Assembly (NCBI RefSeq): GCF_965229915.1 | Contig: NZ_CBDDJZ010000001.1 | Span: 4,739,171 to 4,803,170 of the forward strand | DNA from: Marinoscillum sp. | GTDB taxonomy: Bacteria; Bacteroidota; Bacteroidia; Cytophagales; Cyclobacteriaceae | Direction: 5' to 3' | Length of the DNA stretch: 64,000 bases | Part shown: piece by piece, positions 1-64,000 of the stretch | Position numbering within the stretch: position 1 is the stretch's first letter | How the letters are laid out: every line of letters starts with the position of its first letter | The notes under the pieces: generated by a model | What the model was told of the DNA's origin: nothing | Database searches by the model: none | What the model saw: the letters and a program-made list of their open reading frames with translations, nothing else | Position numbers and translations under genes: made by a program

Positions 1-2
1 GA

Positions 3-1472
3 GACCTCACGGCCCGTAAGCTTATTCCAGCAATCTACAATTTGTTCAAGAAAGACTACCTACCAAAAAAGTATGCGATAGTAGGTGTAGGACGTACTCC
101 TTATGATGACGAGGAGTTTCGGGATAAGGCCGTACTGAACAATCCGCATATCAAACGTGAAGAAGGTAAGTCTGTGGAGGATTTTGCTAAGTTGGTACAC
201 TACCACGCATTGGATACTTCCAAAAAAGAGGACTATCCAGGGCTGTCTGATCGCTTGCATTCCATTGATGACGAGTTTGGCACCAATTGTAACGTGATTT
301 TTTACTTATCTGTGCCGCCAAGCTTGTACGGAGTTATTCCAAAGCATCTGGCATTTGCCGGACTCAATAAAGAAAAAACAGGTTGGACCCGATTGATTAT
401 TGAGAAGCCTTTTGGGTATGATCTCCAATCTGCTAAGGAGCTCAACAAGACCTTGCTGGAAGACTACCGTGAAGACCAGATCTATAGAATCGATCACTAC
501 CTGGGTAAGGAGACGGTACAGAACTTATTGGTGACCCGATTCTCCAATAGTATTTTCGAACCACTTTGGAACCGTAATTACATCCATCGGGTGGAGATCA
601 CGTCTGCTGAGTCAGTAGGAGTGGAGAAGCGTGGTGGCTACTATGATGGCTCTGGTGCACTGAGAGATATGGTCCAGAATCACTTGCTGCAGTTGATTGG
701 GCTAGTAGCAATGGAGCCGCCTGTAAAGTCAGATGCCGACAGCATTCGCAATGAAAAGCTGAAGGTGTTTCAGTCATTAAGGCCCATGACTACCGAAGAT
801 GTGAAGCAAAATGTGATCCGCGGACAGTACCTGTCCAGTAAGATCAAAGGTGAAGAAGTGAAAGGTTACCGTGAAGAGGAAGGTGTAAACCCTGAATCCA
901 GGACAGAGACTTTTGTGGCTCTTAAGTTTTTCATTGACAACTGGAGATGGTCTGGTGTTCCTTTTTACATTCGATCGGGCAAAAAACTGCCGACCCGAGT
1001 ATCCGAGGTAGTTATCCATTTCAAACCGAATCATCACCGGATATTCAGCCAAAGCCAGAAGGTGAACTCTCAGAACATGCTGGTGATGCGGATTCAGCCA
1101 GATGAAGGGATCCTGCTGAAATTTGGCATGAAAGTACCTGGACAAGGTTTTGAGGTTAAGAATGTAAACATGGACTTTTTGTATTCTGATCTCACTGATG
1201 CTTATGTGCCAGATGCCTATGAGCGATTGATCCTTGATTGCATGCAGGGCGATGCTACGCTGTATGCGCGTGGAGATAGTGTTGAGTCGGCATGGGAGTT
1301 TATCGATCCTATACTGAAAGCCTGGAAGGATGATCACTCCATTCCGATCTATGGATATCCGGCTGGGACCTGGGGTCCAGAAAACGTGGACGAATTGATA
1401 GAGGGCGAACATATGATGTGGCGCTATCCGTGTAAAAATCTTGCTGAAGACGGAATTTTCTGTGAACTATGA
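3..1472 (+). CDS. zwf: glucose-6-phosphate dehydrogenase (5' end lies outside the window)
   Basis: Motifs RIDHYLGKETVQN, IIEKPFG and DMVQNHLLQ. The frame is open from base 3 (DLTARKLIPAIYNLF), so the real start is upstream of the window. Confidence 0.97.
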   Translation, partial: DLTARKLIPAIYNLFKKDYLPKKYAIVGVGRTPYDDEEFRDKAVLNNPHIKREEGKSVEDFAKLVHYHALDTSKKEDYPGLSDRLHSIDDEFGTNCNVIFYLSVPPSLYGVIPKHLAFAGLNKEKTGWTRLIIEKPFGYDLQSAKELNKTLLEDYREDQIYRIDHYLGKETVQNLLVTRFSNSIFEPLWNRNYIHRVEITSAESVGVEKRGGYYDGSGALRDMVQNHLLQLIGLVAMEPPVKSDADSIRNEKLKVFQSLRPMTTEDVKQNVIRGQYLSSKIKGEEVKGYREEEGVNPESRTETFVALKFFIDNWRWSGVPFYIRSGKKLPTRVSEVVIHFKPNHHRIFSQSQKVNSQNMLVMRIQPDEGILLKFGMKVPGQGFEVKNVNMDFLYSDLTDAYVPDAYERLILDCMQGDATLYARGDSVESAWEFIDPILKAWKDDHSIPIYGYPAGTWGPENVDELIEGEHMMWRYPCKNLAEDGIFCEL

Positions 1473-2188
1473 CCAAAGAAGAATTCAAAATATTTGATAC
1501 ACCACAGCGGACAGCTGAGGCATTTGGAGATTATTTAATGGATCAGGCTGCAGGGAAGTCGTCCTTTCATGTGGTGCTCTCTGGTGGATCAACTCCTAAG
1601 ATTTTGTTTGATTACCTGGCACAAAAGTATGCACAGAGTGATCTGTGGAAAAACATCCATTTCTACTGGGGTGATGAGCGCTGTGTGCCACCTACAGATG
1701 ATCAGAGCAATTATAAAATGACCAAAGAGCGGTTGTTTGATCATGTGGATATTCCTGCGGCTAATATTCACCGGATTTTGGGAGAAGAAGACCCTCAGGA
1801 GGAAGCTAAGCGCTACGAGCAAGAAATCACAAATCATGTTCCTGTGATGAATGATCAACCTATTTTTGATTTGATCATTCTGGGAATGGGAGAAGACGGG
1901 CACACGGCTTCAATCTTCCCGCATCAGCTGGAGTTGTTGGATGATGAGCGCATCTGTGCGGTAGCAAAACATCCGGAGTCTGGTCAGCTCCGAGTCACCC
2001 TTAATGGACCAGCCATCAATGCGGCCAGCGAGGTTGTCTTTCTGGTGACTGGTGCTGGTAAAAAAGCAAAAATCAACGAAATCTATCATCAATCGGGAGA
2101 TTGGAAATCTTATCCTGCAGCACATATCAGACCTGTTGGTCGATTATTTTGGTATGTTGATGCTGCTGCTGTGGAAGGAATCATTTGA
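1469..2188 (+). CDS. pgl: 6-phosphogluconolactonase
   Basis: Motifs LSGGSTP, FYWGDERCVPP and LGMGEDGHTASIFP; 4-nt ATGA overlap with zwf. Confidence 0.95.
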   Translation: MTKEEFKIFDTPQRTAEAFGDYLMDQAAGKSSFHVVLSGGSTPKILFDYLAQKYAQSDLWKNIHFYWGDERCVPPTDDQSNYKMTKERLFDHVDIPAANIHRILGEEDPQEEAKRYEQEITNHVPVMNDQPIFDLIILGMGEDGHTASIFPHQLELLDDERICAVAKHPESGQLRVTLNGPAINAASEVVFLVTGAGKKAKINEIYHQSGDWKSYPAAHIRPVGRLFWYVDAAAVEGII

Positions 2189-2229
2189 TTTTAGGTACCT
2201 TTCGCCCTCATCAACTTGCAATTAGGTAT

Positions 2230-2250
2230 GACCACCAGGTGGTGGTCTTT
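2230..2250 (+). terminator. probable intrinsic terminator after zwf-pgl
   Basis: GACCACC-AGGT-GGTGGTC stem followed by TTT; the U-tract is short. Confidence 0.45.
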
Positions 2251-2272
2251 GACTGTCCTAAAAATATTCTTC

Positions 2273-4141
2273 ATGAGATATTTAGGTTACATATTCCTAT
2301 TGCTCTTGTCCTTCAATGGATACAGTCAGTCATCTATCATCGATGACTTACGCGATCAGCTCAAAGGCCCTTTGAGTGATAGTGCTCAGGTAATGGCAAA
2401 AACTCAACTGGCACGAGAGTTAATTTACATTGACAATTCGGAAGCCTACCTTCTCGCACAAGAAGCTATCAGTCTAGCCAATGAAAAAGGACTGGAGCTG
2501 GAGGGAGCATATGCCCTGCGCATACTTGGTGCGGTCATGCGTGAGTATGGATTTTATCTGAAAGGATCCGAAATCCTACTGGACGCAAAAGCTATTTTCG
2601 AGCAGTACGGAGATGAGTTGGGAGTGGCCAACTGCTACCTGTCGTTGGCAAATTTCTACAATTACCTGTCCGATCATGACCTGGCAGTCACCACAGAGTT
2701 AAAGGCTATACAGATCTTTGAAAAATTACAAGCATCGGAGCGCTTGGGGGTGATCTACAATAATATTGGCCGGTCTTACAATGATCTGGGTAAATACGAC
2801 TCAGCGGCATTTTACACTAGAGCTTCGATAGCTGTAAATGAATCCTTAAATAACCAGCCGTTGCTGCAGAGCAACTACCGGAACCTTGGCTTGATTTACA
2901 TCAAAACCAGAAAATTTGACTCTGCTAAAGAGTCTTTTGACAAAGTCATCAAATTGCATAATGAGCTCGGCAACTATTCCAATAAATGGGCTGCGGCAGA
3001 AGCTTATCTTGGACTCGCTAAAGTTTACATGCAGCAAAATGGAAGTAGGGAGCAGGTAGAAAGTAATATCAACACTGCGCGTGATCTGTGTGTGACTCAC
3101 GGATACCTGGATATACTTAAAAATGTGATCCAGACATCTTTCGAGTATAACCAGTCCATCAATAACTATGAGAACATTGACTTGTTGTGGAAAACCTATC
3201 AGAACTTAACCGATTCACTGCTTCAGGTAGAGCGTGAAAACAAAAGATACATAGTGGATTGGTATGAGGAGCGAATTCAGCAAGAATCGGAGATTGCCGA
3301 TTTTACCTTGAAGCTCGGGCGTCAGAAGGTTCAGATTGTTGCATTGATTGTGTTGGTACTTTTGATTGGAATCTCTCTTGCGTTGTTTGTTTTCACTAAT
3401 CGCAGAGTCAGAAAAGTCAATAGACTTTTGAGTCATCAGAAAAAGGAACTAGAGAAGCTAAACCAAACCAAAAGCAAGTTATTCTCTATAGTCGCTCACG
3501 ATTTTATCAGTCCACTTTCCAACGTCTACTCCTTTTCCAGACTGCTGGCTGAGGAACGCCAGATGGACGAATCAGATAAAAAGTTGATCATCAAAGAACT
3601 GAACCAATCGGTAGAGAGCACTATCAGTCTGACCAAAAACCTGCTGACCTGGGCTCGAAACCAGCTGGAAGGCGAAGTGCATAATCCCATTCAGGTGGAA
3701 GTTTGCAAACTGTTACAAACGGTGCTGAAGTCAATACAAAGTCAAGCATCGGCCAAACAAGTGAAAGTAGAGATCCAGTGCCCTGGTGAACTGGAAATCT
3801 ATGCCGACCCTGCACAACTGGAGGTAGTATTTAGAAATCTGATATCCAATGCGATCAAATTCAGCCACCCTGAGCAATCCATCAATATTCAGGTAACCAC
3901 CGCAGAAGGCAGAGTGAAAATCCTGTTTGAAGATAAGGGTATTGGCATGAGCGATGAGGTACAAAGTCAACTCTTCCAGATCAATGAGTATTCGGATGTA
4001 CGTGGTACCGCAGGAGAGAAGGGCACAGGACTTGGACTGATCATCTGTAGGGAGTTTGTAGAGAAGAACAATGGGGACATTTTGGTCAATAGCCACGAAG
4101 GCAAAGGAACTGCCATTCAGCTGTCATTCCCATCCAAATAG
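2273..4141 (+). CDS. TPR-repeat sensor histidine kinase (HisKA + HATPase_c)
   Basis: Signal-like N-terminus MRYLGYIFLLLL, TPR repeats, a TM helix, H-box SIVAHDFISPL, N-box RNLISNAIKF and G-boxes DKGIG and GTGLGL. ATG at 2273 preferred over the ORF-track start at 2216. Confidence 0.9.
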   Translation: MRYLGYIFLLLLSFNGYSQSSIIDDLRDQLKGPLSDSAQVMAKTQLARELIYIDNSEAYLLAQEAISLANEKGLELEGAYALRILGAVMREYGFYLKGSEILLDAKAIFEQYGDELGVANCYLSLANFYNYLSDHDLAVTTELKAIQIFEKLQASERLGVIYNNIGRSYNDLGKYDSAAFYTRASIAVNESLNNQPLLQSNYRNLGLIYIKTRKFDSAKESFDKVIKLHNELGNYSNKWAAAEAYLGLAKVYMQQNGSREQVESNINTARDLCVTHGYLDILKNVIQTSFEYNQSINNYENIDLLWKTYQNLTDSLLQVERENKRYIVDWYEERIQQESEIADFTLKLGRQKVQIVALIVLVLLIGISLALFVFTNRRVRKVNRLLSHQKKELEKLNQTKSKLFSIVAHDFISPLSNVYSFSRLLAEERQMDESDKKLIIKELNQSVESTISLTKNLLTWARNQLEGEVHNPIQVEVCKLLQTVLKSIQSQASAKQVKVEIQCPGELEIYADPAQLEVVFRNLISNAIKFSHPEQSINIQVTTAEGRVKILFEDKGIGMSDEVQSQLFQINEYSDVRGTAGEKGTGLGLIICREFVEKNNGDILVNSHEGKGTAIQLSFPSK

Positions 4142-4236
4142 CTCCGAATATCCTTGATTTGATCCCCTCACAAGATTTCATCAGTTGACCAACTGGCGCA
4201 TCTGTTTTTATACTGAATTAAACCAAACTAAAACTG

Positions 4237-5373
4237 ATGAAAAAGAAATTATTTTTTGCAGCCATTGCCACAATGGTATGTTGGAGTATGTATGCACAGC
4301 TTCAGAGTTTGCCTCCTAGTGGTGCCAATCAACAAAGTGTTGTCAAACAGCACATTGGTGGTGTTGCCTGGGTAAAGATAAGTTACGGTAGTCCAGATGT
4401 AGCAGGTAGAGAGGGTCAGATATGGGGTCAGCTAGTACCTTACGGCAAGGCCAACCTTGGTTTTGGAGCCAGCACAGATGAGAATCCATCCCCATGGCGT
4501 GCGGGCGCCAATGAGAACACTGTTTTTGAGACTTCTCATGATATGCTGGTCCAGGGAGAGCTTTTACCGGCAGGTCGCTATGGTTTTTTTGTAGAGCCAA
4601 AGGAATCTGGGGATTGGGATATAATCTTCAGTAGTGAAGCCGATGCCTGGGGTAGTTTTTTCTACCAGCCGGAAGATGAGGTATTGCGAGTCCAGGCAAC
4701 TCCTCAGGACCTGAATGAATCAGTAGAATATCTGACTTATGACTTTACCAATCGCAAGGACGATCAGACTACTGTCAACCTGGAATGGGAAAAGAAGAGA
4801 TTGCCATTTACCGTGATGGTAAAAGATGCCAACGCACAAACGCTGAGTGCTTTACGAAGTGAGCTAAAGGATTCACCTGGTTTTACTTATACCAACTGGG
4901 TAGCTGCTGCGACCTGGGCATCAGGTGCCGGGTATCACGATGAGGCGATCAACTGGGCGGAAAATGCCATTTCCTTGCCGTTCATTGGTCAGCGAGATTT
5001 CTCTACGTTATCTACCAAAGCAATGGTGCTTCGCAATGCAGGGAAGGCGGAGGAAGCCAATAGCATCATGGATGAGGCGATCAACATGCCAGGAGCACCA
5101 GCATTTCAAGTTCATGCCTACGGGCGACAGCTCATTGCAGCCGGACAAAGTAAAAAGGCGCTTGAGGTTTTTCAGATCAATCACAAGAACAATGACGGTG
5201 CCTGGCCGACCAATTATGGACTTGCCAGGGGGTACTCCGCAGTAGGAGATTACAAAAAAGCTATCAAGTATTTGGAAATAGCTCTTACTAAAGTACCGGC
5301 AAACGATACCATGAATCCACCAATCATCCGGGCCAACCTGGACAAACTGAAAAAAGGCGAAGACATCAACTAA
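4237..5373 (+). CDS. DUF2911 domain protein with C-terminal TPR
   Basis: Signal peptide; SYGSP..GR..WG.LVPYG and PWRAGANENT motifs typical of DUF2911; helical TPR-like C-terminus. Confidence 0.85.
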   Translation: MKKKLFFAAIATMVCWSMYAQLQSLPPSGANQQSVVKQHIGGVAWVKISYGSPDVAGREGQIWGQLVPYGKANLGFGASTDENPSPWRAGANENTVFETSHDMLVQGELLPAGRYGFFVEPKESGDWDIIFSSEADAWGSFFYQPEDEVLRVQATPQDLNESVEYLTYDFTNRKDDQTTVNLEWEKKRLPFTVMVKDANAQTLSALRSELKDSPGFTYTNWVAAATWASGAGYHDEAINWAENAISLPFIGQRDFSTLSTKAMVLRNAGKAEEANSIMDEAINMPGAPAFQVHAYGRQLIAAGQSKKALEVFQINHKNNDGAWPTNYGLARGYSAVGDYKKAIKYLEIALTKVPANDTMNPPIIRANLDKLKKGEDIN

Positions 5374-5380
5374 AGGTTTA

Positions 5381-5413
5381 AAGCCCCTGGAACTATTCAG
5401 GGGTTTTCTTTTT
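5381..5413 (+). terminator. intrinsic terminator
   Basis: CCCCTG-GAACTATT-CAGGGG stem followed by TTTTCTTTTT. Confidence 0.8.
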
Positions 5414-5448
5414 CAGAATATCTTTGTGGCAATCATGCAGCTTGACCA

Positions 5449-5805
5449 ATGCCTGTATCAATCATCAGTCATCAGGATAAACAAATAATCCTGATAGACT
5501 ACAAACCCTGTAAGAACAAAGAGGAAATGATCGCCACAGCGCGGGAAGCAGCCTCACTCTTTAAGCAGCAACCGGGCAAGGTACTGGCGGTGAGTGATTT
5601 CACTGGCACTTATGGAAGTGAGGAGTATATGAATGAAGTCAAAAAATTGAGTGTAGAAGTCTTCAGAGCCAAAACTGAAAAAGCCGCCGCTATTGGAATC
5701 ACTGGTATCAAAAAAGTCTTGCTCAAAAGCTTCAATGCCTTTTCAGTTAACAAACTCAAGCCATTCGATACAATGGAAGACGCTTTGGATTACCTGGTCA
5801 GCTAG
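5449..5805 (+). CDS. small SpoIIAA/STAS-SEC14-like hypothetical protein
   Basis: 118-aa ORF; alpha/beta pattern IILIDY...AAAIGITGIKKVLL...PFDTMEDALDYL; clear paralogy with the convergent neighbour supports coding status. Confidence 0.7.
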   Translation: MPVSIISHQDKQIILIDYKPCKNKEEMIATAREAASLFKQQPGKVLAVSDFTGTYGSEEYMNEVKKLSVEVFRAKTEKAAAIGITGIKKVLLKSFNAFSVNKLKPFDTMEDALDYLVS

Positions 5806-5806
5806 T

Positions 5807-6157
5807 CTACCTTATCAAATATTCTTTGGCCGTTTCTTCGTCATCAAAAGGTCGCATGGCCCCACCTAGTATTCTGTTATAGCCAAGTAAGAGCACCTTC
5901 TTTGCGCCCGTAATTCCCACAATAGCCGCTTTGGTTGGTATATGCTTGGTGTCTTTGCCAAGCTGCCGGATGTAGTTGGTAAATCTAGTTGTAGCAAACG
6001 CATCCGATATATTGATCAATCGCAAATGCGCCTTGTTTTCTGATAGTAGCAACTCTTTGAGCGTGGTTGCGGTATGGAGCATCTGGTCCTCGCTCTCTCC
6101 GCGATAGTCTACATAAATGATCTCTTTTCCTTTGTAAACAATTTTTTTTACTGACAT
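5807..6157 (-). CDS. small SpoIIAA/STAS-SEC14-like hypothetical protein (paralog of 5449-5805)
   Basis: 116-aa ORF; IIYVDY...AAIVGITGAKKVLL...PFDDEETAKEYL. Confidence 0.7.
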   Translation of the reverse strand: MSVKKIVYKGKEIIYVDYRGESEDQMLHTATTLKELLLSENKAHLRLINISDAFATTRFTNYIRQLGKDTKHIPTKAAIVGITGAKKVLLLGYNRILGGAMRPFDDEETAKEYLIR

Positions 6158-6389
6158 AGTTAATGACTGGTGAATGATGGAGTTGTATGTAAAAATCGTC
6201 CGAAACTAATGACATTCTATTAGAAATTCAACAACTAATTAGCCCAAAAAAGTAATGCAAGCTCTTAGAATCTAACATCGATTAATGCATTATGCCAAGA
6301 TTAATTTTGGTTATATTCATCTGGTGAGATTAGGTGTTCAGCGGGGTATTTAGTATATTCATCTATTAATCAGCCACTTATGTCTAAAA

Positions 6390-9300
6390 ATGAACTCTAC
6401 ACCGCTAATAGCCACACTTTTACTGATATGTTCCACAGCTTTTGGTCAGACTACACGGTTTGTCAGTACTACCGGTACTGACACTGGAGACTGCTCGGAT
6501 TCGGGTTCTCCCTGCCAAACGATCAACTTTGCCATTGCACAAGCCACTGATGGTGATGTAGTAAAACTTGGTGCGGGCACATATGCCAGCGCTACCGTTG
6601 ACAAACGTATTACTCTTCGAGGGAAAGGGTATCAGACCTCCGTTTCCGGCTTGTCTATTTCCGCACCTCTATCGGGCTCGTCCTATGTTTATGTACGTGA
6701 TTTGACAGTGTCAGGAGGTAGTGTCGGGATTGCCATAGCGACTTCATTCGTTCACCTGGATAGTTTGGATGTTTCAGGTCACAGTAGTCGCAATATCAAC
6801 GTGGATGCATCAGGAAGTATCTCGGATTTGATCATTGAGAAATGTAAGCTCAACAATGGAGGTACGGGACTGTGGATAGATGAAACAACTTCTCTCGATG
6901 GGCTCACAATGACAGGAACTGAGCTGAACGGCAATGAATTTGGCTTCTATAGCCAGCTGGGTAACAGCACGTCCAATACGATGTTAGAGAATGTGGTTAT
7001 TCGGAATTGCACTTTTAATCACAATGACCGAAAGGGGATTTACTGTGAAAAACTATCGGATGCAGTGATGGAAAATATCTCGGTCATAGGCAGTGGAGTA
7101 GACCCCACATATGCGTTCAACAATGGCATAGATATCAATCTCAAATGGCAAGCCTACAGCAATATTGAAATCCGCAATTCCAGGGTACTGGGGTGTGGTG
7201 ATTTAGGTCCAAATAACTCGGGCACTAGTCCAGAAAACAGGCGCTCCACGGCTATTGCCATAAAAGCCAGAACGGATGCTGGATCTTACAACAGCGACCC
7301 TGCTTCTTTGTCTAATGTGACTTTGGATGGAGTAATCATTGATGGATTGGCTACAGATTTGAGATTTGGTGAGATGGGCAAACTGGACAACACTGGTATC
7401 GATATGTCCACTGTCACTGTAACAAATTGCTCGTTGGCAAGTGATGACATAGCAGGATTACTCAATGAAGAAATCACGAATACTTTGACCGTTAGTCATA
7501 ATTATTGGGGAGGAGGTACACCCAGTCCTGGAACTGACTTATTCACTATAACTGGTTCCAACATCGCTCAATCAAATGAGTTGGCTAATCTAATTGTCGA
7601 TGAGTCTAACAATGCCTACGCTGATTTTGCCAGTGCCTTAGCTGGTGTAGCGGCTTCTGGTACCATCAAAAACATTCCTCAAGGCTTGATAACTGGGACC
7701 ACTACCATCAATAAGAACGTGACACTAAGTGTGCCAGGAGCTGGACTGCTGGACAGTACCAATAGCCTGGTCTCTTTTGCCGACTTAATGGTCTCAGGAG
7801 GTGTGCTCACACTGATGGGAGATGTGGAGGTTACGGGCACACTCACACTCGAGGATGATGTCATATTAGGAGATTATACTGGGTCTGCTGGGTCAGTCAT
7901 TGTAAATAGTGGCGGCTCCATTCAGGATGGAGTGGCTATGGCGGCTGATGGCACCACAGTCACAGTAGCCAGCGGGACTTTTTCAGAAAATAGCATTTAC
8001 ATAGACAGATCCATCAGCCTGAATGGTGCCAATGCAGGGACCGCCGCAAGTGGCTCGCGTAGTGCCGAAACGATCATCGAACCTTCCAGCAGTAGTAATG
8101 GGTTGTTTCTGGATACGGACAATGTAGCCATTGATGGATTTGAGCTTGGTCAGAGTAATCTACTCACTGGGGTTGTCTCAGATGGATTTACCGATATTAC
8201 AATCACCAATTCCATCATCAATACTGACTCCATTGGGATCTATATCAATGATGCGACCACAGGTGCCATCACGATTTCACAGAATCAGATTAACACTAGT
8301 GGTTTTGTGGGTCCCAGTCTTTCAGGTCTTACTTCGGGGATTTCATTAAGCGGGCTGACTTCTTCAGTAGACGTGGATGTTAATGACAATGCCGTCGATG
8401 GCGGCACCTATGGGCTATTGGTTTTCGATTGTGCGAGTTCCGCTCCGCTGAGCGTATCCAATCTGGAGGTGACCAATTTGATACAAGGGGTTTTGGTTTC
8501 AGCTACCAATGGTACATATGAGCAGCCTAACTCACTGACCATAGATGGACTCAATGCCACTGCTTTTGATGAACCAGGAGGAGGAATTACCAACATTCCT
8601 CAAACAGGGGTCTACATATACACCAATGGCAGTGCCACCCTCTCAGATGTTCAAGACGTAACCATTACTAACTCTGCCATCAGCGGTACCGGTAGTACCA
8701 CTTCGGACTATGCAGGGATCATTTGTGGAGACTTTTCGGGAGTTCTTGGTGGCACCATTCAGGATATTACTATATCAGGAACTACCGTGGAGAACAACCT
8801 GAACAGAGGTATCTATGTAAGAGGACGAAATACAACGGCAAGCCTGAGTGATGTCACATTCACTGAAAATGGTGCTGATCCCACGGGCTCTGGTGGTAAC
8901 CCAGGATTTCACTTGGTGGTAAGAAATGACGCGGTAGTGGATGTGACCAATAGCGTGTTTACTAATCCAACTAGTCAGACCTCCGATCAGTTTGATGGAT
9001 TGAGTTTACAGACAGGTAGTACCTTGACTATTACCAATTCACGATTCAACCAGAATGGAAATGGTTCTCTGGCAACAACATCTGGGATTGATCTCTCAGG
9101 GAACTACCTTGGGTCGACAGATGAAGCTGATCTTAGTACCTGGATCAATGCGGGATGTGATTACACTCCATATCTTGGTAGTGGCACTGATTCAGATCCC
9201 GGAACAGATGGTTTTCAGGGAGATTTTGGTAATCTCTATGTGACCAACCTGGGGAGTCAAACTGGATCTACTGAGCGAGTGCAGGAGGCCCATGATCTGG

Positions 9301-10505
9301 CTGATATAAGTGGAACTGTCAGTCTCAACCTGGATGACTTTTCAGAATCATTGACTGTAAGTAAAAATCTCACACTGTCGCCACTGTCCAACTCCTCCGA
9401 TACAGTTTCACTGGATAATTTGACCATGAACGGTTCTTCTATTAGTCTGACCTTGGATGCAAACCTTAGGATCTCGTCCTCAATCACCTTTACAGATGGT
9501 ACTATTGATGTGACTAACGGAGCTTTGATTCTGGCTCCAGCGGTGCCTGATCCAGTGGAGAGTAGCAGTTCCAGACTCATGGGAAGCATGGTACTGGAAC
9601 CTAGAACTATTGGTACTGGATCACTGGATATACTTGGAGTATCCATAAGTGTTGGGGGTGATGATATGGGTATGATCAGCATTTCCAGAGAGACTGGTCC
9701 AGGTGCCGTAGTTACGAGCGGAGTGAACAATTCCATTGCTGTGCAATGGCAGATAGATGTCGATACAGAACCGGCCGCTGGCAGAGATGTGGGGTTCACC
9801 TGGTTGTCAGATTTTGATAATGGACTGGACGTGTCCAATCTGCAGCTGTTCAAGAATAGTGGCTCTGGCTGGTTAGATATAGATGATCCACAGGATGTTT
9901 CTAGCAGTGATCCCAGGGTATTTGCTCCTATTACCACCACCACCTTCTCCTCATGGACGATGGCTGAGGGAGGAACCGTTTTGCCAATTGAGCTATTGTA
10001 TTTTAAAGCTAAGAAAACAGCGGGAATCGTAGCGTTGGAATGGGCTACTGCCAGTGAAAGAAATACTTCCCATTTCGAACTGGAGCGCAAGCTTGATGGT
10101 GGAGAATTTGTGTCGATTGCGGAGGTAGAAGCAGTTGGAGAGTCGAAAACCAAGCAAGTATACACTTGTCAAGACCGATACAGTTTTTTGGATGATGAAG
10201 CCTTTTATCGATTAAAAAGCGTGGACTTTGATGGCTTTACTGAGATTTTTGATGCTATTCGTGTGGGGGACTTCATATCGTCTCAGGTCGTGAAGCTCTA
10301 TCCTAACCCAACCTCAGACTATGTTGTGGTGCGCCAGAGATCTTATGATCAGTATGCCGTGATTTCAATGGCTGGAAAGCAGGTAATTGGAGGGGTGTTA
10401 AATGAAGAACGAATTGACCTTAGAAGCTTACCAGCAGGAAATTACATCATTCGACTGTCAGGAAAAGACGTTGGTGACTTTACTACCGTATTGGTCAAAG
10501 AGTAG
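6390..10505 (+). CDS. secreted right-handed parallel beta-helix protein with T9SS type A sorting domain
   Basis: Signal peptide, many beta-helix-type repeats (I.N..F..N), LPIELLYFKA linker, C-terminal KLYPNPTS...DLRSLPAGNYIIRL domain. Confidence 0.88.
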   Translation: MNSTPLIATLLLICSTAFGQTTRFVSTTGTDTGDCSDSGSPCQTINFAIAQATDGDVVKLGAGTYASATVDKRITLRGKGYQTSVSGLSISAPLSGSSYVYVRDLTVSGGSVGIAIATSFVHLDSLDVSGHSSRNINVDASGSISDLIIEKCKLNNGGTGLWIDETTSLDGLTMTGTELNGNEFGFYSQLGNSTSNTMLENVVIRNCTFNHNDRKGIYCEKLSDAVMENISVIGSGVDPTYAFNNGIDINLKWQAYSNIEIRNSRVLGCGDLGPNNSGTSPENRRSTAIAIKARTDAGSYNSDPASLSNVTLDGVIIDGLATDLRFGEMGKLDNTGIDMSTVTVTNCSLASDDIAGLLNEEITNTLTVSHNYWGGGTPSPGTDLFTITGSNIAQSNELANLIVDESNNAYADFASALAGVAASGTIKNIPQGLITGTTTINKNVTLSVPGAGLLDSTNSLVSFADLMVSGGVLTLMGDVEVTGTLTLEDDVILGDYTGSAGSVIVNSGGSIQDGVAMAADGTTVTVASGTFSENSIYIDRSISLNGANAGTAASGSRSAETIIEPSSSSNGLFLDTDNVAIDGFELGQSNLLTGVVSDGFTDITITNSIINTDSIGIYINDATTGAITISQNQINTSGFVGPSLSGLTSGISLSGLTSSVDVDVNDNAVDGGTYGLLVFDCASSAPLSVSNLEVTNLIQGVLVSATNGTYEQPNSLTIDGLNATAFDEPGGGITNIPQTGVYIYTNGSATLSDVQDVTITNSAISGTGSTTSDYAGIICGDFSGVLGGTIQDITISGTTVENNLNRGIYVRGRNTTASLSDVTFTENGADPTGSGGNPGFHLVVRNDAVVDVTNSVFTNPTSQTSDQFDGLSLQTGSTLTITNSRFNQNGNGSLATTSGIDLSGNYLGSTDEADLSTWINAGCDYTPYLGSGTDSDPGTDGFQGDFGNLYVTNLGSQTGSTERVQEAHDLADISGTVSLNLDDFSESLTVSKNLTLSPLSNSSDTVSLDNLTMNGSSISLTLDANLRISSSITFTDGTIDVTNGALILAPAVPDPVESSSSRLMGSMVLEPRTIGTGSLDILGVSISVGGDDMGMISISRETGPGAVVTSGVNNSIAVQWQIDVDTEPAAGRDVGFTWLSDFDNGLDVSNLQLFKNSGSGWLDIDDPQDVSSSDPRVFAPITTTTFSSWTMAEGGTVLPIELLYFKAKKTAGIVALEWATASERNTSHFELERKLDGGEFVSIAEVEAVGESKTKQVYTCQDRYSFLDDEAFYRLKSVDFDGFTEIFDAIRVGDFISSQVVKLYPNPTSDYVVVRQRSYDQYAVISMAGKQVIGGVLNEERIDLRSLPAGNYIIRLSGKDVGDFTTVLVKE

Positions 10506-11349
10506 CGTAAAGATCATCGAAGCTATCTACACTGTGGAAAGTTACTCCTAGAGTCTCCAATAGGTTTTTGACGTCAGGTTTTGCATTGCCTACACTTACG
10601 TAGTGCATGTCTAGTGTGTCTTGTTCCAGAAAATCCCTGAAATACTTTTTGCGTTCGATAAGGAGCCAGCGAAGAAACGTCTCATGCGCTCCATATCCGA
10701 AACCCACGATGATTATGGGCAGTTCAAACCAGATATCCAGCCATGTGTCAGATACTTGTCTACGGTTTTGGTTTCGCCTGAGGTGTTGATAACGAACTTT
10801 GGATATGCTGCGGGCTCGCTCCACACTACCCATGTAATCAGTTAGCCCCAGACGAATGCTGTCCTTGTAGCGCACATCTCCGTGGATCTTCCAGATACCA
10901 AAGCCACTGGTTGGGTGGTTCAGTTTGTTCGTTGCATAATAAGATTTCCATGGATAAAACCTGGTAAAACCTTTGGTAGAGGTATGATGTAGCTGGGCGT
11001 GTATGGAATCCTCAAAAGCCGTATCAAAGTTAGTTGTCAACACAGGAGAATCAGTTTCCCTTGCGAGCTGCATCAAGGCCCGATGCGTGGATAGGTCAGA
11101 AGATTTTTTTAGTGCGAGTTGTTTAACAATCCTTGGTTTGATGGCCAGGTGATCTTTGGCAGTGAGCTCTACCAGGTCATACACTTCGGTATAGGACAAA
11201 CCTTTCAGGGCAAATGCTACATTCTTGTCACCGGCAGCTCTCAGCAGATTGGTCCATGAGGGCATGATCTGGCTGTAGAGATTTGGTCCATTTCCAATTA
11301 AGAAAGCAGCCTTTCTATACTTGCTTCTGAGTGCTGATAGGATTTTCAT
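10495..11349 (-). CDS. SIR2-like (SIR2_2/AbiH-related) domain protein
   Basis: FLIGNG, VLTTNFD, WKIHGD and IIIVGFGYG..E..LRWLL motifs in the SIR2 order; 3' end overlaps the convergent T9SS gene by 11 nt. Confidence 0.75.
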   Translation of the reverse strand: MKILSALRSKYRKAAFLIGNGPNLYSQIMPSWTNLLRAAGDKNVAFALKGLSYTEVYDLVELTAKDHLAIKPRIVKQLALKKSSDLSTHRALMQLARETDSPVLTTNFDTAFEDSIHAQLHHTSTKGFTRFYPWKSYYATNKLNHPTSGFGIWKIHGDVRYKDSIRLGLTDYMGSVERARSISKVRYQHLRRNQNRRQVSDTWLDIWFELPIIIVGFGYGAHETFLRWLLIERKKYFRDFLEQDTLDMHYVSVGNAKPDVKNLLETLGVTFHSVDSFDDLYATL

Positions 11350-11373
11350 TAAGGCTAAAATTAAGAATACCTG

Positions 11374-12015
11374 TCAGTTATCCTTTTTCAGTTGAAAGAT
11401 TATTTGTGAAGAATCATTGAGTATGGGTCTTTTAGGATAGAAGAACCTGGGAGGATTTTGAAGGGTTCTAAGGGATTTGATGAGACCCTTTGATGGATTG
11501 CTAGAGAGTATGCTGACTCCCTGTGGTCCCTGGATAAACTGGTAGTAGTTATCGGTGCTATTCATGGTAGTGACGTACCCTGATAAGTACATTACAGTCG
11601 ACAGCTTGGTATTACGAATGGTTGTTTGTTCCTCTTGGGTGGGTTGAACATTATTTTTGATCAATTCTTCTTTAAATCGCTCTTCTGATGGGATTGAGCC
11701 AATCTGTACTTCGTTCAGATAGTGAGTAGCAGGAGTTAAGTACACGATGAGCGTATCATTTTGTACTTCACTTGATGTGATTTTAGTAGTGTAATAATTG
11801 ACATGGGTGGTGATTAACGTGTCATATGAACCAAGCAGCATTTTGAATCTACCTTCCATGGTGGTGATAGTGCCTCTTTGCTTCGTGTACACATGTGCGA
11901 ACGGGATGGGTTCATGGGTTGTAGCATCCAACAGTTGCCCGATCACCGTTTTAGGATCTTGCGGGAAAGAAGTACTGCAGATGACTACCCACATGAATAG
12001 AAAATGTGCAAGCAT
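11374..12015 (-). CDS. carboxypeptidase-like regulatory domain protein
   Basis: GQLLDATTHEPIPFAHV...GTITTMEGRF...TLIVYL...LNEVQI pattern; start moved to ATG 12015, which gives a signal peptide. Confidence 0.75.
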   Translation of the reverse strand: MLAHFLFMWVVICSTSFPQDPKTVIGQLLDATTHEPIPFAHVYTKQRGTITTMEGRFKMLLGSYDTLITTHVNYYTTKITSSEVQNDTLIVYLTPATHYLNEVQIGSIPSEERFKEELIKNNVQPTQEEQTTIRNTKLSTVMYLSGYVTTMNSTDNYYQFIQGPQGVSILSSNPSKGLIKSLRTLQNPPRFFYPKRPILNDSSQIIFQLKKDN

Positions 12016-12133
12016 GATCAAACCTAGTGAAGTGGAGACTAGAACTACTGTTGATTCATTCTTTTTAACGTTTTGATGGCTCGTTTGGCATTTTTTAACC
12101 TGGTTGAGTTTCAATAAACAGAATAAAAAAGCG

Positions 12134-12694
12134 CTACACGAGCGCTTTTTCATTCACATAATGGAGTTGGAAATGGATCATCTGAACACCATTTTCATAA
12201 TCTACTCGATGGCACTGTGTCAACTCCAAACCTTCACAGCATCCGTCAAACAAATGAATTCCAGTTCCCAAAAGAATGGGGTTTTGTTTCAAGATGAGCT
12301 CGTCTATCAGGTGATTCCTCATAAGAAACCTGGCCAGTTGACCTCCACCACATAAATAGATAGGAGATCCTATTTCGTTTTTGAGATCCTGCACGGTATT
12401 TAGCAACTCATGAGTCCGCACCACTTTTACCTGCTCGTGACAATCATCAAAATGAAGTGTGTCAGAGACAATGTAATGTTTCATGTGAGGGTAAGCCGGC
12501 TGACCAGGCTTTAACCCAAATTGATAACCGTATTCATAGGTGTTTCTTCCCATGATGGTGGTGTCATAGTCCTTGAGTTGGTTGAGATAGTCAGTGACAT
12601 GCTCACCAGAGTTCAAAAAACCGTCAGTACTTCCATTAGGATGAGCTATGAAGCCGTCGAGTGAGGTGGCTACATGATATATGATTGATCGCAT
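12134..12694 (-). CDS. dihydrofolate reductase / RibD C-terminal family protein
   Basis: ATSLDGFIA, IMGRNTY, IYLCGGGQLA, LIDELIL and PILLGTGI motifs. Confidence 0.9.
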   Translation of the reverse strand: MRSIIYHVATSLDGFIAHPNGSTDGFLNSGEHVTDYLNQLKDYDTTIMGRNTYEYGYQFGLKPGQPAYPHMKHYIVSDTLHFDDCHEQVKVVRTHELLNTVQDLKNEIGSPIYLCGGGQLARFLMRNHLIDELILKQNPILLGTGIHLFDGCCEGLELTQCHRVDYENGVQMIHFQLHYVNEKALV

Positions 12695-12929
12695 TGATTC
12701 GATAGTTAAATGAAAAAATAGATAGGAGGGACAAACCCTGATTGGAGGTGTCTAATACACTCATGATTTCGAGAAGTTAGATTTAATAAATAGTAAGAAG
12801 TATCAGGATCAATAAGACCCTGCACCATTCAGTTGCCTGAAGAAAGTGAAGCTAATCTGGAGTAGAGCACTCCGTTCCGAATGTGGATTAAAGAATCATT
12901 TGGTAAATATAATAATTCTTGTTGATTGA

Positions 12930-13283
12930 TCATTTCTTCTCATTTTCAGCTATTCTAAACTTCACAATCCTCTGGATAAGCGCTTTAGGCAGAGGTTCGC
13001 TAAGTGGAAACTGAACACTGCCTTTGGCGCCTTTGTAAGCAGACAACTCCTTAGCAAATACCTGAATACCTGATGGGGCAGGATAGAAGCCAATGTGATT
13101 TTTGAAGCCACCGTAGTGTACCAGATTTTTACCCTTGAGTTTGAATGTAGGAATCCCGTAATTGATGACTTCATCGCAATCCGGTGCTACCTCCTTGATG
13201 ATCTGATGTATTTCTAGCAGTTTTTCCTGAACTGGTGGTTCAAAACCCTTGATGTATTCGTCGATCGTTTTCATGAGCTTCAT
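12930..13283 (-). CDS. DUF1801 (YdhG-like, putative iron chaperone) protein
   Basis: TIDEYI, E.INYGIPTF, FKNHIGFYP and KGSVQFPL.EPLP motifs. Confidence 0.88.
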   Translation of the reverse strand: MKLMKTIDEYIKGFEPPVQEKLLEIHQIIKEVAPDCDEVINYGIPTFKLKGKNLVHYGGFKNHIGFYPAPSGIQVFAKELSAYKGAKGSVQFPLSEPLPKALIQRIVKFRIAENEKK

Positions 13284-13384
13284 TTCATTTGATTAAATTA
13301 ATCAAAGTTATTTATCCGAAAGGTGCGATGCTGTCCGTAAAAACGACGTTCTGAAGAGGTGAATACGACAAACGACTTTCATAA

Positions 13385-13897
13385 GTGGATCTAGAGCAAG
13401 CAATCAAACTCATACAATTTAAGACCGTAAACCCAATACAGCATTGGGCTGACCTGGGATGTGGTGCGGGTACTTTTACCTATGCGCTGGCTACCTTGCT
13501 TCGACCTGGGAGTACGATTTACGCAGTAGATCGTGAGATCCACCTCATGACCAATCCATATGATGAGGTGACTATCTCATTTATTGAAATGGATTTTGTC
13601 AATAATCTACATCGATTGCCAGATCTACATGGAATACTAATGGCCAATTCTTTGCATTTCGTTGAAAGTAAAAAGTCCTTCTTGCAGTCGGTAAAAAAGA
13701 AGTTGGTACTAGGTGACCCACGTTTACTGGTAGTGGAATATGAGACGAATCAGTCAAATCCCTGGGTACCATATCCCATCAGGTTTAAAGAGCTGAAGGC
13801 ACTAATGACCGAAATAGGCGCAAAAGAGGTGCATCGTATAGGTGAAGTACCTTCCAGATACCATGGTACGATGTATGCTGCTATGGTTCGGTTTTAA
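13385..13897 (+). CDS. class I SAM-dependent methyltransferase
   Basis: WADLGCGAG motif I, YAVD, GILMANSLHF. Confidence 0.85.
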   Translation: MDLEQAIKLIQFKTVNPIQHWADLGCGAGTFTYALATLLRPGSTIYAVDREIHLMTNPYDEVTISFIEMDFVNNLHRLPDLHGILMANSLHFVESKKSFLQSVKKKLVLGDPRLLVVEYETNQSNPWVPYPIRFKELKALMTEIGAKEVHRIGEVPSRYHGTMYAAMVRF

Positions 13898-14235
13898 CTC
13901 ACCAGTTCGATCCGTATTCCTACACCGAGCATTTTTTCACCATTGACCCACAAGGCTTTGCACGAGATGTCGGTCTGATTGACTATGGCGGGCTTTACTT
14001 TTTCTGCCAGTTCAGCTTTCAAAAAACCAATCTGCCGTCTGTTTTTGGACAATACTTTGATGGCATTTTCGTCAAACTCATTTTCTGGGTCCAGTTCCAG
14101 GTACAATGGGTCATCTTCCTGCACCTCCTGAGCGATGATGTCTTGTCGCAGGGTACCATCAGCATTGGCGTGCGAAACACCTACTACTTTGGACTCGTAG
14201 ACAAATGCTGACGGTATGCGAATGATTTTAGCCAT
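13894..14235 (-). CDS. HIRAN domain protein
   Basis: VVGVSH, L.LELDPENEFDENAIKV and QIGFL motifs. Confidence 0.85.
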   Translation of the reverse strand: MAKIIRIPSAFVYESKVVGVSHANADGTLRQDIIAQEVQEDDPLYLELDPENEFDENAIKVLSKNRRQIGFLKAELAEKVKPAIVNQTDISCKALWVNGEKMLGVGIRIELVS

Positions 14236-15148
14236 TTTCGTCTTTTTTCAGCTTGAGATGAAGAGGTGAGATCTCATCTCCCCAGTAGATGGTTCTGTGT
14301 GGGAAAGGGATCTCAATGCCACTTTGATCGAATGCAATCTTCAGCCTTTTGTTAAACTCACGACCAACCACCCATTGCTGGATAGGGTAGGTTTTGATAC
14401 GTGCTTTGATGACCACCGCACTATCACCAAACTTGTCGAGCCCGAAGATCTCAATGGGTTCCAGTATTTTCTCCTCAAACTCTTCATCGGCTTGCAGCTT
14501 ACTTCCTACATCTTTGATGATTTCGATCACACGATCTACATTTTCTTTGTAGGCCACCCCAATGTCAAATACCATAGCGGACCAGTCTTTGGTCATATTA
14601 GCCAGAGTGTTGATTTTGCCGGTTTGGAAAGTGTGTACTACTCCGGACAGGTCCCGCAAAGTGACCGTTCTTAAGTTGATGCCTTCTACCAACCCGCCAG
14701 TACCGTTGATCTGTACCACATCACCTGTTCGTATGCGGTTTTCTAGCAAGAGAAAGAACCCTGATATACCATCTCGTACCAACTCCTGCGCACCAAAGCC
14801 TACCGCCAGACCGACTATACCTGCACCGGCTAGAATTGGTGCTATGTCCATACCCAATTGCTTGAGGAAAATCAGTATAAATACCGCCCATAGGGCAATG
14901 ATGATTGTTCCCCTGGTGATGTTGATTAAAGTGGTTGCTCTTTTCTCTTTCTCTACCTGGTTCTCCTCGTCGCTGTGTACTGAAGCGATGATCACTTTTC
15001 TCAATCTGCGCAAGATCACTTTCATCAACCAAAGTGCCATAAAAAAGGTCAGGATGATCAATAGTAATCCAGGTACTGTTTCTATGGCCCAGTTGGTAGC
15101 TTTACTAAACAGTGTAGCGTAGAAATCCTCGTTGAATAATTCTTTCAT
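14228..15148 (-). CDS. MscS-family mechanosensitive channel (YbiO-like)
   Basis: LAGAGIVGLAVGFGAQELVRD, GLVEGINLRTV.LRDLSG, GIEIPFP. Confidence 0.93.
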   Translation of the reverse strand: MKELFNEDFYATLFSKATNWAIETVPGLLLIILTFFMALWLMKVILRRLRKVIIASVHSDEENQVEKEKRATTLINITRGTIIIALWAVFILIFLKQLGMDIAPILAGAGIVGLAVGFGAQELVRDGISGFFLLLENRIRTGDVVQINGTGGLVEGINLRTVTLRDLSGVVHTFQTGKINTLANMTKDWSAMVFDIGVAYKENVDRVIEIIKDVGSKLQADEEFEEKILEPIEIFGLDKFGDSAVVIKARIKTYPIQQWVVGREFNKRLKIAFDQSGIEIPFPHRTIYWGDEISPLHLKLKKDENG

Positions 15149-15279
15149 AAGTACAAGTTAACTGACGATTTGATTAGTAATTATATAAAATCTTGAAAGG
15201 ATGGTTTGAAGATTCATGTGCGTACACTGGATTTAGTTTAGGTTTTTCATAAATTTAGAATGAGTTAAATCCATATTTT

Positions 15280-15699
15280 ATGAAAAAGACATTTTTTACT
15301 GGTTGTATTGTTGTGATACTATTTTTTGCCTCTAATGAGGCCTTGGCTCAACGCGAGGGACCCGAAAAGACTCGGGTGCTGCTGGTGGATGATTCCACTC
15401 AGGTGCTTTCATATCCAATGGACGTAATGGGTATCATTACGAACAAATGTTTGGGTTGTCATTCTCCCAATGCACGAGGAGATAAGTCTAAAGAGGCTTT
15501 GCAGTGGGTACTACTGCAGAATATGACCGGAGCTGATCTGGTGGCTAAGCTGGATGAGGTAGTGGAAGTGCTGGAAGAGGGAGAGATGCCCCCGGCTAAA
15601 ATGATCGAGAAGTATCCTCAGATGAAGCTTAGTGAGGCAGAAGTTGCCTTGCTGAAAGAATGGGCTGAGAGTTCACTAAATTCGGCGATGGGTGAATAA
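15280..15699 (+). CDS. secreted monoheme c-type (Haem_bd-like) protein
   Basis: Signal peptide, CLGCH heme motif, GEMPP distal Met motif. Confidence 0.8.
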   Translation: MKKTFFTGCIVVILFFASNEALAQREGPEKTRVLLVDDSTQVLSYPMDVMGIITNKCLGCHSPNARGDKSKEALQWVLLQNMTGADLVAKLDEVVEVLEEGEMPPAKMIEKYPQMKLSEAEVALLKEWAESSLNSAMGE

Positions 15700-16153
15700 G
15701 ATAGTGACAATAATCGTGGGGGTACTGGTGCTGGTTCTGATCATTCTACAAGTGATGGGGCCTTCCAGGCCGGAAGTGCTGGAGGACACTCCTGATGACC
15801 TGCTGCTCACGGAGGAGATTCCAGATCAGATTGCGTTCACACTAAAGACAGCATGCTATGACTGTCACTCCATGAAAACGAAGTATCCCTGGTATGGTTA
15901 TGTAGCTCCTATTTCCTGGTTTTTGATTGATCACATAGCCGAGGGGCGAGAAGAGCTGAACTTCTCCTACTGGCGGCAACTGACTAAACGTGAAAAATTA
16001 CGTGCGCTAAAGGACATACAGGAAGAGGTAGAGGAAGGTGAGATGCCATTAGAGTCCTATGTAGTCGTGCATTCCGAAGCAGAACTAACAGACGATCAGC
16101 GCAAGGAGTTGGTAGCCTGGGCCAAAGGACTGGCCAACGAGGTATTGAAATAA
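15692..16153 (+). CDS. heme-binding domain protein (Haem_bd)
   Basis: ACYDCHS..TKYPWY..VAP.SW...HI.EGR..LNFS and GEMPL motifs. Confidence 0.9.
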   Translation: MNKIVTIIVGVLVLVLIILQVMGPSRPEVLEDTPDDLLLTEEIPDQIAFTLKTACYDCHSMKTKYPWYGYVAPISWFLIDHIAEGREELNFSYWRQLTKREKLRALKDIQEEVEEGEMPLESYVVVHSEAELTDDQRKELVAWAKGLANEVLK

Positions 16154-16179
16154 AAAAGGAGGCGCTGACCTCCTTTTTT
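16152..16179. terminator. bidirectional intrinsic terminator
   Basis: AAAAAAGGAGG-CGCTGA-CCTCCTTTTTT between convergent genes. Confidence 0.85.
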
Positions 16180-16180
16180 A

Positions 16181-16783
16181 TTAATTCTCTTCCGGATCGT
16201 AATTGGGTGTGATCATGATGTGCGCTCGATGTGTACCCGGATCCATGATCCAAGGTGCTCCGGGCACTGGTGGTGCTTTGGGCAAACCGGTCGATTCGGG
16301 AGTGGCATATGGGATATAAACCACAAACCTGAGTTTTGTGTTGATCGGTTCATTAGTAGCATCCAGATCCCCTGAGAGCACATACAGCGTCGCCTTATCG
16401 GGCATTGGTAGTGTGCCATCACTTACTTCCTTTTCTCTTTGATCGAAAACTTCCTTAAATCCTAATCCAGCAGCTTTTAGCTCTCTGCCACGTTTCATGA
16501 ATGGCTCCAGAGATTGGTGATATGCCGCTACACTAAAGCTTCCTTTGGTTGGGTCATCTGCCAGGCAAATCATGTCATTGGTGCCCTCTCGTAACACAGT
16601 GAGGTCGCCATTGGTGTCATACCCCAGGACTTTTGCACCATCTCGCAGGTCTTCTGCTAATGGTAATACGGCTGTTCTGATTTGCCATTCTGCACTTGGA
16701 ATCTGAGCAGTAAGGTTGTTACTCAAACCAACAGCAATTAGTAGTGTAAGGATAATTCTCATAACGTTTTGGGCTTTTATCAA
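16181..16783 (-). CDS. secreted hypothetical protein
   Basis: 200-aa ORF with signal peptide; contains MICLAD and PWIMDPGTHRAHIMI; no family recognised. Confidence 0.75.
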   Translation of the reverse strand: MIKAQNVMRIILTLLIAVGLSNNLTAQIPSAEWQIRTAVLPLAEDLRDGAKVLGYDTNGDLTVLREGTNDMICLADDPTKGSFSVAAYHQSLEPFMKRGRELKAAGLGFKEVFDQREKEVSDGTLPMPDKATLYVLSGDLDATNEPINTKLRFVVYIPYATPESTGLPKAPPVPGAPWIMDPGTHRAHIMITPNYDPEEN

Positions 16784-16825
16784 TACTTAAATGTACTAAA
16801 TGCCAGAAGGAATACAGGTACGAGC

Positions 16826-17125
16826 CTATTTTTTGCGAAAGCTTACGATAGCAAAGGCAATCCAAAATGCATAAAATAGTTTGTTTAAAAGTGTAAGGAA
16901 TAGGTAAATAATCTTGCCAGAGTTACTGGTAGGTATCAGGATGCTATCACCAATTACTATGGTCCATGAACAAGTCATCAAACTATCCCAGAAGTTTGTG
17001 AGAAACACCTGAGTACTCATTGATTCAGCCATTGAAAGTGCAATGGCTGAAATGAGTATTAATAGCACCCACAGCAGTACCGCGTTCAACCAGAGTGGGA
17101 GGTTTTTGTTGGCTATGATCATCAA
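16826..17125 (-). CDS. small 2-TM ion-channel-like protein (Ion_trans_2 fold, degenerate filter)
   Basis: TM helix, pore-like segment FWDSLMTCSWTIVIGDSILIPTSNSGKI, second TM helix; aligns by eye with the FWDA.WW...TVGYGD..P....GR pattern. Confidence 0.55.
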   Translation of the reverse strand: MMIIANKNLPLWLNAVLLWVLLILISAIALSMAESMSTQVFLTNFWDSLMTCSWTIVIGDSILIPTSNSGKIIYLFLTLLNKLFYAFWIAFAIVSFRKK

Positions 17126-17146
17126 TTAAAGATAGCGCATTTTATC

Positions 17147-18175
17147 TTATTTAAGTCCAAACAGTAACCTCACGTATTTGATCCTTCTGATGAGTTCATA
17201 GCTCAAAAAACAGCCTGCAAATGTGATTAATGTGAGCAGTACCAGTTGGAGCTCTGGCGCAATGGTAGTTTTGAACAACACCACTGACCCAAGACACAAA
17301 AAGATCATATGCAGGATGTAAATAGGGTAGGCTCCTTTACTCAAATAGTCAAGGACCTTTCCGGGCTTATCCAGGTAAAGTCGACCAAAAGAAAGTATGG
17401 AGAAGATCCATAGATTCGATTCGAGAGACATGAGTGGTCCTGGAGACTTGAGCTGGTAAGTAGTCAGTCTGAATACATACAGGCTAATCGCACCAATCAG
17501 AAAGAGGAATCTCCATTTGGTGAGCCTTTTCCAGAAAGGTTCGCCTGCCACAATGAAGAAATACCCAAATAGGAATGCTACCATACCAATGAAGAAGCCA
17601 TGCCAGGTCTGGGCGTATAGTTCAAATATGGCTGGTTTTACCAGCAGGACTTCTCCGATCATAGCCAGGATGGTAACCAATAGACCCCATTCTGAGCTGA
17701 AAACCTTTTTTAATCCTTTTGAAAATTGGTTGTCCTGTGTCGACCAATACATAATCGGCCAAAGCAAGAGCACATAGGCGAAGATGTTGCCAAGAAACCA
17801 TAGATGCCCTGCATGAGGTACATAGCTAAGTGGCAAGTCATAGTAGTATTGGAAAAAGTACAGGTGGATAGGGACAATTGCGATCATGCCAAATAGAAAC
17901 GGCAATAGTATTCGTTTACCTCGTTCCAGCAGTAGTGCTTTGATCGTACGTTTTCTCAGTGCAAAGGCTACTCCCATACCAGACACGAAAAACAGGAATG
18001 GTATTCTCCAGATATTTAGTAGCGTCATGGCAGGCCAGATTCCCTGGAGGGGTTCATCACTCTGGATGAACCCGATCATCATACCCCATGGCTGAAAAGC
18101 AATTCCTATGTGGTATATCAGCAACAATCCGATTGCAATTACACGGAGCCAGTCTATGTCATATCTTCTTTCCAT
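17147..18175 (-). CDS. acyltransferase 3 family protein (OpgC/MdoC-like)
   Basis: RRYDIDWLR, WRIPFLFFVSG, GHLWFL and YPIYILH; multi-TM. Confidence 0.88.
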   Translation of the reverse strand: MERRYDIDWLRVIAIGLLLIYHIGIAFQPWGMMIGFIQSDEPLQGIWPAMTLLNIWRIPFLFFVSGMGVAFALRKRTIKALLLERGKRILLPFLFGMIAIVPIHLYFFQYYYDLPLSYVPHAGHLWFLGNIFAYVLLLWPIMYWSTQDNQFSKGLKKVFSSEWGLLVTILAMIGEVLLVKPAIFELYAQTWHGFFIGMVAFLFGYFFIVAGEPFWKRLTKWRFLFLIGAISLYVFRLTTYQLKSPGPLMSLESNLWIFSILSFGRLYLDKPGKVLDYLSKGAYPIYILHMIFLCLGSVVLFKTTIAPELQLVLLTLITFAGCFLSYELIRRIKYVRLLFGLK

Positions 18176-18179
18176 GATC

Positions 18180-18749
18180 TTACTGTAGTAAAGCGGCTAC
18201 TTCAGGTCTCTTAGCTTCTATTTGTGCCAGATCCATTGAGAATCCCATAGGGCTGAGTTGTTTTTCCATCATCACATAGATGCCTTTCACATCTTCAAAC
18301 GGACCTTGTATTGAGGCCAAAGGAGTCGCTCCATATTTATTGGTGATGGTCTTGTCAGCTCCATTGGCCAGCAGCAACTGGACGATCTCCTTTTCACAGA
18401 AGAAAGCAGCAGTGTGGAGAGCGGTTGATCCTTCATTATTTTTGAAGTTGACCTGCACACCTGCGTCCAGAAGAGCTTTGACGATATCTTCATTTCCAAA
18501 TAATGAGGCTGTGATTAGCGGACTCGAACCACCAAATGGATCGGGTTCGTTAAGGTTAGAACCAGCGGCTATGTGCTGTTTTACTACTTCGAGATTTCCA
18601 GCTATTACCGCACCATGAATGTCTTGCTGTGGTTTCTGTGATTCGCTGGAGTTACTGGCACTCGGCTGACTGTTACAGCTGGTAAGAGTCCAGGTGAGAG
18701 TGGCTAATAGTACTGTTAATACACTGTTTTTAAATAATTGAGTTTTCAT
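18180..18749 (-). CDS. ankyrin-repeat lipoprotein
   Basis: Lipobox LTSC; ankyrin repeats GSSPLITA, GSTALHTA and GATPL; start placed at MKTQLF. Confidence 0.88.
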   Translation of the reverse strand: MKTQLFKNSVLTVLLATLTWTLTSCNSQPSASNSSESQKPQQDIHGAVIAGNLEVVKQHIAAGSNLNEPDPFGGSSPLITASLFGNEDIVKALLDAGVQVNFKNNEGSTALHTAAFFCEKEIVQLLLANGADKTITNKYGATPLASIQGPFEDVKGIYVMMEKQLSPMGFSMDLAQIEAKRPEVAALLQ

Positions 18750-18933
18750 CAGTTTTAAAATTTTGGTTTTACTTTGTTTTAGTTGATACAAAGTTGAAAA
18801 ACCCTGTTTAGGTGCAGTTAACAGCTATGCGGCGAAAAGCATCAAGTTTCAATCAGCATTATCAATTATGACTAATGAGTATAAATTATGACGCAAAAGC
18901 GTACATTTGATCAGAATTGAGCCTGAAGTTTAC

Positions 18934-20955
18934 ATGGAAAGTGAGTTTTTAAATCGTGTGAAAAAGACCACATTGGAGCATCTCTCCGATGAGCAATTTG
19001 GGGTATCTGAGTTGGCAGACGAGGTGGGGATGAGCCGATCAAATCTACTCCGCAAGATCAAGTCCGAAACGTCACTTTCCGCTAGTCAGTTTATTCGCAA
19101 TATTCGCTTAGAGGAGTCTCGAGAATTTTTACAAAAAGGCGATCTGAACATTTCAGAGATTGCAAGGAAAGTGGGCTTTGGGAGTACTTCTTATTACATC
19201 AAGTGTTTTAGAGAAGCCTACGGTCATTCACCCGGATCTGCTCCCAATCAGGAACCGGTTGAGAAGTCCTCATCCAATTCTTTCCGATCCTGGATCCTGG
19301 TAGGTGTCGTCATTGTAGTGATAGGAGCCAGTTTGGTGCTGTGGCTGACTTCTCGGACAGCTGAACCATCCAGGCCTGCTGAGAAGAGCATAGCCGTGTT
19401 ACCTTTTAAAAACGACAGTCCTGATTCTTCCAATATTTACCTGATCAATGGACTGATGGAAAACACGCTGAATAATCTGCAGAAGATCAAGAATCTTAGG
19501 GTGGTTAGTCGTACCTCAGTAGAGCCCTATAGAAACACAGCCAAAACTGTCCCAGAGATAGCACAGGAACTGCCAGTTAATTACCTGGTAGAAGGGAGTG
19601 GTCAAAAAGTAGGTAAACAGATTCAGCTGAACATTCAGCTAATCGAAACAGCCACTGATAAGCGGATCTGGTCACAGCAATACAACCGGGAGGTAGAGGA
19701 TATTTTTCAGTTGCAACAGGAAGTAGCCAACAGCATCGTTTCGGAAATAAAAGTGATGATCACGCCGGAGGAACAGTTGAGAATAGAAGCGATACCTACT
19801 AAGAATCTGGAGGCGTATGACTTGTTCCTGAAAGGACGAGAAGAGATCAGTGTGCAAAGCACCGAGGGATTGGTACAGGGGATTTCTTACTTCAAACAGG
19901 CTGTGGAGTTGGATGAGGAGTTTGGTGTAGCTTACGCATATCTGGCTGTGTGTTATTACTACATGGACTACTTCAAAAAAGACAAAGAATATACTGATCA
20001 GATAAGTGATTTTTCGGATAAGGCTCTGCTTTATGCTTCAGAGTCACCTACCAGCATGATCGCGCGGGGTTTGTATAACATGCATTTGGAGCAGTATGAC
20101 GAAGCAGAGAAGTATTTTTTAAAGGCTTATGAATTTGCACCGGGCTCTGCTGATATAGTCAATCGGCTGTCGGATTTCTACACGAGTTATCGTCCTAATA
20201 CGGAAAAGTACCTGGAGTTTGCTCTTCGGGGCCTTAGACTCTCCACAAACACATCCGATTCGGTTACTACTAGCTATCTATACCTGCACCTTAGCAATGC
20301 ACTGATCCAAACGGGATTTGTAGATGAAGCACTCAATGCCATCAATCAAAGTTTGGATTACTTTCCTGAGAATCCATATGCCTATTTAAGAGCTTACATC
20401 CTCTACGTTAAAAATCAGGACCTGATTCAAACACAGAACATACTGATCCATGAGTTTGAAAAGGATACTACAAGACTGGATATCCTGCAGGAAATAGGTA
20501 AGATCTACTATTATGATCATCAGTTTGATAAGGCGTATGAGGTTTATCATAGATTTGTCAATTTGCGACAAACATTAGGTCTCGATGTTTATCATTACGA
20601 GCATCTGAAAATTGGAGATTCCTTTATCAGAAATGGGCGTAAAGAGGAAGGACTAGCTCTGATCAAGAGCTTCAAAGAATACGCAGAGCAAGATAAGTCC
20701 AGGTACAAAGACGGAAATCTAGCCGCGTATTATGCTTACCACCAGCAACTTGATAGTTCACGCTTCTACATGGAGCGTTTCTCCAGTGTAGATAACTTTC
20801 CCTATTGGGTGCTGTTGTTCATTGAGAAAGATCCGGTCATGGCTCCAATAGTGAACAAAGTCTGGTTCCAACAAGTATTGCTCACCATGAAGAATCGGTT
20901 CTGGAAAAATCATGATCGAATAAAGAAGCAGCTCGAAAGGGAAAACCTACTCTAA
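18934..20955 (+). CDS. membrane-anchored AraC-family regulator with TolB-N-like and TPR sensor region
   Basis: N-terminal AraC HTH (GMSRSNLLRKIK...VGFGSTSYYIKCF), TM helix, KSIAVLPFKN motif, TPR repeats; the ORF track starts at TTG 18907. Confidence 0.88.
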   Translation: MESEFLNRVKKTTLEHLSDEQFGVSELADEVGMSRSNLLRKIKSETSLSASQFIRNIRLEESREFLQKGDLNISEIARKVGFGSTSYYIKCFREAYGHSPGSAPNQEPVEKSSSNSFRSWILVGVVIVVIGASLVLWLTSRTAEPSRPAEKSIAVLPFKNDSPDSSNIYLINGLMENTLNNLQKIKNLRVVSRTSVEPYRNTAKTVPEIAQELPVNYLVEGSGQKVGKQIQLNIQLIETATDKRIWSQQYNREVEDIFQLQQEVANSIVSEIKVMITPEEQLRIEAIPTKNLEAYDLFLKGREEISVQSTEGLVQGISYFKQAVELDEEFGVAYAYLAVCYYYMDYFKKDKEYTDQISDFSDKALLYASESPTSMIARGLYNMHLEQYDEAEKYFLKAYEFAPGSADIVNRLSDFYTSYRPNTEKYLEFALRGLRLSTNTSDSVTTSYLYLHLSNALIQTGFVDEALNAINQSLDYFPENPYAYLRAYILYVKNQDLIQTQNILIHEFEKDTTRLDILQEIGKIYYYDHQFDKAYEVYHRFVNLRQTLGLDVYHYEHLKIGDSFIRNGRKEEGLALIKSFKEYAEQDKSRYKDGNLAAYYAYHQQLDSSRFYMERFSSVDNFPYWVLLFIEKDPVMAPIVNKVWFQQVLLTMKNRFWKNHDRIKKQLERENLL

Positions 20956-21168
20956 CACGTTTTCTATTCGCTATCTCTATTACTTCACGTTCGTTGTGAA
21001 CAACATCTCACTTGACTGGTTTAAGTCATACAACCAGTGGCAAAATGTCATCTACCTTCAGCTAGATTAACACCGTTTATTCGGCTAAATTATATGAGCG
21101 AAGGTTGCGCTCACTTTGATAAGAATAACTTATTGACTGATAAATGCAATAAATTAATATTATTCTAA

Positions 21169-23421
<2,253 letters not shown>

Positions 23422-23446
23422 GCGAGAATAGATTGTACCATAGTTT

Positions 23447-23477
23447 AAAGGTGACTTCATGAGGAGTCACCTTTTTT
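23447..23477. terminator. intrinsic terminator (bidirectional)
   Basis: AAAGGTGACT-TCATGAGG-AGTCACCTTTTTT. Confidence 0.85.
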
Positions 23478-23478
23478 G

Positions 23479-25467
23479 TTATATTTTCTCTAGAAGAACA
23501 GGTTCATTGAATTGTGTGATGATCTGATTGAAATAGTACTTTATACGTGAGTACTCATTGGAGTTGTAAATCGCCTTCTTAAAGTTGTATGTTCCTTCTA
23601 TTAGGAGCGTGTTACCATCTAAAGAGTATCGAAGGTTAATTTTTGCCAAGTCATTATCGATTTCTAATGGTTTAGGTATCTCAGAAACTCTATATCCATT
23701 AGGGATTTCCAGCTTGGTGTTGAATTGATCTTCCCATGGGTAGATGAAATCGACTGGATAGTTTCTTTTGTCTTTGGTTAATGAGTTTTTTGATATTGGT
23801 AAATTCAGAAATGGTTTGAAAATGATGCTTTCACCTAATTTTTCCGTTTCATATTCACTTGTTAAAAAGATCGAATACGGGCGAATATGATCATCATAAT
23901 TCATAGTCCTTGATCTATTGACTTTACCCACGCGATCATCGTAAAAATCACTGATCGACTTTTCATCATCCTCAAAGTTGTTTTTTAGTCTTAATGATTG
24001 GTATTCCGTTGCTTGAATGGATAGCTGGACCAATAGGTCTTTAGTAATCGTGTCTACTGACAAGACCAGCGACTTGATCTCAGTAGATGATATGTTATTT
24101 TCCAATGAAATCCACTGTGGGCTTTCTGAATCCTTTACCATCAGTCCTTTTTCATTAAAACATCGCAGTGGCAGACGGTTGTAAGGTAGCATGTTTTCTG
24201 TGGCATCTGCCAATAACTGAAAATCACTATCTATCATAGCGATCACGTAATTGGTGTAATGATCAAATGGATAATCGTTGGCTATTTTCCCATGATTTCT
24301 TGTGCTCAAGATCACAGGATATGATCGAATACCTGCTTCTTCAAGCATGCCAAGAAGAAAAAGGTTTATGTCTGCTGCATTGCCTTTTTTATTCTTATAG
24401 AAATCCTTTGGTGACTGAGAAGCGTATTTAGAATTGAAACCATCCCATTCAAAATTATTCTTTACATAATCAATGATCAGCTTGGTGTTTTCCATTGGAG
24501 ATTGACCAAGAGTGAGTTCCTCACTTAATATTTTCTTGGCAATGCGCGAGCTTCCTTTTTGATACTTACCAAAGCTCTCGTGTTTAATCAGTGATTCATT
24601 CAATGCTGGCCATGTAGAAATGATTTCGCGAGTTCCTCCTCTTGGGCTATGAAATTTAGACAGCTGAAAATCCATTTTGATGATATAATCATTGACAGAT
24701 GTAATGAAGGATTCATCCTCAAAGGCAGGAACGTCTTTCATCACGTAGGTGTGGATATAATCTTGAAACTCAAACCCACCGGTATTTTGTCCATAAGCCC
24801 CAGAACTAGGCGTGCCCCAGGTTCTGTTCTTCTTTGAAATCTCTGAGTGCTGATAGTCGAATCTACTGATACCTTGAACTGAAAAAATGTACTCATAAAA
24901 CGGAATCATACTTACCTGATATTCACTATAAATAGTTGGTATTCGATTCTGAAATGTCCAGTCCGGAAGGTTGAAGTGGAATGGGGTTTCTAGTTCATAT
25001 TGCACTTCAAGAACAGAGCCATTTTGCACATCTGGAAAGACAAATTTCTTTCTGAACCAATTTTTACTGATTTGCTCCTCATAGATCATGGATGGGTCCA
25101 CGACCTTTCGATGTATACGGCCGTTTTCTAAAGTATAAGTATAGGCGTCTATTGATTTGATTGTTTCTGTTCTTCCATAACCATCTACATAAAAAGGGAT
25201 TTCGAATTCAGAATACTCACTAGCCGATTTGTCAAATATCTTGATACGCTTGTGCCTTCTAAATCTGATGTCGTATCCATTTTCTGTATCAAAAAAAATC
25301 GATTCTCCCTTATCATATAAGATAACGGCTTTGGCCTCAGGGTCTTTTTCGTAGGATTCCATAGTCATTTCCTCCATGGAAATATTTCCAAATACCAACT
25401 GGGTAGTCTGAGCTAATGCTGAGGGTAAGATGCTGAATAAGTAGAGACCGATTAGATAAATTCTCAT
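23479..25467 (-). CDS. DUF3857 + transglutaminase-like domain protein (catalytic Cys absent)
   Basis: DPEAKAVILYDKG, FPDVQNGSVLE and W.FQ..IP..YSE motifs; KKGNAADINL in place of GDC. Confidence 0.88.
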   Translation of the reverse strand: MRIYLIGLYLFSILPSALAQTTQLVFGNISMEEMTMESYEKDPEAKAVILYDKGESIFFDTENGYDIRFRRHKRIKIFDKSASEYSEFEIPFYVDGYGRTETIKSIDAYTYTLENGRIHRKVVDPSMIYEEQISKNWFRKKFVFPDVQNGSVLEVQYELETPFHFNLPDWTFQNRIPTIYSEYQVSMIPFYEYIFSVQGISRFDYQHSEISKKNRTWGTPSSGAYGQNTGGFEFQDYIHTYVMKDVPAFEDESFITSVNDYIIKMDFQLSKFHSPRGGTREIISTWPALNESLIKHESFGKYQKGSSRIAKKILSEELTLGQSPMENTKLIIDYVKNNFEWDGFNSKYASQSPKDFYKNKKGNAADINLFLLGMLEEAGIRSYPVILSTRNHGKIANDYPFDHYTNYVIAMIDSDFQLLADATENMLPYNRLPLRCFNEKGLMVKDSESPQWISLENNISSTEIKSLVLSVDTITKDLLVQLSIQATEYQSLRLKNNFEDDEKSISDFYDDRVGKVNRSRTMNYDDHIRPYSIFLTSEYETEKLGESIIFKPFLNLPISKNSLTKDKRNYPVDFIYPWEDQFNTKLEIPNGYRVSEIPKPLEIDNDLAKINLRYSLDGNTLLIEGTYNFKKAIYNSNEYSRIKYYFNQIITQFNEPVLLEKI

Positions 25468-27308
25468 TGAATAATGTATGCTATAGTTTTTTGAAAATTA
25501 ATTACCTGATTAATGAAGGAGTGGAATGAGTGATAGTCTTTGATGTCAATTTCACCCGAATGAATCAGGAAATGTTCTTTGGTGGTATAAGAATTACCAT
25601 TTTGCTCTACAGAAAATGAATACCTCCCGAAATCACTCTCAATCAGTGTCTCATCTGGTAGCTGGATTCGGTCAAAGCTAGTTGGATCCAATTCATACTT
25701 GCTCTCATTTATCCTATTGATGGGATAGCTAAACTGAACATTGAGCGTTCGTTTTTCTGGCCCTTCAAAATCAGGAATACTTACACGAATGGGGTTGATA
25801 ACACGCATTTTACCAATATTTCTGGCCGTGTAAGAGGTTGTTCCAGATAGTTGTAATTTTAACTTTACACTGTCTCTGTGGAAATCTCTCAAGGTCCATT
25901 CAGCTGCTTTTAATTCTTTTAGATGACTTTCTACTTTAAGTTTTTCCAGCAGCTCTTCTTGTTTGATATTGGCCAGATAGTATCTAAAGTCTTCCATTTT
26001 ATCACCCTGCCATTGAAAATCCACTGAGACACGAAATGAACGATCATCCATCTCCTCAAAAACATATTTATTGAATTCGAGGACATCTTCTGGATTAAGC
26101 TCTGGTGTTTTAAAAAGTTGACTTTTAGCACCATTCACAACCAGAGCTTGTCTGTTTTGAGTGAAGGTGCCTAGGTACCCAAAGGGTAGTGTGTTTGACG
26201 TATTTTCCAGCCAGATTGTGTCGTTTTCAAGAGGTATTTGCAATATTACATGATTGAATTGTTGGCTTGGATGAGATGTGATGATTGATTCAATACTTTT
26301 GCCAGCACGAATGTCTACATAATTGGAAGAGATACCCGCACTTTTGAGGAGAGCTTTCATATATGTGGTGAGGGCTTTACAGTCCCCATATTTGTTTTTG
26401 CATACATAAGAAGCAGGGTAACTTTGAAGTCCACCTACATCAATTGCCACGTTCACATAAGATGTTTCGTCCTGGAGGTGGTGATAAAGTGTTCTAATGA
26501 TTTCTCTTTCATCCTCCATGCCACTGATCAGCTCGACAATCCTGTTCGATTCATATAAGGTGAGTTCATCTAACCCGCTATTTAGCTCTTCTACCCATTG
26601 ACCATATGACGCCCAGCTATTAGACACTCCAGACACACCATAGATAAAGCTGTTTGGTACGATGGAAACGAGTGGGATCAGTTCTCTAAGTTGAGGTGAA
26701 TAGATCTCTGTGGGTGGGGTAGAATAGTTTTGGTAAGACCAGGAAAATGACTTTGTATCCTCTGTTAATGACTCAGATCTCTTAAACCTTTCCGAGTTCT
26801 GATGAATGTTTATTTCATAGTCCTTTGGTGTGGTTAATTTCAGACTACTTTGAAGAGTGGTGACATTCGTTCTAACCAAAGGAGTCCACCAACAAGCATA
26901 TACAAATTCAGTCTCTTCTAGGGTATAAGAGTAGGCAATTTGGTAAGGATAGGAATTCCAATACAGATCAAATTCACTAATCAGATCATCCTGGTAAAAG
27001 GTACTGTAGGATAGGTTGCTTCTGGTTTCAATTTCCTTCTTTTTAATTTTTCTAACTACGTTACCGGAGGCATCGATAATCTGCGCATAATGGATATCTA
27101 GTTTTTGATTTGGGCTGTGAGCTATTTCTACCTCTGAAAGCCAATTAGATTCTTTACTATTGATTTGAATCAAGTAGGTAACCTCTGTTGTTTTTTGTCC
27201 CTTTTCATCTATGATGACATGCGTATCGTAATTCAGTATCTGACCGAAAGATGGTAAGCCAACAAGGTTACCGATCATTAGAAGCAGTGCTAGTCGAATG
27301 TTAATCAT
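25464..27308 (-). CDS. DUF3857 + transglutaminase-like domain protein (Cys/His retained)
   Basis: YGDCKALTT and FNHVIL motifs; start placed at MINIRL. Confidence 0.88.
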   Translation of the reverse strand: MINIRLALLLMIGNLVGLPSFGQILNYDTHVIIDEKGQKTTEVTYLIQINSKESNWLSEVEIAHSPNQKLDIHYAQIIDASGNVVRKIKKKEIETRSNLSYSTFYQDDLISEFDLYWNSYPYQIAYSYTLEETEFVYACWWTPLVRTNVTTLQSSLKLTTPKDYEINIHQNSERFKRSESLTEDTKSFSWSYQNYSTPPTEIYSPQLRELIPLVSIVPNSFIYGVSGVSNSWASYGQWVEELNSGLDELTLYESNRIVELISGMEDEREIIRTLYHHLQDETSYVNVAIDVGGLQSYPASYVCKNKYGDCKALTTYMKALLKSAGISSNYVDIRAGKSIESIITSHPSQQFNHVILQIPLENDTIWLENTSNTLPFGYLGTFTQNRQALVVNGAKSQLFKTPELNPEDVLEFNKYVFEEMDDRSFRVSVDFQWQGDKMEDFRYYLANIKQEELLEKLKVESHLKELKAAEWTLRDFHRDSVKLKLQLSGTTSYTARNIGKMRVINPIRVSIPDFEGPEKRTLNVQFSYPINRINESKYELDPTSFDRIQLPDETLIESDFGRYSFSVEQNGNSYTTKEHFLIHSGEIDIKDYHSFHSFINQVINFQKTIAYIIQ

Positions 27309-27464
27309 TAAATCTATACTTGGAGGTTTTGGCGGCCTCATTCGGGCTAAAAGTAACTAAAAATTGTATATCACGATTCTATTTTTACAATTTGCTCTGG
27401 TTGGAGAAGTTTTGACCTATATTACCTCCATTACTACGTAAATTCAAAAATGACCAGTATAGGT

Positions 27465-28289
27465 TTACTTCCTCAACCAGTCGTTTTTAGAAAGCTCCTC
27501 ACTCTTTTGCCCGCCAACAAACTCAAATGAGATGGACTTGAGGCCGTCATTATTGTTTGCAGGAATTAGGACATTGAAGTGGAGATGCTCAATATCTGTT
27601 TGACCGGTTTTGCCTGACAGTCCTATGGGTTGCCCGCGATTCACATAATCTCCTACGTTGACAAAGCTTCCGTCTTTGGTCAGATGTACAAACTGAGTAA
27701 ATAAACCAGAATTGGGATCGTAAACTGTAAGGTAATTTCCAAAAGGTTTCCATTGATCTCCTTTGCCTCCGTACTCATACGCCTCAACAACACCGACTAT
27801 AAAACCACTGGTAGCAGCACAAATCGTGTCATTTGTTTTGAGATTAAAATCAACGGCATACCGGGACCAACTTGAATTGTGAGTATAGTTGGAGTTGTTT
27901 CCCTGGATCACACGATATTCCTTTCCTTCAGTAAAGGGCAGGTCCACTGGAATGGGATTGGTTGCTTTTTTGAGACTCCCAAGACGAGAAGCAAATTGAA
28001 TTTCACTCCGAACAGGGCTTGTTGTCTGGAAGTGTAGAAGCGTATCTGATACTCCTTCTAGCTCTACAGGATTGATTTTGTTGAATACGGCCTGTAGGTC
28101 CTTATCAGGTGTTTGTATCCATACCCTTAGAGGGCATTGGAGAGGATTGCCAAGCTCAATGGACAGGTGATCGTTATCCACCGCATAAGCATGCTGGTAG
28201 GTATACTGAGCATGATGCTTAGTGGGAAGCTGTACGGACTGGCAACCAACTAAAGTGACAAGAAATAACTGACAAATCAGGGATTTCAT
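27465..28289 (-). CDS. M23 family metallopeptidase lipoprotein
   Basis: Lipobox LVGC; H.....YAVDF, FVHL and HLHF zinc motifs. Confidence 0.9.
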   Translation of the reverse strand: MKSLICQLFLVTLVGCQSVQLPTKHHAQYTYQHAYAVDNDHLSIELGNPLQCPLRVWIQTPDKDLQAVFNKINPVELEGVSDTLLHFQTTSPVRSEIQFASRLGSLKKATNPIPVDLPFTEGKEYRVIQGNNSNYTHNSSWSRYAVDFNLKTNDTICAATSGFIVGVVEAYEYGGKGDQWKPFGNYLTVYDPNSGLFTQFVHLTKDGSFVNVGDYVNRGQPIGLSGKTGQTDIEHLHFNVLIPANNNDGLKSISFEFVGGQKSEELSKNDWLRK

Positions 28290-28291
28290 TG

Positions 28292-28939
28292 CTACTCATC
28301 TACTCCAGCTATAACATGGTCCACTTCTTTCATGAGTTTATCCAGAGCAGCCAGATATTGCTCCTGACTAAGATCCTCCTGGTTGGATAAGTTATCTATT
28401 TCATCAACCAGCTGTGATTCTATTGCCTGCTGAATGGAGTCCTCGGTTCTATCGGAGTTGTGGAGCATGAGCGCATTTTTAATGTGCAGTTGCGCATATT
28501 TTAGTGCGGAGCGGGATTCATCCAGCTTGTCTGAAGTGGAGTATTTTTGGGCTACTTCCAGCTCAGCACGGGCCAGGTTGCTCAAGGCATACTCAAATGC
28601 TTTCAAGAGCTCTGCAGAAGGTATGGAGTCACGAATAATTCGCTTATGCACAGCCTCCAGTTTTTGGATGGTTTGCTCCAATCGCTCGAAGCTTTTATCA
28701 TCCACATCGGTTTCCAGTTTCCAAATGGCCTGAATGGCTTGCTCTATGCTATTAGCACTCTTATCATGACGCTGCTCGTCCTCATAGTCTTTTGCTTCCA
28801 GTAAATAGTCATCTGGTTTGGCAGCAGGACTATTGATGGTGGGATGTTGCTCCACACTAAGATCTTCCTGATGCCAGAAATATAACATGCTATAAAAACC
28901 ACCAATGGCTAGAATGATGATGATGTATCTCTTTTTCAT
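28292..28939 (-). CDS. membrane-anchored helical hypothetical protein (YfdX-like helices)
   Basis: N-terminal TM segment, all-helical body; family assignment tentative. Confidence 0.65.
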   Translation of the reverse strand: MKKRYIIIILAIGGFYSMLYFWHQEDLSVEQHPTINSPAAKPDDYLLEAKDYEDEQRHDKSANSIEQAIQAIWKLETDVDDKSFERLEQTIQKLEAVHKRIIRDSIPSAELLKAFEYALSNLARAELEVAQKYSTSDKLDESRSALKYAQLHIKNALMLHNSDRTEDSIQQAIESQLVDEIDNLSNQEDLSQEQYLAALDKLMKEVDHVIAGVDE

Positions 28940-29050
28940 GTAGGGGCAATTTACGTCAAAAATCAACTTTTATGGTAAGGTTAAATGCCTTATTTGAGCA
29001 CATGCTATGCTATATGAGTCTAACCAGTTTTTCGGAGTAAAATGTTCACT

Positions 29051-29401
29051 TTATTCGCCTATTACCCCTAGGTGAGTATTTTTAAAGTGGTCAGGATATT
29101 TTAGTCCATATCCGAATATTCTGTCCATACTCGCATGTCCGAAAAGGATGATGCCTATCAAGGCCACCCAGTCATTACCGATCCAATATCCCAAAAGAAG
29201 TACAATTACTGCCAGCCCTTTATGATGAAAAAGGTTATAGGTCAGCGCACCGATCCTGGCGCCAAAGGCATATCCGATCATGCCGATATCAGGCAAAAGG
29301 ATAAATGCTGGAAAATACCACCAGGCAAAATCTAAACGGGTAAATAGATATATCGATAGCCCAAATAACGCGAGCTCTTCCAGTTTGAGAGTTGTTTTCA
29401 T
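29051..29401 (-). CDS. DUF4260 family membrane protein
   Basis: LLPDIGMIGY, YNLFHH and H..MDR.FGYGLKY...F..THLG motifs. Confidence 0.9.
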   Translation of the reverse strand: MKTTLKLEELALFGLSIYLFTRLDFAWWYFPAFILLPDIGMIGYAFGARIGALTYNLFHHKGLAVIVLLLGYWIGNDWVALIGIILFGHASMDRIFGYGLKYPDHFKNTHLGVIGE

Positions 29402-29463
29402 AATCTAAGGGTACCTTATCTTCGTGAAGATACAACAACATAGCAATCTGCAAGAATTGTTGC

Positions 29464-32400
29464 TTATCTCTTGATTATCTTGATTCTCGTTGATTCCTTT
29501 TGATTGGTCATAATTAAAAGGTATTGACCGCTTTTTAAGTTTTCTATATTGATAGAATAGTTTGAGTCTACTTTGAGCTCATGCATTACTCCCTGCATAT
29601 CAACTATTCGAAGCCTGTAATCTTTAATGGAATGATTGAACAAAAGTCTATCTGAAGTAGGATTTGGGTATAGCACGTAACTACCGATTTCGCTTACTCC
29701 TAAAACTTCAAGAATCTCAAATTCAAAATTAGCCGTAACAGGTAGATAGAACTGGTTTCCTTCTTGAGTAGCCGATATTACCACAGTGCCACTACCTATT
29801 ATGCTTGCAGTTGTTCCATTCAGCTCAATTGGACCACTAATGAGTTCCAAAGCCACCGCCTCTCCTGATGTTGCCGTAATAAGTATTTCGAAGGACCCTG
29901 TTTCATAAGGGATGTCTGATTGATTTTCAAAGCTTAGAATCTGTTCTTCCTTATTAATGAAGAGTGAGTAGGTTCTCTCAAATGGGAAGTAATACTTATT
30001 ACCCGCTTGAGAAGCTTGAATGACTACTTCACCCGTACCAGTAATAGTGAAAACATTATTATCTAAAATAACGGGTCCACTGATCAGACTAATTTCAACA
30101 GGTAAATCCGAGTTGGAAGTTAAAGAGACGGTAAATGATTCATCACTCACTAAGTAATCTTGTATACCAGTAGTAGATATTTCTTGAGAGTCAAGCAGAA
30201 CAAATTCAGTAGATGCGAAATCTGATGTTAGATAATTGATGATTTGGTTATTTGGTGCATCGGTATTGTACTCAAATACTGAAAGGTAATAATCAGTAAG
30301 TGTATTTAATCCTGAGATATTGAACTCCGAGCCATCTCCTTGGTAAACTACATAGTTGTTGTTGCCCAAATCAGAGCCGATTCCGAAATTCGCGTTGGAG
30401 GCATAAAACGTTCCATCAACAGGATAGGCATCTACTTCAGATTCTGCTTTGATGATCACAATTCTGCCTGAGTTTTCGAGTTCATTCATCGTGATGGTCA
30501 TCACATCATCTTCCTGTGAAATATCCAGTATTTCAGTTGTAGAAGAAGATGGCTCCACGACGGTATTATTTCGCACGATGTGAATAAACTCACCGCTCAT
30601 ACTGATTCTAATAAAGTCTGTCAGTTCATCCGAATCAATGTCTTGAGCAATAACATGATTTTGACCATATGGCTCCAAACCAGGATAAGACAATTCTAAC
30701 CCTTCCTCTTTATTGAGGATAAAACTACTGACCAGATTGTCGAATTCATTTAGAAATAGGTCAATATCCCCGTCATTGTCAAAATCATTACTGATGATAT
30801 CGACGATTTTGTAATTTCCATTAACGGAAAATGTTTCTGACGGAGAGAATCCTTCTGATATGCTATTTCTACGAAAGATCTTTACCTCAAAAATGAAATT
30901 GGTTTCGTTTAAAGTAGCAACTATCAACTCTTTAACTCCATCACTATCCAGATCAATGACTTCCAAAGAGGTGGCAAATTGATCGTCCTCGAGGACCACT
31001 GATTCTGGAGAGTTGAATCCACCGGCTTGGTTATTCAAAAAAATCTTCACTTCAGGCGCATTGTAAATAGAGACAATTAGATCGTCCCAGTCATCTCCGT
31101 TGATGTCTTGAATCTGGATGTCTTCAATGATGGAGTTGAATACTAAATTAGGATTTATGACTGTTGAATAATACTCATCATAGTTGTCGTCATTCCTTAA
31201 AAAGGCTATGTTGTAATCAAAGGCTGTTATTATCTCAAGAGTCCCATCTTTGTTAAAATCATTGAAATAGACATGTTGGTCGCTGGTGAGGTACTTATAA
31301 GGAGACGGGGGATTAAACGAGCGATCTTGTAGATTCAAATGCTTCTCAGATCCAACAAAACTTCCACTGGCTGATTTGTAAGTTGATATTATATCTACAT
31401 AACCATCATTGTTTATGTCAAGCAGGTACCCAGAATTGGTGAATTCATGAGATTCATATACTTCATACTCAGAATCAAATCCATCTCTATTGCCATAAAA
31501 CACATAAATGCCACCATTCACACTAAAGATGACTAAATCCTTGAACCCGTCATTATCCAAATCTCCAAGTTGACAGCTATTATTGGATGCAGGAACCGGT
31601 CTTAATCCGACTGTAGTGTAAACTTCGTTACTAGAGATTTGAGGGTAAAGCGGGAGAAAAACAATTTGATTCAAATTTAAACCCATACCAATTATATCTG
31701 GAATGCCGTCGCTATTGAAATCCGCAAAGCGAGGGTTTTCAAATTTTGGTATTTCAAAACTGATTTCCTCGGGCTCTTGAAAAGTACCATCACCATTACT
31801 GGTCAATAGTTCTAGGCTCGATTGTTTACAGCTTATTAGGATGTCTTTTCGACCATCGCTATTATAGTCATAAGGAACTATCGCGTACATATTGTATGAA
31901 TTGTAGGTGTGGGTTAACTCATATATTTCACCCTGATCCACATGAACTTCTAGGGAGTTCTCAGGACTGTAAAGGACGAGATCCTGAATCCCATCCATAT
32001 TGAAATCAGCTACTCCAAAAGTGGTGTTGCCTGCAGGTACTGATTTGTCAAGAGAAAAGGTGAAATCCAAATTTTTAAGAAGGTGTATTCTTGAATTGTT
32101 GAGGTCTAAGAAGACAATATCTTCATCCTGGTCTCCCTCAATGTCTACAATTTGAAAATCAAAGACACTTCCGATTTCATCAATGCCTTCCGTGAGATTC
32201 GTGCTAGAGCTAAAGCTTCCATCACCATTTCCCTGTACAAAATATATTTCGAACGAATCATTAAAAACAATATCAATGTCACCGTCACCATCGAGATCAT
32301 TTAGGTGAACATAACGCGAATTAATCTCTGATAGCGTCCTTGAATGTTCTATGCCATCTGAAGTCCCTTCAAAGATCAAAATCTCACTATTGGTATTGAT

Positions 32401-32715
32401 TACAAAGTCTGACTGTTCATCATTGTTGAGATCCATGGTATTAGAAAAACCAATGAGGCGTTGCTCGTGAGAATAAACAAGAAGCTCCTCTCCAAATCCA
32501 TTATTCGTTCTGAGTAAAACGTATAGCTCGTTGTTCTGCAGATGCAGCAGGTCGTTGATGCCGTCTTTGTTATAGTCGTAACTGAGCGCGTAATCACTAA
32601 AATAGTTGTTTTGAGAATCTCCTGTGTAAAATGGATCTTCTTGGTTGAACGAAAGCTGCGCTGTGGTGATCAGTGCAGTACATGTTGAGATGAGTAGAAA
32701 TAGTGCTTTTTTCAT
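29464..32715 (-). CDS. FG-GAP/VCBS repeat protein with T9SS sorting domain
   Basis: Repeated D.N.DG..D motifs, FN3/Ig-like segments, C-terminal LYPNPTSD...GQYLL. Confidence 0.9.
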   Translation of the reverse strand: MKKALFLLISTCTALITTAQLSFNQEDPFYTGDSQNNYFSDYALSYDYNKDGINDLLHLQNNELYVLLRTNNGFGEELLVYSHEQRLIGFSNTMDLNNDEQSDFVINTNSEILIFEGTSDGIEHSRTLSEINSRYVHLNDLDGDGDIDIVFNDSFEIYFVQGNGDGSFSSSTNLTEGIDEIGSVFDFQIVDIEGDQDEDIVFLDLNNSRIHLLKNLDFTFSLDKSVPAGNTTFGVADFNMDGIQDLVLYSPENSLEVHVDQGEIYELTHTYNSYNMYAIVPYDYNSDGRKDILISCKQSSLELLTSNGDGTFQEPEEISFEIPKFENPRFADFNSDGIPDIIGMGLNLNQIVFLPLYPQISSNEVYTTVGLRPVPASNNSCQLGDLDNDGFKDLVIFSVNGGIYVFYGNRDGFDSEYEVYESHEFTNSGYLLDINNDGYVDIISTYKSASGSFVGSEKHLNLQDRSFNPPSPYKYLTSDQHVYFNDFNKDGTLEIITAFDYNIAFLRNDDNYDEYYSTVINPNLVFNSIIEDIQIQDINGDDWDDLIVSIYNAPEVKIFLNNQAGGFNSPESVVLEDDQFATSLEVIDLDSDGVKELIVATLNETNFIFEVKIFRRNSISEGFSPSETFSVNGNYKIVDIISNDFDNDGDIDLFLNEFDNLVSSFILNKEEGLELSYPGLEPYGQNHVIAQDIDSDELTDFIRISMSGEFIHIVRNNTVVEPSSSTTEILDISQEDDVMTITMNELENSGRIVIIKAESEVDAYPVDGTFYASNANFGIGSDLGNNNYVVYQGDGSEFNISGLNTLTDYYLSVFEYNTDAPNNQIINYLTSDFASTEFVLLDSQEISTTGIQDYLVSDESFTVSLTSNSDLPVEISLISGPVILDNNVFTITGTGEVVIQASQAGNKYYFPFERTYSLFINKEEQILSFENQSDIPYETGSFEILITATSGEAVALELISGPIELNGTTASIIGSGTVVISATQEGNQFYLPVTANFEFEILEVLGVSEIGSYVLYPNPTSDRLLFNHSIKDYRLRIVDMQGVMHELKVDSNYSINIENLKSGQYLLIMTNQKESTRIKIIKR

Positions 32716-33097
32716 TATGAGCGTTAGGTGTTAAAGCAGCTAATATATCTCCGTTTTGTTATTTCAATACTTTTTATTGACAGAAATTTCTCAACATTTT
32801 TTTCTGCTTTAATTGGTAGAATATGAGCATCCAACTGTTTAGATAATCTCAGTAATATTAGGTTCTAATAAACCGCATCGTTTTGTCCTTTTATTTCATT
32901 TTGTAAGGAATTGACTAAAACACTTTGGGATCGTAATACATGTTTTTTGTTAGCAAATTGATTCTTAGGTGGATATTAGAATACTCACGTTTTTTTTGTA
33001 GAAACTCATCTCCTTTTCCAATGAAAATCGCTGTAAACCAAGTCTTCAATGAAAGTGAAATAGCTGCAAATTAGACAATTGCTAGATGCTTAGAGAG

Positions 33098-33328
33098 TTA
33101 TTCGCTTACACCAGTGTTAATGAACTGACTGTTTTTTGATTCTCTGGCTAAAAAATCCTTCTCATGCTTTCGAAGTTCCAGTACTTCCAGTTTCATCTCC
33201 AGAAAGTGTTTTTGTAGATTCTCGTATGTGAGGATTTTGATGATTGTGAAATAGGTCCAAATCCCGAAGATTAGTGATAACCCGTATGGAATCAGGAATT
33301 TACCTGTTAGTCCTCTGAAAATACTCAT
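33098..33328 (-). pseudogene. truncated N-terminal fragment of a membrane sensor (MCP/kinase-type four-helix-bundle start)
   Basis: TM helix followed by LELRKHEKDFLAR; stops at TGVSE*; the downstream frame has another stop 8 codons later and no recognisable continuation. Confidence 0.5.
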
Positions 33329-33432
33329 AATGTCTTGCTGATAGGATGCTAAGTTTATGAGATGTAGTCGTATTCAAAGGCCATCCAATGTTATGATTGA
33401 ATTAAATTAGATGAATTGATGACATTCGTCGG

Positions 33433-33861
33433 TTAAGAAAAAATTTGATTGAGATGGTGTTGTAAATGGTCAAAGTAATCCTCTGCGAGGTATTGGTAGG
33501 TGTACTTTTCACCATCAATGATCACTGGTTTATCACTGTGCTGGTCAAGTGACTGATCCAGTACATTGAGCAGCGAAAGATTCAGTGCATACCAGAGTTG
33601 GAGGGTTTCTTCCCATGATTGATTTTGATAGCCACGCACCGCCACCCACATCTCCTGGTCATACTTCTCTATGACGTAAGGTTCACTTGATTGCTGGAGA
33701 TGCATGAATCGATAGTAATTATTAATGCAGGAATCACACAGATGACCTAGGATCTCCTTTTTACTCCATTTGTTGCTATTCAGTTTGAGGCTGACTTTCG
33801 ATTCATCCAGCTTTTTCAGGTGATCATAAGCGTCATTAACCAGGGTGAAATATGCAATCAT
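33433..33861 (-). CDS. DinB family protein
   Basis: KWSKKEILGHLCDS, Y.QE.WV and DYFDHLQHHL motifs. Confidence 0.88.
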   Translation of the reverse strand: MIAYFTLVNDAYDHLKKLDESKVSLKLNSNKWSKKEILGHLCDSCINNYYRFMHLQQSSEPYVIEKYDQEMWVAVRGYQNQSWEETLQLWYALNLSLLNVLDQSLDQHSDKPVIIDGEKYTYQYLAEDYFDHLQHHLNQIFS

Positions 33862-33871
33862 AAGAGGTCAG

Positions 33872-34600
33872 TTAGCGTAAATACCCCACACGAAGAAGGG
33901 TAGGAAAAGTTACAACTTTTGAGCCTTGCCAGTAGTGTAATAGCTTGGATTTTAAATCAGCTAGTCTACTAATTTTTTCTTCTTTGGACATTTTGCGAAA
34001 AGCAGACCAGGTCTGGAGGTACGCCATGCAGTGCTCAATAGACCATTCCGTACGGTATGAGAAAGCCGGTGTTGATAGTTCCTCGAAAGGAAAAGGAATG
34101 GACTGATAGTCGAGATCAATGTGTTTGCGCTCTGGTTCCCAAAAAGGCCCGAGTTGTGTATAAAACCGATCTATTGCTTCATCAATGAAGGGCTCAACTC
34201 TCAACAGCCCATAACCGGTAAGTACCACCAGGCCGCTTCGCTTTAAGACTCGCCGTACCTCATTATAGTAGGTGTCAAAATCAAACCAGTGCGCGGCTTG
34301 TGCTGCGATAACCATGTGGAAGGATTGATTCGGAAAATTGGTGTGTTCTGCACGCTGTTTGGTGTAGTGCACATTGGCATAGGTAGGAGCCATGTCCAAT
34401 TGTGGCTGACTGATATCAGTAGCATGTATGAAATGGAAGTGAGGAGCAAGGAGCCGAGTCATTTGGCCACTGCCAGCGCCACATTCCCAGATGATAGCCG
34501 ACTCTGGAACCAGCGTCCGGATATAGTTTATCAAATCAGTAGGATAAGACGGACGAAAGCTTGCATAATCTGAGGAGTCTTCTGAAAACAGGTCTTTCAT
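33872..34600 (-). CDS. class I SAM-dependent methyltransferase
   Basis: FS..S.DYA.FRPSYP, WECGAGSGQ, AQAAHWFD. Confidence 0.9.
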   Translation of the reverse strand: MKDLFSEDSSDYASFRPSYPTDLINYIRTLVPESAIIWECGAGSGQMTRLLAPHFHFIHATDISQPQLDMAPTYANVHYTKQRAEHTNFPNQSFHMVIAAQAAHWFDFDTYYNEVRRVLKRSGLVVLTGYGLLRVEPFIDEAIDRFYTQLGPFWEPERKHIDLDYQSIPFPFEELSTPAFSYRTEWSIEHCMAYLQTWSAFRKMSKEEKISRLADLKSKLLHYWQGSKVVTFPTLLRVGYLR

Positions 34601-35217
34601 TTGGCTTGTCTTCTCATGAAAAATAGCGTTCTATCTTCTGTTTGCTGCCATTCGTGATACACCTCAAATCCATAACGCTCGTAAACACGTCTATTTTTTT
34701 GGACGGAGGTTTCCAGATAAATCGGTAATTTCTTTTTTTCAGATAAGTCGAAAATTGCTTGTTTCAGCTCAAAAGCAGATCGTTTCTGTCTGCCAGCTTC
34801 TGAAGCACCGAAAAACCAGAAATACAGAAACGAGCCATCTTGCGGGCGGTACTTTTTGATGTATTGTTCTCGTTTCATAACCGAGGCTACATTCCTTAAT
34901 CCTACGCAGTAGATCACTAAAAGTGCCTGATTCCAAAGATCCCTGAGACCTTCTTTTTTCAATCCATAAAAATAGCAGATGGCTACAGCCTTTCGGTCAG
35001 TTGATAGCCATACTCCCTCACGGACGATCGCTGTATCAAATGCGTATCGAGCAAGGGCTCGCAGACTTCCTGGTTTTCGTGGGTTGATCACTGAGACGAC
35101 ACTTGGGTTATCAGCAAATGACTCTTCGATGATCTTGACAACATGTGCCCGGTCTTCACGTTGTGCTAGGTGAACCATGTATGAAAATTGCTTCGTTTTC
35201 CGAATATATCCAACCAT
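34597..35217 (-). CDS. GNAT-family N-acetyltransferase
   Basis: YFWFFG...GRQ and PIYLETS..KN..VYERYGF; the start may be ATG 35178. Confidence 0.8.
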   Translation of the reverse strand: MVGYIRKTKQFSYMVHLAQREDRAHVVKIIEESFADNPSVVSVINPRKPGSLRALARYAFDTAIVREGVWLSTDRKAVAICYFYGLKKEGLRDLWNQALLVIYCVGLRNVASVMKREQYIKKYRPQDGSFLYFWFFGASEAGRQKRSAFELKQAIFDLSEKKKLPIYLETSVQKNRRVYERYGFEVYHEWQQTEDRTLFFMRRQAK

Positions 35218-35265
35218 GGCTGGATGATATGTGTCTAACGTAGCAAATACTCAATACAGATTTCT

Positions 35266-35604
35266 ATGATACGAATTCTTGCCTTAGTGCTTCTGTCATT
35301 TATGGGATGTGAGAAAGATTCTACTACCCCTTGCGTGGAAGCCCCTTTTGAAGCCTATGAATGGCTTTCAGACATGAGGGATGACCTGAAGAAATCTGAC
35401 ACTCCAGCATCCATTATACAATACACCTACAAGAATGAGTGTGTCTACCTGGTCAACGGCTGTGGGGGGTGCCCTGATGCCATGTCAATGGTTTACAATT
35501 CGGATGGAAAGGAGATTTGTAAGTTTGGAGGAATTGTAGGATTTAATACTTGTCCCGACTTCAGTGAGCAGGCAACAAATGAAAAAGTACTATATGAGCA
35601 ATAA
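35266..35604 (+). CDS. small Cys-containing lipoprotein (DUF6970-like)
   Basis: Lipobox FMGC; C..CPD..S.VY...G.EIC..GGI.G.NTCPDF. Confidence 0.75.
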   Translation: MIRILALVLLSFMGCEKDSTTPCVEAPFEAYEWLSDMRDDLKKSDTPASIIQYTYKNECVYLVNGCGGCPDAMSMVYNSDGKEICKFGGIVGFNTCPDFSEQATNEKVLYEQ

Positions 35605-35632
35605 TGAATTAGGTTGGTAATTTTTTAGACTG

Positions 35633-35663
35633 AAAGGACCGGTGATTACTCCCGGTCTTTTTT
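35633..35663 (+). terminator. intrinsic terminator
   Basis: AAAGGACCGG-TGATTACTC-CCGGTCTTTTTT. Confidence 0.8.
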
Positions 35664-35784
35664 ATTTCAGACAATGTAACAATCTAATGGGTGCAGGTCA
35701 AGACTTCATGCTCAGCGACTTGACATCAGCATAGAATAGAGGTACCTCTTAAGAATTGAGCGGTTATTTTTTTGTGAAGGAGGC

Positions 35785-35798
35785 CTGATATAAATCAG
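35785..35798. promoter_or_regulatory. FNR/CRP-type palindrome upstream of the cbb3 operon
   Basis: CTGAT-ATAA-ATCAG has the TTGAT-N4-ATCAA geometry; it lies about 45 nt upstream of a TAATCTTG (-7-like) element at 35843-35850. Confidence 0.6.
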
Positions 35799-35861
35799 AT
35801 TTTTTCATGAAACCCCTCATAAAAACACGCTCAGGAGCCACGTAATCTTGCTGTTACAATT

Positions 35862-36038
35862 ATGAGTGTAATCATTATCTTAATCGGATTCAGCCTAGTA
35901 GTAGCCTCTGGTTTTCTCTTCGCATTCATCTGGGCTACCCGCAACGGGCAGTTTGAGGATGACTACACTCCCTCAGTGAGAATTCTATTCGATGACGAAC
36001 CTAAACAATCTCAGAATGTCAACAGAGACAATGACTAA
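35862..36038 (+). CDS. ccoS: cbb3-type cytochrome oxidase assembly protein CcoS (58 aa, below the ORF-track cutoff)
   Basis: Translated by hand: MSVIIILIGFSLVVASGFLFAFIWATRNGQFEDDYTPSVRILFDDEPKQSQNVNRDND; the W..R.GQFED..TP..RILFDD motif is characteristic. Confidence 0.93.
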   Translation: MSVIIILIGFSLVVASGFLFAFIWATRNGQFEDDYTPSVRILFDDEPKQSQNVNRDND

Positions 36039-38193
36039 GAAAGAGAGCCAGTCGCCAGCAGCTGATGGCGCTCTTGACACCTTTTACTACGACAACTCAA
36101 TCGTCAGACTTTTCCTGATTGCCACTACCATTTTTGGAGTGGTGGGTATGTCAGTAGGCTTGTTAGCGGCTTGTCAGTTTTTCTGGCCAGACCTCAACTT
36201 CGGAATTCAGTTCACCACATTTGGGCGGATAAGACCACTGCACACCAATGCAGTGATTTTTGCATTTGTGGGTAATGGTATTTTTGCCGGAGTTTATTAT
36301 TCACTCCAGCGCCTGTGTAAGGCACGAATGTTTAGTGATCTACTAAGCAAAATCCACTTCTGGGGGTGGCAATTGATCATTCTTTCAGCAGCGATTACGT
36401 TACCATTGGGGTTGACTTCTGGTAAAGAGTATGCTGAGCTAGAGTGGCCTATTGACATTGCCATCGCTTTGATCTGGGTGGTTTTTGGTATCAACATGTT
36501 TGGGACTATTCTCAAAAGGAGAGAGCGACATTTGTATGTAGCTATCTGGTTTTTTATTGCCACTTTCGTGACGGTAGCCATGCTGCACATCGTGAACTCT
36601 TTCGAGTTGCCAATTTCATTTTTCAAAAGTTACTCATGGTACGCAGGTGTACAAGATGCGCTCGTACAGTGGTGGTACGGTCACAATGCTGTGGCATTCT
36701 TCCTCACCACTCCATACCTGGGGTTGATGTATTATTTCATCCCGAAAGCGGCCAACAGACCTGTATATTCATATCGACTATCGATTGTTCACTTCTGGGC
36801 ATTGATCTTCATCTACATTTGGGCAGGACCTCACCACTTGTTGTATAATTCACTTCCAAACTGGGCTCAGTCCTTAGGAACTGTGTTTTCGGTCATGCTG
36901 ATCGCTCCATCATGGGGTGGGATGCTCAACGGATTATTGACATTGAGAGGCGCTTGGGATCGAGTACGTGAAGATCCGATTCTAAAATTCATGGTGGTAG
37001 CAGTGACCTGTTATGGTATGTCCACCTTCGAAGGACCAATGTTGTCATTGAAAAACTTCAATGCCATAGCCCACTTTACTGACTGGATTGTGGCTCACGT
37101 ACACGTGGGTGGCCTTGGCTGGAATGGGTTTCTAACATTTGCTATGTTGTATTACCTGATTCCACGGCTTTATGGTACACAATTATTTTCCAAAAAGCTC
37201 GCCAACTTCCATTTCTGGATTGGTACACTGGGAATCATCTTTTACGCATTACCAATGTATTGGGCTGGTTTCGTTCAAAGTTTGATGTGGAAGCAGTTTG
37301 CCCCAGAAGGAACCTTGGTTTACAGTAATTTCCTGGAAACAGTCACACAGATCCTGCCAATGTATCAACTAAGAGCATTTGGGGGTGCATTGTACCTGAC
37401 AGGAGTATTGGTAATGGTTTATAACCTCATCAAAACAGCCGGTGCGGGAAGTTTCATCAAGGAAACCAAAGCAGAAGCCGCTCCTTTAGCCAAAGATTAC
37501 AAACCAGCAGCATCAGAGCACTGGCACAGAAGAATATTCGAATGGAGACCAGTTAACCTATTGGTTTGGAGTTTAATAGCAGTGGCTATTGGAGGGGTGA
37601 TTGAAATCGTTCCTACCTTCCTGGTGAAGTCCAATGTGCCGACTATTTCTAGTGTGGAACCTTACACTCCGCTGGAGCTCAACGGTCGAGATATCTATGT
37701 GCGAGAGGGTTGCTATACCTGTCACTCTCAGATGGTAAGGCCTTTCCGATCCGAAACTGAGCGATACGGTGAATATGCCAAAGCTGGGGAGTTTGTATAC
37801 GATCACCCGTTCCAGTGGGGATCTAAGCGAACTGGTCCGGATCTATTGCGAGTGGGTGGTAAATATCCTCACAGCTGGCATTATTATCACATGCTTGATC
37901 CGACGAGTATGTCACCAGGATCGATCATGCCACCTTATCCATGGTTGTTTGAACAAAACTGGGATAAGGAAATGACCCCAGCAAAAATTGAGGCTATGCA
38001 GACTCTTGGTGTCCCTTATGCAGAAGATTATGCTGAACAAGCAGTGGCTGATGCCGAAGCGCAAGCTGCTCAGATTACAGCGGATCTTGAATCACAAGGT
38101 ATCAAAGTAGTCCCTGAAAAAGAGATCGTAGCGCTGATTGCCTACCTGCAACGCCTCGGTACCGATATCAAAAAAGTGGACGCAGAAAACTAA
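36016..38193 (+). CDS. ccoN: cbb3-type cytochrome c oxidase fused subunits I/II (CcoN-CcoO)
   Basis: GRIRPLHTN, QWWYGHNAV, WAGPHHL and HVHVG; C-terminal EGCYTCHSQMVRP and GSKRTGPDL. Confidence 0.97.
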   Translation: MSTETMTKKESQSPAADGALDTFYYDNSIVRLFLIATTIFGVVGMSVGLLAACQFFWPDLNFGIQFTTFGRIRPLHTNAVIFAFVGNGIFAGVYYSLQRLCKARMFSDLLSKIHFWGWQLIILSAAITLPLGLTSGKEYAELEWPIDIAIALIWVVFGINMFGTILKRRERHLYVAIWFFIATFVTVAMLHIVNSFELPISFFKSYSWYAGVQDALVQWWYGHNAVAFFLTTPYLGLMYYFIPKAANRPVYSYRLSIVHFWALIFIYIWAGPHHLLYNSLPNWAQSLGTVFSVMLIAPSWGGMLNGLLTLRGAWDRVREDPILKFMVVAVTCYGMSTFEGPMLSLKNFNAIAHFTDWIVAHVHVGGLGWNGFLTFAMLYYLIPRLYGTQLFSKKLANFHFWIGTLGIIFYALPMYWAGFVQSLMWKQFAPEGTLVYSNFLETVTQILPMYQLRAFGGALYLTGVLVMVYNLIKTAGAGSFIKETKAEAAPLAKDYKPAASEHWHRRIFEWRPVNLLVWSLIAVAIGGVIEIVPTFLVKSNVPTISSVEPYTPLELNGRDIYVREGCYTCHSQMVRPFRSETERYGEYAKAGEFVYDHPFQWGSKRTGPDLLRVGGKYPHSWHYYHMLDPTSMSPGSIMPPYPWLFEQNWDKEMTPAKIEAMQTLGVPYAEDYAEQAVADAEAQAAQITADLESQGIKVVPEKEIVALIAYLQRLGTDIKKVDAEN

Positions 38194-38200
38194 GAAAGTC

Positions 38201-38392
38201 ATGCTCAAATTCGTAAAACATCATATGGATACCATTGCGGGAATAGAAGTATTCCCGCTGATCTCCTTGGTTATATTCTTTGCTTTTTTCGTGGGATTGT
38301 TCATTTACATCGCTCGCGCTGATAAGAAGCAAATCAATGAAATCTCAAGAATTCCTTTAGACTCAAATGCTGACAATCATGAACTTACCTAA
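38201..38392 (+). CDS. ccoQ: cbb3 oxidase subunit CcoQ/FixQ
   Basis: MLKFVKHHMDTIAGIEVFPLISLVIFFAFF...IPL; located between ccoNO and ccoP. Confidence 0.88.
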   Translation: MLKFVKHHMDTIAGIEVFPLISLVIFFAFFVGLFIYIARADKKQINEISRIPLDSNADNHELT

Positions 38393-39332
38393 GATAATAA
38401 CATCACTAATGGTACTGGCTTTGCCGGGATTAACCTTTGCTCAGGAAGGATCAGATGTAGGAGCTTTGTACGCCCAATATCAACTGGAAATTGTGGTGGG
38501 AGTGGCTGCAGTGGTGGCCACACTAGCTCTGGTAGCCCTGATAACGGCGCTTTATGCCATGAAGGCAATGGCCAGAGGAAGAGTGGCTGAGGAGGAGAGT
38601 TCGTTGATTTCTGTAAAACCGGGAGAAGAGGGTGTTGGATTCTGGAGACGTCTCTGGAACCGACTGAATGATTCAGTGCCGGTGGCACAAGAAGAGACCG
38701 TGCTAACAGATCACGCTTACGATGGCATTCGTGAGCTGGATAACCGACTACCTCCTTGGTGGCTTTGGGGATTTTACATCACAATCATCTTTGGAGTAGT
38801 ATATCTGATCAACTATCACGTGCTGGATACTGGCAAGCTGCAAGAAGACGAATACCTAGCAGAAATGGAAAAAGCAGAAGCTGAAGTGCAGGCATATCTG
38901 GCCTCAATGGATAATCTGATTGATGAAAACTCGGTAACCTTCACAGGAGAGGAAGTAGATCTGCTGGCTGGCAAAGAACTGTTTATATCCAAGTGTGCTG
39001 CCTGCCATGGACAGAATGGAGAAGGTGGTGTTGGGCCGAACCTGACAGACAAGTATTGGCTGCACGGCGGTGATATCCAATCGATTTTCAAGACCGTGAA
39101 GTATGGTGTGCCATCTAAAGGTATGATCTCCTGGGAGTCACAACTGGTACCAAAAGAAATGCAGCAGGTTTCCAGTTACATCTACACACTGGAGGGCACA
39201 GACCCTGCTAATCAAAAAGAAGCTCAGGGAGAACTCTTTGAACGAGAGGAGGCATCTACAGAATCTGAGGAGTCAACAGAATCTGAGGAGTCAACAGAAG
39301 AAGATGGCCAGCTTATAGAGGCTGGCATGTAA
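38379..39332 (+). CDS. ccoP: cbb3 oxidase subunit III CcoP (monoheme)
   Basis: DHAYDGIRELDNRLPPWW, CAACHG, GVGPNLTD.YWLHGG. Confidence 0.95.
   Translation: MNLPKIITSLMVLALPGLTFAQEGSDVGALYAQYQLEIVVGVAAVVATLALVALITALYAMKAMARGRVAEEESSLISVKPGEEGVGFWRRLWNRLNDSVPVAQEETVLTDHAYDGIRELDNRLPPWWLWGFYITIIFGVVYLINYHVLDTGKLQEDEYLAEMEKAEAEVQAYLASMDNLIDENSVTFTGEEVDLLAGKELFISKCAACHGQNGEGGVGPNLTDKYWLHGGDIQSIFKTVKYGVPSKGMISWESQLVPKEMQQVSSYIYTLEGTDPANQKEAQGELFEREEASTESEESTESEESTEEDGQLIEAGM
39258..39299 (+). repeat. in-frame 18-bp tandem repeat in the ccoP tail
   Basis: ACAGAATCTGAGGAGTCA x2 plus ACAGAA, encoding TESEES-TESEES-TE. Confidence 0.9.
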
Positions 39333-39344
39333 ACAACCTAAATA

Positions 39345-40769
39345 ATGGAACCTACCATCACCGAAATTTATGATGAAAAAGAGGAGCAGTCATATCGTGA
39401 TCATCTAGCAACTGTAGATGATACCGGAAAGCGGGTTTGGCTGTATCCCAAGAAACCAAGCGGTAGATTCACCAACTGGAGACAGTTGGTGAGTTACCTG
39501 CTTCTAGGTATTCTGCTTACAGGACCTTTCATCAAGATAGGTGGAGAGCCTTTGCTGCTCTTTGATATCGTGGATCGGCAGTTTGTCTTATTCGGGCAAG
39601 TATTTTGGCCTCAAGACTTTCATTTAGCAGTGATTGGGATGATTACTTCTGTAGTGTTTATCATCCTGTTTACTGTAGTATATGGTCGCATATTTTGTGG
39701 ATGGATTTGTCCTCAGACCATTTTCATGGAGCACGTCTTTCGTCGAGTCGAATTCTGGATTGAAGGAGACTACATGAAACAGAAAAAACTGGATAAACAG
39801 GAATGGAACTCAGAGAAGATCTGGAAGAAATCTACTAAGCATACCATTTTCATACTGATCTCCGCGGTGATCATGCACACTTTTGTGGCCTATATCGTTG
39901 GTGTGGAAGATCTCTGGACTATGATTTCTAAAGGTCCAGCTGAAGAACCCTTTGCTTTTATTGCAATAGTGGTATTTACCGGATTGTTTTATGGGGTATT
40001 CAGCAAAATGCGTGAGCAAGTATGCACTACTATTTGCCCATACGGCCGTTTGCAGGGAGTGCTTCTGGACCGTCAGAGTATAGTGGTAGCTTATGATCAT
40101 GTGCGTGGTGAAGAGCGTGGCAAGTTTCGCAAGGGTGAGGATCGAGAAGAAAAAGGACTTGGAGACTGCATAGACTGTCATCAATGTGTGTATGTATGTC
40201 CTACTGGTATAGATATCAGAAATGGTACACAGCTAGAGTGTGTCAACTGTACAGCTTGCATTGACGCATGTGATTCCATTATGGACAGGATTGGCAAACC
40301 TAGAGGGCTGGTTCGCTACGCTTCTGAGGAAAACATCGCCGATGGCAAAGCATGGAGGTTTACGGGTAGGATGAAGGGCTATACTGCGGTGTTGGTCGTG
40401 TTAGTCGGTGTGCTGGCTACCTTGCTGACTCTGCGGTCAGATGTGGAGACCACCATACTTAGAACTCCTGGAATGATGTATCAGGAGCGACCAGATGGTA
40501 CCATCACCAATCTCTATCAACTAAAAATGGTGAACAAAACTACTGAGGACCTACCTATCGAGCTAAAGCTTGAAGAGAGTGAAGGCTCGTTGGAGATGGT
40601 AGGTGATAATCTGCTTTTGCAGAAACAAGGACTTGGAGAAGGGGCATTCTTCATAGTAATGGATCCGGACAATCTGGAGAAAATGAGTACTGATATTGAA
40701 ATTGGAGTCTACTCTTCTGGAGAACTCATCGAAACAGTAAACACCAGGTTTTTAGGACCTGCAAAATAA
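39345..40769 (+). CDS. ccoG: cytochrome c oxidase accessory protein CcoG
   Basis: GRIFCGWICPQT, CTTICPYGRLQ, DCIDCHQCVYVCPTGIDIRNG.Q.ECVNCTACIDAC. Confidence 0.96.
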   Translation: MEPTITEIYDEKEEQSYRDHLATVDDTGKRVWLYPKKPSGRFTNWRQLVSYLLLGILLTGPFIKIGGEPLLLFDIVDRQFVLFGQVFWPQDFHLAVIGMITSVVFIILFTVVYGRIFCGWICPQTIFMEHVFRRVEFWIEGDYMKQKKLDKQEWNSEKIWKKSTKHTIFILISAVIMHTFVAYIVGVEDLWTMISKGPAEEPFAFIAIVVFTGLFYGVFSKMREQVCTTICPYGRLQGVLLDRQSIVVAYDHVRGEERGKFRKGEDREEKGLGDCIDCHQCVYVCPTGIDIRNGTQLECVNCTACIDACDSIMDRIGKPRGLVRYASEENIADGKAWRFTGRMKGYTAVLVVLVGVLATLLTLRSDVETTILRTPGMMYQERPDGTITNLYQLKMVNKTTEDLPIELKLEESEGSLEMVGDNLLLQKQGLGEGAFFIVMDPDNLEKMSTDIEIGVYSSGELIETVNTRFLGPAK

Positions 40770-40774
40770 GATAT

Positions 40775-40836
40775 ACCTCCGAGGCTCTGATCCGGGCTTT
40801 TAACTGCTGGTAGGTTCTCCCGGTAGCTTCGGAGGT
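40775..40836. other. intra-operon stem-loop between ccoG and fixH
   Basis: ACCTCCGAGGCT (40775-40786) pairs with AGCTTCGGAGGT (40825-40836), with one G-U; inner CCGGG/CCCGG pair. Confidence 0.65.
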
Positions 40837-40865
40837 TGCTTTGAAACTTTAAACAAATAGAAAAC

Positions 40866-41300
40866 ATGAAACTAAATTGGGGACATGGCATTGTGATCGC
40901 ATTCGTGCTATTTTGCTCATTTGTGGTAACCATTGTGGTCAAGGCTTTTCAGGAAGACTTTGACCTGGTATCTGAAACCTACTATCAAGACGAGTTGGCC
41001 TATCAAGACCGAATAGATAGTAAAACAAACTTAAAGGAATCCGGGGAAAGGCTGGCTTTCAGCCAGAATGATTCACAGGTAGTGGTCACATTCCCAGAAT
41101 CATTTCAGGCCGCTAGCGGGAAGGTGAAGTTTTACTACCCATCCAAAGCTCTATTTGATAAGGAATATGAGATCAGTCTGACTGGAAATCAGCAGAGCTT
41201 CGATAAATCTGAGCTGGCTAAAGGCCGGTACAAAATCCAGGTCACCTGGGATATTAGCAACCAGCAGTATTATCAGGAAAAAGAATTCTTTGTGAAGTGA
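40866..41300 (+). CDS. fixH: FixH/CcoH family protein
   Basis: MKLNWGHGIVIAF, DLVSETYYQDELAYQ. Confidence 0.9.
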   Translation: MKLNWGHGIVIAFVLFCSFVVTIVVKAFQEDFDLVSETYYQDELAYQDRIDSKTNLKESGERLAFSQNDSQVVVTFPESFQAASGKVKFYYPSKALFDKEYEISLTGNQQSFDKSELAKGRYKIQVTWDISNQQYYQEKEFFVK

Positions 41301-41980
41301 TCAGCGCATTTCTAATCGGACTGTTTGGGAGCTTACACTGTGTGGGTATGTGTGGACCGCTGATGCTTTCTTTCACACCAGGTAGGGGCCAGGGAGCTAG
41401 GGGTTCATTTGTGCTTTATCATCTGGGCAGAGTGTTGGTTTATGCCACACTCGGAATTCTGTTTGGGGCTTTGAGCAGCTCCATTGCCTTTTTCTCCTTC
41501 CAACGGTACTTTTCATTGATTCTGGGGTTGTTGGTGATTGCCATTTTTGCTTTCCCCAAAATTCGCAATCGATTTGAAGGCTGGTACTATCATTCCAGTC
41601 TCTACCAATCCATCAAAACACTTTTGACCAGGCAGTTCAGCAGGAAATCCCGATGGTTCTTTTCTGGAGCATTGAATGGTTTTCTGCCTTGTGGGCTGGT
41701 GTATCTGGCGGCTGCAGGTGCTATGATGTCTCATTCAGTGCTAGATGGGATGCTTTATATGCTTTTGTTTGGATTAGGTACTATACCGCTGCTGGCCGTG
41801 CTAAAATTTGGTGTAAGCACTTCTCAGCGGCTTACACGCTCTTTCAATAACCTGACGACACCCATTGCGCTAGTTGCTGGGTTGATCATGGTTTTACGTG
41901 GATTTTTGATAACAGAGCCAGACATCAATCAGTTGATTCAAGCTCAAATCATGAATGTGGTTTCGGCTTGCGGATTCTAA
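41297..41980 (+). CDS. sulfite exporter TauE/SafE (DsbD_2) family cbb3 assembly protein
   Basis: GSLHCVGMCGPL, GFLPCGLVY, FGLGTIP. Confidence 0.9.
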   Translation: MISAFLIGLFGSLHCVGMCGPLMLSFTPGRGQGARGSFVLYHLGRVLVYATLGILFGALSSSIAFFSFQRYFSLILGLLVIAIFAFPKIRNRFEGWYYHSSLYQSIKTLLTRQFSRKSRWFFSGALNGFLPCGLVYLAAAGAMMSHSVLDGMLYMLLFGLGTIPLLAVLKFGVSTSQRLTRSFNNLTTPIALVAGLIMVLRGFLITEPDINQLIQAQIMNVVSACGF

Positions 41981-42014
41981 TTTGTAATGTAGTCGAAATG
42001 TTGTTTATTGCTTT

Positions 42015-42875
42015 ATGCAAAAACATCTCCTGCTCGTTTTCTTTTCTTTATTGGTTCTTATTTGCTATTCGCAACCTGGCACAGAGGTTTATTTAATGGA
42101 TCTAACTGAGGTTTCTGGGTTGAATGTCAATAATCCCAGAAACATTTCTCAAAATCCTGGGTATGATAACCAACCATCGTTTACCAATGACGGGTACCTG
42201 CTTTACACTTCCTTTCGTGAAGGGAATATGGACATTGTCAAGTACAGTATGGAGACAGGAGAAAAAACCTACTGGACGTCCACCAAATCAGGTGAGTACT
42301 CACCCATCCAAATGCCATCTGGAGAATCCTTCAGCACCATCACTTTGGAAGAGAATGGTCGACAATTGCTCTGGGCATATAGTCTCAGTCAGCGAGGTGA
42401 GGGAGAAATACTCATTCCGTACCTGAAAATAGGCTATCATGTTTGGCGCAATGAAAATGAATTGTTTGCCTTTGTGCTAGGACCTCACCCTACGCTGCAA
42501 TGGATAGATCTGGACCAAACTCGTGCTGAAGTGATTACCGATGATATAGGCAGATCGCTACACATTATTCCCGGGACGAGCAGTTTATCTTACATCAAGA
42601 AGCTGGAAGAATCCTGGATGGTGAGGCAGTACCTGCCTGAGCAAGACTCCACTATAGACCTCACTGTTGCTCAGCCAGAGTCAGAAGATATGTGCTGGTA
42701 CGATGAGGATACTTTTCTGATGGGCAAGGGCTCAGCGCTCTACTCATGGAATAGAGAGGAGGGCTGGCAGATGATTTCGGATTTGAGCAAATGGAACCTG
42801 TCAGGAATCACGCGGATGGCTGTGAGTCCTGATCAAAAGTGGTTGGCAATAGTTGTGGATGAGCCTGCTGACTAA
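42015..42875 (+). CDS. secreted TolB-like/WD40 beta-propeller protein
   Basis: Signal peptide; GYDNQPSF, EYSP and GITRMAVSPD repeats. Confidence 0.78.
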   Translation: MQKHLLLVFFSLLVLICYSQPGTEVYLMDLTEVSGLNVNNPRNISQNPGYDNQPSFTNDGYLLYTSFREGNMDIVKYSMETGEKTYWTSTKSGEYSPIQMPSGESFSTITLEENGRQLLWAYSLSQRGEGEILIPYLKIGYHVWRNENELFAFVLGPHPTLQWIDLDQTRAEVITDDIGRSLHIIPGTSSLSYIKKLEESWMVRQYLPEQDSTIDLTVAQPESEDMCWYDEDTFLMGKGSALYSWNREEGWQMISDLSKWNLSGITRMAVSPDQKWLAIVVDEPAD

Positions 42876-42878
42876 TAC

Positions 42879-43769
42879 TTACAGTAAGGCCGCTCCAAAC
42901 ACACCTGCACTATCACCTAGTTTCGGTTTAATGATTGGTGTGGTGAAAGTTGGGTTGAACACGTTCTGACGAACAGCTTCTATCCCTTTCGTATAGAGTA
43001 CGTCCAGATTACTGACACCACCACCCAATACCACCACGTCCGGATCCAGTGTATTGATGACGTTAGAGAGACCAATACCAAAAAAGTGAATTAGGCGATC
43101 AATCGTTTGGGTAGCCACAGGATCTGAACCAGTCTGATAGTCAGCATAAATATCCTTAAGGGAGCGTTTGTTGCCAGTTTGGTCAAAATAATAGCGTTCC
43201 AGAGATGGTCCGGCAATGATTGTCTCTGTGCAACCAGTTTTACCACAATAACATGGCCCTCCGCTTTTGTCGAGCAGGGTATGTCCCCATTCACCAGCAA
43301 TGCCATGTCTGCCATTCAGTGCCCGTCCGTTCACCACAATACCACCACCGCACCCGGTTCCCATTATTACACCAAAGACCACCTTGGCATCAGGATACTG
43401 CTCGGATACAGCACCCATATTGGCTTCTGCCAAAGCAAAACAGTTTGCATCATTGGCGATCTTAATTGGGATGCCAAGTGCTTTTTCCAGCTCTTTGTGA
43501 AATGGTTGATTGTTGATTGCCTGGGAATTGCTTCCCTTCAAAAGATCTGTTGACGGATCTACAGAACCTGGCGTTCCTATGCCTAGTTGTTTGGGCTTTT
43601 CACCGACTTCTTTGGAAAGAATATCAATCAGCTTCTCAATCTGCGAAATGATATGCATCATGCCTTTGGCAGCCTCTGTCGGGATTCTCTCCCTTACCAA
43701 AACCATATGATTTTCGTTCAGAACCACTCCTTCTATTTTAGTGCCGCCAAGATCAATTCCCCAATGCAT
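42879..43769 (-). CDS. ROK family sugar kinase (fructokinase/Mak-like)
   Basis: GIDLGGTK, NDANCFALAE, GTGCGGG, AGEWGH, CYCGKTGC.E. Confidence 0.92.
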   Translation of the reverse strand: MHWGIDLGGTKIEGVVLNENHMVLVRERIPTEAAKGMMHIISQIEKLIDILSKEVGEKPKQLGIGTPGSVDPSTDLLKGSNSQAINNQPFHKELEKALGIPIKIANDANCFALAEANMGAVSEQYPDAKVVFGVIMGTGCGGGIVVNGRALNGRHGIAGEWGHTLLDKSGGPCYCGKTGCTETIIAGPSLERYYFDQTGNKRSLKDIYADYQTGSDPVATQTIDRLIHFFGIGLSNVINTLDPDVVVLGGGVSNLDVLYTKGIEAVRQNVFNPTFTTPIIKPKLGDSAGVFGAALL

Positions 43770-44012
43770 GTTTTATGTTTTAATCAGTTTCAGATAGCCA
43801 ATTTAGCCCAATTTTGTAAATAGTGAAATGGAATTGGGTAATCCTTAAGAAGTGCTCAAATGATTTGGAAAGACTGATTTCATGGAGGTTCACATTTACT
43901 TAACATGTGATTATTCCTGTTCATCGTATGAATCCTACCAATCAACGATTAATAGTGTGTGAATAGGAGAAACTTTTTCATCTTTGACTTGAGTTTTTTC
44001 ATAGTGGAGTTC

Positions 44013-44092
44013 GCTTACCTTTCGGGATTAGGTTAGGTTCAAAACATTGAAAGGTAAGCTGAAGCGTTCCCAGGAGTGGGAACGCTTTTTTT
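44013..44092 (+). ncRNA. putative small RNA or attenuator (hairpin plus intrinsic terminator)
   Basis: GCTTACCTTTC/GAAAGGTAAGC 11-bp stem enclosing a GGTTAGGTT loop, then AAGCGTTCCC/GGGAACGCTT plus T-tract; the terminator has no upstream + strand gene. Confidence 0.55.
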
Positions 44093-44189
44093 GTGCCCAA
44101 TTCACTTCATGAAATTACCGGTTGATGTGATTCATTTTTGTAGATTATAGAAGACTTGGGTAATTTCCTTCATCACTTGAAACAGCCTA

Positions 44190-46073
44190 ATGGATTCCAC
44201 TCCCAAGCAATCAATCTTTTCCAGACCAGGTACCATCAGCTTCATCACAGCTCTGATACTAGGGTTAATCGGTGCAAACACCACTTATCTGAGCTATCAG
44301 GTTTCTGAAGAGTCGCGCCAGGTGGAACTCAATAATTACGTCAACATACTGGAGTCTAATCTTGAACAATTTTTGAGTAAAAGCACTTCCGCAGCACTAA
44401 TGCTGGCATTTACCATTGACGATCATGGTAAACCTGTGGGGTTTGATTCGGTGTCCAATCAGCTTCTGAGCAGCAATCAATTTGATGTACTAGAGCTATT
44501 ACCCGATGGAGTTATTCAGTATGTATACCCCGTAGCGGGTAATGAGTCAGTCATAGGCTACAATATTCTGGCTGATAGTACCAGGAGTAAAGAAGCGCTC
44601 AGAGCTATGGAGCTGAAGCAGATGTATTTTGCAGGCCCTATTACATTGCGCCAGGGAGGTGAAGCGATTCTTGGTAGGTTGCCTGTCTATATTCACAACC
44701 AGTTTTGGGGCTTTGCGGCAGTGATCACAAAAAAGGATAAATTCTTGCGCGCTTTGGGTGCTGATAAGCTACAGAACAAAGATCTGATGGTGCAGCTATC
44801 CAAGATCAACCCCAATACTGGTGAAGAAGAGTTCTTCATGGATCATTTGGATGATTTTCCTAATGATCAATCGATGATGAGTGTGATGCAAGAAGGAGAC
44901 TGGAATATTTATGTTGGATTTCGCAACAGGTATGCTAGTTTGTACTCCGTCATACCTCTGGGGGTTTTGTCCATGTTGTTGGCCATAATTGGAGGTTTCT
45001 TTGTATTGGAAATTCTCAAAAAACCAACTGAGTTACGTAAGCAGCTAGACGAACACAATAAAGATTTACAGATAAGTGAGCGCAAATACCGTTTGTTTTT
45101 TGAGAATGCAGCTATTGGAGTAGCGCAGATTGATTCCCAAACAGGCCAGTTCATGAGTGTGAATCAACGACTATGTGAAATTTTGGGCTATACAAAGGAC
45201 GAGTTGGAAAGAATGAAGTTCTCTGAAATCACACATCAGGATGATCTGGAGATGTCTAGAGAAACGCGTGTTCAGATTCTCAAGGGAGAAGTCCGTGAGT
45301 TCAAAATGGAAAAGCGCTATCTCTCAAAAAGAGGCACACCAGTGAATGTGAGTGTGAGCGTGACATCTCTTTGGAAGAAGGGTGAACAGCCGACTTCCGT
45401 TCTGGTCCTGGTGGAAGATGTTTCCTCCCAAAAGGACCTGGAACAGCGCGTTTTGGAAAGCTCAATCCAGGCGCAGGAGATTGAGAAGAATAAGATTGCT
45501 TCTGAAATTCATGATGGTATCGTGCAAGAGATGGTGGCTTGTAGCATTCACGCAGAAAGTCTGGAGGAAGTCCTCCAAGATCCGGAGCAGTTGCAAGACA
45601 GAATCAATGCCCTGGTCACTTTGATTAAAAAGATAACCAATGACACCAGATCTGTTTCTCATAATCTCTTAAGTGCTGATGTGAGTAATATGTCCTTGGT
45701 AGAGCTACTCACACGTCTGGAAACCCAACTCAAAAACCTTTCTTCTATTGACATCAGAATGGAAGTGCATCTTGTGCAGGAAGAGGATCTGTCTCATGAC
45801 CTCAAAACCAATATCTATCGTGTGGTGCAAGAATTAACTACTAACATTATCAAGCATTCCAATGCCACTTTTGCCTCGATTACGGTAGAGGAAATCGGCG
45901 ATGAGATTTTTGTGACGGTACGAGACAATGGTCAAGGAATGCAAGAAAAATCGACGATCGGTATTGGCACCTACACCATTCGAAACCGGATCAACAAAAT
46001 TGGGGGGACGATTCAGTATCATCACCCCAATTCTGGTGGGTTGGAGGTAAGTTTCAGTGTGCCGATCAGTTGA
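44190..46073 (+). CDS. CHASE-PAS sensor histidine kinase (HisKA_3)
   Basis: TM, CHASE-like YVYP..GNE..IGYN...AGP..L.QGG, PAS (ITHQDD), EIHDGIVQ, YRVVQELTTNIIKHS, DNGQG. Confidence 0.9.
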   Translation: MDSTPKQSIFSRPGTISFITALILGLIGANTTYLSYQVSEESRQVELNNYVNILESNLEQFLSKSTSAALMLAFTIDDHGKPVGFDSVSNQLLSSNQFDVLELLPDGVIQYVYPVAGNESVIGYNILADSTRSKEALRAMELKQMYFAGPITLRQGGEAILGRLPVYIHNQFWGFAAVITKKDKFLRALGADKLQNKDLMVQLSKINPNTGEEEFFMDHLDDFPNDQSMMSVMQEGDWNIYVGFRNRYASLYSVIPLGVLSMLLAIIGGFFVLEILKKPTELRKQLDEHNKDLQISERKYRLFFENAAIGVAQIDSQTGQFMSVNQRLCEILGYTKDELERMKFSEITHQDDLEMSRETRVQILKGEVREFKMEKRYLSKRGTPVNVSVSVTSLWKKGEQPTSVLVLVEDVSSQKDLEQRVLESSIQAQEIEKNKIASEIHDGIVQEMVACSIHAESLEEVLQDPEQLQDRINALVTLIKKITNDTRSVSHNLLSADVSNMSLVELLTRLETQLKNLSSIDIRMEVHLVQEEDLSHDLKTNIYRVVQELTTNIIKHSNATFASITVEEIGDEIFVTVRDNGQGMQEKSTIGIGTYTIRNRINKIGGTIQYHHPNSGGLEVSFSVPIS

Positions 46074-48758
46074 TTACTCGTCTTTTAATATTTCGGCGGG
46101 GTTGACCAGAGATGCTTTGATCGTCTGGAATCCCACACTTGCCACGGTGATTAGCAGTACGAGCACCGTAGGAATAATGACCATCAGCACGGAGATGCTG
46201 GTTCTATAGACGAATTCATCCAGCCATCCTGATATTAGATAAAATGCGATAGGAATAGCAATGATACTGGCTATACCAATCAGGAGAACAAATCGATTAC
46301 CAATGGTGGTAGCAATGTTCAGCGCGGAAGCTCCTAGAACCTTTCGGATACCAATTTCCTTGCTCTTTGTCTCTATGATGAATCCAACCATACCAATAAG
46401 TCCCAAACAACCAATTAGAATGGCGATTCCGGTAAAGACTTTGATCATGGTACTTAAGCGCATTTCAGCTTGATATTGATCCATGAATCGATCATCCAGA
46501 AATTCATAGTCTATCGGGTTTTCAGGATCGAAGGTGTTCCAGGTCTCTTCCATAAAGGCCAAAGTTTCTGATACCTCTTCACTGCGTATCTGCAAACTCA
46601 TCACGCGCATTCGATCGCCTTTTAACATGAGCATTGGGGTCAACGTAGAGTGCAACGATTCGAAATGAAAGTCTCTGGTTACACCCAGTATTCTTCCTGC
46701 TTTGAGTGTTTGATCATTGTACGCACCATAGGATAGCTTCTTCCCAATGATTTCCTGAGGGTCGTTGAAACCAAGTGCACGAGCTCCAGTTTCATTGATT
46801 AGGTAATAACCCACCGAGTCTTCCAGCATATCCTGATCAGAAGTGAAATTGGAGCCTGCTATCAGGTCAATTTCAAAAGTCTCCAGAAAATCTTCATCCA
46901 CCCAGATGAAAGGTAGCCTGAAATTTAGTGTGGTGGTGCTATCTCCATAATTAAACCCGGCTCCCCAGCTATCCGCCAACCTTCCAGTTGGGATGCGAGA
47001 GGCGAATGTGAGCTTTTCGATATTAGGGTGGTTGAGCATTTCGTTTTTCAAGGCATCGAGCCTGTTGATGTTGCGGGTGAGGCTTACATTAACTATTTGA
47101 TCCTTTTTGTATCCAGGGTCTGTGTTTTGAATGAAGTGCAGCTGCCCTTCTATTACGGTAAGAGAAAATATCAAAGCAATGGTCACTGCGTACTGGAAGG
47201 TAACCAGCCAGTTACGAAAGTTCCATTTGTTGCTGTTGATTGCCGCTTCACCTTTCAGTGCTCTGGTGAGCTCTATACGCGACAGGAATATTGATGGGTA
47301 GGAGCCTGAAAATATCGCCACCAAAACCAATAGAATTACGAGTGAGCCCACTATGTCTAGTTCGCTCAGAAGGTTTAGTTCAATGGATTTCTCCATAAAA
47401 TCATTCAAATAGGGCAGGGCTAGTTCAGTAAAAAGTATCGCAAATGGTAGCGCTATGAGGTTGACTAAAAAGGCCTCAGTTAGGAATTGCTTCACCAGTG
47501 TGGATTTCATGGCTCCCAGTACTTTTCTTACCCCTACTTCTTTCATTCGTCTGGAGAAGTGTGAGGTAGCCAGGTTCATGTAATTGATGCATGCTACCAC
47601 CAGCAGCAGGATCCCAACGATCCCGAAAATATAGACCTGATCGATGCTACCGTTTGTCTCTATTTCCCCTTCCAGGTGAGACTCCAGGTGAATGCTCTGG
47701 AGCGGTTGGAGTTCAAAATCATAAAAGTCTTTTGCATCTGCTCCGCCGGAGGTTTTTCCGACGTATTTATCAAAGAATTCGTCCTTTCGAGATTCGATAC
47801 TTTCAGGATCAGTTCCTTCTTGAAGCAGCAGATAAGTGAGCCAGTTATAGTTGCCGGTCACATTATTCATAGCACTCTCACCAAACACCTGTTCAATGAA
47901 TCTGATGGGAGCCAGGTATTCGAAGTGAAAATGCTGATGCTCTGGCATGTCTTTCATCACTCCAGACACGGTGAAAGGCGCTTTCATTCCATCCCTTTCT
48001 ATGGACACCCTTCTACCAATAATGTCACTTTGTCCCCAGTCATTTCCAAATAATTTTATGGCGGCCGATTCAGAGATCACTAGTGATTGATCTGTACTAA
48101 AGGCAGTCCCTGGATCTCCCTGAATAAACGGAAACGTGAAAATGTCAAATACGTCTGGGTCGGTAAATACCACCTGTTCACTCGGGAATTTCTTGCCCTC
48201 TACCACCACATCAGGGAAGGCCCATGGCATAAAGCGAACGGCCTTTTTTACTTCCGAATAGTCGGCTTTCAAGCGTTCTGCATGTCCTGCTGATGCAAAG
48301 GCCCAATGTCGACTGAGAAGACCATCAGAATTGAGGTTTTTGATGGTGAGTCGATAAATCTGGTCGGCCTTTTCATGATGAGTGTCGTATTTCAGTTCGT
48401 CTTTAATGAACAAAGCAATTAATACAAACGCGGCAATACCAGTAGATAGGCCCAATACATTGATGAAGGTACCCAGTTTGTACCTCCAAAGATTTCTAAG
48501 CCCGATTTTAAAGTAGTTTTTGAACATGTTTATTTCCTTTTGAGTTGAGTCGATTGGTCGGAATCTCCGAATGATTCCCGTTCTAAAAAGTTTAAGGATC
48601 TGCCACCAGTACCAGAGCTTATGTGAAGCTTTTGGTGCATCGTCCAGCCGGTCATAGAATTCCTCTTCCAGATCTCCCTGGATGTCTTCCAGGTATTGTG
48701 GTTTACAAAATCCTTTCAGTACCCGGTTGGCAAGTTTTGGTGGGTGATTTATTGCCAT
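46074..48758 (-). CDS. FtsX/MacB-like ABC transporter permease with N-terminal prefix domain
   Basis: EDIQGDLEEEF prefix, MFKNYFKIGLRNL, RR.KEVGVRKVLGA and EIGIRKVLGAS; start placed at MAINHPP. Confidence 0.92.
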   Translation of the reverse strand: MAINHPPKLANRVLKGFCKPQYLEDIQGDLEEEFYDRLDDAPKASHKLWYWWQILKLFRTGIIRRFRPIDSTQKEINMFKNYFKIGLRNLWRYKLGTFINVLGLSTGIAAFVLIALFIKDELKYDTHHEKADQIYRLTIKNLNSDGLLSRHWAFASAGHAERLKADYSEVKKAVRFMPWAFPDVVVEGKKFPSEQVVFTDPDVFDIFTFPFIQGDPGTAFSTDQSLVISESAAIKLFGNDWGQSDIIGRRVSIERDGMKAPFTVSGVMKDMPEHQHFHFEYLAPIRFIEQVFGESAMNNVTGNYNWLTYLLLQEGTDPESIESRKDEFFDKYVGKTSGGADAKDFYDFELQPLQSIHLESHLEGEIETNGSIDQVYIFGIVGILLLVVACINYMNLATSHFSRRMKEVGVRKVLGAMKSTLVKQFLTEAFLVNLIALPFAILFTELALPYLNDFMEKSIELNLLSELDIVGSLVILLVLVAIFSGSYPSIFLSRIELTRALKGEAAINSNKWNFRNWLVTFQYAVTIALIFSLTVIEGQLHFIQNTDPGYKKDQIVNVSLTRNINRLDALKNEMLNHPNIEKLTFASRIPTGRLADSWGAGFNYGDSTTTLNFRLPFIWVDEDFLETFEIDLIAGSNFTSDQDMLEDSVGYYLINETGARALGFNDPQEIIGKKLSYGAYNDQTLKAGRILGVTRDFHFESLHSTLTPMLMLKGDRMRVMSLQIRSEEVSETLAFMEETWNTFDPENPIDYEFLDDRFMDQYQAEMRLSTMIKVFTGIAILIGCLGLIGMVGFIIETKSKEIGIRKVLGASALNIATTIGNRFVLLIGIASIIAIPIAFYLISGWLDEFVYRTSISVLMVIIPTVLVLLITVASVGFQTIKASLVNPAEILKDE

Positions 48759-49087
48759 GCAAACTTGAGTACTACATCTGGAATCGCATCCCAAAGCTGA
48801 TTTCGGGTCTCTTTGGTATAGGCAAGTGCCTGCTTGCCAAGATCAGTAATCTCAAAGTAACGCTTGCGCTTACCACCTCGACGTGCCGTGGTTTCGCCAA
48901 ATTCTGATCTCAGATAGTCTTTCTCTTCCATCCTTCTAAGTGCACTTTGCAAAGCACCCACACTCACACTTCGCTTGAGCCGTTCTTCAATTTCTTTCTT
49001 CACGGATACACCGTAAGCATCTCCATGTAGTATAGCCACAGTGAGGAGTACAATTTCTTCAAATTCGCCAAGTTGGAAGTCTTTCAT
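48749..49087 (-). CDS. PadR-family transcriptional regulator
   Basis: LGEFEEIVLL, AYGVSV, GALQSALRRMEEK, RGGKRKRYF; overlaps the permease start. Confidence 0.93.
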   Translation of the reverse strand: MKDFQLGEFEEIVLLTVAILHGDAYGVSVKKEIEERLKRSVSVGALQSALRRMEEKDYLRSEFGETTARRGGKRKRYFEITDLGKQALAYTKETRNQLWDAIPDVVLKFAWQ

Positions 49088-49311
49088 TCTTTAATATTCC
49101 TAATTGTATATAAAATATTAATTTCCTAAACGTAGTTTATATCAAAGGGTTACTAATAGGAGAATAATCTGTCAATTGGAAGGGAGTAGTTGGATTTAAG
49201 TTAGATTTATAGCATATCAAATTGAAGTATTTTGATATAACACTGGAGCGCTTTGTCCGTTTTAAGGATAACGCTTTAATCAAAGCAATTTTTATTTTAA
49301 ACAACTACAAT

Positions 49312-49902
49312 ATGAAAAAAGTACTTTTTACCCTATCCTTAACGCTGTTTGCACTAGTTACTTATTCCCAGGCCCGGCTCGAGCTTGGCTTAAAGGGAGG
49401 AATGAATTTCTCATCTATCAAAGCAGATGACGTGGAAGATGTGAATTTAGAATCTAAGACTGGCTACCATGCAGGTATTTATGGAATGATTAAGATAGCC
49501 AATATCGGTATTCAGCCAGAAGTCTTATATTCCAGAAAAGGAGCAACTGTGAAGGATTTCTCTGGATCGGCTCAGGAAGAATGGGATAATGAGTTCGTTT
49601 ATTTGGATATCCCTGTAATTGCCAAGTTTTATCTGCCTCTTGGATTGAATCTACAGGCAGGACCACAGTTTGGGATGCTGCTGTCTGCAGAAAGTGATGG
49701 AGATGATGTGAAGGATGCCTATAAAAACTCGGATATTAGTGCAGCTCTGGGAGCTGGATGGGATGCGCCATTTGGACTTAGGCTGACTGCCAGATATCTT
49801 ATTGGGTTAAATGACATAGATGATTCTGGTTTTGACCAGGAGCAGAAGAATAGGATGTTTCAGGTATCATTAGGATATAGCCTCATTAAATTAGGAAAAT
49901 AA
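49312..49902 (+). CDS. outer-membrane beta-barrel (porin family) protein
   Basis: Signal peptide MKKVLF, GLKGGMNFS, IQPEVLYS.KG, YLDIPV, terminal FQVSLGY. Confidence 0.88.
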   Translation: MKKVLFTLSLTLFALVTYSQARLELGLKGGMNFSSIKADDVEDVNLESKTGYHAGIYGMIKIANIGIQPEVLYSRKGATVKDFSGSAQEEWDNEFVYLDIPVIAKFYLPLGLNLQAGPQFGMLLSAESDGDDVKDAYKNSDISAALGAGWDAPFGLRLTARYLIGLNDIDDSGFDQEQKNRMFQVSLGYSLIKLGK

Positions 49903-49920
49903 ACCTCTCAAGCATAAAGG

Positions 49921-49958
49921 AAAAGCCATCCTGACAGAAACGTCAGGATGGCTTTTTT
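49921..49958. terminator. bidirectional intrinsic terminator
   Basis: AAAAGCCATCCTGAC-AGAAAC-GTCAGGATGGCTTTTTT. Confidence 0.9.
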
Positions 49959-50068
49959 ATAACCCAGTAGTTAGAAATAGCATAACCGCCACTGCTATTC
50001 CGAAAAATAAAATGATCAGGCGATATTGATTTTTCATGTTTATGTAACCATCAGAGTCTATCATACCC

Positions 50069-50395
50069 TTACTGAGGTCGGGTAAAAGCATAGTCACGCT
50101 CTACTTTAGCAATGCGGGTGATGTAATGAGCATACCAGTCTTTGATGCCATACTTCTGGGCAGCTAGATGTTCGGAGTTGGCCTTCCAGTTTTTGATTGA
50201 TTCCAGGTCTTTCCAGTAGCTCACAGTAATCCCTATTTCCTGTCTGGCTGACTCAAAGCCCAGAAAACCTGGTTGTTGGCTTGCTAGTTTGACCATTTTG
50301 TCAGCCATTTTTTCATAGCCTGTTTGGTCTGCATTAGTTCTGATGTTAGAAAAGATCACAGCGTAATAAGGTGGTTTAGGAGTATTAGCTAGCAT
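50069..50395 (-). CDS. antibiotic biosynthesis monooxygenase (ABM) family protein
   Basis: PPYYAVIF, QQPGFLG.ESAR and ITVSYW motifs. Confidence 0.9.
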   Translation of the reverse strand: MLANTPKPPYYAVIFSNIRTNADQTGYEKMADKMVKLASQQPGFLGFESARQEIGITVSYWKDLESIKNWKANSEHLAAQKYGIKDWYAHYITRIAKVERDYAFTRPQ

Positions 50396-50398
50396 AAA

Positions 50399-50821
50399 TT
50401 ATTGATTGATCAGTAGGTAGAATCCAAGAATTCCAATCAGAAAACAAAGTGGTGTAAAGAACTTAGAGTCCTTTTCAGCGAAAAGGGTTCCTTTTATTCG
50501 TTTAAAGGCACCAACGTACTTGAAGTCACCAATTGCGCGCAGCAGAAAAATGGAAGGAATGCTCCATTGCGAACCAATCATCAGCCAGTAGGGCAATGTG
50601 AGATTGACAATCTCAATCTGTATGGAATAAAATACAGCAAAGTATAGTAGGGCAGTAGCCACTATCATCGTGTCGACCTTCTTAGGGTTTAAGACTCTTT
50701 TGCCTTCCTTATTGCATGGCAGTGCAGCTTCAAAGCCCCACTCTCCTCCGAAGAGCCAGTACCAGTGAATGCCTGAGAGAACGAGAAAAATGCCACTTAA
50801 AAGGATCGTTGGAAACAACAT
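50399..50821 (-). CDS. DUF3995 membrane protein
   Basis: IHWYW.FGG.WG, FLLRAIGDFKYVG.FK, DS..FTPLC; start placed at ATG 50821. Confidence 0.85.
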   Translation of the reverse strand: MLFPTILLSGIFLVLSGIHWYWLFGGEWGFEAALPCNKEGKRVLNPKKVDTMIVATALLYFAVFYSIQIEIVNLTLPYWLMIGSQWSIPSIFLLRAIGDFKYVGAFKRIKGTLFAEKDSKFFTPLCFLIGILGFYLLINQ

Positions 50822-50844
50822 AACCAGGTATTTATGAGTGAAGT

Positions 50845-50880
50845 AAAATAAAAAACCCTTTCTGAGCAATTCAGAAAGGG
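50845..50880 (-). terminator. intrinsic terminator after the bacilliredoxin gene
   Basis: CCCTTTCTGA-GCAAT-TCAGAAAGGG with an A-run at 50845-50855, which is the U-tract on the minus strand. Confidence 0.8.
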
Positions 50881-50906
50881 CTTTACTTAATGAGATGAAA
50901 TAAGAA

Positions 50907-51323
50907 TTAACAAAATTCTTTAAAAACTTCTACCAGGTGATTGGCGATCATTTCTGCTGATCTTCCTTCAATGTGGTGTCTTTCTACCATGTGAACTAAT
51001 TCACCATCTTTGAACAGTGCCACTGCTGGTGAAGATGGAGGAAACGGAAGAGTGTACTCTCTTGCCTTAGCAGTTGCTTCCATATCTACTCCAGCAAATA
51101 CAGTTGCCAAATGATCTGGTTTTTTTGCACTTAGATTGAGTGCCGTTGTTACTCCTGGTCTTGCAGTACCAGCTGCACAACCACATACAGAATTGATCAC
51201 AAGTAGGGTAGTTCCTTTGTGATCAGTAAGGTGGTCGATTACCTGATCCGCAGTTTTGAATTCTTCGAAGCCTGACTGAGTGAGCTCAGTTCGCATAGGG
51301 GCTACTAGTTCTTCTGGATACAT
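50907..51323 (-). CDS. BrxA/BrxB family bacilliredoxin
   Basis: VINSVCGCAAG.ARPG, VFAGVD and PPSSP..ALFKDG motifs. Confidence 0.93.
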   Translation of the reverse strand: MYPEELVAPMRTELTQSGFEEFKTADQVIDHLTDHKGTTLLVINSVCGCAAGTARPGVTTALNLSAKKPDHLATVFAGVDMEATAKAREYTLPFPPSSPAVALFKDGELVHMVERHHIEGRSAEMIANHLVEVFKEFC

Positions 51324-51380
51324 ATTATTTTAAATTACAAATGACAAAATTTCAAACTTCAAGTGGTCAGTGATAGTCAA

Positions 51381-51734
51381 TCACTTTTCACCTCTTTTCT
51401 TAATAATTGTTGAAAATATCTTGAGTAGTTCGTCAGCTTCCTGAATCAAACCATTTTTTTCATTTTCTAAATCTTGACGGTTAAAACACTCAATCAGTCT
51501 TAACCAATATTTCGTTTCTTAAGCTTCTTTCCTTGAAATCTTTATTCTATGCAAAAAGTATTTGTCACTTAAAGATTCATTAGCTTCAATATAATTTGCA
51601 CCAACCGATCCTGAAGACCTGACCACTTGCCTGGCATCTTCTCTATTGGCAATATCTTGCTCTATCTTTCTTGTAAACTCTCTAACCCTTTTTGCAAACA
51701 AATAAGTTCGTTCCTCTAAATCATATATCGGCGT
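51381..51734 (-). pseudogene. four-helix-bundle (IVS-type) protein pseudogene
   Basis: Frame reads TPIYDLEERTYLFAKRV...QVVRSSGSVGANYIEANE...RIKISRKEA*ETKYWLRLI...EADELLKIFSTII. There is an in-frame TAA at 51519-51521 and a TGA immediately upstream at 51735-51737, with no ATG. Confidence 0.85.
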
Positions 51735-51775
51735 TCACTTGTTATTTGTTTTTTTGATCCTTGGAGCTTAAACAT

Positions 51776-52108
51776 TTACATAAACCCAAGTTCCAACTTA
51801 GCTTCCTCAGACATCATGTCGGTCGCATAAGGAGGGTCAAAAGTGACCTCTACAGTTACATCATTGACACTTTCAAGGGCCTTTACATTCATTTCGATCT
51901 CACCAGGAATCTCTTCAGCTGAAGGGCAAGCTGGTGAAGTCAATGTCATCAAGATATGCACATTGTTCACTGGGAAAATATTGATCTCATAGATCAGACC
52001 CAGTTCATATACATCCACCGGAATTTCCGGATCGTATACATTTTTGATCGCCCTGACGATTTCTTCTTTCAGAGCAAGATCATTGTTGGTTGTATTTTCT
52101 TCTGCCAT
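51776..52108 (-). CDS. sufT: SUF system Fe-S assembly protein (DUF59/SufT)
   Basis: VYDPEIPVDVYELGLIY, MTLTSPACP, FDPPY...MMSEEAKLELG. Confidence 0.9.
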   Translation of the reverse strand: MAEENTTNNDLALKEEIVRAIKNVYDPEIPVDVYELGLIYEINIFPVNNVHILMTLTSPACPSAEEIPGEIEMNVKALESVNDVTVEVTFDPPYATDMMSEEAKLELGFM

Positions 52109-52110
52109 GA

Positions 52111-52545
52111 TTATGCGTCAGTTTGCGTTTTAGAACTTAAAGCCAAAGCATAGAGTTTCATTTGCTTGATCATCGCGGCAAAGCCGTTGGATCGCTGCGT
52201 ACCGATAAATCGATTCATCCCAATGTTTTCTGGAAACGTGATCTCTGCATTCATAATGTCATCGGCAGACTCACCATCCAGCACTCGAACGAGCAAGCTT
52301 ACCAGCCCTTTTGTGATGGCCGTATTGCTATCTGCTTCAAACCTGATATTACCAGAGTCCTCTGATGCCATCAACCATACTTTAGATTGGCAACCTTTCA
52401 CGATCGAATCGTCTGTTTTATTGGACTCATCCATTTCTGGAAGTTGTTCGCCAAGTTCCATGATGTAGTTGATGGTCATCTCCATGTCTCCATCGAGCAT
52501 GGAAAATTCCTCTACAATATCCTGTTGCTTTTCAGCTATACTCAT
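52111..52545 (-). CDS. sufE: cysteine desulfuration protein SufE
   Basis: VKGCQSKVW, ADSN..ITKGLV, QRSNG. Confidence 0.93.
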   Translation of the reverse strand: MSIAEKQQDIVEEFSMLDGDMEMTINYIMELGEQLPEMDESNKTDDSIVKGCQSKVWLMASEDSGNIRFEADSNTAITKGLVSLLVRVLDGESADDIMNAEITFPENIGMNRFIGTQRSNGFAAMIKQMKLYALALSSKTQTDA

Positions 52546-53777
52546 TTTCTAAATTTCTTTACAATGTCAGTAAGTGCTTCTGCAAAAGTCTCTACTTCTT
52601 CGATTGTATTGTAAACAGCAAATGATGCTCTCACCGTTCCATCAATTTGGAAATGATCCATTAGTGGTTGGGTGCAGTGATGTCCTGTCCTTACGGCTAT
52701 TCCCTTCGCATCCAGCCACATACCAAGGTCGAAAGGATGCACACCATCAATTAGGAAGGAAATGACACTAGCTTTGTTCTTTGCATTACCAATGGGTTGA
52801 AAACCATCAATTCCGAAGAGCAATTCTTTTCCCTTTTGAAGGAGTACTTGCTCCTGGCTATGGAGGAAATCAAAACCGATTTCGGTCATGAACTCTATTG
52901 CTGCCTTGAAAGCCACCACATCGGCAATATTGGGTGTCCCTGCCTCAAATTTGTAAGGAATGTCGTTGTAGGAAGTCCCATCAAAAGTCACCTCACGAAT
53001 CATTTCACCACCACCTTGATAAGGGTCCATTTTTTCTAAAAGCTGTCGCTTTCCGTACAAGACACCTACACCTGTCGGGCCGTACATTTTATGTGCAGAG
53101 AAAGCCAACCAGTCACAGTTCAAAGCGCGCACATCTATCTGATGATGAGGAGCTGCTTGTGCAGCGTCTACCAGCACTTTAGCTCCGACCTCATGAGCCA
53201 ATTGGATCATTTCAGGAACAGGATTGATCGTTCCTAAAGAATTAGAAATGTATACAGCTGAGACAATTTTCGTTCGCTCAGACAACAGCGACTCAAATTC
53301 ATCGATGGAGATCTCGCCATTCGCGTTCACTGGAATCACTTTCAATTTGGCTCCGGTTTGCTCACAAACCATTTGCCACGGCACGATATTGCTATGATGC
53401 TCCATTCCAGTGATCAGTACTTCATCACCTTCCTTCAGGAACTTACGTCCATAGGATTGAGCGACCAGATTGATACCTTCACTGGTCCCTTTAGTGAAGA
53501 TGATTTCTTCTACCTCGTTGGAATTGATGAACTGCTGTACCGCTTTTCTTGTCGCTTCAAACCCAGTTGTTGCTCGCTCCGCCAACGTATGAATTCCCCT
53601 GTGGATGTTGGCATTATCATTCTGATAATAATTCACCAACGCATCAATCACCACTTGCGGAGTTTGAGAAGTAGCCGCATTGTCAAAATAGATCAGCGGC
53701 TTTCCATTCACCTCCTGATTTAGAATGGGAAATTGCTTTCTAATCTCATTCACTGATATGTCAGTGGTGATACTCAT
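52542..53777 (-). CDS. sufS: cysteine desulfurase
   Basis: YFDNAATSQ, FSAHKMYGPTG, RTGHHCTQP (group II desulfurase). Confidence 0.96.
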   Translation of the reverse strand: MSITTDISVNEIRKQFPILNQEVNGKPLIYFDNAATSQTPQVVIDALVNYYQNDNANIHRGIHTLAERATTGFEATRKAVQQFINSNEVEEIIFTKGTSEGINLVAQSYGRKFLKEGDEVLITGMEHHSNIVPWQMVCEQTGAKLKVIPVNANGEISIDEFESLLSERTKIVSAVYISNSLGTINPVPEMIQLAHEVGAKVLVDAAQAAPHHQIDVRALNCDWLAFSAHKMYGPTGVGVLYGKRQLLEKMDPYQGGGEMIREVTFDGTSYNDIPYKFEAGTPNIADVVAFKAAIEFMTEIGFDFLHSQEQVLLQKGKELLFGIDGFQPIGNAKNKASVISFLIDGVHPFDLGMWLDAKGIAVRTGHHCTQPLMDHFQIDGTVRASFAVYNTIEEVETFAEALTDIVKKFRK

Positions 53778-55093
53778 TTCAGCTTGTTTAGAATAATTGC
53801 TTCTATTTCTTCTTTCACCAGGTCATTTTGTATCTCACCTAGTGCTTCGTTAGCTACGGCGTTAAGCAACAAAGCTTTGGCATTGGTTTTTTCAATTCCT
53901 CTGGATCTTAAATAAAAGATGGCCTCTTCATCTAGCTGGCCAGTAGTACATCCATGAGAACACTGCACATCATCAGCCCAAATCTCCAGTTGAGGTTTGG
54001 TATTGATTGTTGCGGCATCTGACAGCAAAATATTGTTGTTAGCCTGAAACGCATTCGTTTTCTGAGCATCAGGTCTTACATAGATCTTACCATTGAATAC
54101 GCCTCTGGAGTTTTCATCCAGTATTCCTTTATACATCTCGTTGGAGTAGGAGTGAGGCTTCAAATGATCTACTGAAGTATTGTTGTCAACATGAGCTTTG
54201 CCGCTCAATTGATACAAGCCGTTCATGTGTCCTTCACAGTTCTCGGCATCTATGTTGATGTAGATGTTGTTTCTGATCACTGCTGCATTGAAAGAGAATG
54301 TATTGGTGTAAAATCGAGAGTCCTTACTTTGGTGTGCGTAGATTCCTTCCACAGCATACGAGTTGTTCTCATAATTCTGAAGTTTCGTGAACCTCACCTC
54401 GGCATTGGCCTCTACTACTGATTCTACAATGGCAATATTGAGTGTATTGTTAACTCCAGAGAAGAAAGTCTTTTCGTAAATCCGTGTTCTTGAACCAGAA
54501 TCACCATACACGAATATACGTGGAAAGACCATCGCTTGGGCACTTGATCCATCAATGAACTGGTAGATATAGGTGTTTTTATTGTCAGCGTTTCTTTCAG
54601 ACTTGATCACCAATCCCTGATTGAAATATGCCAGGTTCAACGCTGCAAATGGATCAATCTGAGCGCCATTGATCTTGCCTAAGTTCTCTTTGAGTTGAGG
54701 GATTTCATTTAAAGCCTGCTCGTCAAGAACTCTGATGGTAAGCTCCGATGAAGGGCTTACCACTTGAGAATAGTCCTCAATGAACAAGCCATTGATAAAC
54801 ACCAAGTGGTTCGCATCGGCATCATCATAAAACTTTGCTTCGTAATCACTCTTTGACAGAGAGGCACTGTTTTCAACCTCCGAAAGGTCAAAGTTCTTCT
54901 CTATGATTTTAGTGATTGGCGTGTATTTGTAAGCCTCACTTTTTCTGGCAGGTAACCCAAGCTTTTTGAAAGTATCGGCACCTTCTTGCTTGATTCCCTT
55001 TAAGGTGTTTTGATCAGCATAGTGTTGATCTAACCAGCCGTCAAAGTTAGCTATGAATTGGTCGTCTATTGTTAGTACTTCACTCATCGTCAA
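53774..55093 (-). CDS. sufD: Fe-S cluster assembly protein SufD
   Basis: FNGKIYVRPDAQKTNAFQ, KPQLEIWADDVQCSHG, FYLRSRGI. Confidence 0.95.
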   Translation of the reverse strand: MTMSEVLTIDDQFIANFDGWLDQHYADQNTLKGIKQEGADTFKKLGLPARKSEAYKYTPITKIIEKNFDLSEVENSASLSKSDYEAKFYDDADANHLVFINGLFIEDYSQVVSPSSELTIRVLDEQALNEIPQLKENLGKINGAQIDPFAALNLAYFNQGLVIKSERNADNKNTYIYQFIDGSSAQAMVFPRIFVYGDSGSRTRIYEKTFFSGVNNTLNIAIVESVVEANAEVRFTKLQNYENNSYAVEGIYAHQSKDSRFYTNTFSFNAAVIRNNIYINIDAENCEGHMNGLYQLSGKAHVDNNTSVDHLKPHSYSNEMYKGILDENSRGVFNGKIYVRPDAQKTNAFQANNNILLSDAATINTKPQLEIWADDVQCSHGCTTGQLDEEAIFYLRSRGIEKTNAKALLLNAVANEALGEIQNDLVKEEIEAIILNKLK

Positions 55094-55097
55094 TTAC

Positions 55098-55853
55098 TTA
55101 TAGTGCAGCTACCTCTTCTTTGATCCAGTCGTATCCTTTGTTCTCCAGCTCCAGAGCTAGGGATTTGTCACCAGATTTTACAATTTTACCTTGATACAAT
55201 ACGTGGACAAAATCAGGAACTATATAGTCTAATAATCTTTGGTAGTGAGTCACCACCATGGTGGCATTGTCAGGTCTTTTAAGCTTATTTACTCCATCTG
55301 CCACAATCTTCAATGCATCGATATCCAAACCTGAATCGGTCTCATCAAGTATGGATAATTTGGGCTCCAACATGGCCATTTGGAAGATTTCATTTCTCTT
55401 TTTCTCACCACCAGAGAACCCTTCGTTGAGTGCTCTGCTAAGCAATGATTGGTCTATATCCACCAACTTCATTTTCTCCTTCATTTCCTTAAGGAATGAA
55501 ACAGCATCGAGCGCCTTTTGTCCTCTTGCTTCTCTCGTTTGATTTACAGCAGTCTTCAAAAAGTTGGTTGTAGATACACCAGGGATTTCCACTGGATATT
55601 GGAACGCCAGGAAAATGCCCTCGTGAGCTCGCTCTTCCGGCTCCAGCTCCAACAGATCTTTGCCTTCGAAGGTCACTGAGCCTGCTTCAATTTCATATTC
55701 TTCTCTACCGGCAAGTACGGAGGCCAAAGTACTTTTACCTGAACCATTTGGTCCCATGATGGCGTGTACTTCACCAGCTTTTACTTCCAGGTTGATACCT
55801 TTTAATATGTCCTTGCCTTCTACTGAGGCATGAAGATTCTCTATCTTTAACAT
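55098..55853 (-). CDS. sufC: Fe-S cluster assembly ATPase SufC
   Basis: [39 protein letters not shown]. Confidence 0.97.
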
Positions 55854-55875
55854 GTTCTATTAAATGACTTTTTTC

Positions 55876-57321
55876 TTATCCAACACTGCCCTCTAGGGTA
55901 AGGGCTAACAACTTCTGAGCTTCCACAGCAAACTCCATCGGCAATTTGCTCATTACCTCCTTTGCAAATCCGTTCACAATCAATGCTACGGCACTTTCTT
56001 CATCGATACCTCGCTGCTGGCAGTAGAAGATTTGATCTTCACCAATCTTGGAGGTTGTTGCCTCATGCTCTACCTGAGCAGAATTATTCTCCACATCTAT
56101 GTAGGGGAAGGTGTGTGCACCACATTTGTCACCCATCAATAATGAGTCACATTGTGAGAAATTACGAGCGTTTTCAGCACGCTTCATGATGTGCACCTGT
56201 CCACGGTAGCTATTTTGCGATTTACCAGCGGAGATACCTTTGGAGACGATTCGAGATTTGGTGTTTTTACCAATGTGAATCATCTTGGTACCTGTATCTG
56301 CTTGCTGGAAGTTGTTAGTAACTGCAACAGAGTAGAATTCACCTTGAGAATTATCGCCTTTCAAGATACAAGATGGATACTTCCAGGTGACTGCAGATCC
56401 AGTTTCTACCTGAGTCCAGCTAATTTTGGAGTTGTCTCCATCACAGATTCCACGCTTAGTCACAAAGTTGTAGATACCACCTTTACCATTTTTATCTCCT
56501 GGGTACCAGTTCTGAACTGTAGAGTACTTTACTTCAGCATCTTTTGCCGCATAAATCTCTACCACTGCAGCATGCAGCTGGTTTTCATCTCTTTGTGGAG
56601 CGGTGCATCCTTCCAGATAGGACACGTACGAACCTTCCTCAGCTACGATGAGCGTTCGCTCGAACTGACCTGTATTTGCAGCGTTAATCCGGAAATAAGT
56701 AGAAAGCTCCATTGGACATCTCACTCCCGCTGGTATGTAACAGAAGGAGCCGTCAGAGAAGACTGCCGAGTTCAATGCCGCAAAGTAATTGTCAGTAGAT
56801 GGAACCACTGATCCCAAATACTTCTTCACCAACTCTGGATGTTCTTGCACTGCTTCACTGAAACTGCAGAAAATAATACCCAGTTCCGAAAGAGTCTCCT
56901 TAAAGGTCGTTGCAACAGATACAGAGTCTATAACAGCATCTACAGCTACTCCAGTAAGTCTTTTCTGTTCCGTTAGAGAAATACCAAGACGTTCGAAAGT
57001 TTTCAGTAACTCTGGATCTACTTCATCCAGACTTTTGGGCTTTTTCTCCTGCTTGGGAGCAGAATAGTATTTGACATCCTGATAGTCGATGGCCGGATAT
57101 TTTACGTTAGGCCATCTTGGTTCTTTCATCTCAGTCCAGCGCTTGTAGGCTTTGAGACGCCACTCAAGGAGCCATTCCGGCTCCTCTTTTTTGGCTGAGA
57201 TGAATCGAATGATATCTTCGTTGATCCCCTTCGGAGCTTCGTCAGCTTCAAAGTCTACAGACCAACCGTGTTCGTATTCTTTTGAGGTGAATTCCTCTAA
57301 TATTTGATCGTCTTTGCTCAT
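55876..57321 (-). CDS. sufB: Fe-S cluster assembly protein SufB
   Basis: [47 protein letters not shown]. Confidence 0.97.
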
Positions 57322-57462
57322 ATAAGCTTTTGATTCTTACACTAGTGTTTAACAACTTACCGAGCAGTAAGTTTCGCAAAGTAAACACTTATTTATATCA
57401 GTTCTAAATAAGAATCCAATTAAAGCAACGATCTTACCTTATATAGGTATAAGTTCCGCTTA

Positions 57463-57924
57463 TCAGAACTTCAAATGTCGATTCAAGCTCTCTTCCAGAG
57501 AGATGAATGTCTCCGTGCGTTCAATTCCTTCTACCTTCTGAATCTTGTCATGAAGCACATCTTTTAGGTGCTTGGTATCTCGGCAGTGAATCTTGATGAA
57601 AATGTTGTAGTTACCAGTGGTGTAATGCACTTTCACAATTTCTGGGATGTCCTTCAATTGCTCTACTACTGCGTCATATAAAGATGACTTCTGTAAATAG
57701 ATCCCCATGAAGCAGGTAACGTCATATCCAAGTTTGGAATAATCCATCTGAAGAGTAGTGCCTCTAACCACACCCATCTCTTCGAGTTTTTTCATCCGTA
57801 CGTGTACAGTACCACCTGAAACAAAGACCTTTTTAGCCACTTCCGTGTATGGAATTTTGGCGTCTTCCATCAATAAATTGAGGATTTTCAGGTCTACATT
57901 GTCAATTTCGTAATTTTTACTCAT
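57463..57924 (-). CDS. asnC: Lrp/AsnC family regulator, AsnC-like
   Basis: GTVHVR, LGYDVTCFMGIYL, YTTGNYNIFIK..CR and KIQ...I..TETFI match the E. coli AsnC pattern as I recall it (LGYDVGCFIGIIL, YTTGHYSIFIK). Confidence 0.88.
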   Translation of the reverse strand: MSKNYEIDNVDLKILNLLMEDAKIPYTEVAKKVFVSGGTVHVRMKKLEEMGVVRGTTLQMDYSKLGYDVTCFMGIYLQKSSLYDAVVEQLKDIPEIVKVHYTTGNYNIFIKIHCRDTKHLKDVLHDKIQKVEGIERTETFISLEESLNRHLKF

Positions 57925-58006
57925 CTCAAAAAGTCCTATTTTCTAATAATGCAATATTATATATTCAATTTTAAATGACATCTAAATATTTACCAAATTT
58001 ATTAAA

Positions 58007-58041
58007 ATATTTTTAAAAATATATTCAGTATGTTAATTTTG
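58007..58041 (+). promoter_or_regulatory. Bacteroidota sigma-70 promoter of the tRNA-like RNA with an overlapping palindrome
   Basis: TAATTTTG (TAnnTTTG) at 58034-58041; perfect 16-bp palindrome ATATTTTTAAAAATAT at 58007-58022 over the -33 region. Confidence 0.6.
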
Positions 58042-58079
58042 AATCATCAAACAATCGCAAAGACGTTGCGAGCACATAC

Positions 58080-58228
58080 TGTAAGGTGATGAAATTGGCA
58101 GACATGCCCTCCTGTCTCGGGGGTGGAGATAAGGGATAAATCTCGATCTCACGATAAATTACTCCGGTAATTTATCGTGACCAGAGACTAACTGCTCCGT
58201 GGAGGTTCGAATCCTTCCCTTACAGCCA
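58080..58228 (+). tRNA. atypical tRNA-like RNA, anticodon GTC (Asp), 77-nt variable arm
   Basis: Acceptor TGTAAGG/CCTTACA, then G73 and CCA; D arm ATG-AAATTGGCAGA-CAT; anticodon arm CCCTC-CTGTCTC-GGGGG; T arm GGAGG-TTCGAAT-CCTTC. Confidence 0.75.
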
Positions 58229-58280
58229 TCATTTTTGGGTTAATGTTGTTTATTGTCCAAAGGACTCCTTTGGAGAATCT

Positions 58281-58312
58281 GGTCGAGGTAGGGGTGCCTC
58301 GACCTTTTTCTT
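58281..58312 (+). terminator. intrinsic terminator of the tRNA-like transcript
   Basis: GGTCGAGG-TAGGGGTG-CCTCGACC followed by TTTTTCTTTTT. Confidence 0.85.
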
Positions 58313-58620
58313 TTTATAGGCACCAGATCGTTAACTTGACAACTTTTTTATTTTTTGGTCCTGATCATATCGGATGAAGAATCAATTCTATATATCAATC
58401 TTTCATAATTTGTGATTCTACGGATCAATCCGAAAACCTGTGGTGTAATTGTATTTATTTGAGGACGGGCATTCGTTCATTTTAGGTTTTACAGGCGAAA
58501 ATTGGATTAACGAATAAATGACTGTCTGAGCCTTGGATGTTCTCAATTGATAGTGCGCAAACGAAATGGCGAGTTTCTTTTATTCGCCAATTTTTGATTG
58601 GAAAAGCGTTAATAAATGAA

Positions 58621-58700
58621 CGCAGCCCCGGGGCGCGCAGCCTAGATTTTTGCCGGTTCGCCGATGCGACTACTTTTCATCAATGGAAAAGTAGGAGGCC
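58621..58700. repeat. GC-rich palindromic REP/MITE-like element
   Basis: GCCCCGGGGC palindrome and a CTACTTTTC-ATCAATG-GAAAAGTAG hairpin (58670-58694) in AT-rich intergenic DNA; other genomic copies cannot be checked from this window. Confidence 0.45.
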
Positions 58701-58824
58701 ACTACCTTGAAACTCAGAGAAGGTTCAGTGCATTTAAGAGAAGAAAATTTCAACCCTGTCTCTCAAGTCAATCAGGCTTTAACTAATAAATATGTAAGTC
58801 GCCCCACAGAAAAATTGCTTGATC

Positions 58825-59039
58825 CCTTCTCAACTTTCTTAATAATTGTTTTTGTATTAGAAGAACTGCTCCGTGGAGGTTCTGCCGTAGGCATTCCTTC
58901 GGAAGAATCCTTCCCTTACAGCCATCATTTTTGGGTTAATGTTGTTTATTGTCCAAAGGACTCCTTTGGAGAATGCGACCGGCAAGGTCTGGTCGAGGCA
59001 CCTGTGCCTGGCTACGCGCCCCGAACCTTTTTCTTTTAT
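58825..59039 (+). repeat. copy 2 of the tRNA-like 3' half, trailer and terminator (attR-like scar)
   Basis: 58864-58882 is identical to 58190-58208, and 58905-58974 is identical to 58209-58278 (70 nt); there is a 22-nt insertion in the T-loop and a degenerate terminator follows. Confidence 0.93.
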
Positions 59040-59092
59040 TGCCTTTTGCATTTTCAGGTTCATTTGGAAACACCCAGGTTTCTTGAACTCGA

Positions 59093-59445
59093 CCTTCTCA
59101 ACTTTCTTAATAATTGCTTTCGTATTAGAAGAACTGCTCTGTAGAGGTTCTGCCGTAGGCATTCCTTCGGAAGAAATCGATCGAAGGCAGGATGTGCGGC
59201 ATGGAGGTGCGTAAGAGTAATCCTTCCCTTAGAGCCATCATTTTTGTGCATGTCTTGACAAACTTGCTTTGTCATGGTCTATGCTGTCAACTTTGTTCGT
59301 CAGCATTAATGTTGGTTATTGTCCAAAGGACTGCTTTGGAGAATGCGGTATGCTAGGTTTGGACGAGGTATGGCGCACGGCTAGTGGCGCACGGCTAGTG
59401 GTTGCATTAGCTACGCCCCGGAACAAGGCGTCCCCACTTTTTTAT
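59093..59445 (+). repeat. copy 3 (more decayed) of the tRNA-like 3' module
   Basis: Shares a 39-nt upstream arm with copy 2 (37/39 identical, offset 268 nt), the same 22-nt T-loop insert, TCCTTCCCTTAGAGCCATCATTTTTG and TTATTGTCCAAAGGACTGCTTTGGAGAAT, with extra insertions. Confidence 0.88.
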
Positions 59446-59723
59446 TTTAGATAGGTTTTCATATCTGTGCTCCAAGGTTCTGGTTCGGGATCCCGAATTT
59501 AGATCTCAGATTTTTCTCTTTTGTAGCGCATCTATGAATAATTATGAATATGACACTAAATAAGGCTAAGCATTTAACTTTCAATTCGATTATGCTCGTT
59601 GAACTGTGAAGTTAATTACGTTTCACATGCCATGTTAGGAAAAATCGCAATGTCAGTTCTTTTGTCACTTTTTTAGGTTTGAATTGTTGACTTATATTTA
59701 ACTGAAAAATTCAAATTCCGAAA

Positions 59724-61412
59724 ATGAGTAAGCAACCCTGGTTATCTACCTACCCCGAAGGAGTTCCTAAATCAATTGATGCAGATAAGTATTCGTCACT
59801 TGCCGAGCTGTTCATAGAATCGCGCTCCAAGTATGCTAACCGACCTGCCTATGAAAATATGGGCAAGGTGATCACCTTTGAGGAGTTGGGTGAGCTGTCT
59901 GATCGTTTTGCCTCCTATTTACAAAATGATCTGGGTTTAAAACCAGGAGATAAACTAGCGATTCAGCTTCCGAATGTTATCCAGAATCCTGTGGTGATGT
60001 ATGGAGCTTTAAAAGCTGGTTTAGTAGTAGTGAATACCAACCCGCTCTACACACCATCAGAGATGCGCCATCAGTTCCGTGATTCTGGAGCTAAGGCAAT
60101 AGTGATTTTGGCCAATTTCGCATCCAATCTGGAGGAAATCTTGAAGGAAACAGCTATTGATCACGTAATCATTACCGAACTCGGGGATATGATTGGAGGG
60201 ATCAAGGGAGCGTTGGTCAACTTTGTGGTGAAGAAAATAAAGAAAATGGTGCCCAAGTATCATTTACCGGAAGCGATATCACTAAAGACGGTATTGAAGA
60301 ACTCAAGAGCCGAGTCATTTAAGGCGCCTGAGATCGGTGCTGAGGATCTAGCTTTTCTTCAATACACTGGAGGAACCACTGGGGTTTCGAAAGGGGCGAT
60401 GCTGACCCATCGAAACCTAATTGCGAATCTGCAGCAAATTGAGGCCTGGCTTGGCCAGACCAAAATGGAAGAAGGTCAGGAAATCTTCATAGCGGCGTTA
60501 CCTCTTTATCACATTTTCGCCTTAAATGCACATGCATTACTCCCGGCTAAGCTTGGTGCTAAAAACGTACTCATTACCAACCCTCGTGATATGCCCGGTT
60601 TTGTGAAGGAACTTAAAAAGCATCCATTTACACTAATCACCGGTGTAAATACCCTCTTCAATGGACTGTTGAATACTCCTGGTTTTGCAGACCTGGATCA
60701 TAGCACAATCAAGGTGGCACTTGCAGGTGGTATGGCCCTTCAGCGAGCTGTTTTTGATAAGTGGGAACGAACAACTGGAAAGCGAATAGCCGAGGCGTAT
60801 GGTCTTACAGAAACATCCCCAGGACTTTGCATCAATCCCCTGGCCGAAGGCAACCGAGTGGGTACTATTGGCTTGCCATTGCCCGAAACGGATATCAAAC
60901 TGCTAGATGATGAGGGAAATGAGGTAGCTGATGGTGAAAAGGGAGAGCTTTGTTGCAAAGGACCTCAGGTATTTAGTGGCTACTGGCAGCGGCAGGAAGA
61001 AACCCAAAACTGTATGATCAATGGTTATTTCAAAACGGGTGATATTGCTACAATGGATCCTGACGGGTATTTCAGAATTGTTGATCGTAAAAAAGAAATG
61101 ATTTTGGTATCGGGATTCAATGTGTATCCCAATGAAGTGGAGGATGCCATAGCCTCACACCCAAAAGTACTTGAAGTAGGTGCGATCGGAGTGCCAGATG
61201 CCAAATCAACTGAGGCAGTGAAAGTATATATTGTCAAGAGTGACGAATCTCTCACCGAGCAGGAAATCTTTGATTACTGTAAGGAAAACCTCACCGGGTA
61301 TAAACGTCCAAAGCATGTAGCGTTTACTGATGAACTTCCTAAATCCAATGTTGGGAAAATCTTAAGGAGAATCATCAAAGAGCAGGATGCTAAAGACAAT
61401 ACCTACGATTGA
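59724..61412 (+). CDS. fadD: long-chain-fatty-acid--CoA ligase
   Basis: LQYTGGTTGVSKGAML, EAYGLTETSPG, GYFKTGDIA, VSGFNVYPNEVE, KSNVGKILRR. Confidence 0.93.
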   Translation: MSKQPWLSTYPEGVPKSIDADKYSSLAELFIESRSKYANRPAYENMGKVITFEELGELSDRFASYLQNDLGLKPGDKLAIQLPNVIQNPVVMYGALKAGLVVVNTNPLYTPSEMRHQFRDSGAKAIVILANFASNLEEILKETAIDHVIITELGDMIGGIKGALVNFVVKKIKKMVPKYHLPEAISLKTVLKNSRAESFKAPEIGAEDLAFLQYTGGTTGVSKGAMLTHRNLIANLQQIEAWLGQTKMEEGQEIFIAALPLYHIFALNAHALLPAKLGAKNVLITNPRDMPGFVKELKKHPFTLITGVNTLFNGLLNTPGFADLDHSTIKVALAGGMALQRAVFDKWERTTGKRIAEAYGLTETSPGLCINPLAEGNRVGTIGLPLPETDIKLLDDEGNEVADGEKGELCCKGPQVFSGYWQRQEETQNCMINGYFKTGDIATMDPDGYFRIVDRKKEMILVSGFNVYPNEVEDAIASHPKVLEVGAIGVPDAKSTEAVKVYIVKSDESLTEQEIFDYCKENLTGYKRPKHVAFTDELPKSNVGKILRRIIKEQDAKDNTYD

Positions 61413-62219
61413 TCAAATTTTGAGGATATCGGCTATTTGGTCAAAAGGGATCACTAATTCCGTTGGTCCCTTGGCATAGGCTGCTATTTCATAGCTATTG
61501 TAATAGAGCACCAGACCCTGTTGGGTCAACCCGATGGTTTCAGGCAATGCAAATTCATTGTTCTGAAAAGTAAACCCAAAGTCAGAAAATGATTGCTCTT
61601 CTGCAATATCGTAATGGGACCGAAAGGCTTGTTCGGCTATTTGTTTCAGCTTTTTTTCGTTTTTAACAATGTCTTTGAGCTCCAGCGGTTTTTTGCTTGA
61701 CTCACTCAAAGTTAGGTATTCCACAAAGCTATTGGAATGTGCGCCTCCCGTATATCCAGATGTTTTAATAGCCAATGATACCACCTCTAAAGTGGCGTAA
61801 GTTTGTTCTGCTTCAATGTCCAGATTCCATGCAGTAGAACTCTCAGGGAAGTTTTCAATAAACTCCTGGTAGGACTGCAGAAACATGTCTACCAATTGGT
61901 CTAGGGATTCTGATCCGTCGGCCTCCATTATATAGTCTTCACTCAGGGTGGAAGTGATTTGCTCTACGATGATCTGATTGAAGCGCGGATAACCTTCGTA
62001 TCGAGGATAGGTAATGGATACGGAAGTGCATGGCTCACTTGTACAGTTGGCCTTCTTGCTTACAGAAACTTGTTCCACTGCAAGGATTCCTTTTTCAGAA
62101 GTTACCACCGTCTGAGTGGACTCATCTACGGGTTGCTCTTGCTTGGATTGCTCCACGGAGCAGCTGTAAAAAAAGCATGCTAGAAAGGTGGTGAGGAGTA
62201 AATTCTGATTTCGGTTCAT
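61413..62219 (-). CDS. DUF4163/DUF3298 (RsiV-like) lipoprotein
   Basis: Lipobox FYSC; YTGGAHSN and GLVLYYNSYEIAAYAKG motifs. Confidence 0.88.
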   Translation of the reverse strand: MNRNQNLLLTTFLACFFYSCSVEQSKQEQPVDESTQTVVTSEKGILAVEQVSVSKKANCTSEPCTSVSITYPRYEGYPRFNQIIVEQITSTLSEDYIMEADGSESLDQLVDMFLQSYQEFIENFPESSTAWNLDIEAEQTYATLEVVSLAIKTSGYTGGAHSNSFVEYLTLSESSKKPLELKDIVKNEKKLKQIAEQAFRSHYDIAEEQSFSDFGFTFQNNEFALPETIGLTQQGLVLYYNSYEIAAYAKGPTELVIPFDQIADILKI

Positions 62220-62310
62220 AGCGTATTTTCAAAGAAAAAGTGATTTTAAAAGGAGATTATTCCTTTTTTTTGCCCTTGATTATAAATCACAACGACTAAA
62301 ATAAAATCAA

Positions 62311-63225
62311 ATGTATATGAATTTCCGCTTTTGCCTGATTGCAGTGGTTCTCTTTTGCATGGCAAGTACTTTAAGTGCACAATCAGATACCACCTACTGG
62401 ACATCTGGAGGTTTTGCGGCACTTACCTTCTCAAATGTCACACTTAGTGAGAGTTGGTCTGCTGGAGGGGTAGCCAGTATCTCTGTAAATGGTGCTACTG
62501 GTCTCTTTGCCAACTATGCAAAGGACAGAACTACCTGGGAAAGCTCTCTTGACCTTGGCTATGGGATGATTAATCAAGACAAACAAGGTTTTGAGAAATC
62601 CGATGATAAAATAAACCTGGTTACCAAGTACGGATATCAGATCAAGAAAGGTAACTCTAAGTGGTTTTTCAGTGGATTACTGGATTTCAGAACACAGTTT
62701 GCTGAAGGTACGGTGGTGGCCGCAGATGGTGTGTCAGATAGTACCATTTCCAATTTTATGGCTCCTGGTTACTTGACTGTTGGTCTTGGTGTTGACTACA
62801 AGCCAAACAAAAAGCTGTCATTTAACTACATACCGCTTACAGGTAAATTTACCTTTGTGAACGATCAGGTGCTGGCAGACAAAGGTGCCTACGGAGTAGA
62901 TCCGGGTGAAAAGTTTAGAGCAGAGCTAGGTTCTTTTCTGAGAATCAAATACAAAGATGAAATAATCAAAAATGTGAACCTTGAATCCAGACTCGAGCTC
63001 TTTACCAATTACATTGAGAGCTTTGGTGTGATTGATGTAAACTGGCAAAACACGGTGGTTATGAAAATCAATAAAGTACTTTCTGCCAACTTGTTTACTC
63101 ATTTACTGTATGATGAAGATATCAAAACAGGTGGTACGGAGAGTAACCCAGAGGCGGTTGTTCAATTCAAGAGTGTATTCGGAGTAGGTCTGGCTTATAA
63201 CTTTGGTGCGCAAGCCGATAAGTAA
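62311..63225 (+). CDS. DUF3078 outer-membrane protein
   Basis: W.AGG..S, KSDD.INL.TKYGY, F.TQFAEG, S.FMAPGYL, FGVGLAY. Confidence 0.88.
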   Translation: MYMNFRFCLIAVVLFCMASTLSAQSDTTYWTSGGFAALTFSNVTLSESWSAGGVASISVNGATGLFANYAKDRTTWESSLDLGYGMINQDKQGFEKSDDKINLVTKYGYQIKKGNSKWFFSGLLDFRTQFAEGTVVAADGVSDSTISNFMAPGYLTVGLGVDYKPNKKLSFNYIPLTGKFTFVNDQVLADKGAYGVDPGEKFRAELGSFLRIKYKDEIIKNVNLESRLELFTNYIESFGVIDVNWQNTVVMKINKVLSANLFTHLLYDEDIKTGGTESNPEAVVQFKSVFGVGLAYNFGAQADK

Positions 63226-63324
63226 TTGTTTTATATACCGGTTACTTCTTCGTATATTTAGATAGTAAGATGTATGAAGAAGTATAACAAAGGAGCCTTT
63301 CACCATTGATGGTGGAAGGCTTTT

Positions 63325-63999
63325 CTATTTGGTCTCAATCACCATTGGTTGAGTTTTGATATGGATGTCTCGCTGAGGAAACGGTATTTCTACCTTGTGC
63401 TTTTTGAATTCTTTGAAGATCTCAAAATAGAGTTCCGATTTCAGAATTCTTGGTTTATCCGTATGCGTTGACGTCCACACGGCCAAGTAGAAATTCAGGG
63501 AACTGTCTCCATATTCATCAAATAAGACTGAGGGCTCTGGCTTCTTCAGTACATGTGGGTTTTTGTCTGCTACCTCCAATAGGATGGTTTTGATCTTTTC
63601 CGGGTCCTCATTGTAGCTTACTCCCACAGGAATCCTGAAGCGTATGTTGCGATCATTATGACTCCAGTTGATCACCCGGCTGGAGATGAACTCCGAGTTG
63701 GGTACGATGATGGAGATGTTGTCATTGGTTAGGATCTGAGTCGCTCTAAATGAAATACTCATCACATTGCCCTGTACATCACCCACATCTATTCGGTCTC
63801 CAACTTTGATGGGTTTTTCAAACAGAATAATCACTCCGGAGATGAAATTGTCTGTAATGTTTTGCAATCCAAATCCAATACCCACGCCAAGTGCCCCGGC
63901 AATAAGGGTAAGAGCACTCATGTCGATACCAGCTGTTTGGACTATGACAATGGAGCCAACAACGATGAACAAAAACTTTGTCACTGTGCCCACAGTTGC
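63325..63999 (-). CDS. MscS-family mechanosensitive channel (5' end outside the window)
   Basis: GALGVGIGFGLQNI..NFISG, KPIKVGDRI, SIIVPNS.FI, VEIPFPQRDIH; the frame is open to the window edge. Confidence 0.93.
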   Translation of the reverse strand, partial: ATVGTVTKFLFIVVGSIVIVQTAGIDMSALTLIAGALGVGIGFGLQNITDNFISGVIILFEKPIKVGDRIDVGDVQGNVMSISFRATQILTNDNISIIVPNSEFISSRVINWSHNDRNIRFRIPVGVSYNEDPEKIKTILLEVADKNPHVLKKPEPSVLFDEYGDSSLNFYLAVWTSTHTDKPRILKSELYFEIFKEFKKHKVEIPFPQRDIHIKTQPMVIETK

Positions 64000-64000
64000 T

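Follow-up and report, generated by a model that had tools for sequence, protein, structure and literature searches.

The window analysed here, 64,000 nucleotides of DNA from a Marinoscillum sp., holds a gene for an RNA that is shaped like a tRNA and lies divergent from an AsnC-type regulator gene, and the question is what such an RNA does. An initial annotation had proposed that it is aspartylated, amidated and kept off the ribosome, so as to make or sense asparagine. The element is a real, conserved tRNA-like RNA (TLR) gene with a covarying cloverleaf and usually with a promoter box of its own; its role has to be weighed from its conserved bases, its neighbours and the genomes that carry it.

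Structure, surroundings and spread of the gene

The features of the locus are collected in Table 1. The complete cloverleaf, the 3-bp D stem and the 77-nt variable arm described in the initial annotation are all read in the sequence, and they are borne out by covariation in 71 diverse homologues, where 99.5% of cells pair and compensatory changes occur in 11 of 24 pairs (a level reached by 0 of 500 shuffles) and in four of the five helices. The window copy folds at -55.4 kcal/mol (z = -4.4), a stability that none of 200 shuffled sequences attains. The 7-bp acceptor stem, the 5-bp T stem and the T loop UUCRANY are those of a tRNA cloverleaf, and the 7/5 layout covaries; the 3-bp D stem, the long D loop with G18 G19 and the helical variable arm are those of class II tRNAs. 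The variable region ranges from 39 to 123 nt in the family, with a median of 77, and its base stem covaries (GC, AU and UA types); in the window copy it has the internal loop AUAAGGGAUAAA / CUAACUG. Overall, the TLR is best explained as a class II tRNA derivative that does not decode.

The likeness to class II tRNAs holds especially for tRNA-Leu, which has the same 3-bp D stem, a D loop nearly the same in this genome, the same U...GU junction at the variable arm, 7/5 acceptor/T stems and the T loop UUCGAAU. Unlike tRNA-Leu, the TLR has invariant U1-G2-U3, a non-Leu loop and a variable arm three to six times longer, and it is missed by ARAGORN and by the Rfam tRNA model; a tRNA-Leu identity is rejected, as 152 of 152 copies have G73 and not A73, and the loop carries GUC. 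Allo-tRNAs, also from genome mining, are alike in their tRNA shape, long variable arms and unexpected anticodons, but they have 8/4 or 9/3 stems and decode actively, whereas the TLR has a far larger arm, a non-decoding-looking loop and a covarying 7/5 layout that sets it outside this class (PMC5389517). A tmRNA is rejected as well, since pair 3:70 is U3:A70 and not G3:U70, there is no Rfam tmRNA match and the genome has its own tmRNA elsewhere; a Y-RNA-like RNA is unfit in structure and has no Rfam match. The likeness of the CCUCC stem strand to an anti-Shine-Dalgarno sequence is probably chance, because this strand is base-paired and covaries freely in phages.

The TAnnTTTG box and the terminator-like hairpin named in the initial annotation are both found in the sequence. 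An exact TAnnTTTG lies at most 60 nt upstream in 78 of 151 family members versus 6 of 151 downstream, with a peak at 35-39 nt upstream, and the box in the window presumably acts as a promoter. Within the window's genome the 3' trailer TTTTTGGGTTAATGTTGTTTATT occurs only after TLR copies; it recurs in other genera, and relatives with a decayed TLR body still have it at 100% conservation. The same terminator-like hairpin follows the second TLR copy of the genome, and in relatives the hairpin has undergone a compensatory change (GGTCGTGG/CCACGACC). Two relics lie farther downstream, the first of which keeps the acceptor ends and the T arm, lacks the D and anticodon arms, and has a 26-nt insertion in the T loop.

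Table 1. Features of the TLR locus, in coordinates of the window.
Feature	Position	Strand	Basis or detail
AsnC-type (Lrp/AsnC family) regulator gene, 153 aa	57463-57924	-	ORF; Pfam HTH_AsnC-type and AsnC_trans_reg
Putative promoter box TAATTTTG (TAnnTTTG), Bacteroidota-type -7	58034-58041	+	39 nt before mature 5' end
TLR, full cloverleaf, 149 nt	58080-58228	+	sequence; covariance model R1 137.8 bits, E = 1e-42
Acceptor stem UGUAAGG / CCUUACA	58080-58086 / 58218-58224	+	sequence
U8 G9, then D arm	58089-58105 (D arm)	+	3-bp stem AUG/CAU, 11-nt loop AAAUUGGCAGA
Anticodon-type arm	58107-58123	+	stem CCCUC/GGGGG, 7-base loop
Loop C-U-G-U-C-U-C	58112-58118	+	G34 U35 C36 U37 C38
Giant variable region, 77 nt	58124-58200	+	base stem GGAG/CUCC 58125-28/58195-98
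Distal hairpin of variable region, perfect 14 bp	58149-62/58167-80	+	sequence
T arm GGAGG-UUCGAAU-CCUUC	58201-58217	+	sequence
G73; C74-C75-A76	58225; 58226-58228	+	sequence
Conserved 3' trailer motif TTTTTGGGTTAATGTTGTTTATT	58232-58254	+	sequence comparison
Terminator-like GC-rich hairpin GGTCGAGG-TAGGGGTG-CCTCGACC, then T-run	58281-58315	+	sequence
Decayed TLR relic	58793-58922	+	R1 16.4 bits; repeat families D1-D4
Second TLR relic, more decayed	59140-59235	+	R1 4.9 bits; repeat families D2-D4
fadD-type long-chain-fatty-acid--CoA ligase gene	59724-61412	+	NCBIfam FadD 808 bits, cut-off 884

The family is missed by ARAGORN, Rfam and annotation pipelines. ARAGORN finds 0 genes in the window and 0 in 20 homologous loci, while Rfam 15 has no match to it at gathering thresholds and no tRNA match even at E <= 10; the literature searched gave GatCAB background only, and no description of such an RNA was found in it. 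In the order to which the window's genome belongs, about 110 of 151 genomes have covariance-model matches at E < 1e-25, often in tandem arrays with up to 17 matches per array, and TLR matches occur in 23 of 201 genomes sampled across the phylum Bacteroidota. On the whole, the TLR is present in several orders of Bacteroidota and in their phages; Dyadobacter, Chitinophaga, Pedobacter and Algoriphagus, of which laboratory strains exist, are among the carrier genera. Among the latter, 78 viral contigs carry it, in 26 of them upstream of a terminase gene, and at least three tRNA genes are held by 14 viral TLR loci. A blastn search of two phage TLR copies against GenBank phage records gave no match.

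Identity bases and the anticodon-type loop

Free variation of U1:A72, GUC and G73 would have spoken against the initial annotation, and it is not what the family displays. U1:A72, G2:C71 and G73 occur in 71 of 71 sequences, U3:A70 is essentially invariant, and in the wider copy set U1:A72 is kept in 151 of 152 copies and G73 in all 152. In copy sets unbiased by loop sequence, G34 is found in 44 of 46 cellular copies and U35, C36 and C38 in 46 of 46 each, while viral copies have G34, U35 and C36 in 57 of 58 each and C38 in 56 of 58. These loop bases persist across 21 different stem sequences; exceptions at G34, with A, C or U in its place, come from a few clades and amount to 12 of 156 cellular copies.

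The Asp identity set consists of G73, G34, U35, C36 and C38 as strong elements and G2:C71 as a minor one (PMC9976931), and the TLR has them all. Its loop differs from that of the genome's tRNA-Asp, CUGUCAC, at position 37 alone. Unlike tRNA-Asp, the TLR has U1:A72 instead of G1:C72, U37, a class II architecture and no G10, position 10 being A in 95, U in 47 and G in 10 copies. G10 is a minor Asp determinant, and E. coli AspRS positions the 3' end with the help of G1:C72. For GatCAB, U20a of tRNA-Asp is a D-loop antideterminant; the TLR has the D loop AAAUUGGCAGA of class II type, whose numbering relative to position 20a is ambiguous from the sequence. The first pair U1-A72 is the amidotransferase rule (PMC9976931, PMC1635274), a mark of tRNA-Asn that is absent from tRNA-Asp, and the TLR carries this pair. 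Compared with the tRNA-Asn of the indirect pathway, the TLR is alike in U1:A72, in G73, in a genome background of AsnRS, GlnRS and GatCAB that lacks AsnA and canonical AsnB, and in an amino acid that is proposed to be made on an RNA carrier. It differs in its triplet, GUC and not GUU, so that an ordinary AspRS could charge it; in a loop unfit for decoding, with a variable position 33 and a pyrimidine at 37; in its class II D arm and its variable region of 39-123 nt; in being a separate gene beside the normal tRNA-Asn; and in that its Asn would have to leave the carrier and not enter translation.

Two further claims on the acceptor end fare less well. An encoded CCA is present in the window copy as described, yet as a family feature it fails, with CCA in just 29 of 152 copies; C74 alone is constant, likewise in the genome's real tRNA genes. 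The extra C(-1):G73 pair does not hold across the family, where 72 copies have C at -1, 49 have T and 31 have A.

Decoding is argued against by the loop itself. U33 is present in just 32 of 46 cellular and 43 of 58 viral copies. The U37 pointed out as non-canonical is indeed typical, found in 41 of 46 cellular and 55 of 58 viral copies, with a pyrimidine at 37 in 45 of 46 and 56 of 58, and A37 in 0 of 46 and 2 of 58. The family thus lacks the invariant U33 and purine 37 of canonical decoding, and a strictly conserved anticodon-loop context is rejected, as 33 and 37 depart from what tRNAs allow. A tRNA that does decode despite its odd shape, such as a special tRNA-Asp that is conditional or used by phages, would fit the complete cloverleaf with its GUC triplet and the TLRs that lie inside phage tRNA clusters in some contigs; ribosomes also tolerate long variable arms, and engineered tRNAs whose variable arms are extended by aptamers still translate (PMC7590224). 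We nevertheless consider decoding highly improbable: U33 is replaced in about 30% of the copies unbiased by loop sequence, a purine is seldom seen at position 37, a normal tRNA-Asp is already encoded in this genome, a tRNA-Asp would have no reason to carry U1:A72 or to depend on gatB, and an amidated TLR would put Asn at Asp codons.

Neighbouring genes and co-occurrence with gatB

The gene divergent from the TLR, which lies upstream of sufBCD, belongs to the Lrp/AsnC family; the initial annotation calls it an AsnC orthologue, and its best NCBIfam match is AsnC at 174 bits, under the 227-bit cut-off. The linkage is conserved: of 126 loci with sufficient flanking sequence, 86 have the AsnC-type gene divergently upstream (median gap 153 nt). 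It is kept at 88-96% identity where the TLR is lost (G007, G008, G009, G013, G015) and therefore has other targets as well. Joint loss of the AsnC-type gene and the TLR is rejected by this retention in close relatives, and a canonical asnB adjoining the AsnC-type gene in non-carriers is rejected because the two genes are on different contigs. In E. coli, asnC is transcribed divergently from asnA. The arrangement here is alike in that an AsnC-type regulator gene is divergent from a gene proposed to make asparagine, and unlike in that the partner is an RNA gene and the regulator falls under the AsnC cut-off and is kept where the TLR is lost; it is by analogy with E. coli that the TLR may be said to occupy the asnA position.

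On the downstream side, the FadD-type gene is the same-strand neighbour in 28 loci. Aminoacyl-tRNAs serve as donors for MprF, Fem transferases, cyclodipeptide synthases and enzymes like them, and the TLR could likewise donate Asp or Asn outside translation, to a lipid, a cell-wall precursor, a peptide or a protein, and not supply asparagine. This acyl-CoA ligase gene would suit such a donor, as would the dependence on gatB and the combination of a non-decoding loop with an intact acceptor end and T arm. Across 140 loci, however, conserved neighbours include no transferase gene, linkage to FadD is found in a minority and survives where the TLR has decayed, and the complementarity with AsnB described below points to free asparagine; a donor role is in our view decidedly improbable.

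The presence of gatCAB in carriers, on which the initial annotation also depended, is found throughout: gatB is in 48 of 48 TLR carriers tested (31 of 31 in the order set and 17 of 17 outside the order), and it is lost together with the TLR. Outside the order, just 2 of 19 non-carriers have gatB. G007, G008, G009, G013, G015 and G023, which are non-carriers from the same family as the window's genome, are all without gatB, and in the gatB-less G007, G008, G009 and G015 the syntenic TLR has decayed to 14-40 bits. Among the genomes with both AsnRS and GlnRS, gatB and the TLR are both present in 15 and both absent in 6. Over all genomes compared, at least six separate lineages from four families lack the two together. 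The three gatB-positive non-carriers examined for GlnRS (G025, G027 and G044) have none, and because of this they need GatCAB for translation anyway; there are about ten further gatB-positive non-carriers. The gatB-less G007-G009 are the smaller genomes of their genus.

These patterns also bear on a coincidental link to asparagine, with the TLR a tRNA-derived structural RNA or an integration target and its co-distribution with gatCAB a matter of common descent and of joint loss in reduced genomes. Relatives do not count as independent samples, and with smaller genomes in the gatB-less members of the genus the co-loss could partly reflect genome reduction; moreover, 3' fragments and relics near intact copies resemble the remnants of tRNA integration sites, and the AsnC-type gene stays when the TLR goes. 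Coincidence seems quite unlikely to us all the same, as the co-absence comes from so many separate lineages, none of the 48 carriers is without gatB, and the conserved bases coincide exactly with the ones that AspRS and GatCAB read.

As to asparagine synthesis, AsnA is absent from the window's genome and canonical AsnB is not found there. Its sole AsnB-family protein, of 629 aa, scores 332 bits with the AsnB equivalog cut-off at 499; it resembles amidotransferases of other pathways and is probably not the housekeeping Asn synthetase. AsnRS, GlnRS, gatB and a single bacterial-type AspRS are all present, together with normal tRNA-Asp, normal tRNA-Asn and separate tmRNA genes. Canonical AsnB occurs in 7 of 9 gatB-less genomes (the G007 protein has 932 bits on NF006949), and three TLR carriers (G002, G006 and G012) also have a canonical-type AsnB.

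A candidate carrier for asparagine synthesis

To our knowledge, amino-acid synthesis on tRNA is known just for tRNAs that go on to carry the new amino acid (Asn, Gln, Cys, Sec) to the ribosome. Since the TLR keeps the bases of AspRS and GatCAB, has lost the decoding features and is found just with GatCAB, it is a good candidate for an off-ribosome carrier on which Asp is turned into Asn, and we put at about even the chance that AspRS charges it with Asp, that GatCAB amidates this to Asn, and that the TLR stays off the ribosome. Its transcript would be matured like a tRNA, as suggested by its encoded C74, which the real tRNA genes of the genome share. The single bacterial-type AspRS would then aspartylate it, reading G34, U35, C36, C38 and G73, and GatCAB would accept Asp-TLR because of U1:A72, the tRNA-Asn mark, and amidate it to Asn-TLR. 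The changes in the loop, and perhaps the giant arm too, would hold Asn-TLR(GUC) off the ribosome, so that Asp codons are not misread. Asn might then be released or handed on, as an asparagine supply for AsnRS- and GlnRS-containing cells without AsnA and canonical AsnB, and the divergent AsnC-type regulator probably tunes TLR transcription to this supply. The whole picture, of a dedicated and translation-excluded workbench for Asn biosynthesis in Bacteroidota and their phages, with Asn released for AsnRS under AsnC-type control, we hold more tentatively, at somewhat below an even chance. On sequence and profile evidence the reading of the initial annotation is partly supported, each computable attempt to refute it having failed.

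If the asparagine-carrier reading is true, a non-decoding tRNA derivative that keeps just the synthetase and amidotransferase marks would put the tRNA scaffold to a new use, and would be the first RNA whose main job is that of a cofactor-like scaffold in amino-acid metabolism. Its phage copies would be RNA auxiliary metabolic genes, and an abundant RNA gene family, often in arrays and phage genomes, would prove to have been overlooked by annotation pipelines. It would also explain why many Bacteroidota with both AsnRS and GlnRS retain GatCAB, and would fill the apparent gap in Asn synthesis in genomes without AsnA or canonical AsnB. AsnRS, GlnRS and GatCAB without AsnA or canonical AsnB are reported for 18 genera, including Bacteroidetes, and the indirect pathway of non-discriminating AspRS and GatCAB is used for Asn biosynthesis in Thermus, Deinococcus and Bdellovibrio (PMC4206432).

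In the known route of cells with AsnRS, GlnRS and GatCAB, a non-discriminating AspRS acts on ordinary tRNA-Asn (PMC4206432); this route could operate here, which would make the TLR unnecessary for Asn synthesis. The G34 exceptions, the absence of G10, the replacement of G1:C72, the AsnB in three carriers and the persistence of the AsnC-type gene also count against the Asn-carrier reading. We know of no enzyme that releases Asn from such an RNA. The reason for phages to carry an Asn-making scaffold is not obvious, which likewise counts against this reading.

The same enzymes could also be engaged without any productive route to Asn, by a TLR that is a regulator, sensor or decoy binding AspRS and/or GatCAB, or that reports its own charging with Asp or Asn. 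The conservation of the AspRS and GatCAB bases, the co-occurrence with gatB and the AsnC linkage fit this equally well, and two features resemble sites for extra partners, namely the GGGUUGACCAC motif, present in many copies, and the internal loop (GGAUAAA / CUAAC), which is large and conserved. We consider it unlikely, however: arrays of up to 17 matches together with phage carriage suggest a demand for amount and not for signalling, a pattern complementary to that of canonical AsnB is expected of a biosynthetic alternative, and the short-armed phage copies do without the internal-loop motifs.

Extent of a tRNA-like RNA gene family

The tRNA-like RNA (TLR) of the window has a single-sequence fold of -55.4 kcal/mol (z = -4.4) and scores 137.8 bits with R1, our covariance model of the family. 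Its parts and surroundings are listed in the table below, where the upstream box fits TAnnTTTG, the promoter box of Bacteroidota. ARAGORN identifies no tRNA genes in the window, and a search of the window against Rfam 15 at up to E <= 10 returns nothing relevant. The genome itself (G000) has a complete complement of 39 tRNAs, with Asp(GUC) and Asn(GUU) among them, as well as a tmRNA.

Features of the TLR locus (window coordinates) and the AsnB-family gene of the same genome
Feature	Position	Strand	Description
Lrp/AsnC-family protein ORF	57463-57924	-	divergent from TLR
Promoter-type box	58034-58041	+	TAATTTTG, fits TAnnTTTG
TLR, complete cloverleaf	58080-58228	+	read from sequence
Acceptor stem		+	UGUAAGG/CCUUACA, then U8 G9
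D arm		+	3-bp D stem, loop AAAUUGGCAGA
Anticodon-type arm	58107-58123	+	5-bp stem CCCUC/GGGGG, loop CUGUCUC
Variable region	58124-58200	+	77 nt, contains perfect 14-bp hairpin
T arm		+	GGAGG-UUCGAAU-CCUUC; 3' end G73 + CCA
3' trailer	58232-58254	+	TTTTTGGGTTAATGTTGTTTATT
Terminator-like hairpin	58281-58315	+	GC-rich, with T-run
Decayed TLR relic 1	58793-58922		T-loop insertion
Decayed TLR relic 2	59140-59235		T-loop insertion
629-aa AsnB-family gene	G000 C1:2113248-2115137		between dps and NlpC/P60 gene; not in polysaccharide cluster

By BLAST, G000 carries a second full-length copy (84% identity), and 28 of 41 relatives also have copies. Two short patterns, each scanned against one genome per species, gave at least 120 matches apiece, and among the matches listed are Cytophagales, Saprospiraceae and other Chitinophagales (including Chitinophaga), Sphingobacteriales (Pedobacter, Arcticibacter) and one MAG labelled Flavobacteriales. 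The 152 distinct copies extracted are 111-195 nt long including CCA, with a variable region of 39-123 nt (median 77). Across 71 diverse copies, cloverleaf pairing holds in 99.5% of cells and both-sided changes occur in 11 of 24 pairs, which is matched by 0 of 500 shuffles, with slid controls at 52-64%. Among 151 genomes of the order Cytophagales, about 110 match R1 strongly (E < 1e-25). As many as 17 matches occur in one genome, and strong copies in tandem arrays account for many of these. In a sample taken across the phylum, 23 of 201 genomes have matches. In 78 of 151 copies an exact TAnnTTTG is present no more than 60 nt upstream, versus 6 of 151 downstream, with a peak at 35-39 nt ahead of the mature 5' end, showing that the copies are usually separate transcription units. 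On the whole, the TLR is almost certainly a real RNA gene family, and its members are conserved, tRNA-derived and uncatalogued. Its D arm is almost the same as in the tRNA-Leu genes of G000, suggesting a class II tRNA as ancestor.

Conserved bases and variable arms

Since the first scan pattern fixed the loop sequence, we rescanned with a pattern of positions 1-24 and counted the loop in loci that were not loop-selected. Among 46 cellular and 58 viral copies respectively, G34 is found in 44 and 57, U35 in 46 and 57, C36 in 46 and 57, and C38 in 46 and 56, while U33 is found in 32 and 43 and a pyrimidine at position 37 in 45 (A in none) and 56. The viral copies have 21 distinct stem sequences, showing that the loop bases are kept independently of the stem. 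In addition, U1:A72, G2:C71, U3:A70 and G73 are invariant across the 71 diverse copies. U33 and a purine at position 37 are kept in decoding tRNAs. The published Asp identity elements are G73, G34, U35, C36 and C38, with G2:C71 a minor one, and U1-A72 specifies amidation of Asp-tRNA-Asn, while G1-C72 and U20a block amidation of tRNA-Asp (PMC9976931). The bases conserved in the TLR are therefore the published AspRS set plus the mark of the amidotransferase GatCAB, with the decoding-specific bases relaxed, and the combination that the initial annotation had read in one copy is conserved in the family. Unlike tRNA-Asp, the TLR is missing G10 and G1:C72.

Two further features claimed for the window copy do not extend to the family. 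Only 29 of 152 copies encode CCA, so its presence in the window copy is a coincidence, and pairing of C(-1) with G73 is not general, base -1 being a C in 72 copies, a T in 49 and an A in 31. C74 is constant (152/152), and the 12 tRNA genes of G000 that were inspected (5 Leu, 3 Ser, 2 Tyr, Asn and Asp) likewise have C74 right after the discriminator, none with a full CCA; this common C74 suggests that the TLR undergoes tRNA-like maturation.

With the sequence CCCUCCU, the 5' strand of the anticodon-type stem resembles the anti-Shine-Dalgarno end of 16S rRNA, probably by coincidence, as this strand is base-paired and shows covariation among phage copies; in Sphingobacteriales copies (e.g. L172, L175) it reads CACCUCCUU. 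In the variable-arm loop, GGGUUGACCAC is conserved in many relative and viral copies (e.g. L034, L041, L107, L212, L217), often with AUAAUG before and a U-rich stretch after it, while the window's genus has a UCACGAUAA...UUAUCGUGA hairpin in its place. These sequences suggest interchangeable modules that may have their own partners. In some phage copies the arm is only about 20 nt long, showing that family members can do without the giant arm.

Co-occurrence with GatCAB and asparagine enzymes

The initial annotation had proposed amidation by GatCAB, and gatB (scored by TIGR00133 in 55 genomes of the order and in genomes outside it) is indeed present in every carrier of the TLR, 31 of 31 in the 55-genome set. 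Outside the order, 17 of 17 carriers have gatB versus 2 of 19 non-carriers. In Cyclobacteriaceae, to which G000 belongs, the non-carriers G007, G008, G009, G013, G015 and G023 are all without gatB, the single discordant genome being G005 (63% complete). In four of them (G007, G008, G009, G015), the TLR at the syntenic site, from the AsnC-type gene to fadD, is decayed to 14-40 bits. GlnRS is present in G000 and all congeners, so these do not require GatCAB for charging tRNA-Gln or tRNA-Asn in translation; among genomes having both AsnRS and GlnRS, gatB and the TLR are both present in 15 and both absent in 6. The gatB-positive non-carriers tested for GlnRS (G025, G027, G044) all lack it and thus need GatCAB regardless of the TLR. 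Overall, the distribution of the TLR is strictly nested in that of gatB, the two are lost jointly and the TLR decays, and some functional dependence on GatCAB is likely.

AsnRS was matched in 32 of the 35 genomes searched, and the two least complete assemblies are among the three that gave no match; AsnA is present in 2 of 35. A protein of ~555 aa matching only positions 1-385 of TIGR01536 occurs in 7 of 9 gatB-less genomes and in only 3-4 of 31 carriers; that of G007 is a canonical AsnB (NF006949, 932 bits versus a cut-off of 499). Across genomes, the TLR is thus partly complementary to canonical AsnB. The single AsnB-family protein of G000 (629 aa) is under the cut-off with 332 bits and resembles other amidotransferases, and the identity of its substrate bears on asparagine synthesis in G000 without the TLR. 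This genome encodes a single AspRS, of bacterial type (588 aa); a search of it for a second AspRS found none.

We give about even chances to the TLR being a scaffold that AspRS would charge with Asp and on which GatCAB would convert this Asp to Asn. The Asn-TLR would be kept off the ribosome, where Asn would enter at Asp codons, and Asn would be released for AsnRS or another acceptor; we know of no enzyme that releases Asn from the TLR. Asparagine may instead be made by the classical tRNA-Asn route, as proposed for the genotype of G000: AsnRS, GlnRS and GatCAB without an Asn synthetase are reported for 18 of 547 bacterial genera, including some Bacteroidetes, with tRNA-Asn as the proposed site of Asn synthesis (PMC4206432).

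Gene neighbourhood, relics and phage copies

ORFs of 140 TLR loci were clustered, 126 of them with enough flank. The linkage to an AsnC-type gene, first noted at the window locus, is conserved, with this gene as divergent upstream neighbour in 86 of 126 loci (median gap 153 nt). SufB follows the AsnC-type gene in 47 loci, and a FadD-type ligase lies downstream of the TLR on the same strand in 28. The remaining 40 loci have different neighbours, at least some being extra copies, including the second copy of G000. In the window, sufB, sufC and sufD lie downstream of the AsnC-type ORF on the minus strand, and the top NCBIfam match of its protein is AsnC (174 bits versus a cut-off of 227). This protein would tune TLR transcription in the scaffold reading; the regulator gene is retained in genomes that lost the TLR, which weighs against its serving the TLR alone.

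The trailer TTTTTGGGTTAATGTTGTTTATT and the terminator hairpin are seen in G000 only behind TLR copies, and are 100% identical in relatives with a decayed TLR body (L205 3160-3230; L206, L207, L208), while the hairpin stem shows a compensatory change between relatives. This element (58232-58315) looks to be under constraint of its own, separate from the TLR body, and may serve as a signal for processing, as a small RNA or as a site through which the downstream fadD is controlled. Behind each of the two relics, which sit in a 1.5-kb ORF-poor spacer ahead of fadD, is a full or partial copy of the trailer, and they are probably leftovers of a former tandem TLR array. In the same spacer, the 14-mer TGGCGCACGGCTAG is perfectly duplicated in tandem (59371-59398).

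The TLR 5' pattern is present in 78 IMG/VR contigs, and GenBank phage records searched with two phage copies gave no match. Fourteen viral loci have at least three ordinary tRNA genes, some TLR copies directly abut a tRNA gene, and in some larger phage contigs the TLR is embedded in tRNA clusters. In 26 other contigs, from uncultivated phages, DnaB-type and nuclease genes lie upstream of the TLR, a small conserved ORF (~100 aa, no PHROG match) precedes it, and the large terminase gene (phrog_6681) follows ~450 nt downstream.

Follow-up and report, generated by a model that had tools for sequence, protein, structure and literature searches.

How does a chromosome come to carry, behind a single intact tRNA-like gene, a row of partial copies of that gene's 3' half? 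The question is raised by the far end of a 64,000-nucleotide stretch of a Marinoscillum genome (the window, in which all positions below are counted), where three copies of a module that starts AACTGCTC lie at 58190, 58864 and 59132. A first-pass annotation, made from the letters of the window, recognized the three copies and proposed that they are scars left by tyrosine-integrase islands. The comparison around the studied genome (G000) covered a sample of 14 Marinoscillum genomes and genomes from about 80 other genera; at the array locus itself the congeners compared were G001-G004, G006, G008, G010, G012 and G013, of which G001 is M. furvescens DSM 4134, a cultured type strain. The relatedness of congeners was judged from one marker, acyl-CoA ligase identity. 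Below, a unit is a partial 3' copy of the tRNA-like gene, and DH stands for double hairpin.

At the head of the row is an intact RNA gene shaped like a tRNA, together with its promoter and trailer:

58034-58041, + strand: -7 promoter box of Bacteroidota type, TAATTTTG, belonging to the intact tRNA-shaped gene
58079-58228, + strand: intact tRNA-shaped RNA gene, recognized by fold, conservation and covariation; within it, on the same strand, the acceptor stem CTGTAAGG/CCTTACAG, a D arm and CCA
58255-58274, + strand: double hairpin of the trailer, GTCC-AAA-GGAC, TCC-TTT-GGA, inserted immediately upstream of GAATC

The gene folds at -54.7 kcal/mol (z = -3.9), with a loop reading CUGUCUC, a variable region of ~75 nt that includes a 14-bp hairpin at 58149-58180, and a T arm at 58201-58218. 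It is matched in 47 of 61 relatives, and the acceptor stem pairs at 7/7 positions, with covariation, in 104 of 105 diverse tRNA-like genes, which bears out the earlier view of a conserved and structured RNA. Neither ARAGORN nor Rfam (at gathering thresholds and at E<=10) calls the intact gene or its copies. The box at 58034-58041 is the only exact and correctly positioned TAnnTTTG between 57900 and 59750, and a paralog of the gene carries TACTTTTG at the matching promoter position. A trailer hairpin had been annotated and is indeed present, but it is a 20-nt double-hairpin insert rather than a plain hairpin. It occurs again at 58951-58970 and 59321-59340, is missing from the full genes of the sister species G001 and G003 and from the paralog, and is present in the G001 units; in the studied genome it has been moved into the trailer of the working gene.

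The array that follows has these parts:

58190-58315, + strand: copy 1 of the module, from the last part of the variable arm via T arm, CCA and trailer into the terminator
58281-58315, + strand: terminator of copy 1
58316-58824, no strand: spacer of unit 1, 509 nt
58825-58863, + strand: 39-nt arm, first copy, at the 5' spacer end of unit 2
58864-59037, + strand: copy 2 of the module, 96.2% identical to copy 1 plus three clean insertions
58883-58904, + strand: 22-nt T-loop DH of copy 2, TGCC-GTA-GGCA TTCC-TTC-GGAA, between GGTTC and GAATCC
58974-58987, + strand: 14-nt insertion TGCGACCGGCAAGG of copy 2, 5' of the terminator
59010-59021, + strand: 12-nt insertion in the terminator loop of copy 2
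59093-59131, + strand: 39-nt arm, second copy, 37/39 match
59132-59449, + strand: copy 3 of the module, produced by tandem duplication of unit 2 and carrying additional insertions
59151-59172, + strand: the same 22-nt T-loop DH in copy 3
59175-59219, + strand: second-tier 45-nt insert of copy 3, immediately 3' of the T-loop DH
59247-59305, + strand: 59-nt insertion rich in hairpins, within the copy 3 trailer
59371-59398, + strand: 14-mer TGGCGCACGGCTAG, twice, in the expanded terminator of copy 3

Copies 1 and 2 match without a difference along 19 nt (58190-58208 and 58864-58882) and again along 70 nt (58209-58278 and 58905-58974), and overall 127 of the 132 positions in their alignment agree; the identity of copies 2 and 3 is 93.1%. 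With a 70-nt exact repeat and an 83-nt repeat at 95% inside 1.8 kb, the repetition is far beyond chance. The three-copy module is thus real: copies 2 and 3, which contain no genes, each repeat in tandem part of the tRNA-like gene, namely its 3' end. As had been noted, the 39-nt arm precedes both of them but not copy 1. Units 2 and 3 share this arm, the T-loop insert and both terminator inserts, and copy 3 derives from duplication of the 268-nt unit 2, an option that the first-pass annotation had itself held out. The module is not uniform in its letters as annotated, since copy 3 reads CCTTAGAG where the other copies read CCTTACAG. Units accumulate more inserts with distance from the intact gene, and some of these inserts have counterparts elsewhere: the 14-nt insertion of copy 2 is common to the G003 units, the 14-mer of copy 3, whose terminator carries further inserts besides the doubled one, recurs in G001 units, whose terminator loops have it zero to five times, and the 45-nt insert is 88% alike to an insert in the second partial copy behind tRNA-Val(tac), at about position 2163600 of contig C1 of the studied genome. 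The six ORFs of the unit 1 spacer have no Pfam match, a tblastn search of its 509 nt with eight mini GIY-YIG proteins found no GIY-YIG remnant, and no homology to it was found in congeners.

Integrase scars are the routine interpretation of partial tRNA copies that follow tRNA genes; here that reading is testable, and it fails. Tyrosine-integrase islands duplicate the 3' ends of tRNA genes as attL and attR, with sublocations in the T-loop and the anticodon loop, and tRNA-type genes are their classic integration sites. The array resembles such duplications in that direct-oriented partial 3' copies, starting near the T arm, lie behind an intact, restored gene, and the studied genome does carry a true integrase island, of 37.6 kb, at tRNA-Pro. 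It is nevertheless extremely improbable that copies 2 and 3 are attR-type scars of islands that entered the RNA gene and later shrank, to ~550 and ~50 nt in the earlier account. The nearest to the array of the nine PF00589 genes in the genome is 120 kb off, and the array holds neither integrase nor cargo. The true attR at tRNA-Pro consists of just 17 nt, with unrelated sequence on either side, whereas the homology between our copies continues for ~90 nt after the CCA and takes in both trailer and terminator. Unlike attL and attR, moreover, the array is multi-copy, with periods of ~270-700 nt, and its T-loops are interrupted by an insert. The 39-nt arm, proposed as the element end, occurs just twice in the genome, both times in the array, and arm plus core have no match in 185,579 species genomes or in phages. 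The examined congeners have at this locus RNA genes and units and no larger element, an outcome that the first-pass annotation had itself named as refuting its view, and the sixteen near-identical ~300-nt units of G001 cannot be sixteen independently shrunken islands. The locus is a hotspot for events that duplicate the 3' end of the gene, but tyrosine-integrase integration is not supported as their cause.

A different origin is suggested by the insert in the T-loop. Copies 2 and 3 both hold the 22-nt DH exactly between the T-loop TTC and GAAT. The studied genome contains 11 copies of this family, each after (G)GTTC and in one orientation, and all of them lie inside partial copies downstream of a matching intact gene: the DH is confined to partial copies behind intact tRNA-Phe, two Val, Thr and Ser genes and to the present locus. 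It occupies one exact T-loop position at six or more unlinked loci, and a reversed-pattern control gave 0 matches. Its stems are 98.4% paired, with a UA<->CG swap seen, and its loops are free. A strict DH is found in 3 of the 14 congeners (11-20 copies each) and in none of the others, an all-or-none distribution per genome, and outside Marinoscillum in one of the ~80 other genera sampled.

At the same locus in congeners, G001 has three full genes and its 16 units, and G004 one full gene and four units. In the close relative G003 there are two units without the DH, and partial copies without it are likewise present in G002 and G012; in G002 and G003 terminators alone are duplicated as well. The acceptor variant of a unit is always that of the adjacent full gene, indicating concerted evolution, and the spacers between units are unrelated across species. 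A metagenome contig of one near-identical strain (99.2% identical) carries an identical array with no unit polymorphism, and hence no sign of ongoing activity.

A candidate agent is found at tRNA-Ser loci, where in several genomes the DH directly adjoins a gene for a GIY-YIG nuclease of ~80 aa (PF01541, confirmed with Pfam). The order in G000 and G004 is tRNA-Ser(gga), then the GIY-YIG gene, then a DH-bearing fragment. In G000 the nuclease gene of this cassette lies at 1441027-1441263 of contig C1. In G100 three GIY-YIG genes lie behind tRNA-Ser(tga), with two tandem 374-nt units, each consisting of a DH-split pseudo-tRNA and the next nuclease gene, and one more partial copy at the array end. 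Our array carries the same junction element, the T-loop DH, as these nuclease-bearing cassettes. Nucleases of the same subfamily adjoin partial tRNA-Ser copies with double-hairpin-type loop inserts in G070, G063, G091 and G113, the G070 cassette having a variant of the DH, and GIY-YIG genes are found beside tRNA-Ser, tRNA-His and tRNA-Met in the studied genome. The three congeners with the DH are also the three with a subfamily nuclease at least 62% identical, a match among few genomes in which that of G001 is truncated to 53 residues; by acyl-CoA ligase identity, a single marker gene, the three are not a clade.

Taken together, these data point to a small nuclease-linked process at the T-loop by which gene tails are duplicated and a diagnostic 22-nt DH is left behind. 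The reading that we favor, with a probability of roughly 55%, is that T-loop-directed breaks are repaired into tandem duplications and that the DH insert marks the spare copies. Breaks would be aimed at the universal T-loop sequence GGTTCGAATCC, the T-loop being, to our knowledge, the most conserved DNA word in biology, and the likely cutters would be the mini GIY-YIG nucleases parked behind tRNA genes. Repair by unequal or microhomology-mediated recombination would duplicate, head-to-tail, the stretch from the T arm through tail and trailer to the terminator, and gene conversion would often pass sequence between the spare tails and the working gene. Under this proposal the DH would be copied only where a T-loop is spare, because a working copy would be destroyed by it; since the DH splits the target sequence, split copies would persist and gather more small hairpin inserts, and the tRNA-like gene would be hit because its T arm is canonical. 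The clean indels and the 96% and 93% identities between copies support this model, as does the recurrence of copy 3's second-tier insert in the tRNA-Val(tac) partial copy.

Several observations count against the model. No GIY-YIG gene lies in the array or beside the tRNA-like gene at any of 159 loci, and no remnant of one was found. The DH-less partial copies of the DH-free congeners G003 and G002/G012 indicate that duplication and hairpin insertion are separable, so that duplication need not involve the nuclease. Free-standing homing endonucleases of the SegB and I-TevI type carry DNA-binding domains, and characterized SegB is larger than ~80 aa, with extra domains; the mini nucleases, in contrast, are the catalytic domain only, and so may be structure-specific rather than specific for the T-loop sequence. 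An enzyme that cut every T-loop should, moreover, be toxic. We put forward more tentatively, as a possibility that we ourselves doubt, the stronger proposal that the 22-nt DH is a minimal protein-free homing element, an insert that disrupts its own site and is copied into the T-loops (TTC^GAAT) of redundant tRNA-type gene copies by break repair after a cut made in trans by the ~80-aa GIY-YIG nuclease. The two together would form an undescribed class of selfish system by which, in Bacteroidota, tails of tRNA genes and of tRNA-like genes are duplicated, marked and remodeled.

The array could have arisen without any T-loop nuclease, if slippage during replication, or unequal crossing-over at short repeats, had simply duplicated the units in tandem and unrelated small palindromes of REP-like or template-switch origin had then inserted independently. 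The units without the DH in G003 and G002/G012, the simple tandem duplication that produced unit 3, the terminators duplicated alone in G002 and G003, the 14-mers that expand within terminator loops as slippage predicts, and the lack of a nuclease gene in the array all agree with this. We consider it unlikely, however: it does not lead one to expect a DH found exclusively in T-loops, at one position and in one orientation across six or more unlinked loci, all-or-none per genome and adjoining GIY-YIG genes at tRNA-Ser loci in several genera; Y1/RAYT-type transposases are present in 14/14 congeners, hairpin or not; and it is behind tRNA-type genes, not behind genes of every kind, that the partial copies cluster. 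It is less probable still that the units are working small-RNA genes, each giving a T-arm and acceptor-tail RNA stabilized by mini hairpins that might, for example, act as a decoy for a binder of the tRNA-like RNA or as that binder's partner. An intrinsic terminator is retained in all units, the hairpin stems show compensatory changes as their loops drift, the acceptor strand co-varies with the neighboring full gene, and arrays persist across several species. Yet the units have no conserved promoter, an exact TAnnTTTG standing at the full gene only and a near-match before unit 2 being destroyed in unit 3; spacers are unrelated between species; the hairpin is missing from the G003 units and from 11/14 congeners, and is found in partial copies of unrelated tRNAs; inserts mount with distance; and gene conversion explains the concerted evolution equally well. 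A related idea, that the units offer the full RNA alternative 3' halves in the manner of a split tRNA, was rejected for want of a 5' acceptor partner, a promoter or a known bacterial joining system in its favor.

Among known hairpin repeats, the REP, BIME and REPIN sequences are mobilized by RAYT transposases, REPs and REPINs being present as many copies dispersed outside genes, and the palindromic elements of Rickettsia insert into RNA and protein genes. The DH resembles REP and Rickettsia elements as a tiny palindromic insert with conserved stems and variable loops that is tolerated in the loops of structured genes. It differs from REPs and REPINs in its ~11-20 copies per genome, exclusively in TTC^GAAT T-loops of spare tRNA copies, and in being associated with GIY-YIG genes and uncorrelated with Y1 transposase genes; a RAYT/Y1 link was accordingly discarded (PF01797 in 14/14 congeners vs the hairpin in 3).

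The nearest parallel to the favored reading, breaks at the T-loop repaired into tandem duplications, comes from phages. SegB of phages T4 and T6 is described as a free-standing GIY-YIG homing endonuclease in a tRNA gene cluster (PMC2330249; PMC13096335), which cuts RAWTSGAAC within tRNA genes and causes a tRNA-containing segment to be amplified in tandem, head-to-tail and via microhomology (PMC13096335). This motif, as given there, is the T-loop GTTCSAWTY on the opposite strand. Shared with SegB are the tandem units of a tRNA-type gene segment and, in the same genome, mini GIY-YIG genes directly behind tRNAs. The present case differs in lying on a bacterial chromosome, in an array without a nuclease gene, and in that the duplicated pieces are partial genes; a term search of PMC13096335 found no T-loop double-hairpin insert for SegB. 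Our search of the literature for tRNA partial copies with T-loop hairpins, or for chromosomal mini GIY-YIG cassettes, returned only the SegB papers. If the nuclease link holds, it would extend SegB-type segmental amplification from phages to bacterial chromosomes and define a new kind of micro mobile element, and the mechanism could be tested conveniently on the 16-unit array of M. furvescens DSM 4134. We note that an uncatalogued tRNA-shaped RNA is here handled like a tRNA by the duplication process, and this is independent evidence, at the level of DNA, for a canonical T arm in that RNA.

The parent of the array is a real and conserved gene for a tRNA-like RNA:

58079-58228, + strand, intact tRNA-shaped gene with acceptor, D and T arms, variable region and CCA

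Its acceptor stem has 8 bp (CTGTAAGG/CCTTACAG), its D arm is class-II-like, there is a 5-bp/7-nt hairpin with the loop CUGUCUC, and a variable region of ~75 nt, including a perfect 14-bp hairpin, is followed by the T arm GGAGGTTCGAATCCTTCC and CCA. It is flanked by a divergent Lrp/AsnC regulator and by an AMP-binding acyl-CoA ligase, and is recognized by neither ARAGORN nor Rfam. The gene is matched in 47 of 61 relatives, and a 29-mer from its 5' half has exact matches in over 118 Cytophagales and Chitinophagales contigs. In a set of 105 diverse genes, 104 have a fully paired acceptor and 102 a fully paired T stem, with covariation at acceptor pairs 4-7; the pairing, the covariation and the breadth of the matches support the first-pass annotation in its view of a conserved, functional gene.

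A paralog of 80% identity is present in the window genome at G000:C1:643890-644153 (-) (locus L007, ~4890-5150, -), with compensatory changes in its acceptor and variable-arm stems. It does not encode CCA (…CAGCTATTTTT) and has neither a trailer double hairpin nor partial copies behind it; in the congeners G003 and G010 it shares one locus with the first gene. We also note a mini version of ~60 nt, comprising acceptor, one D-like hairpin and T arm, with trailer and terminator as in the full gene, which stands alone at the Lrp-ligase locus of some Marinoscillum genomes (L035 1465-1525 in G008; L029, reverse strand, in G013) and follows the full gene in a Roseivirgaceae MAG (L025, ~1640-1710). 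A GGGTTGACCAC motif in the variable region is conserved in many Saprospiraceae and Cytophagaceae members of the family (for example at loci L042, L046, L055 and L081) and is absent from the Marinoscillum genes.

Two further copies of the module that spans AACTGCTC, T arm, CCA, trailer and terminator are found at 58864 and 59132, and a 39-nt arm precedes only copies 2 and 3, which confirms the three-copy array described at first pass. Of 132 positions aligned between copies 1 and 2, 127 are the same, and copy 2 also carries clean insertions of 22, 14 and 12 nt; copy 3 is 93% identical to copy 2 and carries further insertions of 45 and 59 nt, with several more in the terminator. Unit 3 (a unit being a spare partial copy and its spacer) is a tandem duplicate of unit 2, a possibility first raised as an alternative. 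The units might be read as independent sRNA genes, and the failure to find a conserved promoter before copies 2 and 3 argues against this. The array is exactly the same in a near-identical strain (metagenome contig ERZ26052130 ctg8718l, 99.2% over 1907 nt), a comparison that gives no sign of present-day activity. All 11 sites that differ in that contig (L187) fall within the intact gene (58137-58187 and 58217); the lower stem of the variable arm accounts for a cluster of ten, compensatory changes among them, and the eleventh is an insertion of 1 nt that follows the T stem. The pattern suggests that a patch of the gene is hypervariable or has been converted amid an otherwise identical region.

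At the same locus the array of M. furvescens (G001) comprises three full genes together with 16 units, each of ~300 nt, and G004 has one full gene and four units. The close relative G003 has two units, which share the 5' boundary AACT.CTC and the 14-nt pre-terminator insert with the window and lack the T-loop insert. In every array the units carry the acceptor-strand variant seen in the adjacent full gene, and the 20-nt trailer double hairpin (58255-58274), elsewhere a unit feature, is also present in the trailer of the working gene in the window genome, inside a 70-nt perfectly identical tract. Both features are signs that gene conversion has taken place between the working gene and its units. 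In the closest relative by acyl-CoA ligase identity (G011), contig C288 ends exactly at the T-loop start of the tRNA-like gene (L013, 21646), which is what a repeated tail that broke the assembly would produce.

The T-loop insert is a 22-nt double hairpin of the form TGCC-NNN-GGCA TYCC-NNN-GGRA, placed between GGTTC and GAATCC. The window genome has 11 copies, all after (G)GTTC, in one orientation, and within partial copies downstream of a matching intact gene:

tRNA-Phe: two 206-nt units
tRNA-Val(tac): two units
tRNA-Val(gac): four fragments
tRNA-Thr(tgt): partial copy behind the intact gene
tRNA-Ser(gga): partial copy behind the intact gene
tRNA-like gene (window array): T-loops of copies 2 and 3

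Reversed-pattern controls gave zero matches. In a comparison of 24 distinct variants, stem pairing was 98.4% while the loops varied freely, and one stem pair swapped between UA and CG in seven; the second-tier insert of 45 nt in copy 3 has a counterpart, 88% alike, in the second tRNA-Val(tac) copy. Because of this single site and orientation, the empty controls, the paired stems and the recurring second-tier insert, the inserts are site-specific elements and not random decay. Both double hairpins, that of the trailer and that of the T-loop (58883-58904), lie directly 5' of GAATC (ATT^GAATCTGG and TTC^GAATCC), a hint that the target is a short sequence and not tRNA structure alone. Behind tRNA-Val(gac) (G000:C1:2975050-2975700, -), hairpin-split fragments alternate between the tRNA-Val tail and the tail of another tRNA (…AATCCAATACACTCCA) whose intact gene is nowhere in the window genome, which suggests that tRNA fragments may move or outlive their source gene.

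The array had been interpreted at first as shrunken tyrosine-integrase islands with the arm as element end, a reading that we find unsupported. The nearest of nine genomic PF00589 genes is 120 kb away, a domain search of the spacer ORFs gave no match, and the whole array region has no match among phages. Within the genome the arm is confined to its two copies in the array, and it is absent from the species genomes searched (185,579 species, one genome each); no island is present in the congeners examined, whose intergenic site holds only RNA genes and repeat units. A 37.6-kb control island at tRNA-Pro(tgg) (G000:C1:489725-527447), with an adjacent tyrosine integrase (domain 490837-491250), has as its attR the 17-nt direct repeat AATCCTGCCACCCCGAC, which lies just upstream of tRNA-Pro(agg), begins within the T-loop sequence, runs to the tRNA end and has unrelated flanks, whereas the window copies reach ~90 nt past CCA, through trailer and terminator, and the spare copies have an interrupted T-loop. 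The array shows none of the tested defining features of integrase att scars or of REP/RAYT repeats.

The array is most like nuclease-driven amplification at tRNA genes of the SegB type. In the window genome GIY-YIG-only ORFs (PF01541) of ~80-100 aa lie directly behind tRNA-Met, tRNA-His (three tandem 418-nt cassettes) and tRNA-Ser(gga), where the order is tRNA, nuclease gene and partial copy with the double hairpin, an arrangement that is orthologous in G004. In another genus (G100) three GIY-YIG genes lie behind tRNA-Ser(tga); each of two tandem 374-nt units joins a pseudo-tRNA to the nuclease gene that follows, and a further partial copy ends the array; double hairpins split both the anticodon loop and the T-loop of these pseudo-tRNAs. 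The same nuclease subfamily (52-58% identity) is found in four more genera beside partial tRNA-Ser copies with double-hairpin-type loop inserts. Within Marinoscillum, strict double hairpins are confined to three of 14 genomes (11, 20 and 12 copies), and only these three have a nuclease of the subfamily at least 62% identical, the G001 match being a truncated copy of the first 53 residues; Y1 transposases are present in all 14. By acyl-CoA ligase identity (G011 91%, G004 88%, G003 and G010 86%, G001 78%), a single marker, the three do not appear to be a clade. Other mini GIY-YIG cassettes, a mirror image of the 3' arrangement with 5' partial copies hairpin-split in the D-loop or anticodon loop, lie upstream of intact tRNA-Arg(acg) or tRNA-Ser(tga) genes (L174 1400-1900 in G012; L183, L185, L186).

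SegB (PMC13096335) is a phage GIY-YIG homing endonuclease of the T-even tRNA cluster. Its cleavage site within tRNA genes is RAWTSGAAC, and through microhomology it brings about tandem segmental amplification of a unit that contains a tRNA. The complement of this site, GTTCSAWTY, is by our reading the T-loop. By analogy, breaks directed at the T-loop may have occurred in Marinoscillum, their repair giving rise to tandem duplicates of the gene tail and also to conversion tracts between gene and units; the double hairpin would have been copied into redundant T-loops, splitting the target sequence. Two observations qualify this model: the window array lacks the nuclease gene that the SegB-type unit includes, and hairpin-free units occur in genomes without the double-hairpin family, so that duplication and hairpin insertion are separable. 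A further caveat is that the mini GIY-YIG nucleases here are without the DNA-binding domains of homing endonucleases of the SegB type. A literature search found no paper on T-loop double hairpins in partial tRNA copies or on chromosomal mini GIY-YIG cassettes of this design.

We note that GGCGCACGGCTAGTGG-like 14-mers in unit terminator loops expand 0-5 times (window 59371-59398; L038 6220-6290 and 8900-8960). They resemble GGCGCCCGGCTAGGGG, the motif of a separate repeat family (G000:C1:4049181-4051250 and 626600-627000) that flanks a third mini GIY-YIG subfamily present in three copies (C1:4049181-4050941).

Follow-up and report, generated by a model that had tools for sequence, protein, structure and literature searches.

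Displaced tRNA-gene copies with hairpin inserts in a Marinoscillum genome and their putative link to small GIY-YIG nuclease cassettes

From our analysis of a 64,000-nt stretch of a Marinoscillum sp. genome (contig NZ_CBDDJZ010000001.1, positions 4,739,171 to 4,803,170; hereafter the window, whose own numbering is used below), partial copies of a tRNA-shaped RNA gene were found downstream of the intact gene, with short hairpins inserted in their loops. These copies are probably the product of a tRNA-gene-parasitising GIY-YIG cassette system in which the displaced copies are locked by loop-directed DNA hairpins. The segment 58825-59450 is made up of two displaced copies in tandem, each comprising the 3' part of the parent gene with its trailer and terminator, and similar arrangements were found behind tRNA genes of several phyla.

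The parent gene (copy 1; 58081-58228, forward strand, as are all features below unless stated otherwise) encodes a conserved tRNA-shaped RNA of ~150 nt with the acceptor TGTAAGG/CCTTACA, a Leu-like D-arm, and a long variable arm, and its intact T-loop (GGTTCGAATCC, 58204-58214) serves as the empty-site reference. Homologues occur across the whole order, and their acceptor, variable-arm, and T stems show compensatory substitutions. The gene was not called by ARAGORN or by Rfam (gathering and E-value thresholds), and a tRNA covariance model applied to the whole genome returned canonical tRNA genes only. Its trailer carries a hairpin (TCCAAAGGACTCCTTTGGA, 58254-58276), which is an insert of ~20 nt relative to the same gene in related genomes and to a second paralogue of this genome (C1:643895-644120); the hairpin is missing from the counterparts of the parent gene (A genes) in G001, G003, G010, G004, and others, and occurs in partial units of G001, where its stem has changed in a compensatory manner. 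The gene ends in an intact intrinsic terminator (58281-58320; GGTCGAGG-TAGGGGTG-CCTCGACC followed by a T-tract), and the A genes of the relatives end in the same terminator hairpin. The stretch 58209-58278 is 100% identical to 58905-58974 in copy 2.

Between the parent gene and displaced copy 2 lies the cargo of the array, a non-coding dispersed repeat of ~400-450 nt (58420-58815). Four copies of this repeat exist in the genome, and the one at C1:1927xxx is likewise flanked on both sides by displaced 3' ends of tRNA-Ser-like type. The four are distinguished by a 17-mer (CGGTTCGCCGATGCGAC, about 58654-58670), which is present in three of the four, and by a 12-mer in a hairpin loop. No remnant of a GIY-YIG gene was found by six-frame translation of the window's cargo repeat, and the window as a whole has no GIY-YIG ORF. 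An ORF scan of 57.9-59.7 kb yielded no integrase-sized ORF, the largest being 145 aa, and the ORFs overlap one another across the repeats.

The tRNA-derived part of copy 2 (58864-58928), as aligned to copy 1, runs from the 3' strand of the variable arm through GCCA. Its T-loop is split between C56 and G57 by a T-type 22-mer (TGCCGTAGGCATTCCTTCGGAA, 58883-58904), which lies between GGTTC (58878-58882) and GAATCC (58905-58910) and forms a double mini-hairpin (TGCC-GTA-GGCA and TTCC-TTC-GGAA); folded as DNA, the T-arm with its insert reaches -8.9 kcal/mol, against -0.7 for the intact arm. An R-type 14-mer (GCGACCGGCAAGGT, 58975-58988) follows GGAGAAT at the foot of the terminator, and an R2-type 14-mer (GGCTACGCGCCCCG, 59010-59023, with GGCTACGCGCCC at 59010-59021) splits the terminator's 3' arm. 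In copy 3 the tRNA-derived part with its inserts (59132-59246) is 95% identical to copy 2 over 83 nt, and its 22-mer (59151-59172) is identical to that of copy 2. An X-type insert of 46 nt (59173-59218) separates this 22-mer from AATCC, so that copy 3 holds 45 nt more than copy 2 at this point. A further 59 nt are inserted in the trailer (59247-59305), comprising the hairpin TGACAAA-CTTGC-TTTGTCA and an H-type hairpin (TGCTGTCAAC...GTCAGCA, 59282-59305). A degenerate R-type 14-mer (GCGGTATGCTAGGT, 59345-59358) follows GGAGAAT, two tandem R-type 14-mers (TGGCGCACGGCTAG twice, 59371-59398) lie inside the former terminator loop, and R2-like 14-mers (TAGCTACGCCCCGG, AACAAGGCGTCCCC) together with the terminator T-tract occupy 59399-59449 (the equivalent in G003 is GGCTACGCGCCCCGAACTAGGCGTTCCC). 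The perfect 14-nt palindrome TTCGGGATCCCGAA (59484-59497, no strand assigned) resembles P-type D-loop hairpins (TCCCGAnnnnTCGGGA), and its membership in that family is uncertain.

An earlier note, made from the letters of the window, had listed the 22-mer, the 45 extra nt of copy 3, the 14-mers, the split terminator, TGACAAA/TTTGTCA, the tandem, and the palindrome, and each was recovered where that note had placed it. Its reading of the micro-palindromes as insertions, and not as point decay, is borne out, as the inserts are clean indels when copies 2 and 3 are aligned to copy 1, and their families recur at the same structural positions. The accompanying proposal, that each copy was hit serially at identical positions, is not supported. 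Copies 2 and 3 are tandem duplicates, and therefore their 22-mer and 14-mers are common by descent; copy 3 alone carries the 46-nt insert, the 59-nt insert, and the additional 14-mers. The exact words of the inserts were at most weakly over-represented genome-wide, and not enriched as the note had anticipated (7, 8, and 5 matches, the first two being 11-mers expected about 3 times), while its expectation of insertions elsewhere held, and these occur as families.

We searched for the 22-mer, a module of two 11-nt hairpins with a 4-bp stem and a 3-nt loop each, using the degenerate family pattern TGCCnnnGGCA+TYCCnnnGGRA with the reversed pattern as control. This genome (G000) has 11 matches against ~0.01 expected, the control giving none; they lie behind Ser-GGA, Val-TAC, Val-GAC (four), Thr, and Phe (two), with two more in the window. 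The site is always GGTTC / GA(A/G)(T/G)CC, that is, C56|R57 of the T-loop, in a single orientation and in displaced copies of tRNA-type genes. The module was found in 3/13 Marinoscillum genomes and in only 3/41 related genomes; elsewhere, >115 loci (~150 sites) carry it in Ignavibacteria, Balneolaceae, Calditrichota, and other Bacteroidota, the chance expectation for the 596-Gb collection being about 0.07. An intact tRNA on the same strand lies upstream of 100 of the ~150 sites (median distance 112 nt, 26 tRNA species), and at none of them is a tRNA present on the opposite strand alone. Only two of 2.9 million viral contigs carry the pattern, and a phage origin of the elements was rejected on this ground.

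Positions 13/21 of the 22-mer are Watson-Crick paired at 130 of 131 sites and never G-T, and the second stem switches between TTCC/GGAA and TCCC/GGGA in a compensatory manner, though stem conservation is partly a product of the search pattern used. The loops are variable (GAA 41, AAA 27, GCA 20, and GTA 1 of 131; also ACA and others), and the triloops of the RNA type (purine, any base, A; e.g., GAA) lie on opposite strands in the two hairpins. Because G-T is absent from all 131 sites and the triloops lie on opposite strands, we infer that the 22-mer works at the DNA level.

Apart from the 22-mer, other families (14-mers of variable copy number, 15-17-mers, and 16-mers) occupy D-loops, T-arms, and terminator loops, and the insert families recur at the T-loop, D-loop, T-stem border, and terminator loops in displaced copies of many unrelated tRNA genes. 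R-type relatives (CGCACGGCTAGTGG) occur 0-4 times in tandem in the terminator loops of otherwise near-identical G001 units, against twice in the window, and GCGACCGGCTAGGT occurs in G003. The R2 14-mer of copy 2 is also found in the D-loop of a pseudo-tRNA-Met (C1:4993565), with tandem repeats in G012 and G003. X-type relatives occupy the equivalent site in displaced copy 2 of tRNA-Val(TAC) and also at C1:1927269, and all X-type inserts terminate in GTGCGTAWGAGT followed by AATCC. H-type hairpins (TGCTGAC...GTCAGCA) are also carried by displaced copies behind tRNA-His (three times) and tRNA-Asp. The G-type 15-17-mers gave 16 matches (control 0), which are distributed over T-arms, D-loops, terminator-type hairpin loops, and 3/4 copies of the cargo repeat. 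R-type 14-mers are variably present in the palindromic repeats around a second GIY-YIG family, and S-type hairpins are nested in other palindromes. The occurrence of G-, R-, and S-type inserts in hairpins unrelated to tRNA is indicative of a broader loop-directed process, for which the nuclease is perhaps not required.

About half of the tRNA-type genes of G000 have displaced copies beside them, and such copies were also found across the Bacteroidota/Ignavibacteria/Balneolales/Calditrichota group. An uninterrupted T-arm is kept in none of the 23 displaced 3' copies of G000. The earlier note had suggested a comparison with orthologous empty sites, and inserts were indeed found to be present or absent at orthologous and paralogous positions alike. 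In tRNA-Val(TAC), the T-loop of displaced copy 1 is empty and that of copy 2 holds a 22-mer with X and S inserts; the T-loops of the partial units of G003 and G010 are empty. At the orthologous tRNA-Phe locus, G010 lacks a displaced copy, and G003, G004, G001, G006, and G000 each have one with different breakpoints and inserts. The events thus recur independently. The displaced copies of tRNA-Val(GAC) bear the 3' end of another species' allele.

The earlier note had also pointed to GIY-YIG genes as candidates, and a family of these proved to be linked to the 22-mer both physically and phylogenetically. Six of the 12 small GIY-YIG genes of G000 lie between a tRNA gene and a displaced copy of that tRNA, and elsewhere GIY-YIG ORFs end <400 nt upstream of 22/150 22-mer sites; for 85% of the sites no neighbouring nuclease ORF was detected. 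The layout tRNA-ORF-displaced copy is clean in Melioribacteraceae, Roseivirgaceae, Balneolaceae, and Ignavibacteria. A clade of ~80-aa GIY-YIG proteins, nearest to a Balneolaceae protein (55-59% identity), occurs only in G000, G004, and G001, that is, in 3/3 genomes with the 22-mer and 0/38 without it, and in G004 the 22-mer begins 20 nt past the GIY-YIG stop codon. At the tRNA-Ser(GGA) locus, cassette and 22-mer are present in G000 and G004 and a truncated copy is present in G001; no close homologue of this GIY-YIG gene was found in the other 10 Marinoscillum congeners. The cassette is thus present or absent at orthologous sites of close relatives (Ser-GGA and Phe loci). In G000 the Ser-GGA nuclease gene (C1:1441027-1441263) is an intact ORF of 82 aa with a TTG start. 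In several lineages a gap of 1-20 nt separates CCA from the ORF start, so that co-transcription of tRNA and nuclease is implied. The ~80-aa proteins correspond to the catalytic domain, an obvious DNA-binding domain being absent, and match no NCBIfam family. In a full-text literature search, neither T-loop inserts nor small GIY-YIG cassettes linked to tRNA genes were found described for these bacteria.

Probably, the elements are small selfish cassettes in which a ~80-aa GIY-YIG gene stands directly behind a tRNA gene and is followed by the displaced tRNA part, the 22-mer belonging to the cassette and travelling with it. The nuclease may recognise the T-psi-C motif of tRNA genes, like SegB of phage T4, and its breaks would lead to integration and to tandem duplications in the 3' part of the tRNA gene. 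The hairpin inserts, acting as DNA, would abolish the 11-bp T-psi-C motif and break up the homology that the displaced copy shares with the live gene, so that the displaced copy would be neither recut nor recombined away. Nevertheless, the live tRNA retains its T-loop, and "immunity" is therefore not the whole story. In the window, copies 2 and 3 received the 22-mer and 14-mers from one ancestral unit, and copy 3 later gained further inserts and its 14-mers expanded; the array would be a derivative without a nuclease ORF that may be serviced in trans from the intact copy behind tRNA-Ser(GGA).

The 11-bp T-psi-C motif is the recognition site of SegB, which cleaves tRNA genes at their 3' end (PMC2330249). 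SegB also brings about the tandem amplification of tRNA-segB units, and its cleavage motif, RAWTSGAAC, corresponds to the opposite strand of the T-loop (PMC13096335). As in the genomes examined here, a GIY-YIG gene lies among the tRNA genes in the T4/T6 tRNA clusters and is variably present in relatives. The segB ORF is 666 bp (about 220 aa), whereas the proteins described here are catalytic domains of ~80 aa with predicted activity and are encoded on chromosomes of Bacteroidota-group bacteria; a displaced tRNA part with hairpin inserts is not described for SegB.

Alternatively, the inserts could be independent miniature mobile DNAs in the manner of small dispersed repeats (SDR) or REP/REPIN, moved by a transposase or HUH enzyme that recognises ssDNA hairpin loops, with the GIY-YIG genes as hot-spot neighbours. 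We consider this unlikely, although it would accommodate discrete families of defined length that lack target duplication, G-type inserts in varied loops and in an unrelated repeat, and R- and S-type inserts within palindromes. The SDR of Nostoc and other cyanobacteria are reportedly hairpin repeats of about 20-27 nt with compensatory stem changes, which are said to insert into other repeats and hairpins and to be polymorphic in presence or absence. By this description the 22-mer is similar, being short, a hairpin with compensatory changes, and found at filled and empty homologous sites; the two differ in phylum and presumably in sequence. No enzyme is known for SDR, and they are not reported to be tied to tRNA loops or a nuclease gene. 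REP/REPIN are short extragenic palindromes thought to move as ssDNA hairpins with RAYT (Y1 HUH) transposases, and would be expected in tens to hundreds of dispersed copies; here copy numbers are low (11-20 per genome), with 11 22-mers, all in T-loops and thus at a single structural target site, and 16 G-type inserts, and the conserved terminal GTAG/CGTC tag is absent. The genome does have Y1-transposase-like genes, but the flanks of all three Y1_Tnp matches hold other hairpin families (e.g., GCCTCGGAGAGGC, TAGTCCTCGTTTGCAACGAGGACT), and the GTA loop on which the earlier note had based a link with REP/RAYT systems is one of many loop variants, being present at 1 of 131 sites. Membership in REP/RAYT was accordingly rejected for the missing tag, the few copies, and the lack of a cognate RAYT with the same repeats. 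The 22-mer, moreover, is never found outside T-loops and tracks one GIY-YIG clade.

It is a good deal less probable still that the units with inserts function as RNAs or as parts of RNAs (3' stabilisers, processing blocks of a tRNA-nuclease co-transcript, or small RNAs), where selection at the RNA level would act against the treatment of a partial tRNA as a tRNA. The units do lie between a tRNA promoter and a terminator, the ORF start close behind CCA would suit a co-transcript, and compensatory stem changes, with covariation of the trailer hairpin between species, would be expected of an RNA. However, no G-U pair occurs among the 131 sites, and stable triloops on opposite strands have a symmetry that fits DNA and not one RNA strand; the extent of the units and their spacers differ greatly between sister species, and no Rfam family exists for them.

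Ordinary decay of duplicated DNA, in which slippage and local template switching in hairpin-rich DNA would create chance palindromes, is very improbable and is already largely refuted by the recurrence of the inserts across loci and phyla. It explains the features common to copies 2 and 3 (by tandem duplication), and the 14-mers resemble a minisatellite/VNTR in their tandem 0-4 copies between near-identical units, but members of the 14-mer family also occur as single copies of either orientation in D-loops and other hairpins. The longest matches between inserts and their flanks (within 150 nt, direct or reverse complement) are 6-8 nt, and local template switching by fold-back was rejected for this reason; furthermore, the 22-mer sits at one and the same phosphodiester bond whichever of the 26 tRNA species, from several phyla, the copy derives from, and the controls for the family patterns gave zero matches.

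Equally improbable are scars of integrase-mediated genomic islands. Elements of this kind that target tRNA genes leave attL/attR duplications of the tRNA 3' end, and arrays of partial tRNAs are present at the tycheposon sites of Prochlorococcus. The likeness is real, with an intact gene restored, a 3' fragment downstream, cargo between direct repeats, serial events that build arrays, and the foreign 3' allele at tRNA-Val(GAC), but serial attL/attR remnants were rejected since 57.9-59.7 kb holds no integrase-sized ORF, the units are tiny (75-700 nt; 270-700 nt at the scanned array), copy starts are variable and upstream of the T-loop, 5' fragments lie upstream of many genes, and the att model predicts no insert inside the T-loop.

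Returning to the GIY-YIG cassettes, they may, somewhat more tentatively than the system itself, represent an undescribed class of selfish elements in the Bacteroidota-Ignavibacteria-Balneolales-Calditrichota group. In this class, a ~80-aa GIY-YIG gene behind a tRNA gene would duplicate part of the tRNA gene, and each conserved loop of the displaced copy would be locked by a site-specific DNA module of two mini-hairpins: the T-loop by the 22-mer, the anticodon loop by CCCCnnnGGGG pairs, and the D-loop by TCCCGAnnnnTCGGGA. Derivatives that lack the ORF, such as the array in the window, would be maintained in trans. Little DNA is as conserved as that of tRNA genes, and nearly all tRNAs share one T-psi-C motif; an element targeting it could in principle parasitise any tRNA gene in any host. 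This would be a new way to live with an essential target, with neither intron nor intein, in which part of the gene is duplicated and the spare is disabled by defined hairpin inserts. If true, loop-directed hairpin placement would amount to a DNA transaction of a new kind, the small nuclease could turn out to be an enzyme specific for a structure or a motif, and the system offers a tractable setting for an old question, namely how very short hairpin repeats move. As a simple and highly specific sequence marker, the 22-mer serves to locate such elements. The arrays mark hot spots of allele replacement at tRNA genes, produce pseudo-tRNAs that escape annotation tools, and break assemblies. Contigs of the G011 assembly were observed to terminate at T-loops.

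From our analysis of the host genome, which belongs to the genus Marinoscillum (Cytophagales) and has 5.84 Mb in two replicons with 43% G+C, we describe a tRNA-shaped gene of about 150 nt (58081-58228) downstream of a divergent Lrp/AsnC-type ORF. Its acceptor stem is TGTAAGG/CCTTACA, its D-arm is Leu-like, its anticodon loop is CTGTCTC, its variable arm is very long, its T-arm is uninterrupted (GGAGG-TTCGAAT-CCTTC), and its 3' end is GCCA. Neither ARAGORN nor Rfam made a call for this gene. It is present in 33 of 41 related genomes, with compensatory changes in the acceptor, variable-arm and T stems, and across the taxonomic order the RNA measures ~125-167 nt, with an invariant CUGUCUC anticodon loop and a long covarying variable arm. 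A second paralogue lies at C1:643895-644120 on the minus strand of the host genome. On the 3' side of the window's gene (copy 1) follow a small hairpin with an intrinsic terminator, a ~450-nt non-coding dispersed repeat, and two displaced partial units, copy 2 (58825-59040) and copy 3 (59093-59450), both spanning the variable-arm 3' strand, the trailer and the terminator. The dispersed repeat has four copies (58420-58815 in the window, and C1:~1927150-1927600, ~3230900-3231400 and ~5062350-5062800), two of which sit between displaced tRNA-type 3' ends; a 17-mer (CGGTTCGCCGWTGCGAS) and a 12-mer in a hairpin loop are each cleanly present or absent among them, and the repeat might be an sRNA gene or ORF-less cargo.

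With copy 1 as the empty-site reference, copy 2 carries a 22-mer of two mini-hairpins in the T-loop (58883-58904), a 14-mer after GGAGAAT (58975-58988) and another 14-mer within the terminator's 3' arm (59010-59023). The same insertions are found in copy 3, which additionally has 45 more nt in its T-loop, a trailer insert of 59 nt and two perfect tandem 14-mers. Every feature that the earlier note had listed was found in its place; its reading of serial insertion in each copy is not supported, since the 83 nt common to copies 2 and 3, the entire 22-mer included, are 95% identical, so that the two copies inherited their common inserts by tandem duplication instead of acquiring them twice. The tract 58209-58278 is 100% identical to 58905-58974 and begins exactly at the 22-mer insertion point; the live gene and copy 2 have thus recently exchanged sequence. 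No insert of the window copies its own flanks, directly or as the reverse complement. The inserts are true insertions drawn from recurrent families, and their targets are loops, both in tRNA-derived hairpins and in some others. Arrays enlarge by tandem duplication, and slippage makes the 14-mers vary. Past copy 3, a perfect palindrome, TTCGGGATCCCGAA (59484-59497), preceded by AAGGTTCTGG, occurs once in the genome; it could be one more degenerate T-loop remnant, or else be related to the P-type inserts described below.

The exact k-mers for which a genome-wide count had been proposed were barely enriched; unlike them, degenerate family patterns were strikingly recurrent. The T-type, to which the 22-mer belongs (TGCCnnnGGCA TYCCnnnGGRA), has 11 genome copies against ~0.01 expected and no match to the reversed control, and all 11 lie between GGTTC and GA(A/G)(T/G)CC in one orientation. 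Two of them are in the window and nine are in partial 3' copies 60-430 nt downstream of the genes for tRNA-Ser(GGA), Val(TAC), Val(GAC) (4 copies), Thr(TGT) and Phe (2 copies). Another family, the G-type, spans 15-17 nt ((A)CGGTYCGCCGYWGCG(A)) and has 16 copies vs 0 in the reversed control; it was found at the T-stem/T-loop junction (Val-TAC, Arg-CCT, Gly, Arg-TCG), in D-loops of 5' partial copies (Arg-TCG), in loops of non-tRNA terminator-type hairpins, and in three of the four copies of the 450-nt repeat. The R-type 14-mer (GGCGCACGGCTAGT; in the opposite orientation GGCTACGCGCCCCG) occupies D-loops of 5' partial copies (Pro, Ala, Ser-TGA, Met), stands in 0-4 tandem copies per terminator loop in the array of the sister genome M. 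furvescens DSM 4134 (G001), and is also tandem in another relative (G012). The S-type (CCTGCC-loop-GGCAGG) comes after the TCC of either the T-loop or the anticodon stem, and the P-type (TCCCGAnnnnTCGGGA) sits in D-loops at His, Met and Arg-CCT; 9 of its 18 matches are less than 1 kb from a tRNA, compared with 0 of 8 control matches. Val-TAC, C1:1927269 and the DNA behind His and Asp have recurring inserts of two more kinds, X-type (45-51 nt) and H-type (TGCTGAC...GTCAGCA).

Same-strand partial copies lie near 22 of the 42 tRNA-type genes of the host genome, 3' parts downstream of the live gene and 5' parts with D-loop inserts upstream. Using a 14-nt anchor, we located displaced 3' ends, 23 in all, downstream of 18 genes, and an uninterrupted T-arm is seen in none of them. 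Upstream, each of the two live tRNA-Ala(TGC) genes is preceded, at ~70 nt, by a 5' partial copy of the gene whose D-loop holds a 14-nt insert (TCGGGTCGCGCAGA) (copies at C1:1583640-1583730 and 3384800-3384890; genes at C1:1583565 and C1:3384892), each pair having a tRNA-Ile gene just upstream; similar 5' fragments were seen ahead of Pro, Ala(GGC) (2 copies), Ser(TGA), Glu, Thr, Met and His.

Filled and empty states coexist at Val-TAC, where the T-loop of the first displaced copy is open and its sole insert is G-type, and the second has a G-type insert, the 22-mer, an X-type and an S-type. The orthologous tRNA-Phe locus is in a different state in each species compared: no displaced copy and no insert in G010; one copy with two G-type and one S-type inserts in G003; one copy with the 22-mer only in G004; six copies and a G-like insert in G001; two copies in G006, the first having a G-like insert of 17 nt where T-stem and T-loop meet; and two copies with S, T and S inserts in the host genome. 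At tRNA-Val(GAC), the displaced copy of G003 (locus L159, C29) has the acceptor/T-stem sequence of the host allele at its 3' end, and one displaced copy of the host genome (C1:2975150-2975700) has that of the G003 allele, a reciprocity that looks like allele replacement between lineages. Draft contigs of another relative, G011, end at a T-loop or a few bases off it, one in the T-stem and one inside the loop (L006, end of C288, at the tRNA-shaped gene; L147, end of C51, at tRNA-Phe), which suggests that short-read assembly stops at these repeat arrays and that draft genomes show too few of them.

Within the genus, the 22-mer has 11 copies in the host genome, 20 in G001 and 12 in G004, and it is absent from the other 38 relatives searched. 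A wider scan, with one genome per species, located it in more than 115 stretches outside the genus against ~0.07 by chance, the matches listed including Ignavibacteriaceae, Melioribacteraceae, Balneolaceae, Calditrichota, LCP-89, Prolixibacteraceae, Marinilabiliales and Roseivirgaceae. Among ~150 sites in the matches listed, 100 have an intact same-strand tRNA upstream (median 112 nt; at least 26 tRNA species), 20 are at locus edges, and none has a tRNA on the opposite strand only. Arrays of identical 75-120-nt units are common among these loci. The 22-mer is T-loop-specific, directional and widespread.

The GIY-YIG genes that the earlier note had proposed to look for do exist, and one clade of them is linked to the 22-mer. 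The clade nearest a Balneolaceae protein (55-59% identity, all other matches being at or below 45%) was found only in the host genome, in G004 and, truncated, in G001, which are the same three genomes that carry the 22-mer; the chance probability of this 3/3 vs 0/38 split is ~1e-4 by our own calculation. The cassette is common to the host genome and G004 at the orthologous tRNA-Ser(GGA) locus, and in G004 the 22-mer begins there 20 nt past the nuclease stop codon. For 22 of the sites in the matches listed, the end of a small GIY-YIG ORF lies upstream of the 22-mer at a distance below 400 nt, the clean order being an intact tRNA, an ORF starting 1-20 nt after CCA, the displaced part with the 22-mer, and the next unit. 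Twelve small GIY-YIG ORFs of 78-118 aa, comprising the catalytic domain only, were found in the host genome, six of them between a tRNA gene and that gene's displaced copy (His (3), Met, Asp, Ser-GGA). The tRNA-His gene is followed by three tandem 418-nt units (C1:2986900-2988300, minus strand), each with an 82-aa GIY-YIG ORF whose stop codon abuts the displaced T-loop (TAG|GTTCGAG); their displaced copies have two or three hairpin inserts, none of the 22-mer type. Loop-specific insert families exist outside Marinoscillum as well. In a Roseivirgaceae MAG (L042) the displaced copy is almost full length, its anticodon loop split by the double mini-hairpin CCCCAAAGGGG+CCCCCTTCGGGG, and in an Ignavibacteria MAG (L059) the D-loop, anticodon arm and T-loop are all filled; at L042/L059, GIY-YIG ORFs and pseudo-tRNAs of nearly full length alternate, a 51-nt insert splits the D-loop and TCCCGACGAAGTCGGGA stands in place of the anticodon arm.

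Among sites in the matches listed, the variable pair of the second hairpin is T-A in 54, C-G in 76, C-A in one and T-G in none. Triloops of purine-N-A type (GAA, AAA, GCA and similar) are found in loop 1 when the sense strand is read and in loop 2 when the antisense strand is read, which gives one especially stable C-GNA-G type hairpin per strand, consistent with the earlier remark on d(C-GNA-G) hairpins and not predicted by an RNA explanation. Folded with DNA parameters, the T-arm has a predicted energy of -8.9 kcal/mol with the insert (z = -3.0) and -0.7 kcal/mol when intact. Pairing, loop symmetry and computed fold energy lead us to favour a structure at the DNA level, single-stranded or cruciform.

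Phage SegB recognises an 11-bp T-psi-C motif and cuts tRNA genes at the 3' end, frequently right behind CCAR (PMC2330249); the enzyme drives tandem amplification of tRNA-segB units, and its cleavage motif, RAWTSGAAC, corresponds to the T-loop on the opposite strand (PMC13096335). The system here resembles SegB in enzyme fold, in tandem amplification and, as far as the analogy holds, in target motif. By this analogy the nuclease would recognise the T-psi-C motif, and its breaks would give rise to duplications and allele replacements. Loop inserts would be kept since they would remove the recognition motif from the spare copy and would also break up its direct-repeat homology to the live gene, leaving only short stretches; both effects would protect the cassette and the gene from re-cutting and recombinational deletion. 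A general loop-directed process that places inserts independently of the nuclease is a serious rival to this nuclease-based mechanism, since G-, R- and S-type inserts are also found in non-tRNA hairpins. REP/REPIN-RAYT, the link drawn in the earlier note, is rejected on three defining features that are lacking here, and integrase att scars are dismissed, there being no integrase and the inserts inside loops being left unexplained. Very small dispersed repeats of cyanobacteria are reportedly similar to the inserts in size class and behaviour. A full-text literature search, which does not prove absence, returned no description of tRNA-linked minimal GIY-YIG cassettes or T-loop hairpin inserts. 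Homing-type nuclease cassettes and miniature hairpin repeats are known kinds; the loop-specific 'locks' are the new element.

A second GIY-YIG family of ~100 aa (YVYIVTN...TLYVGVTNNL) lies in arrays of another palindromic repeat (CGTCATCCCACGG... / ...CGTGGAATGACG) in the host genome (C1:4048750-4051450, 4064050-4064950 and 3476150-3477050; C2:29400-30350), and the R-type 14-mer is variably present in these surrounding repeats. Downstream of the second tRNA-Tyr, a degenerate cluster of odd tRNA-like sequences (C1:1338300-1338850, minus strand) holds a truncated tRNA-Leu 5' half with the same D-loop, AATTGGCAGAC, as the window's gene.
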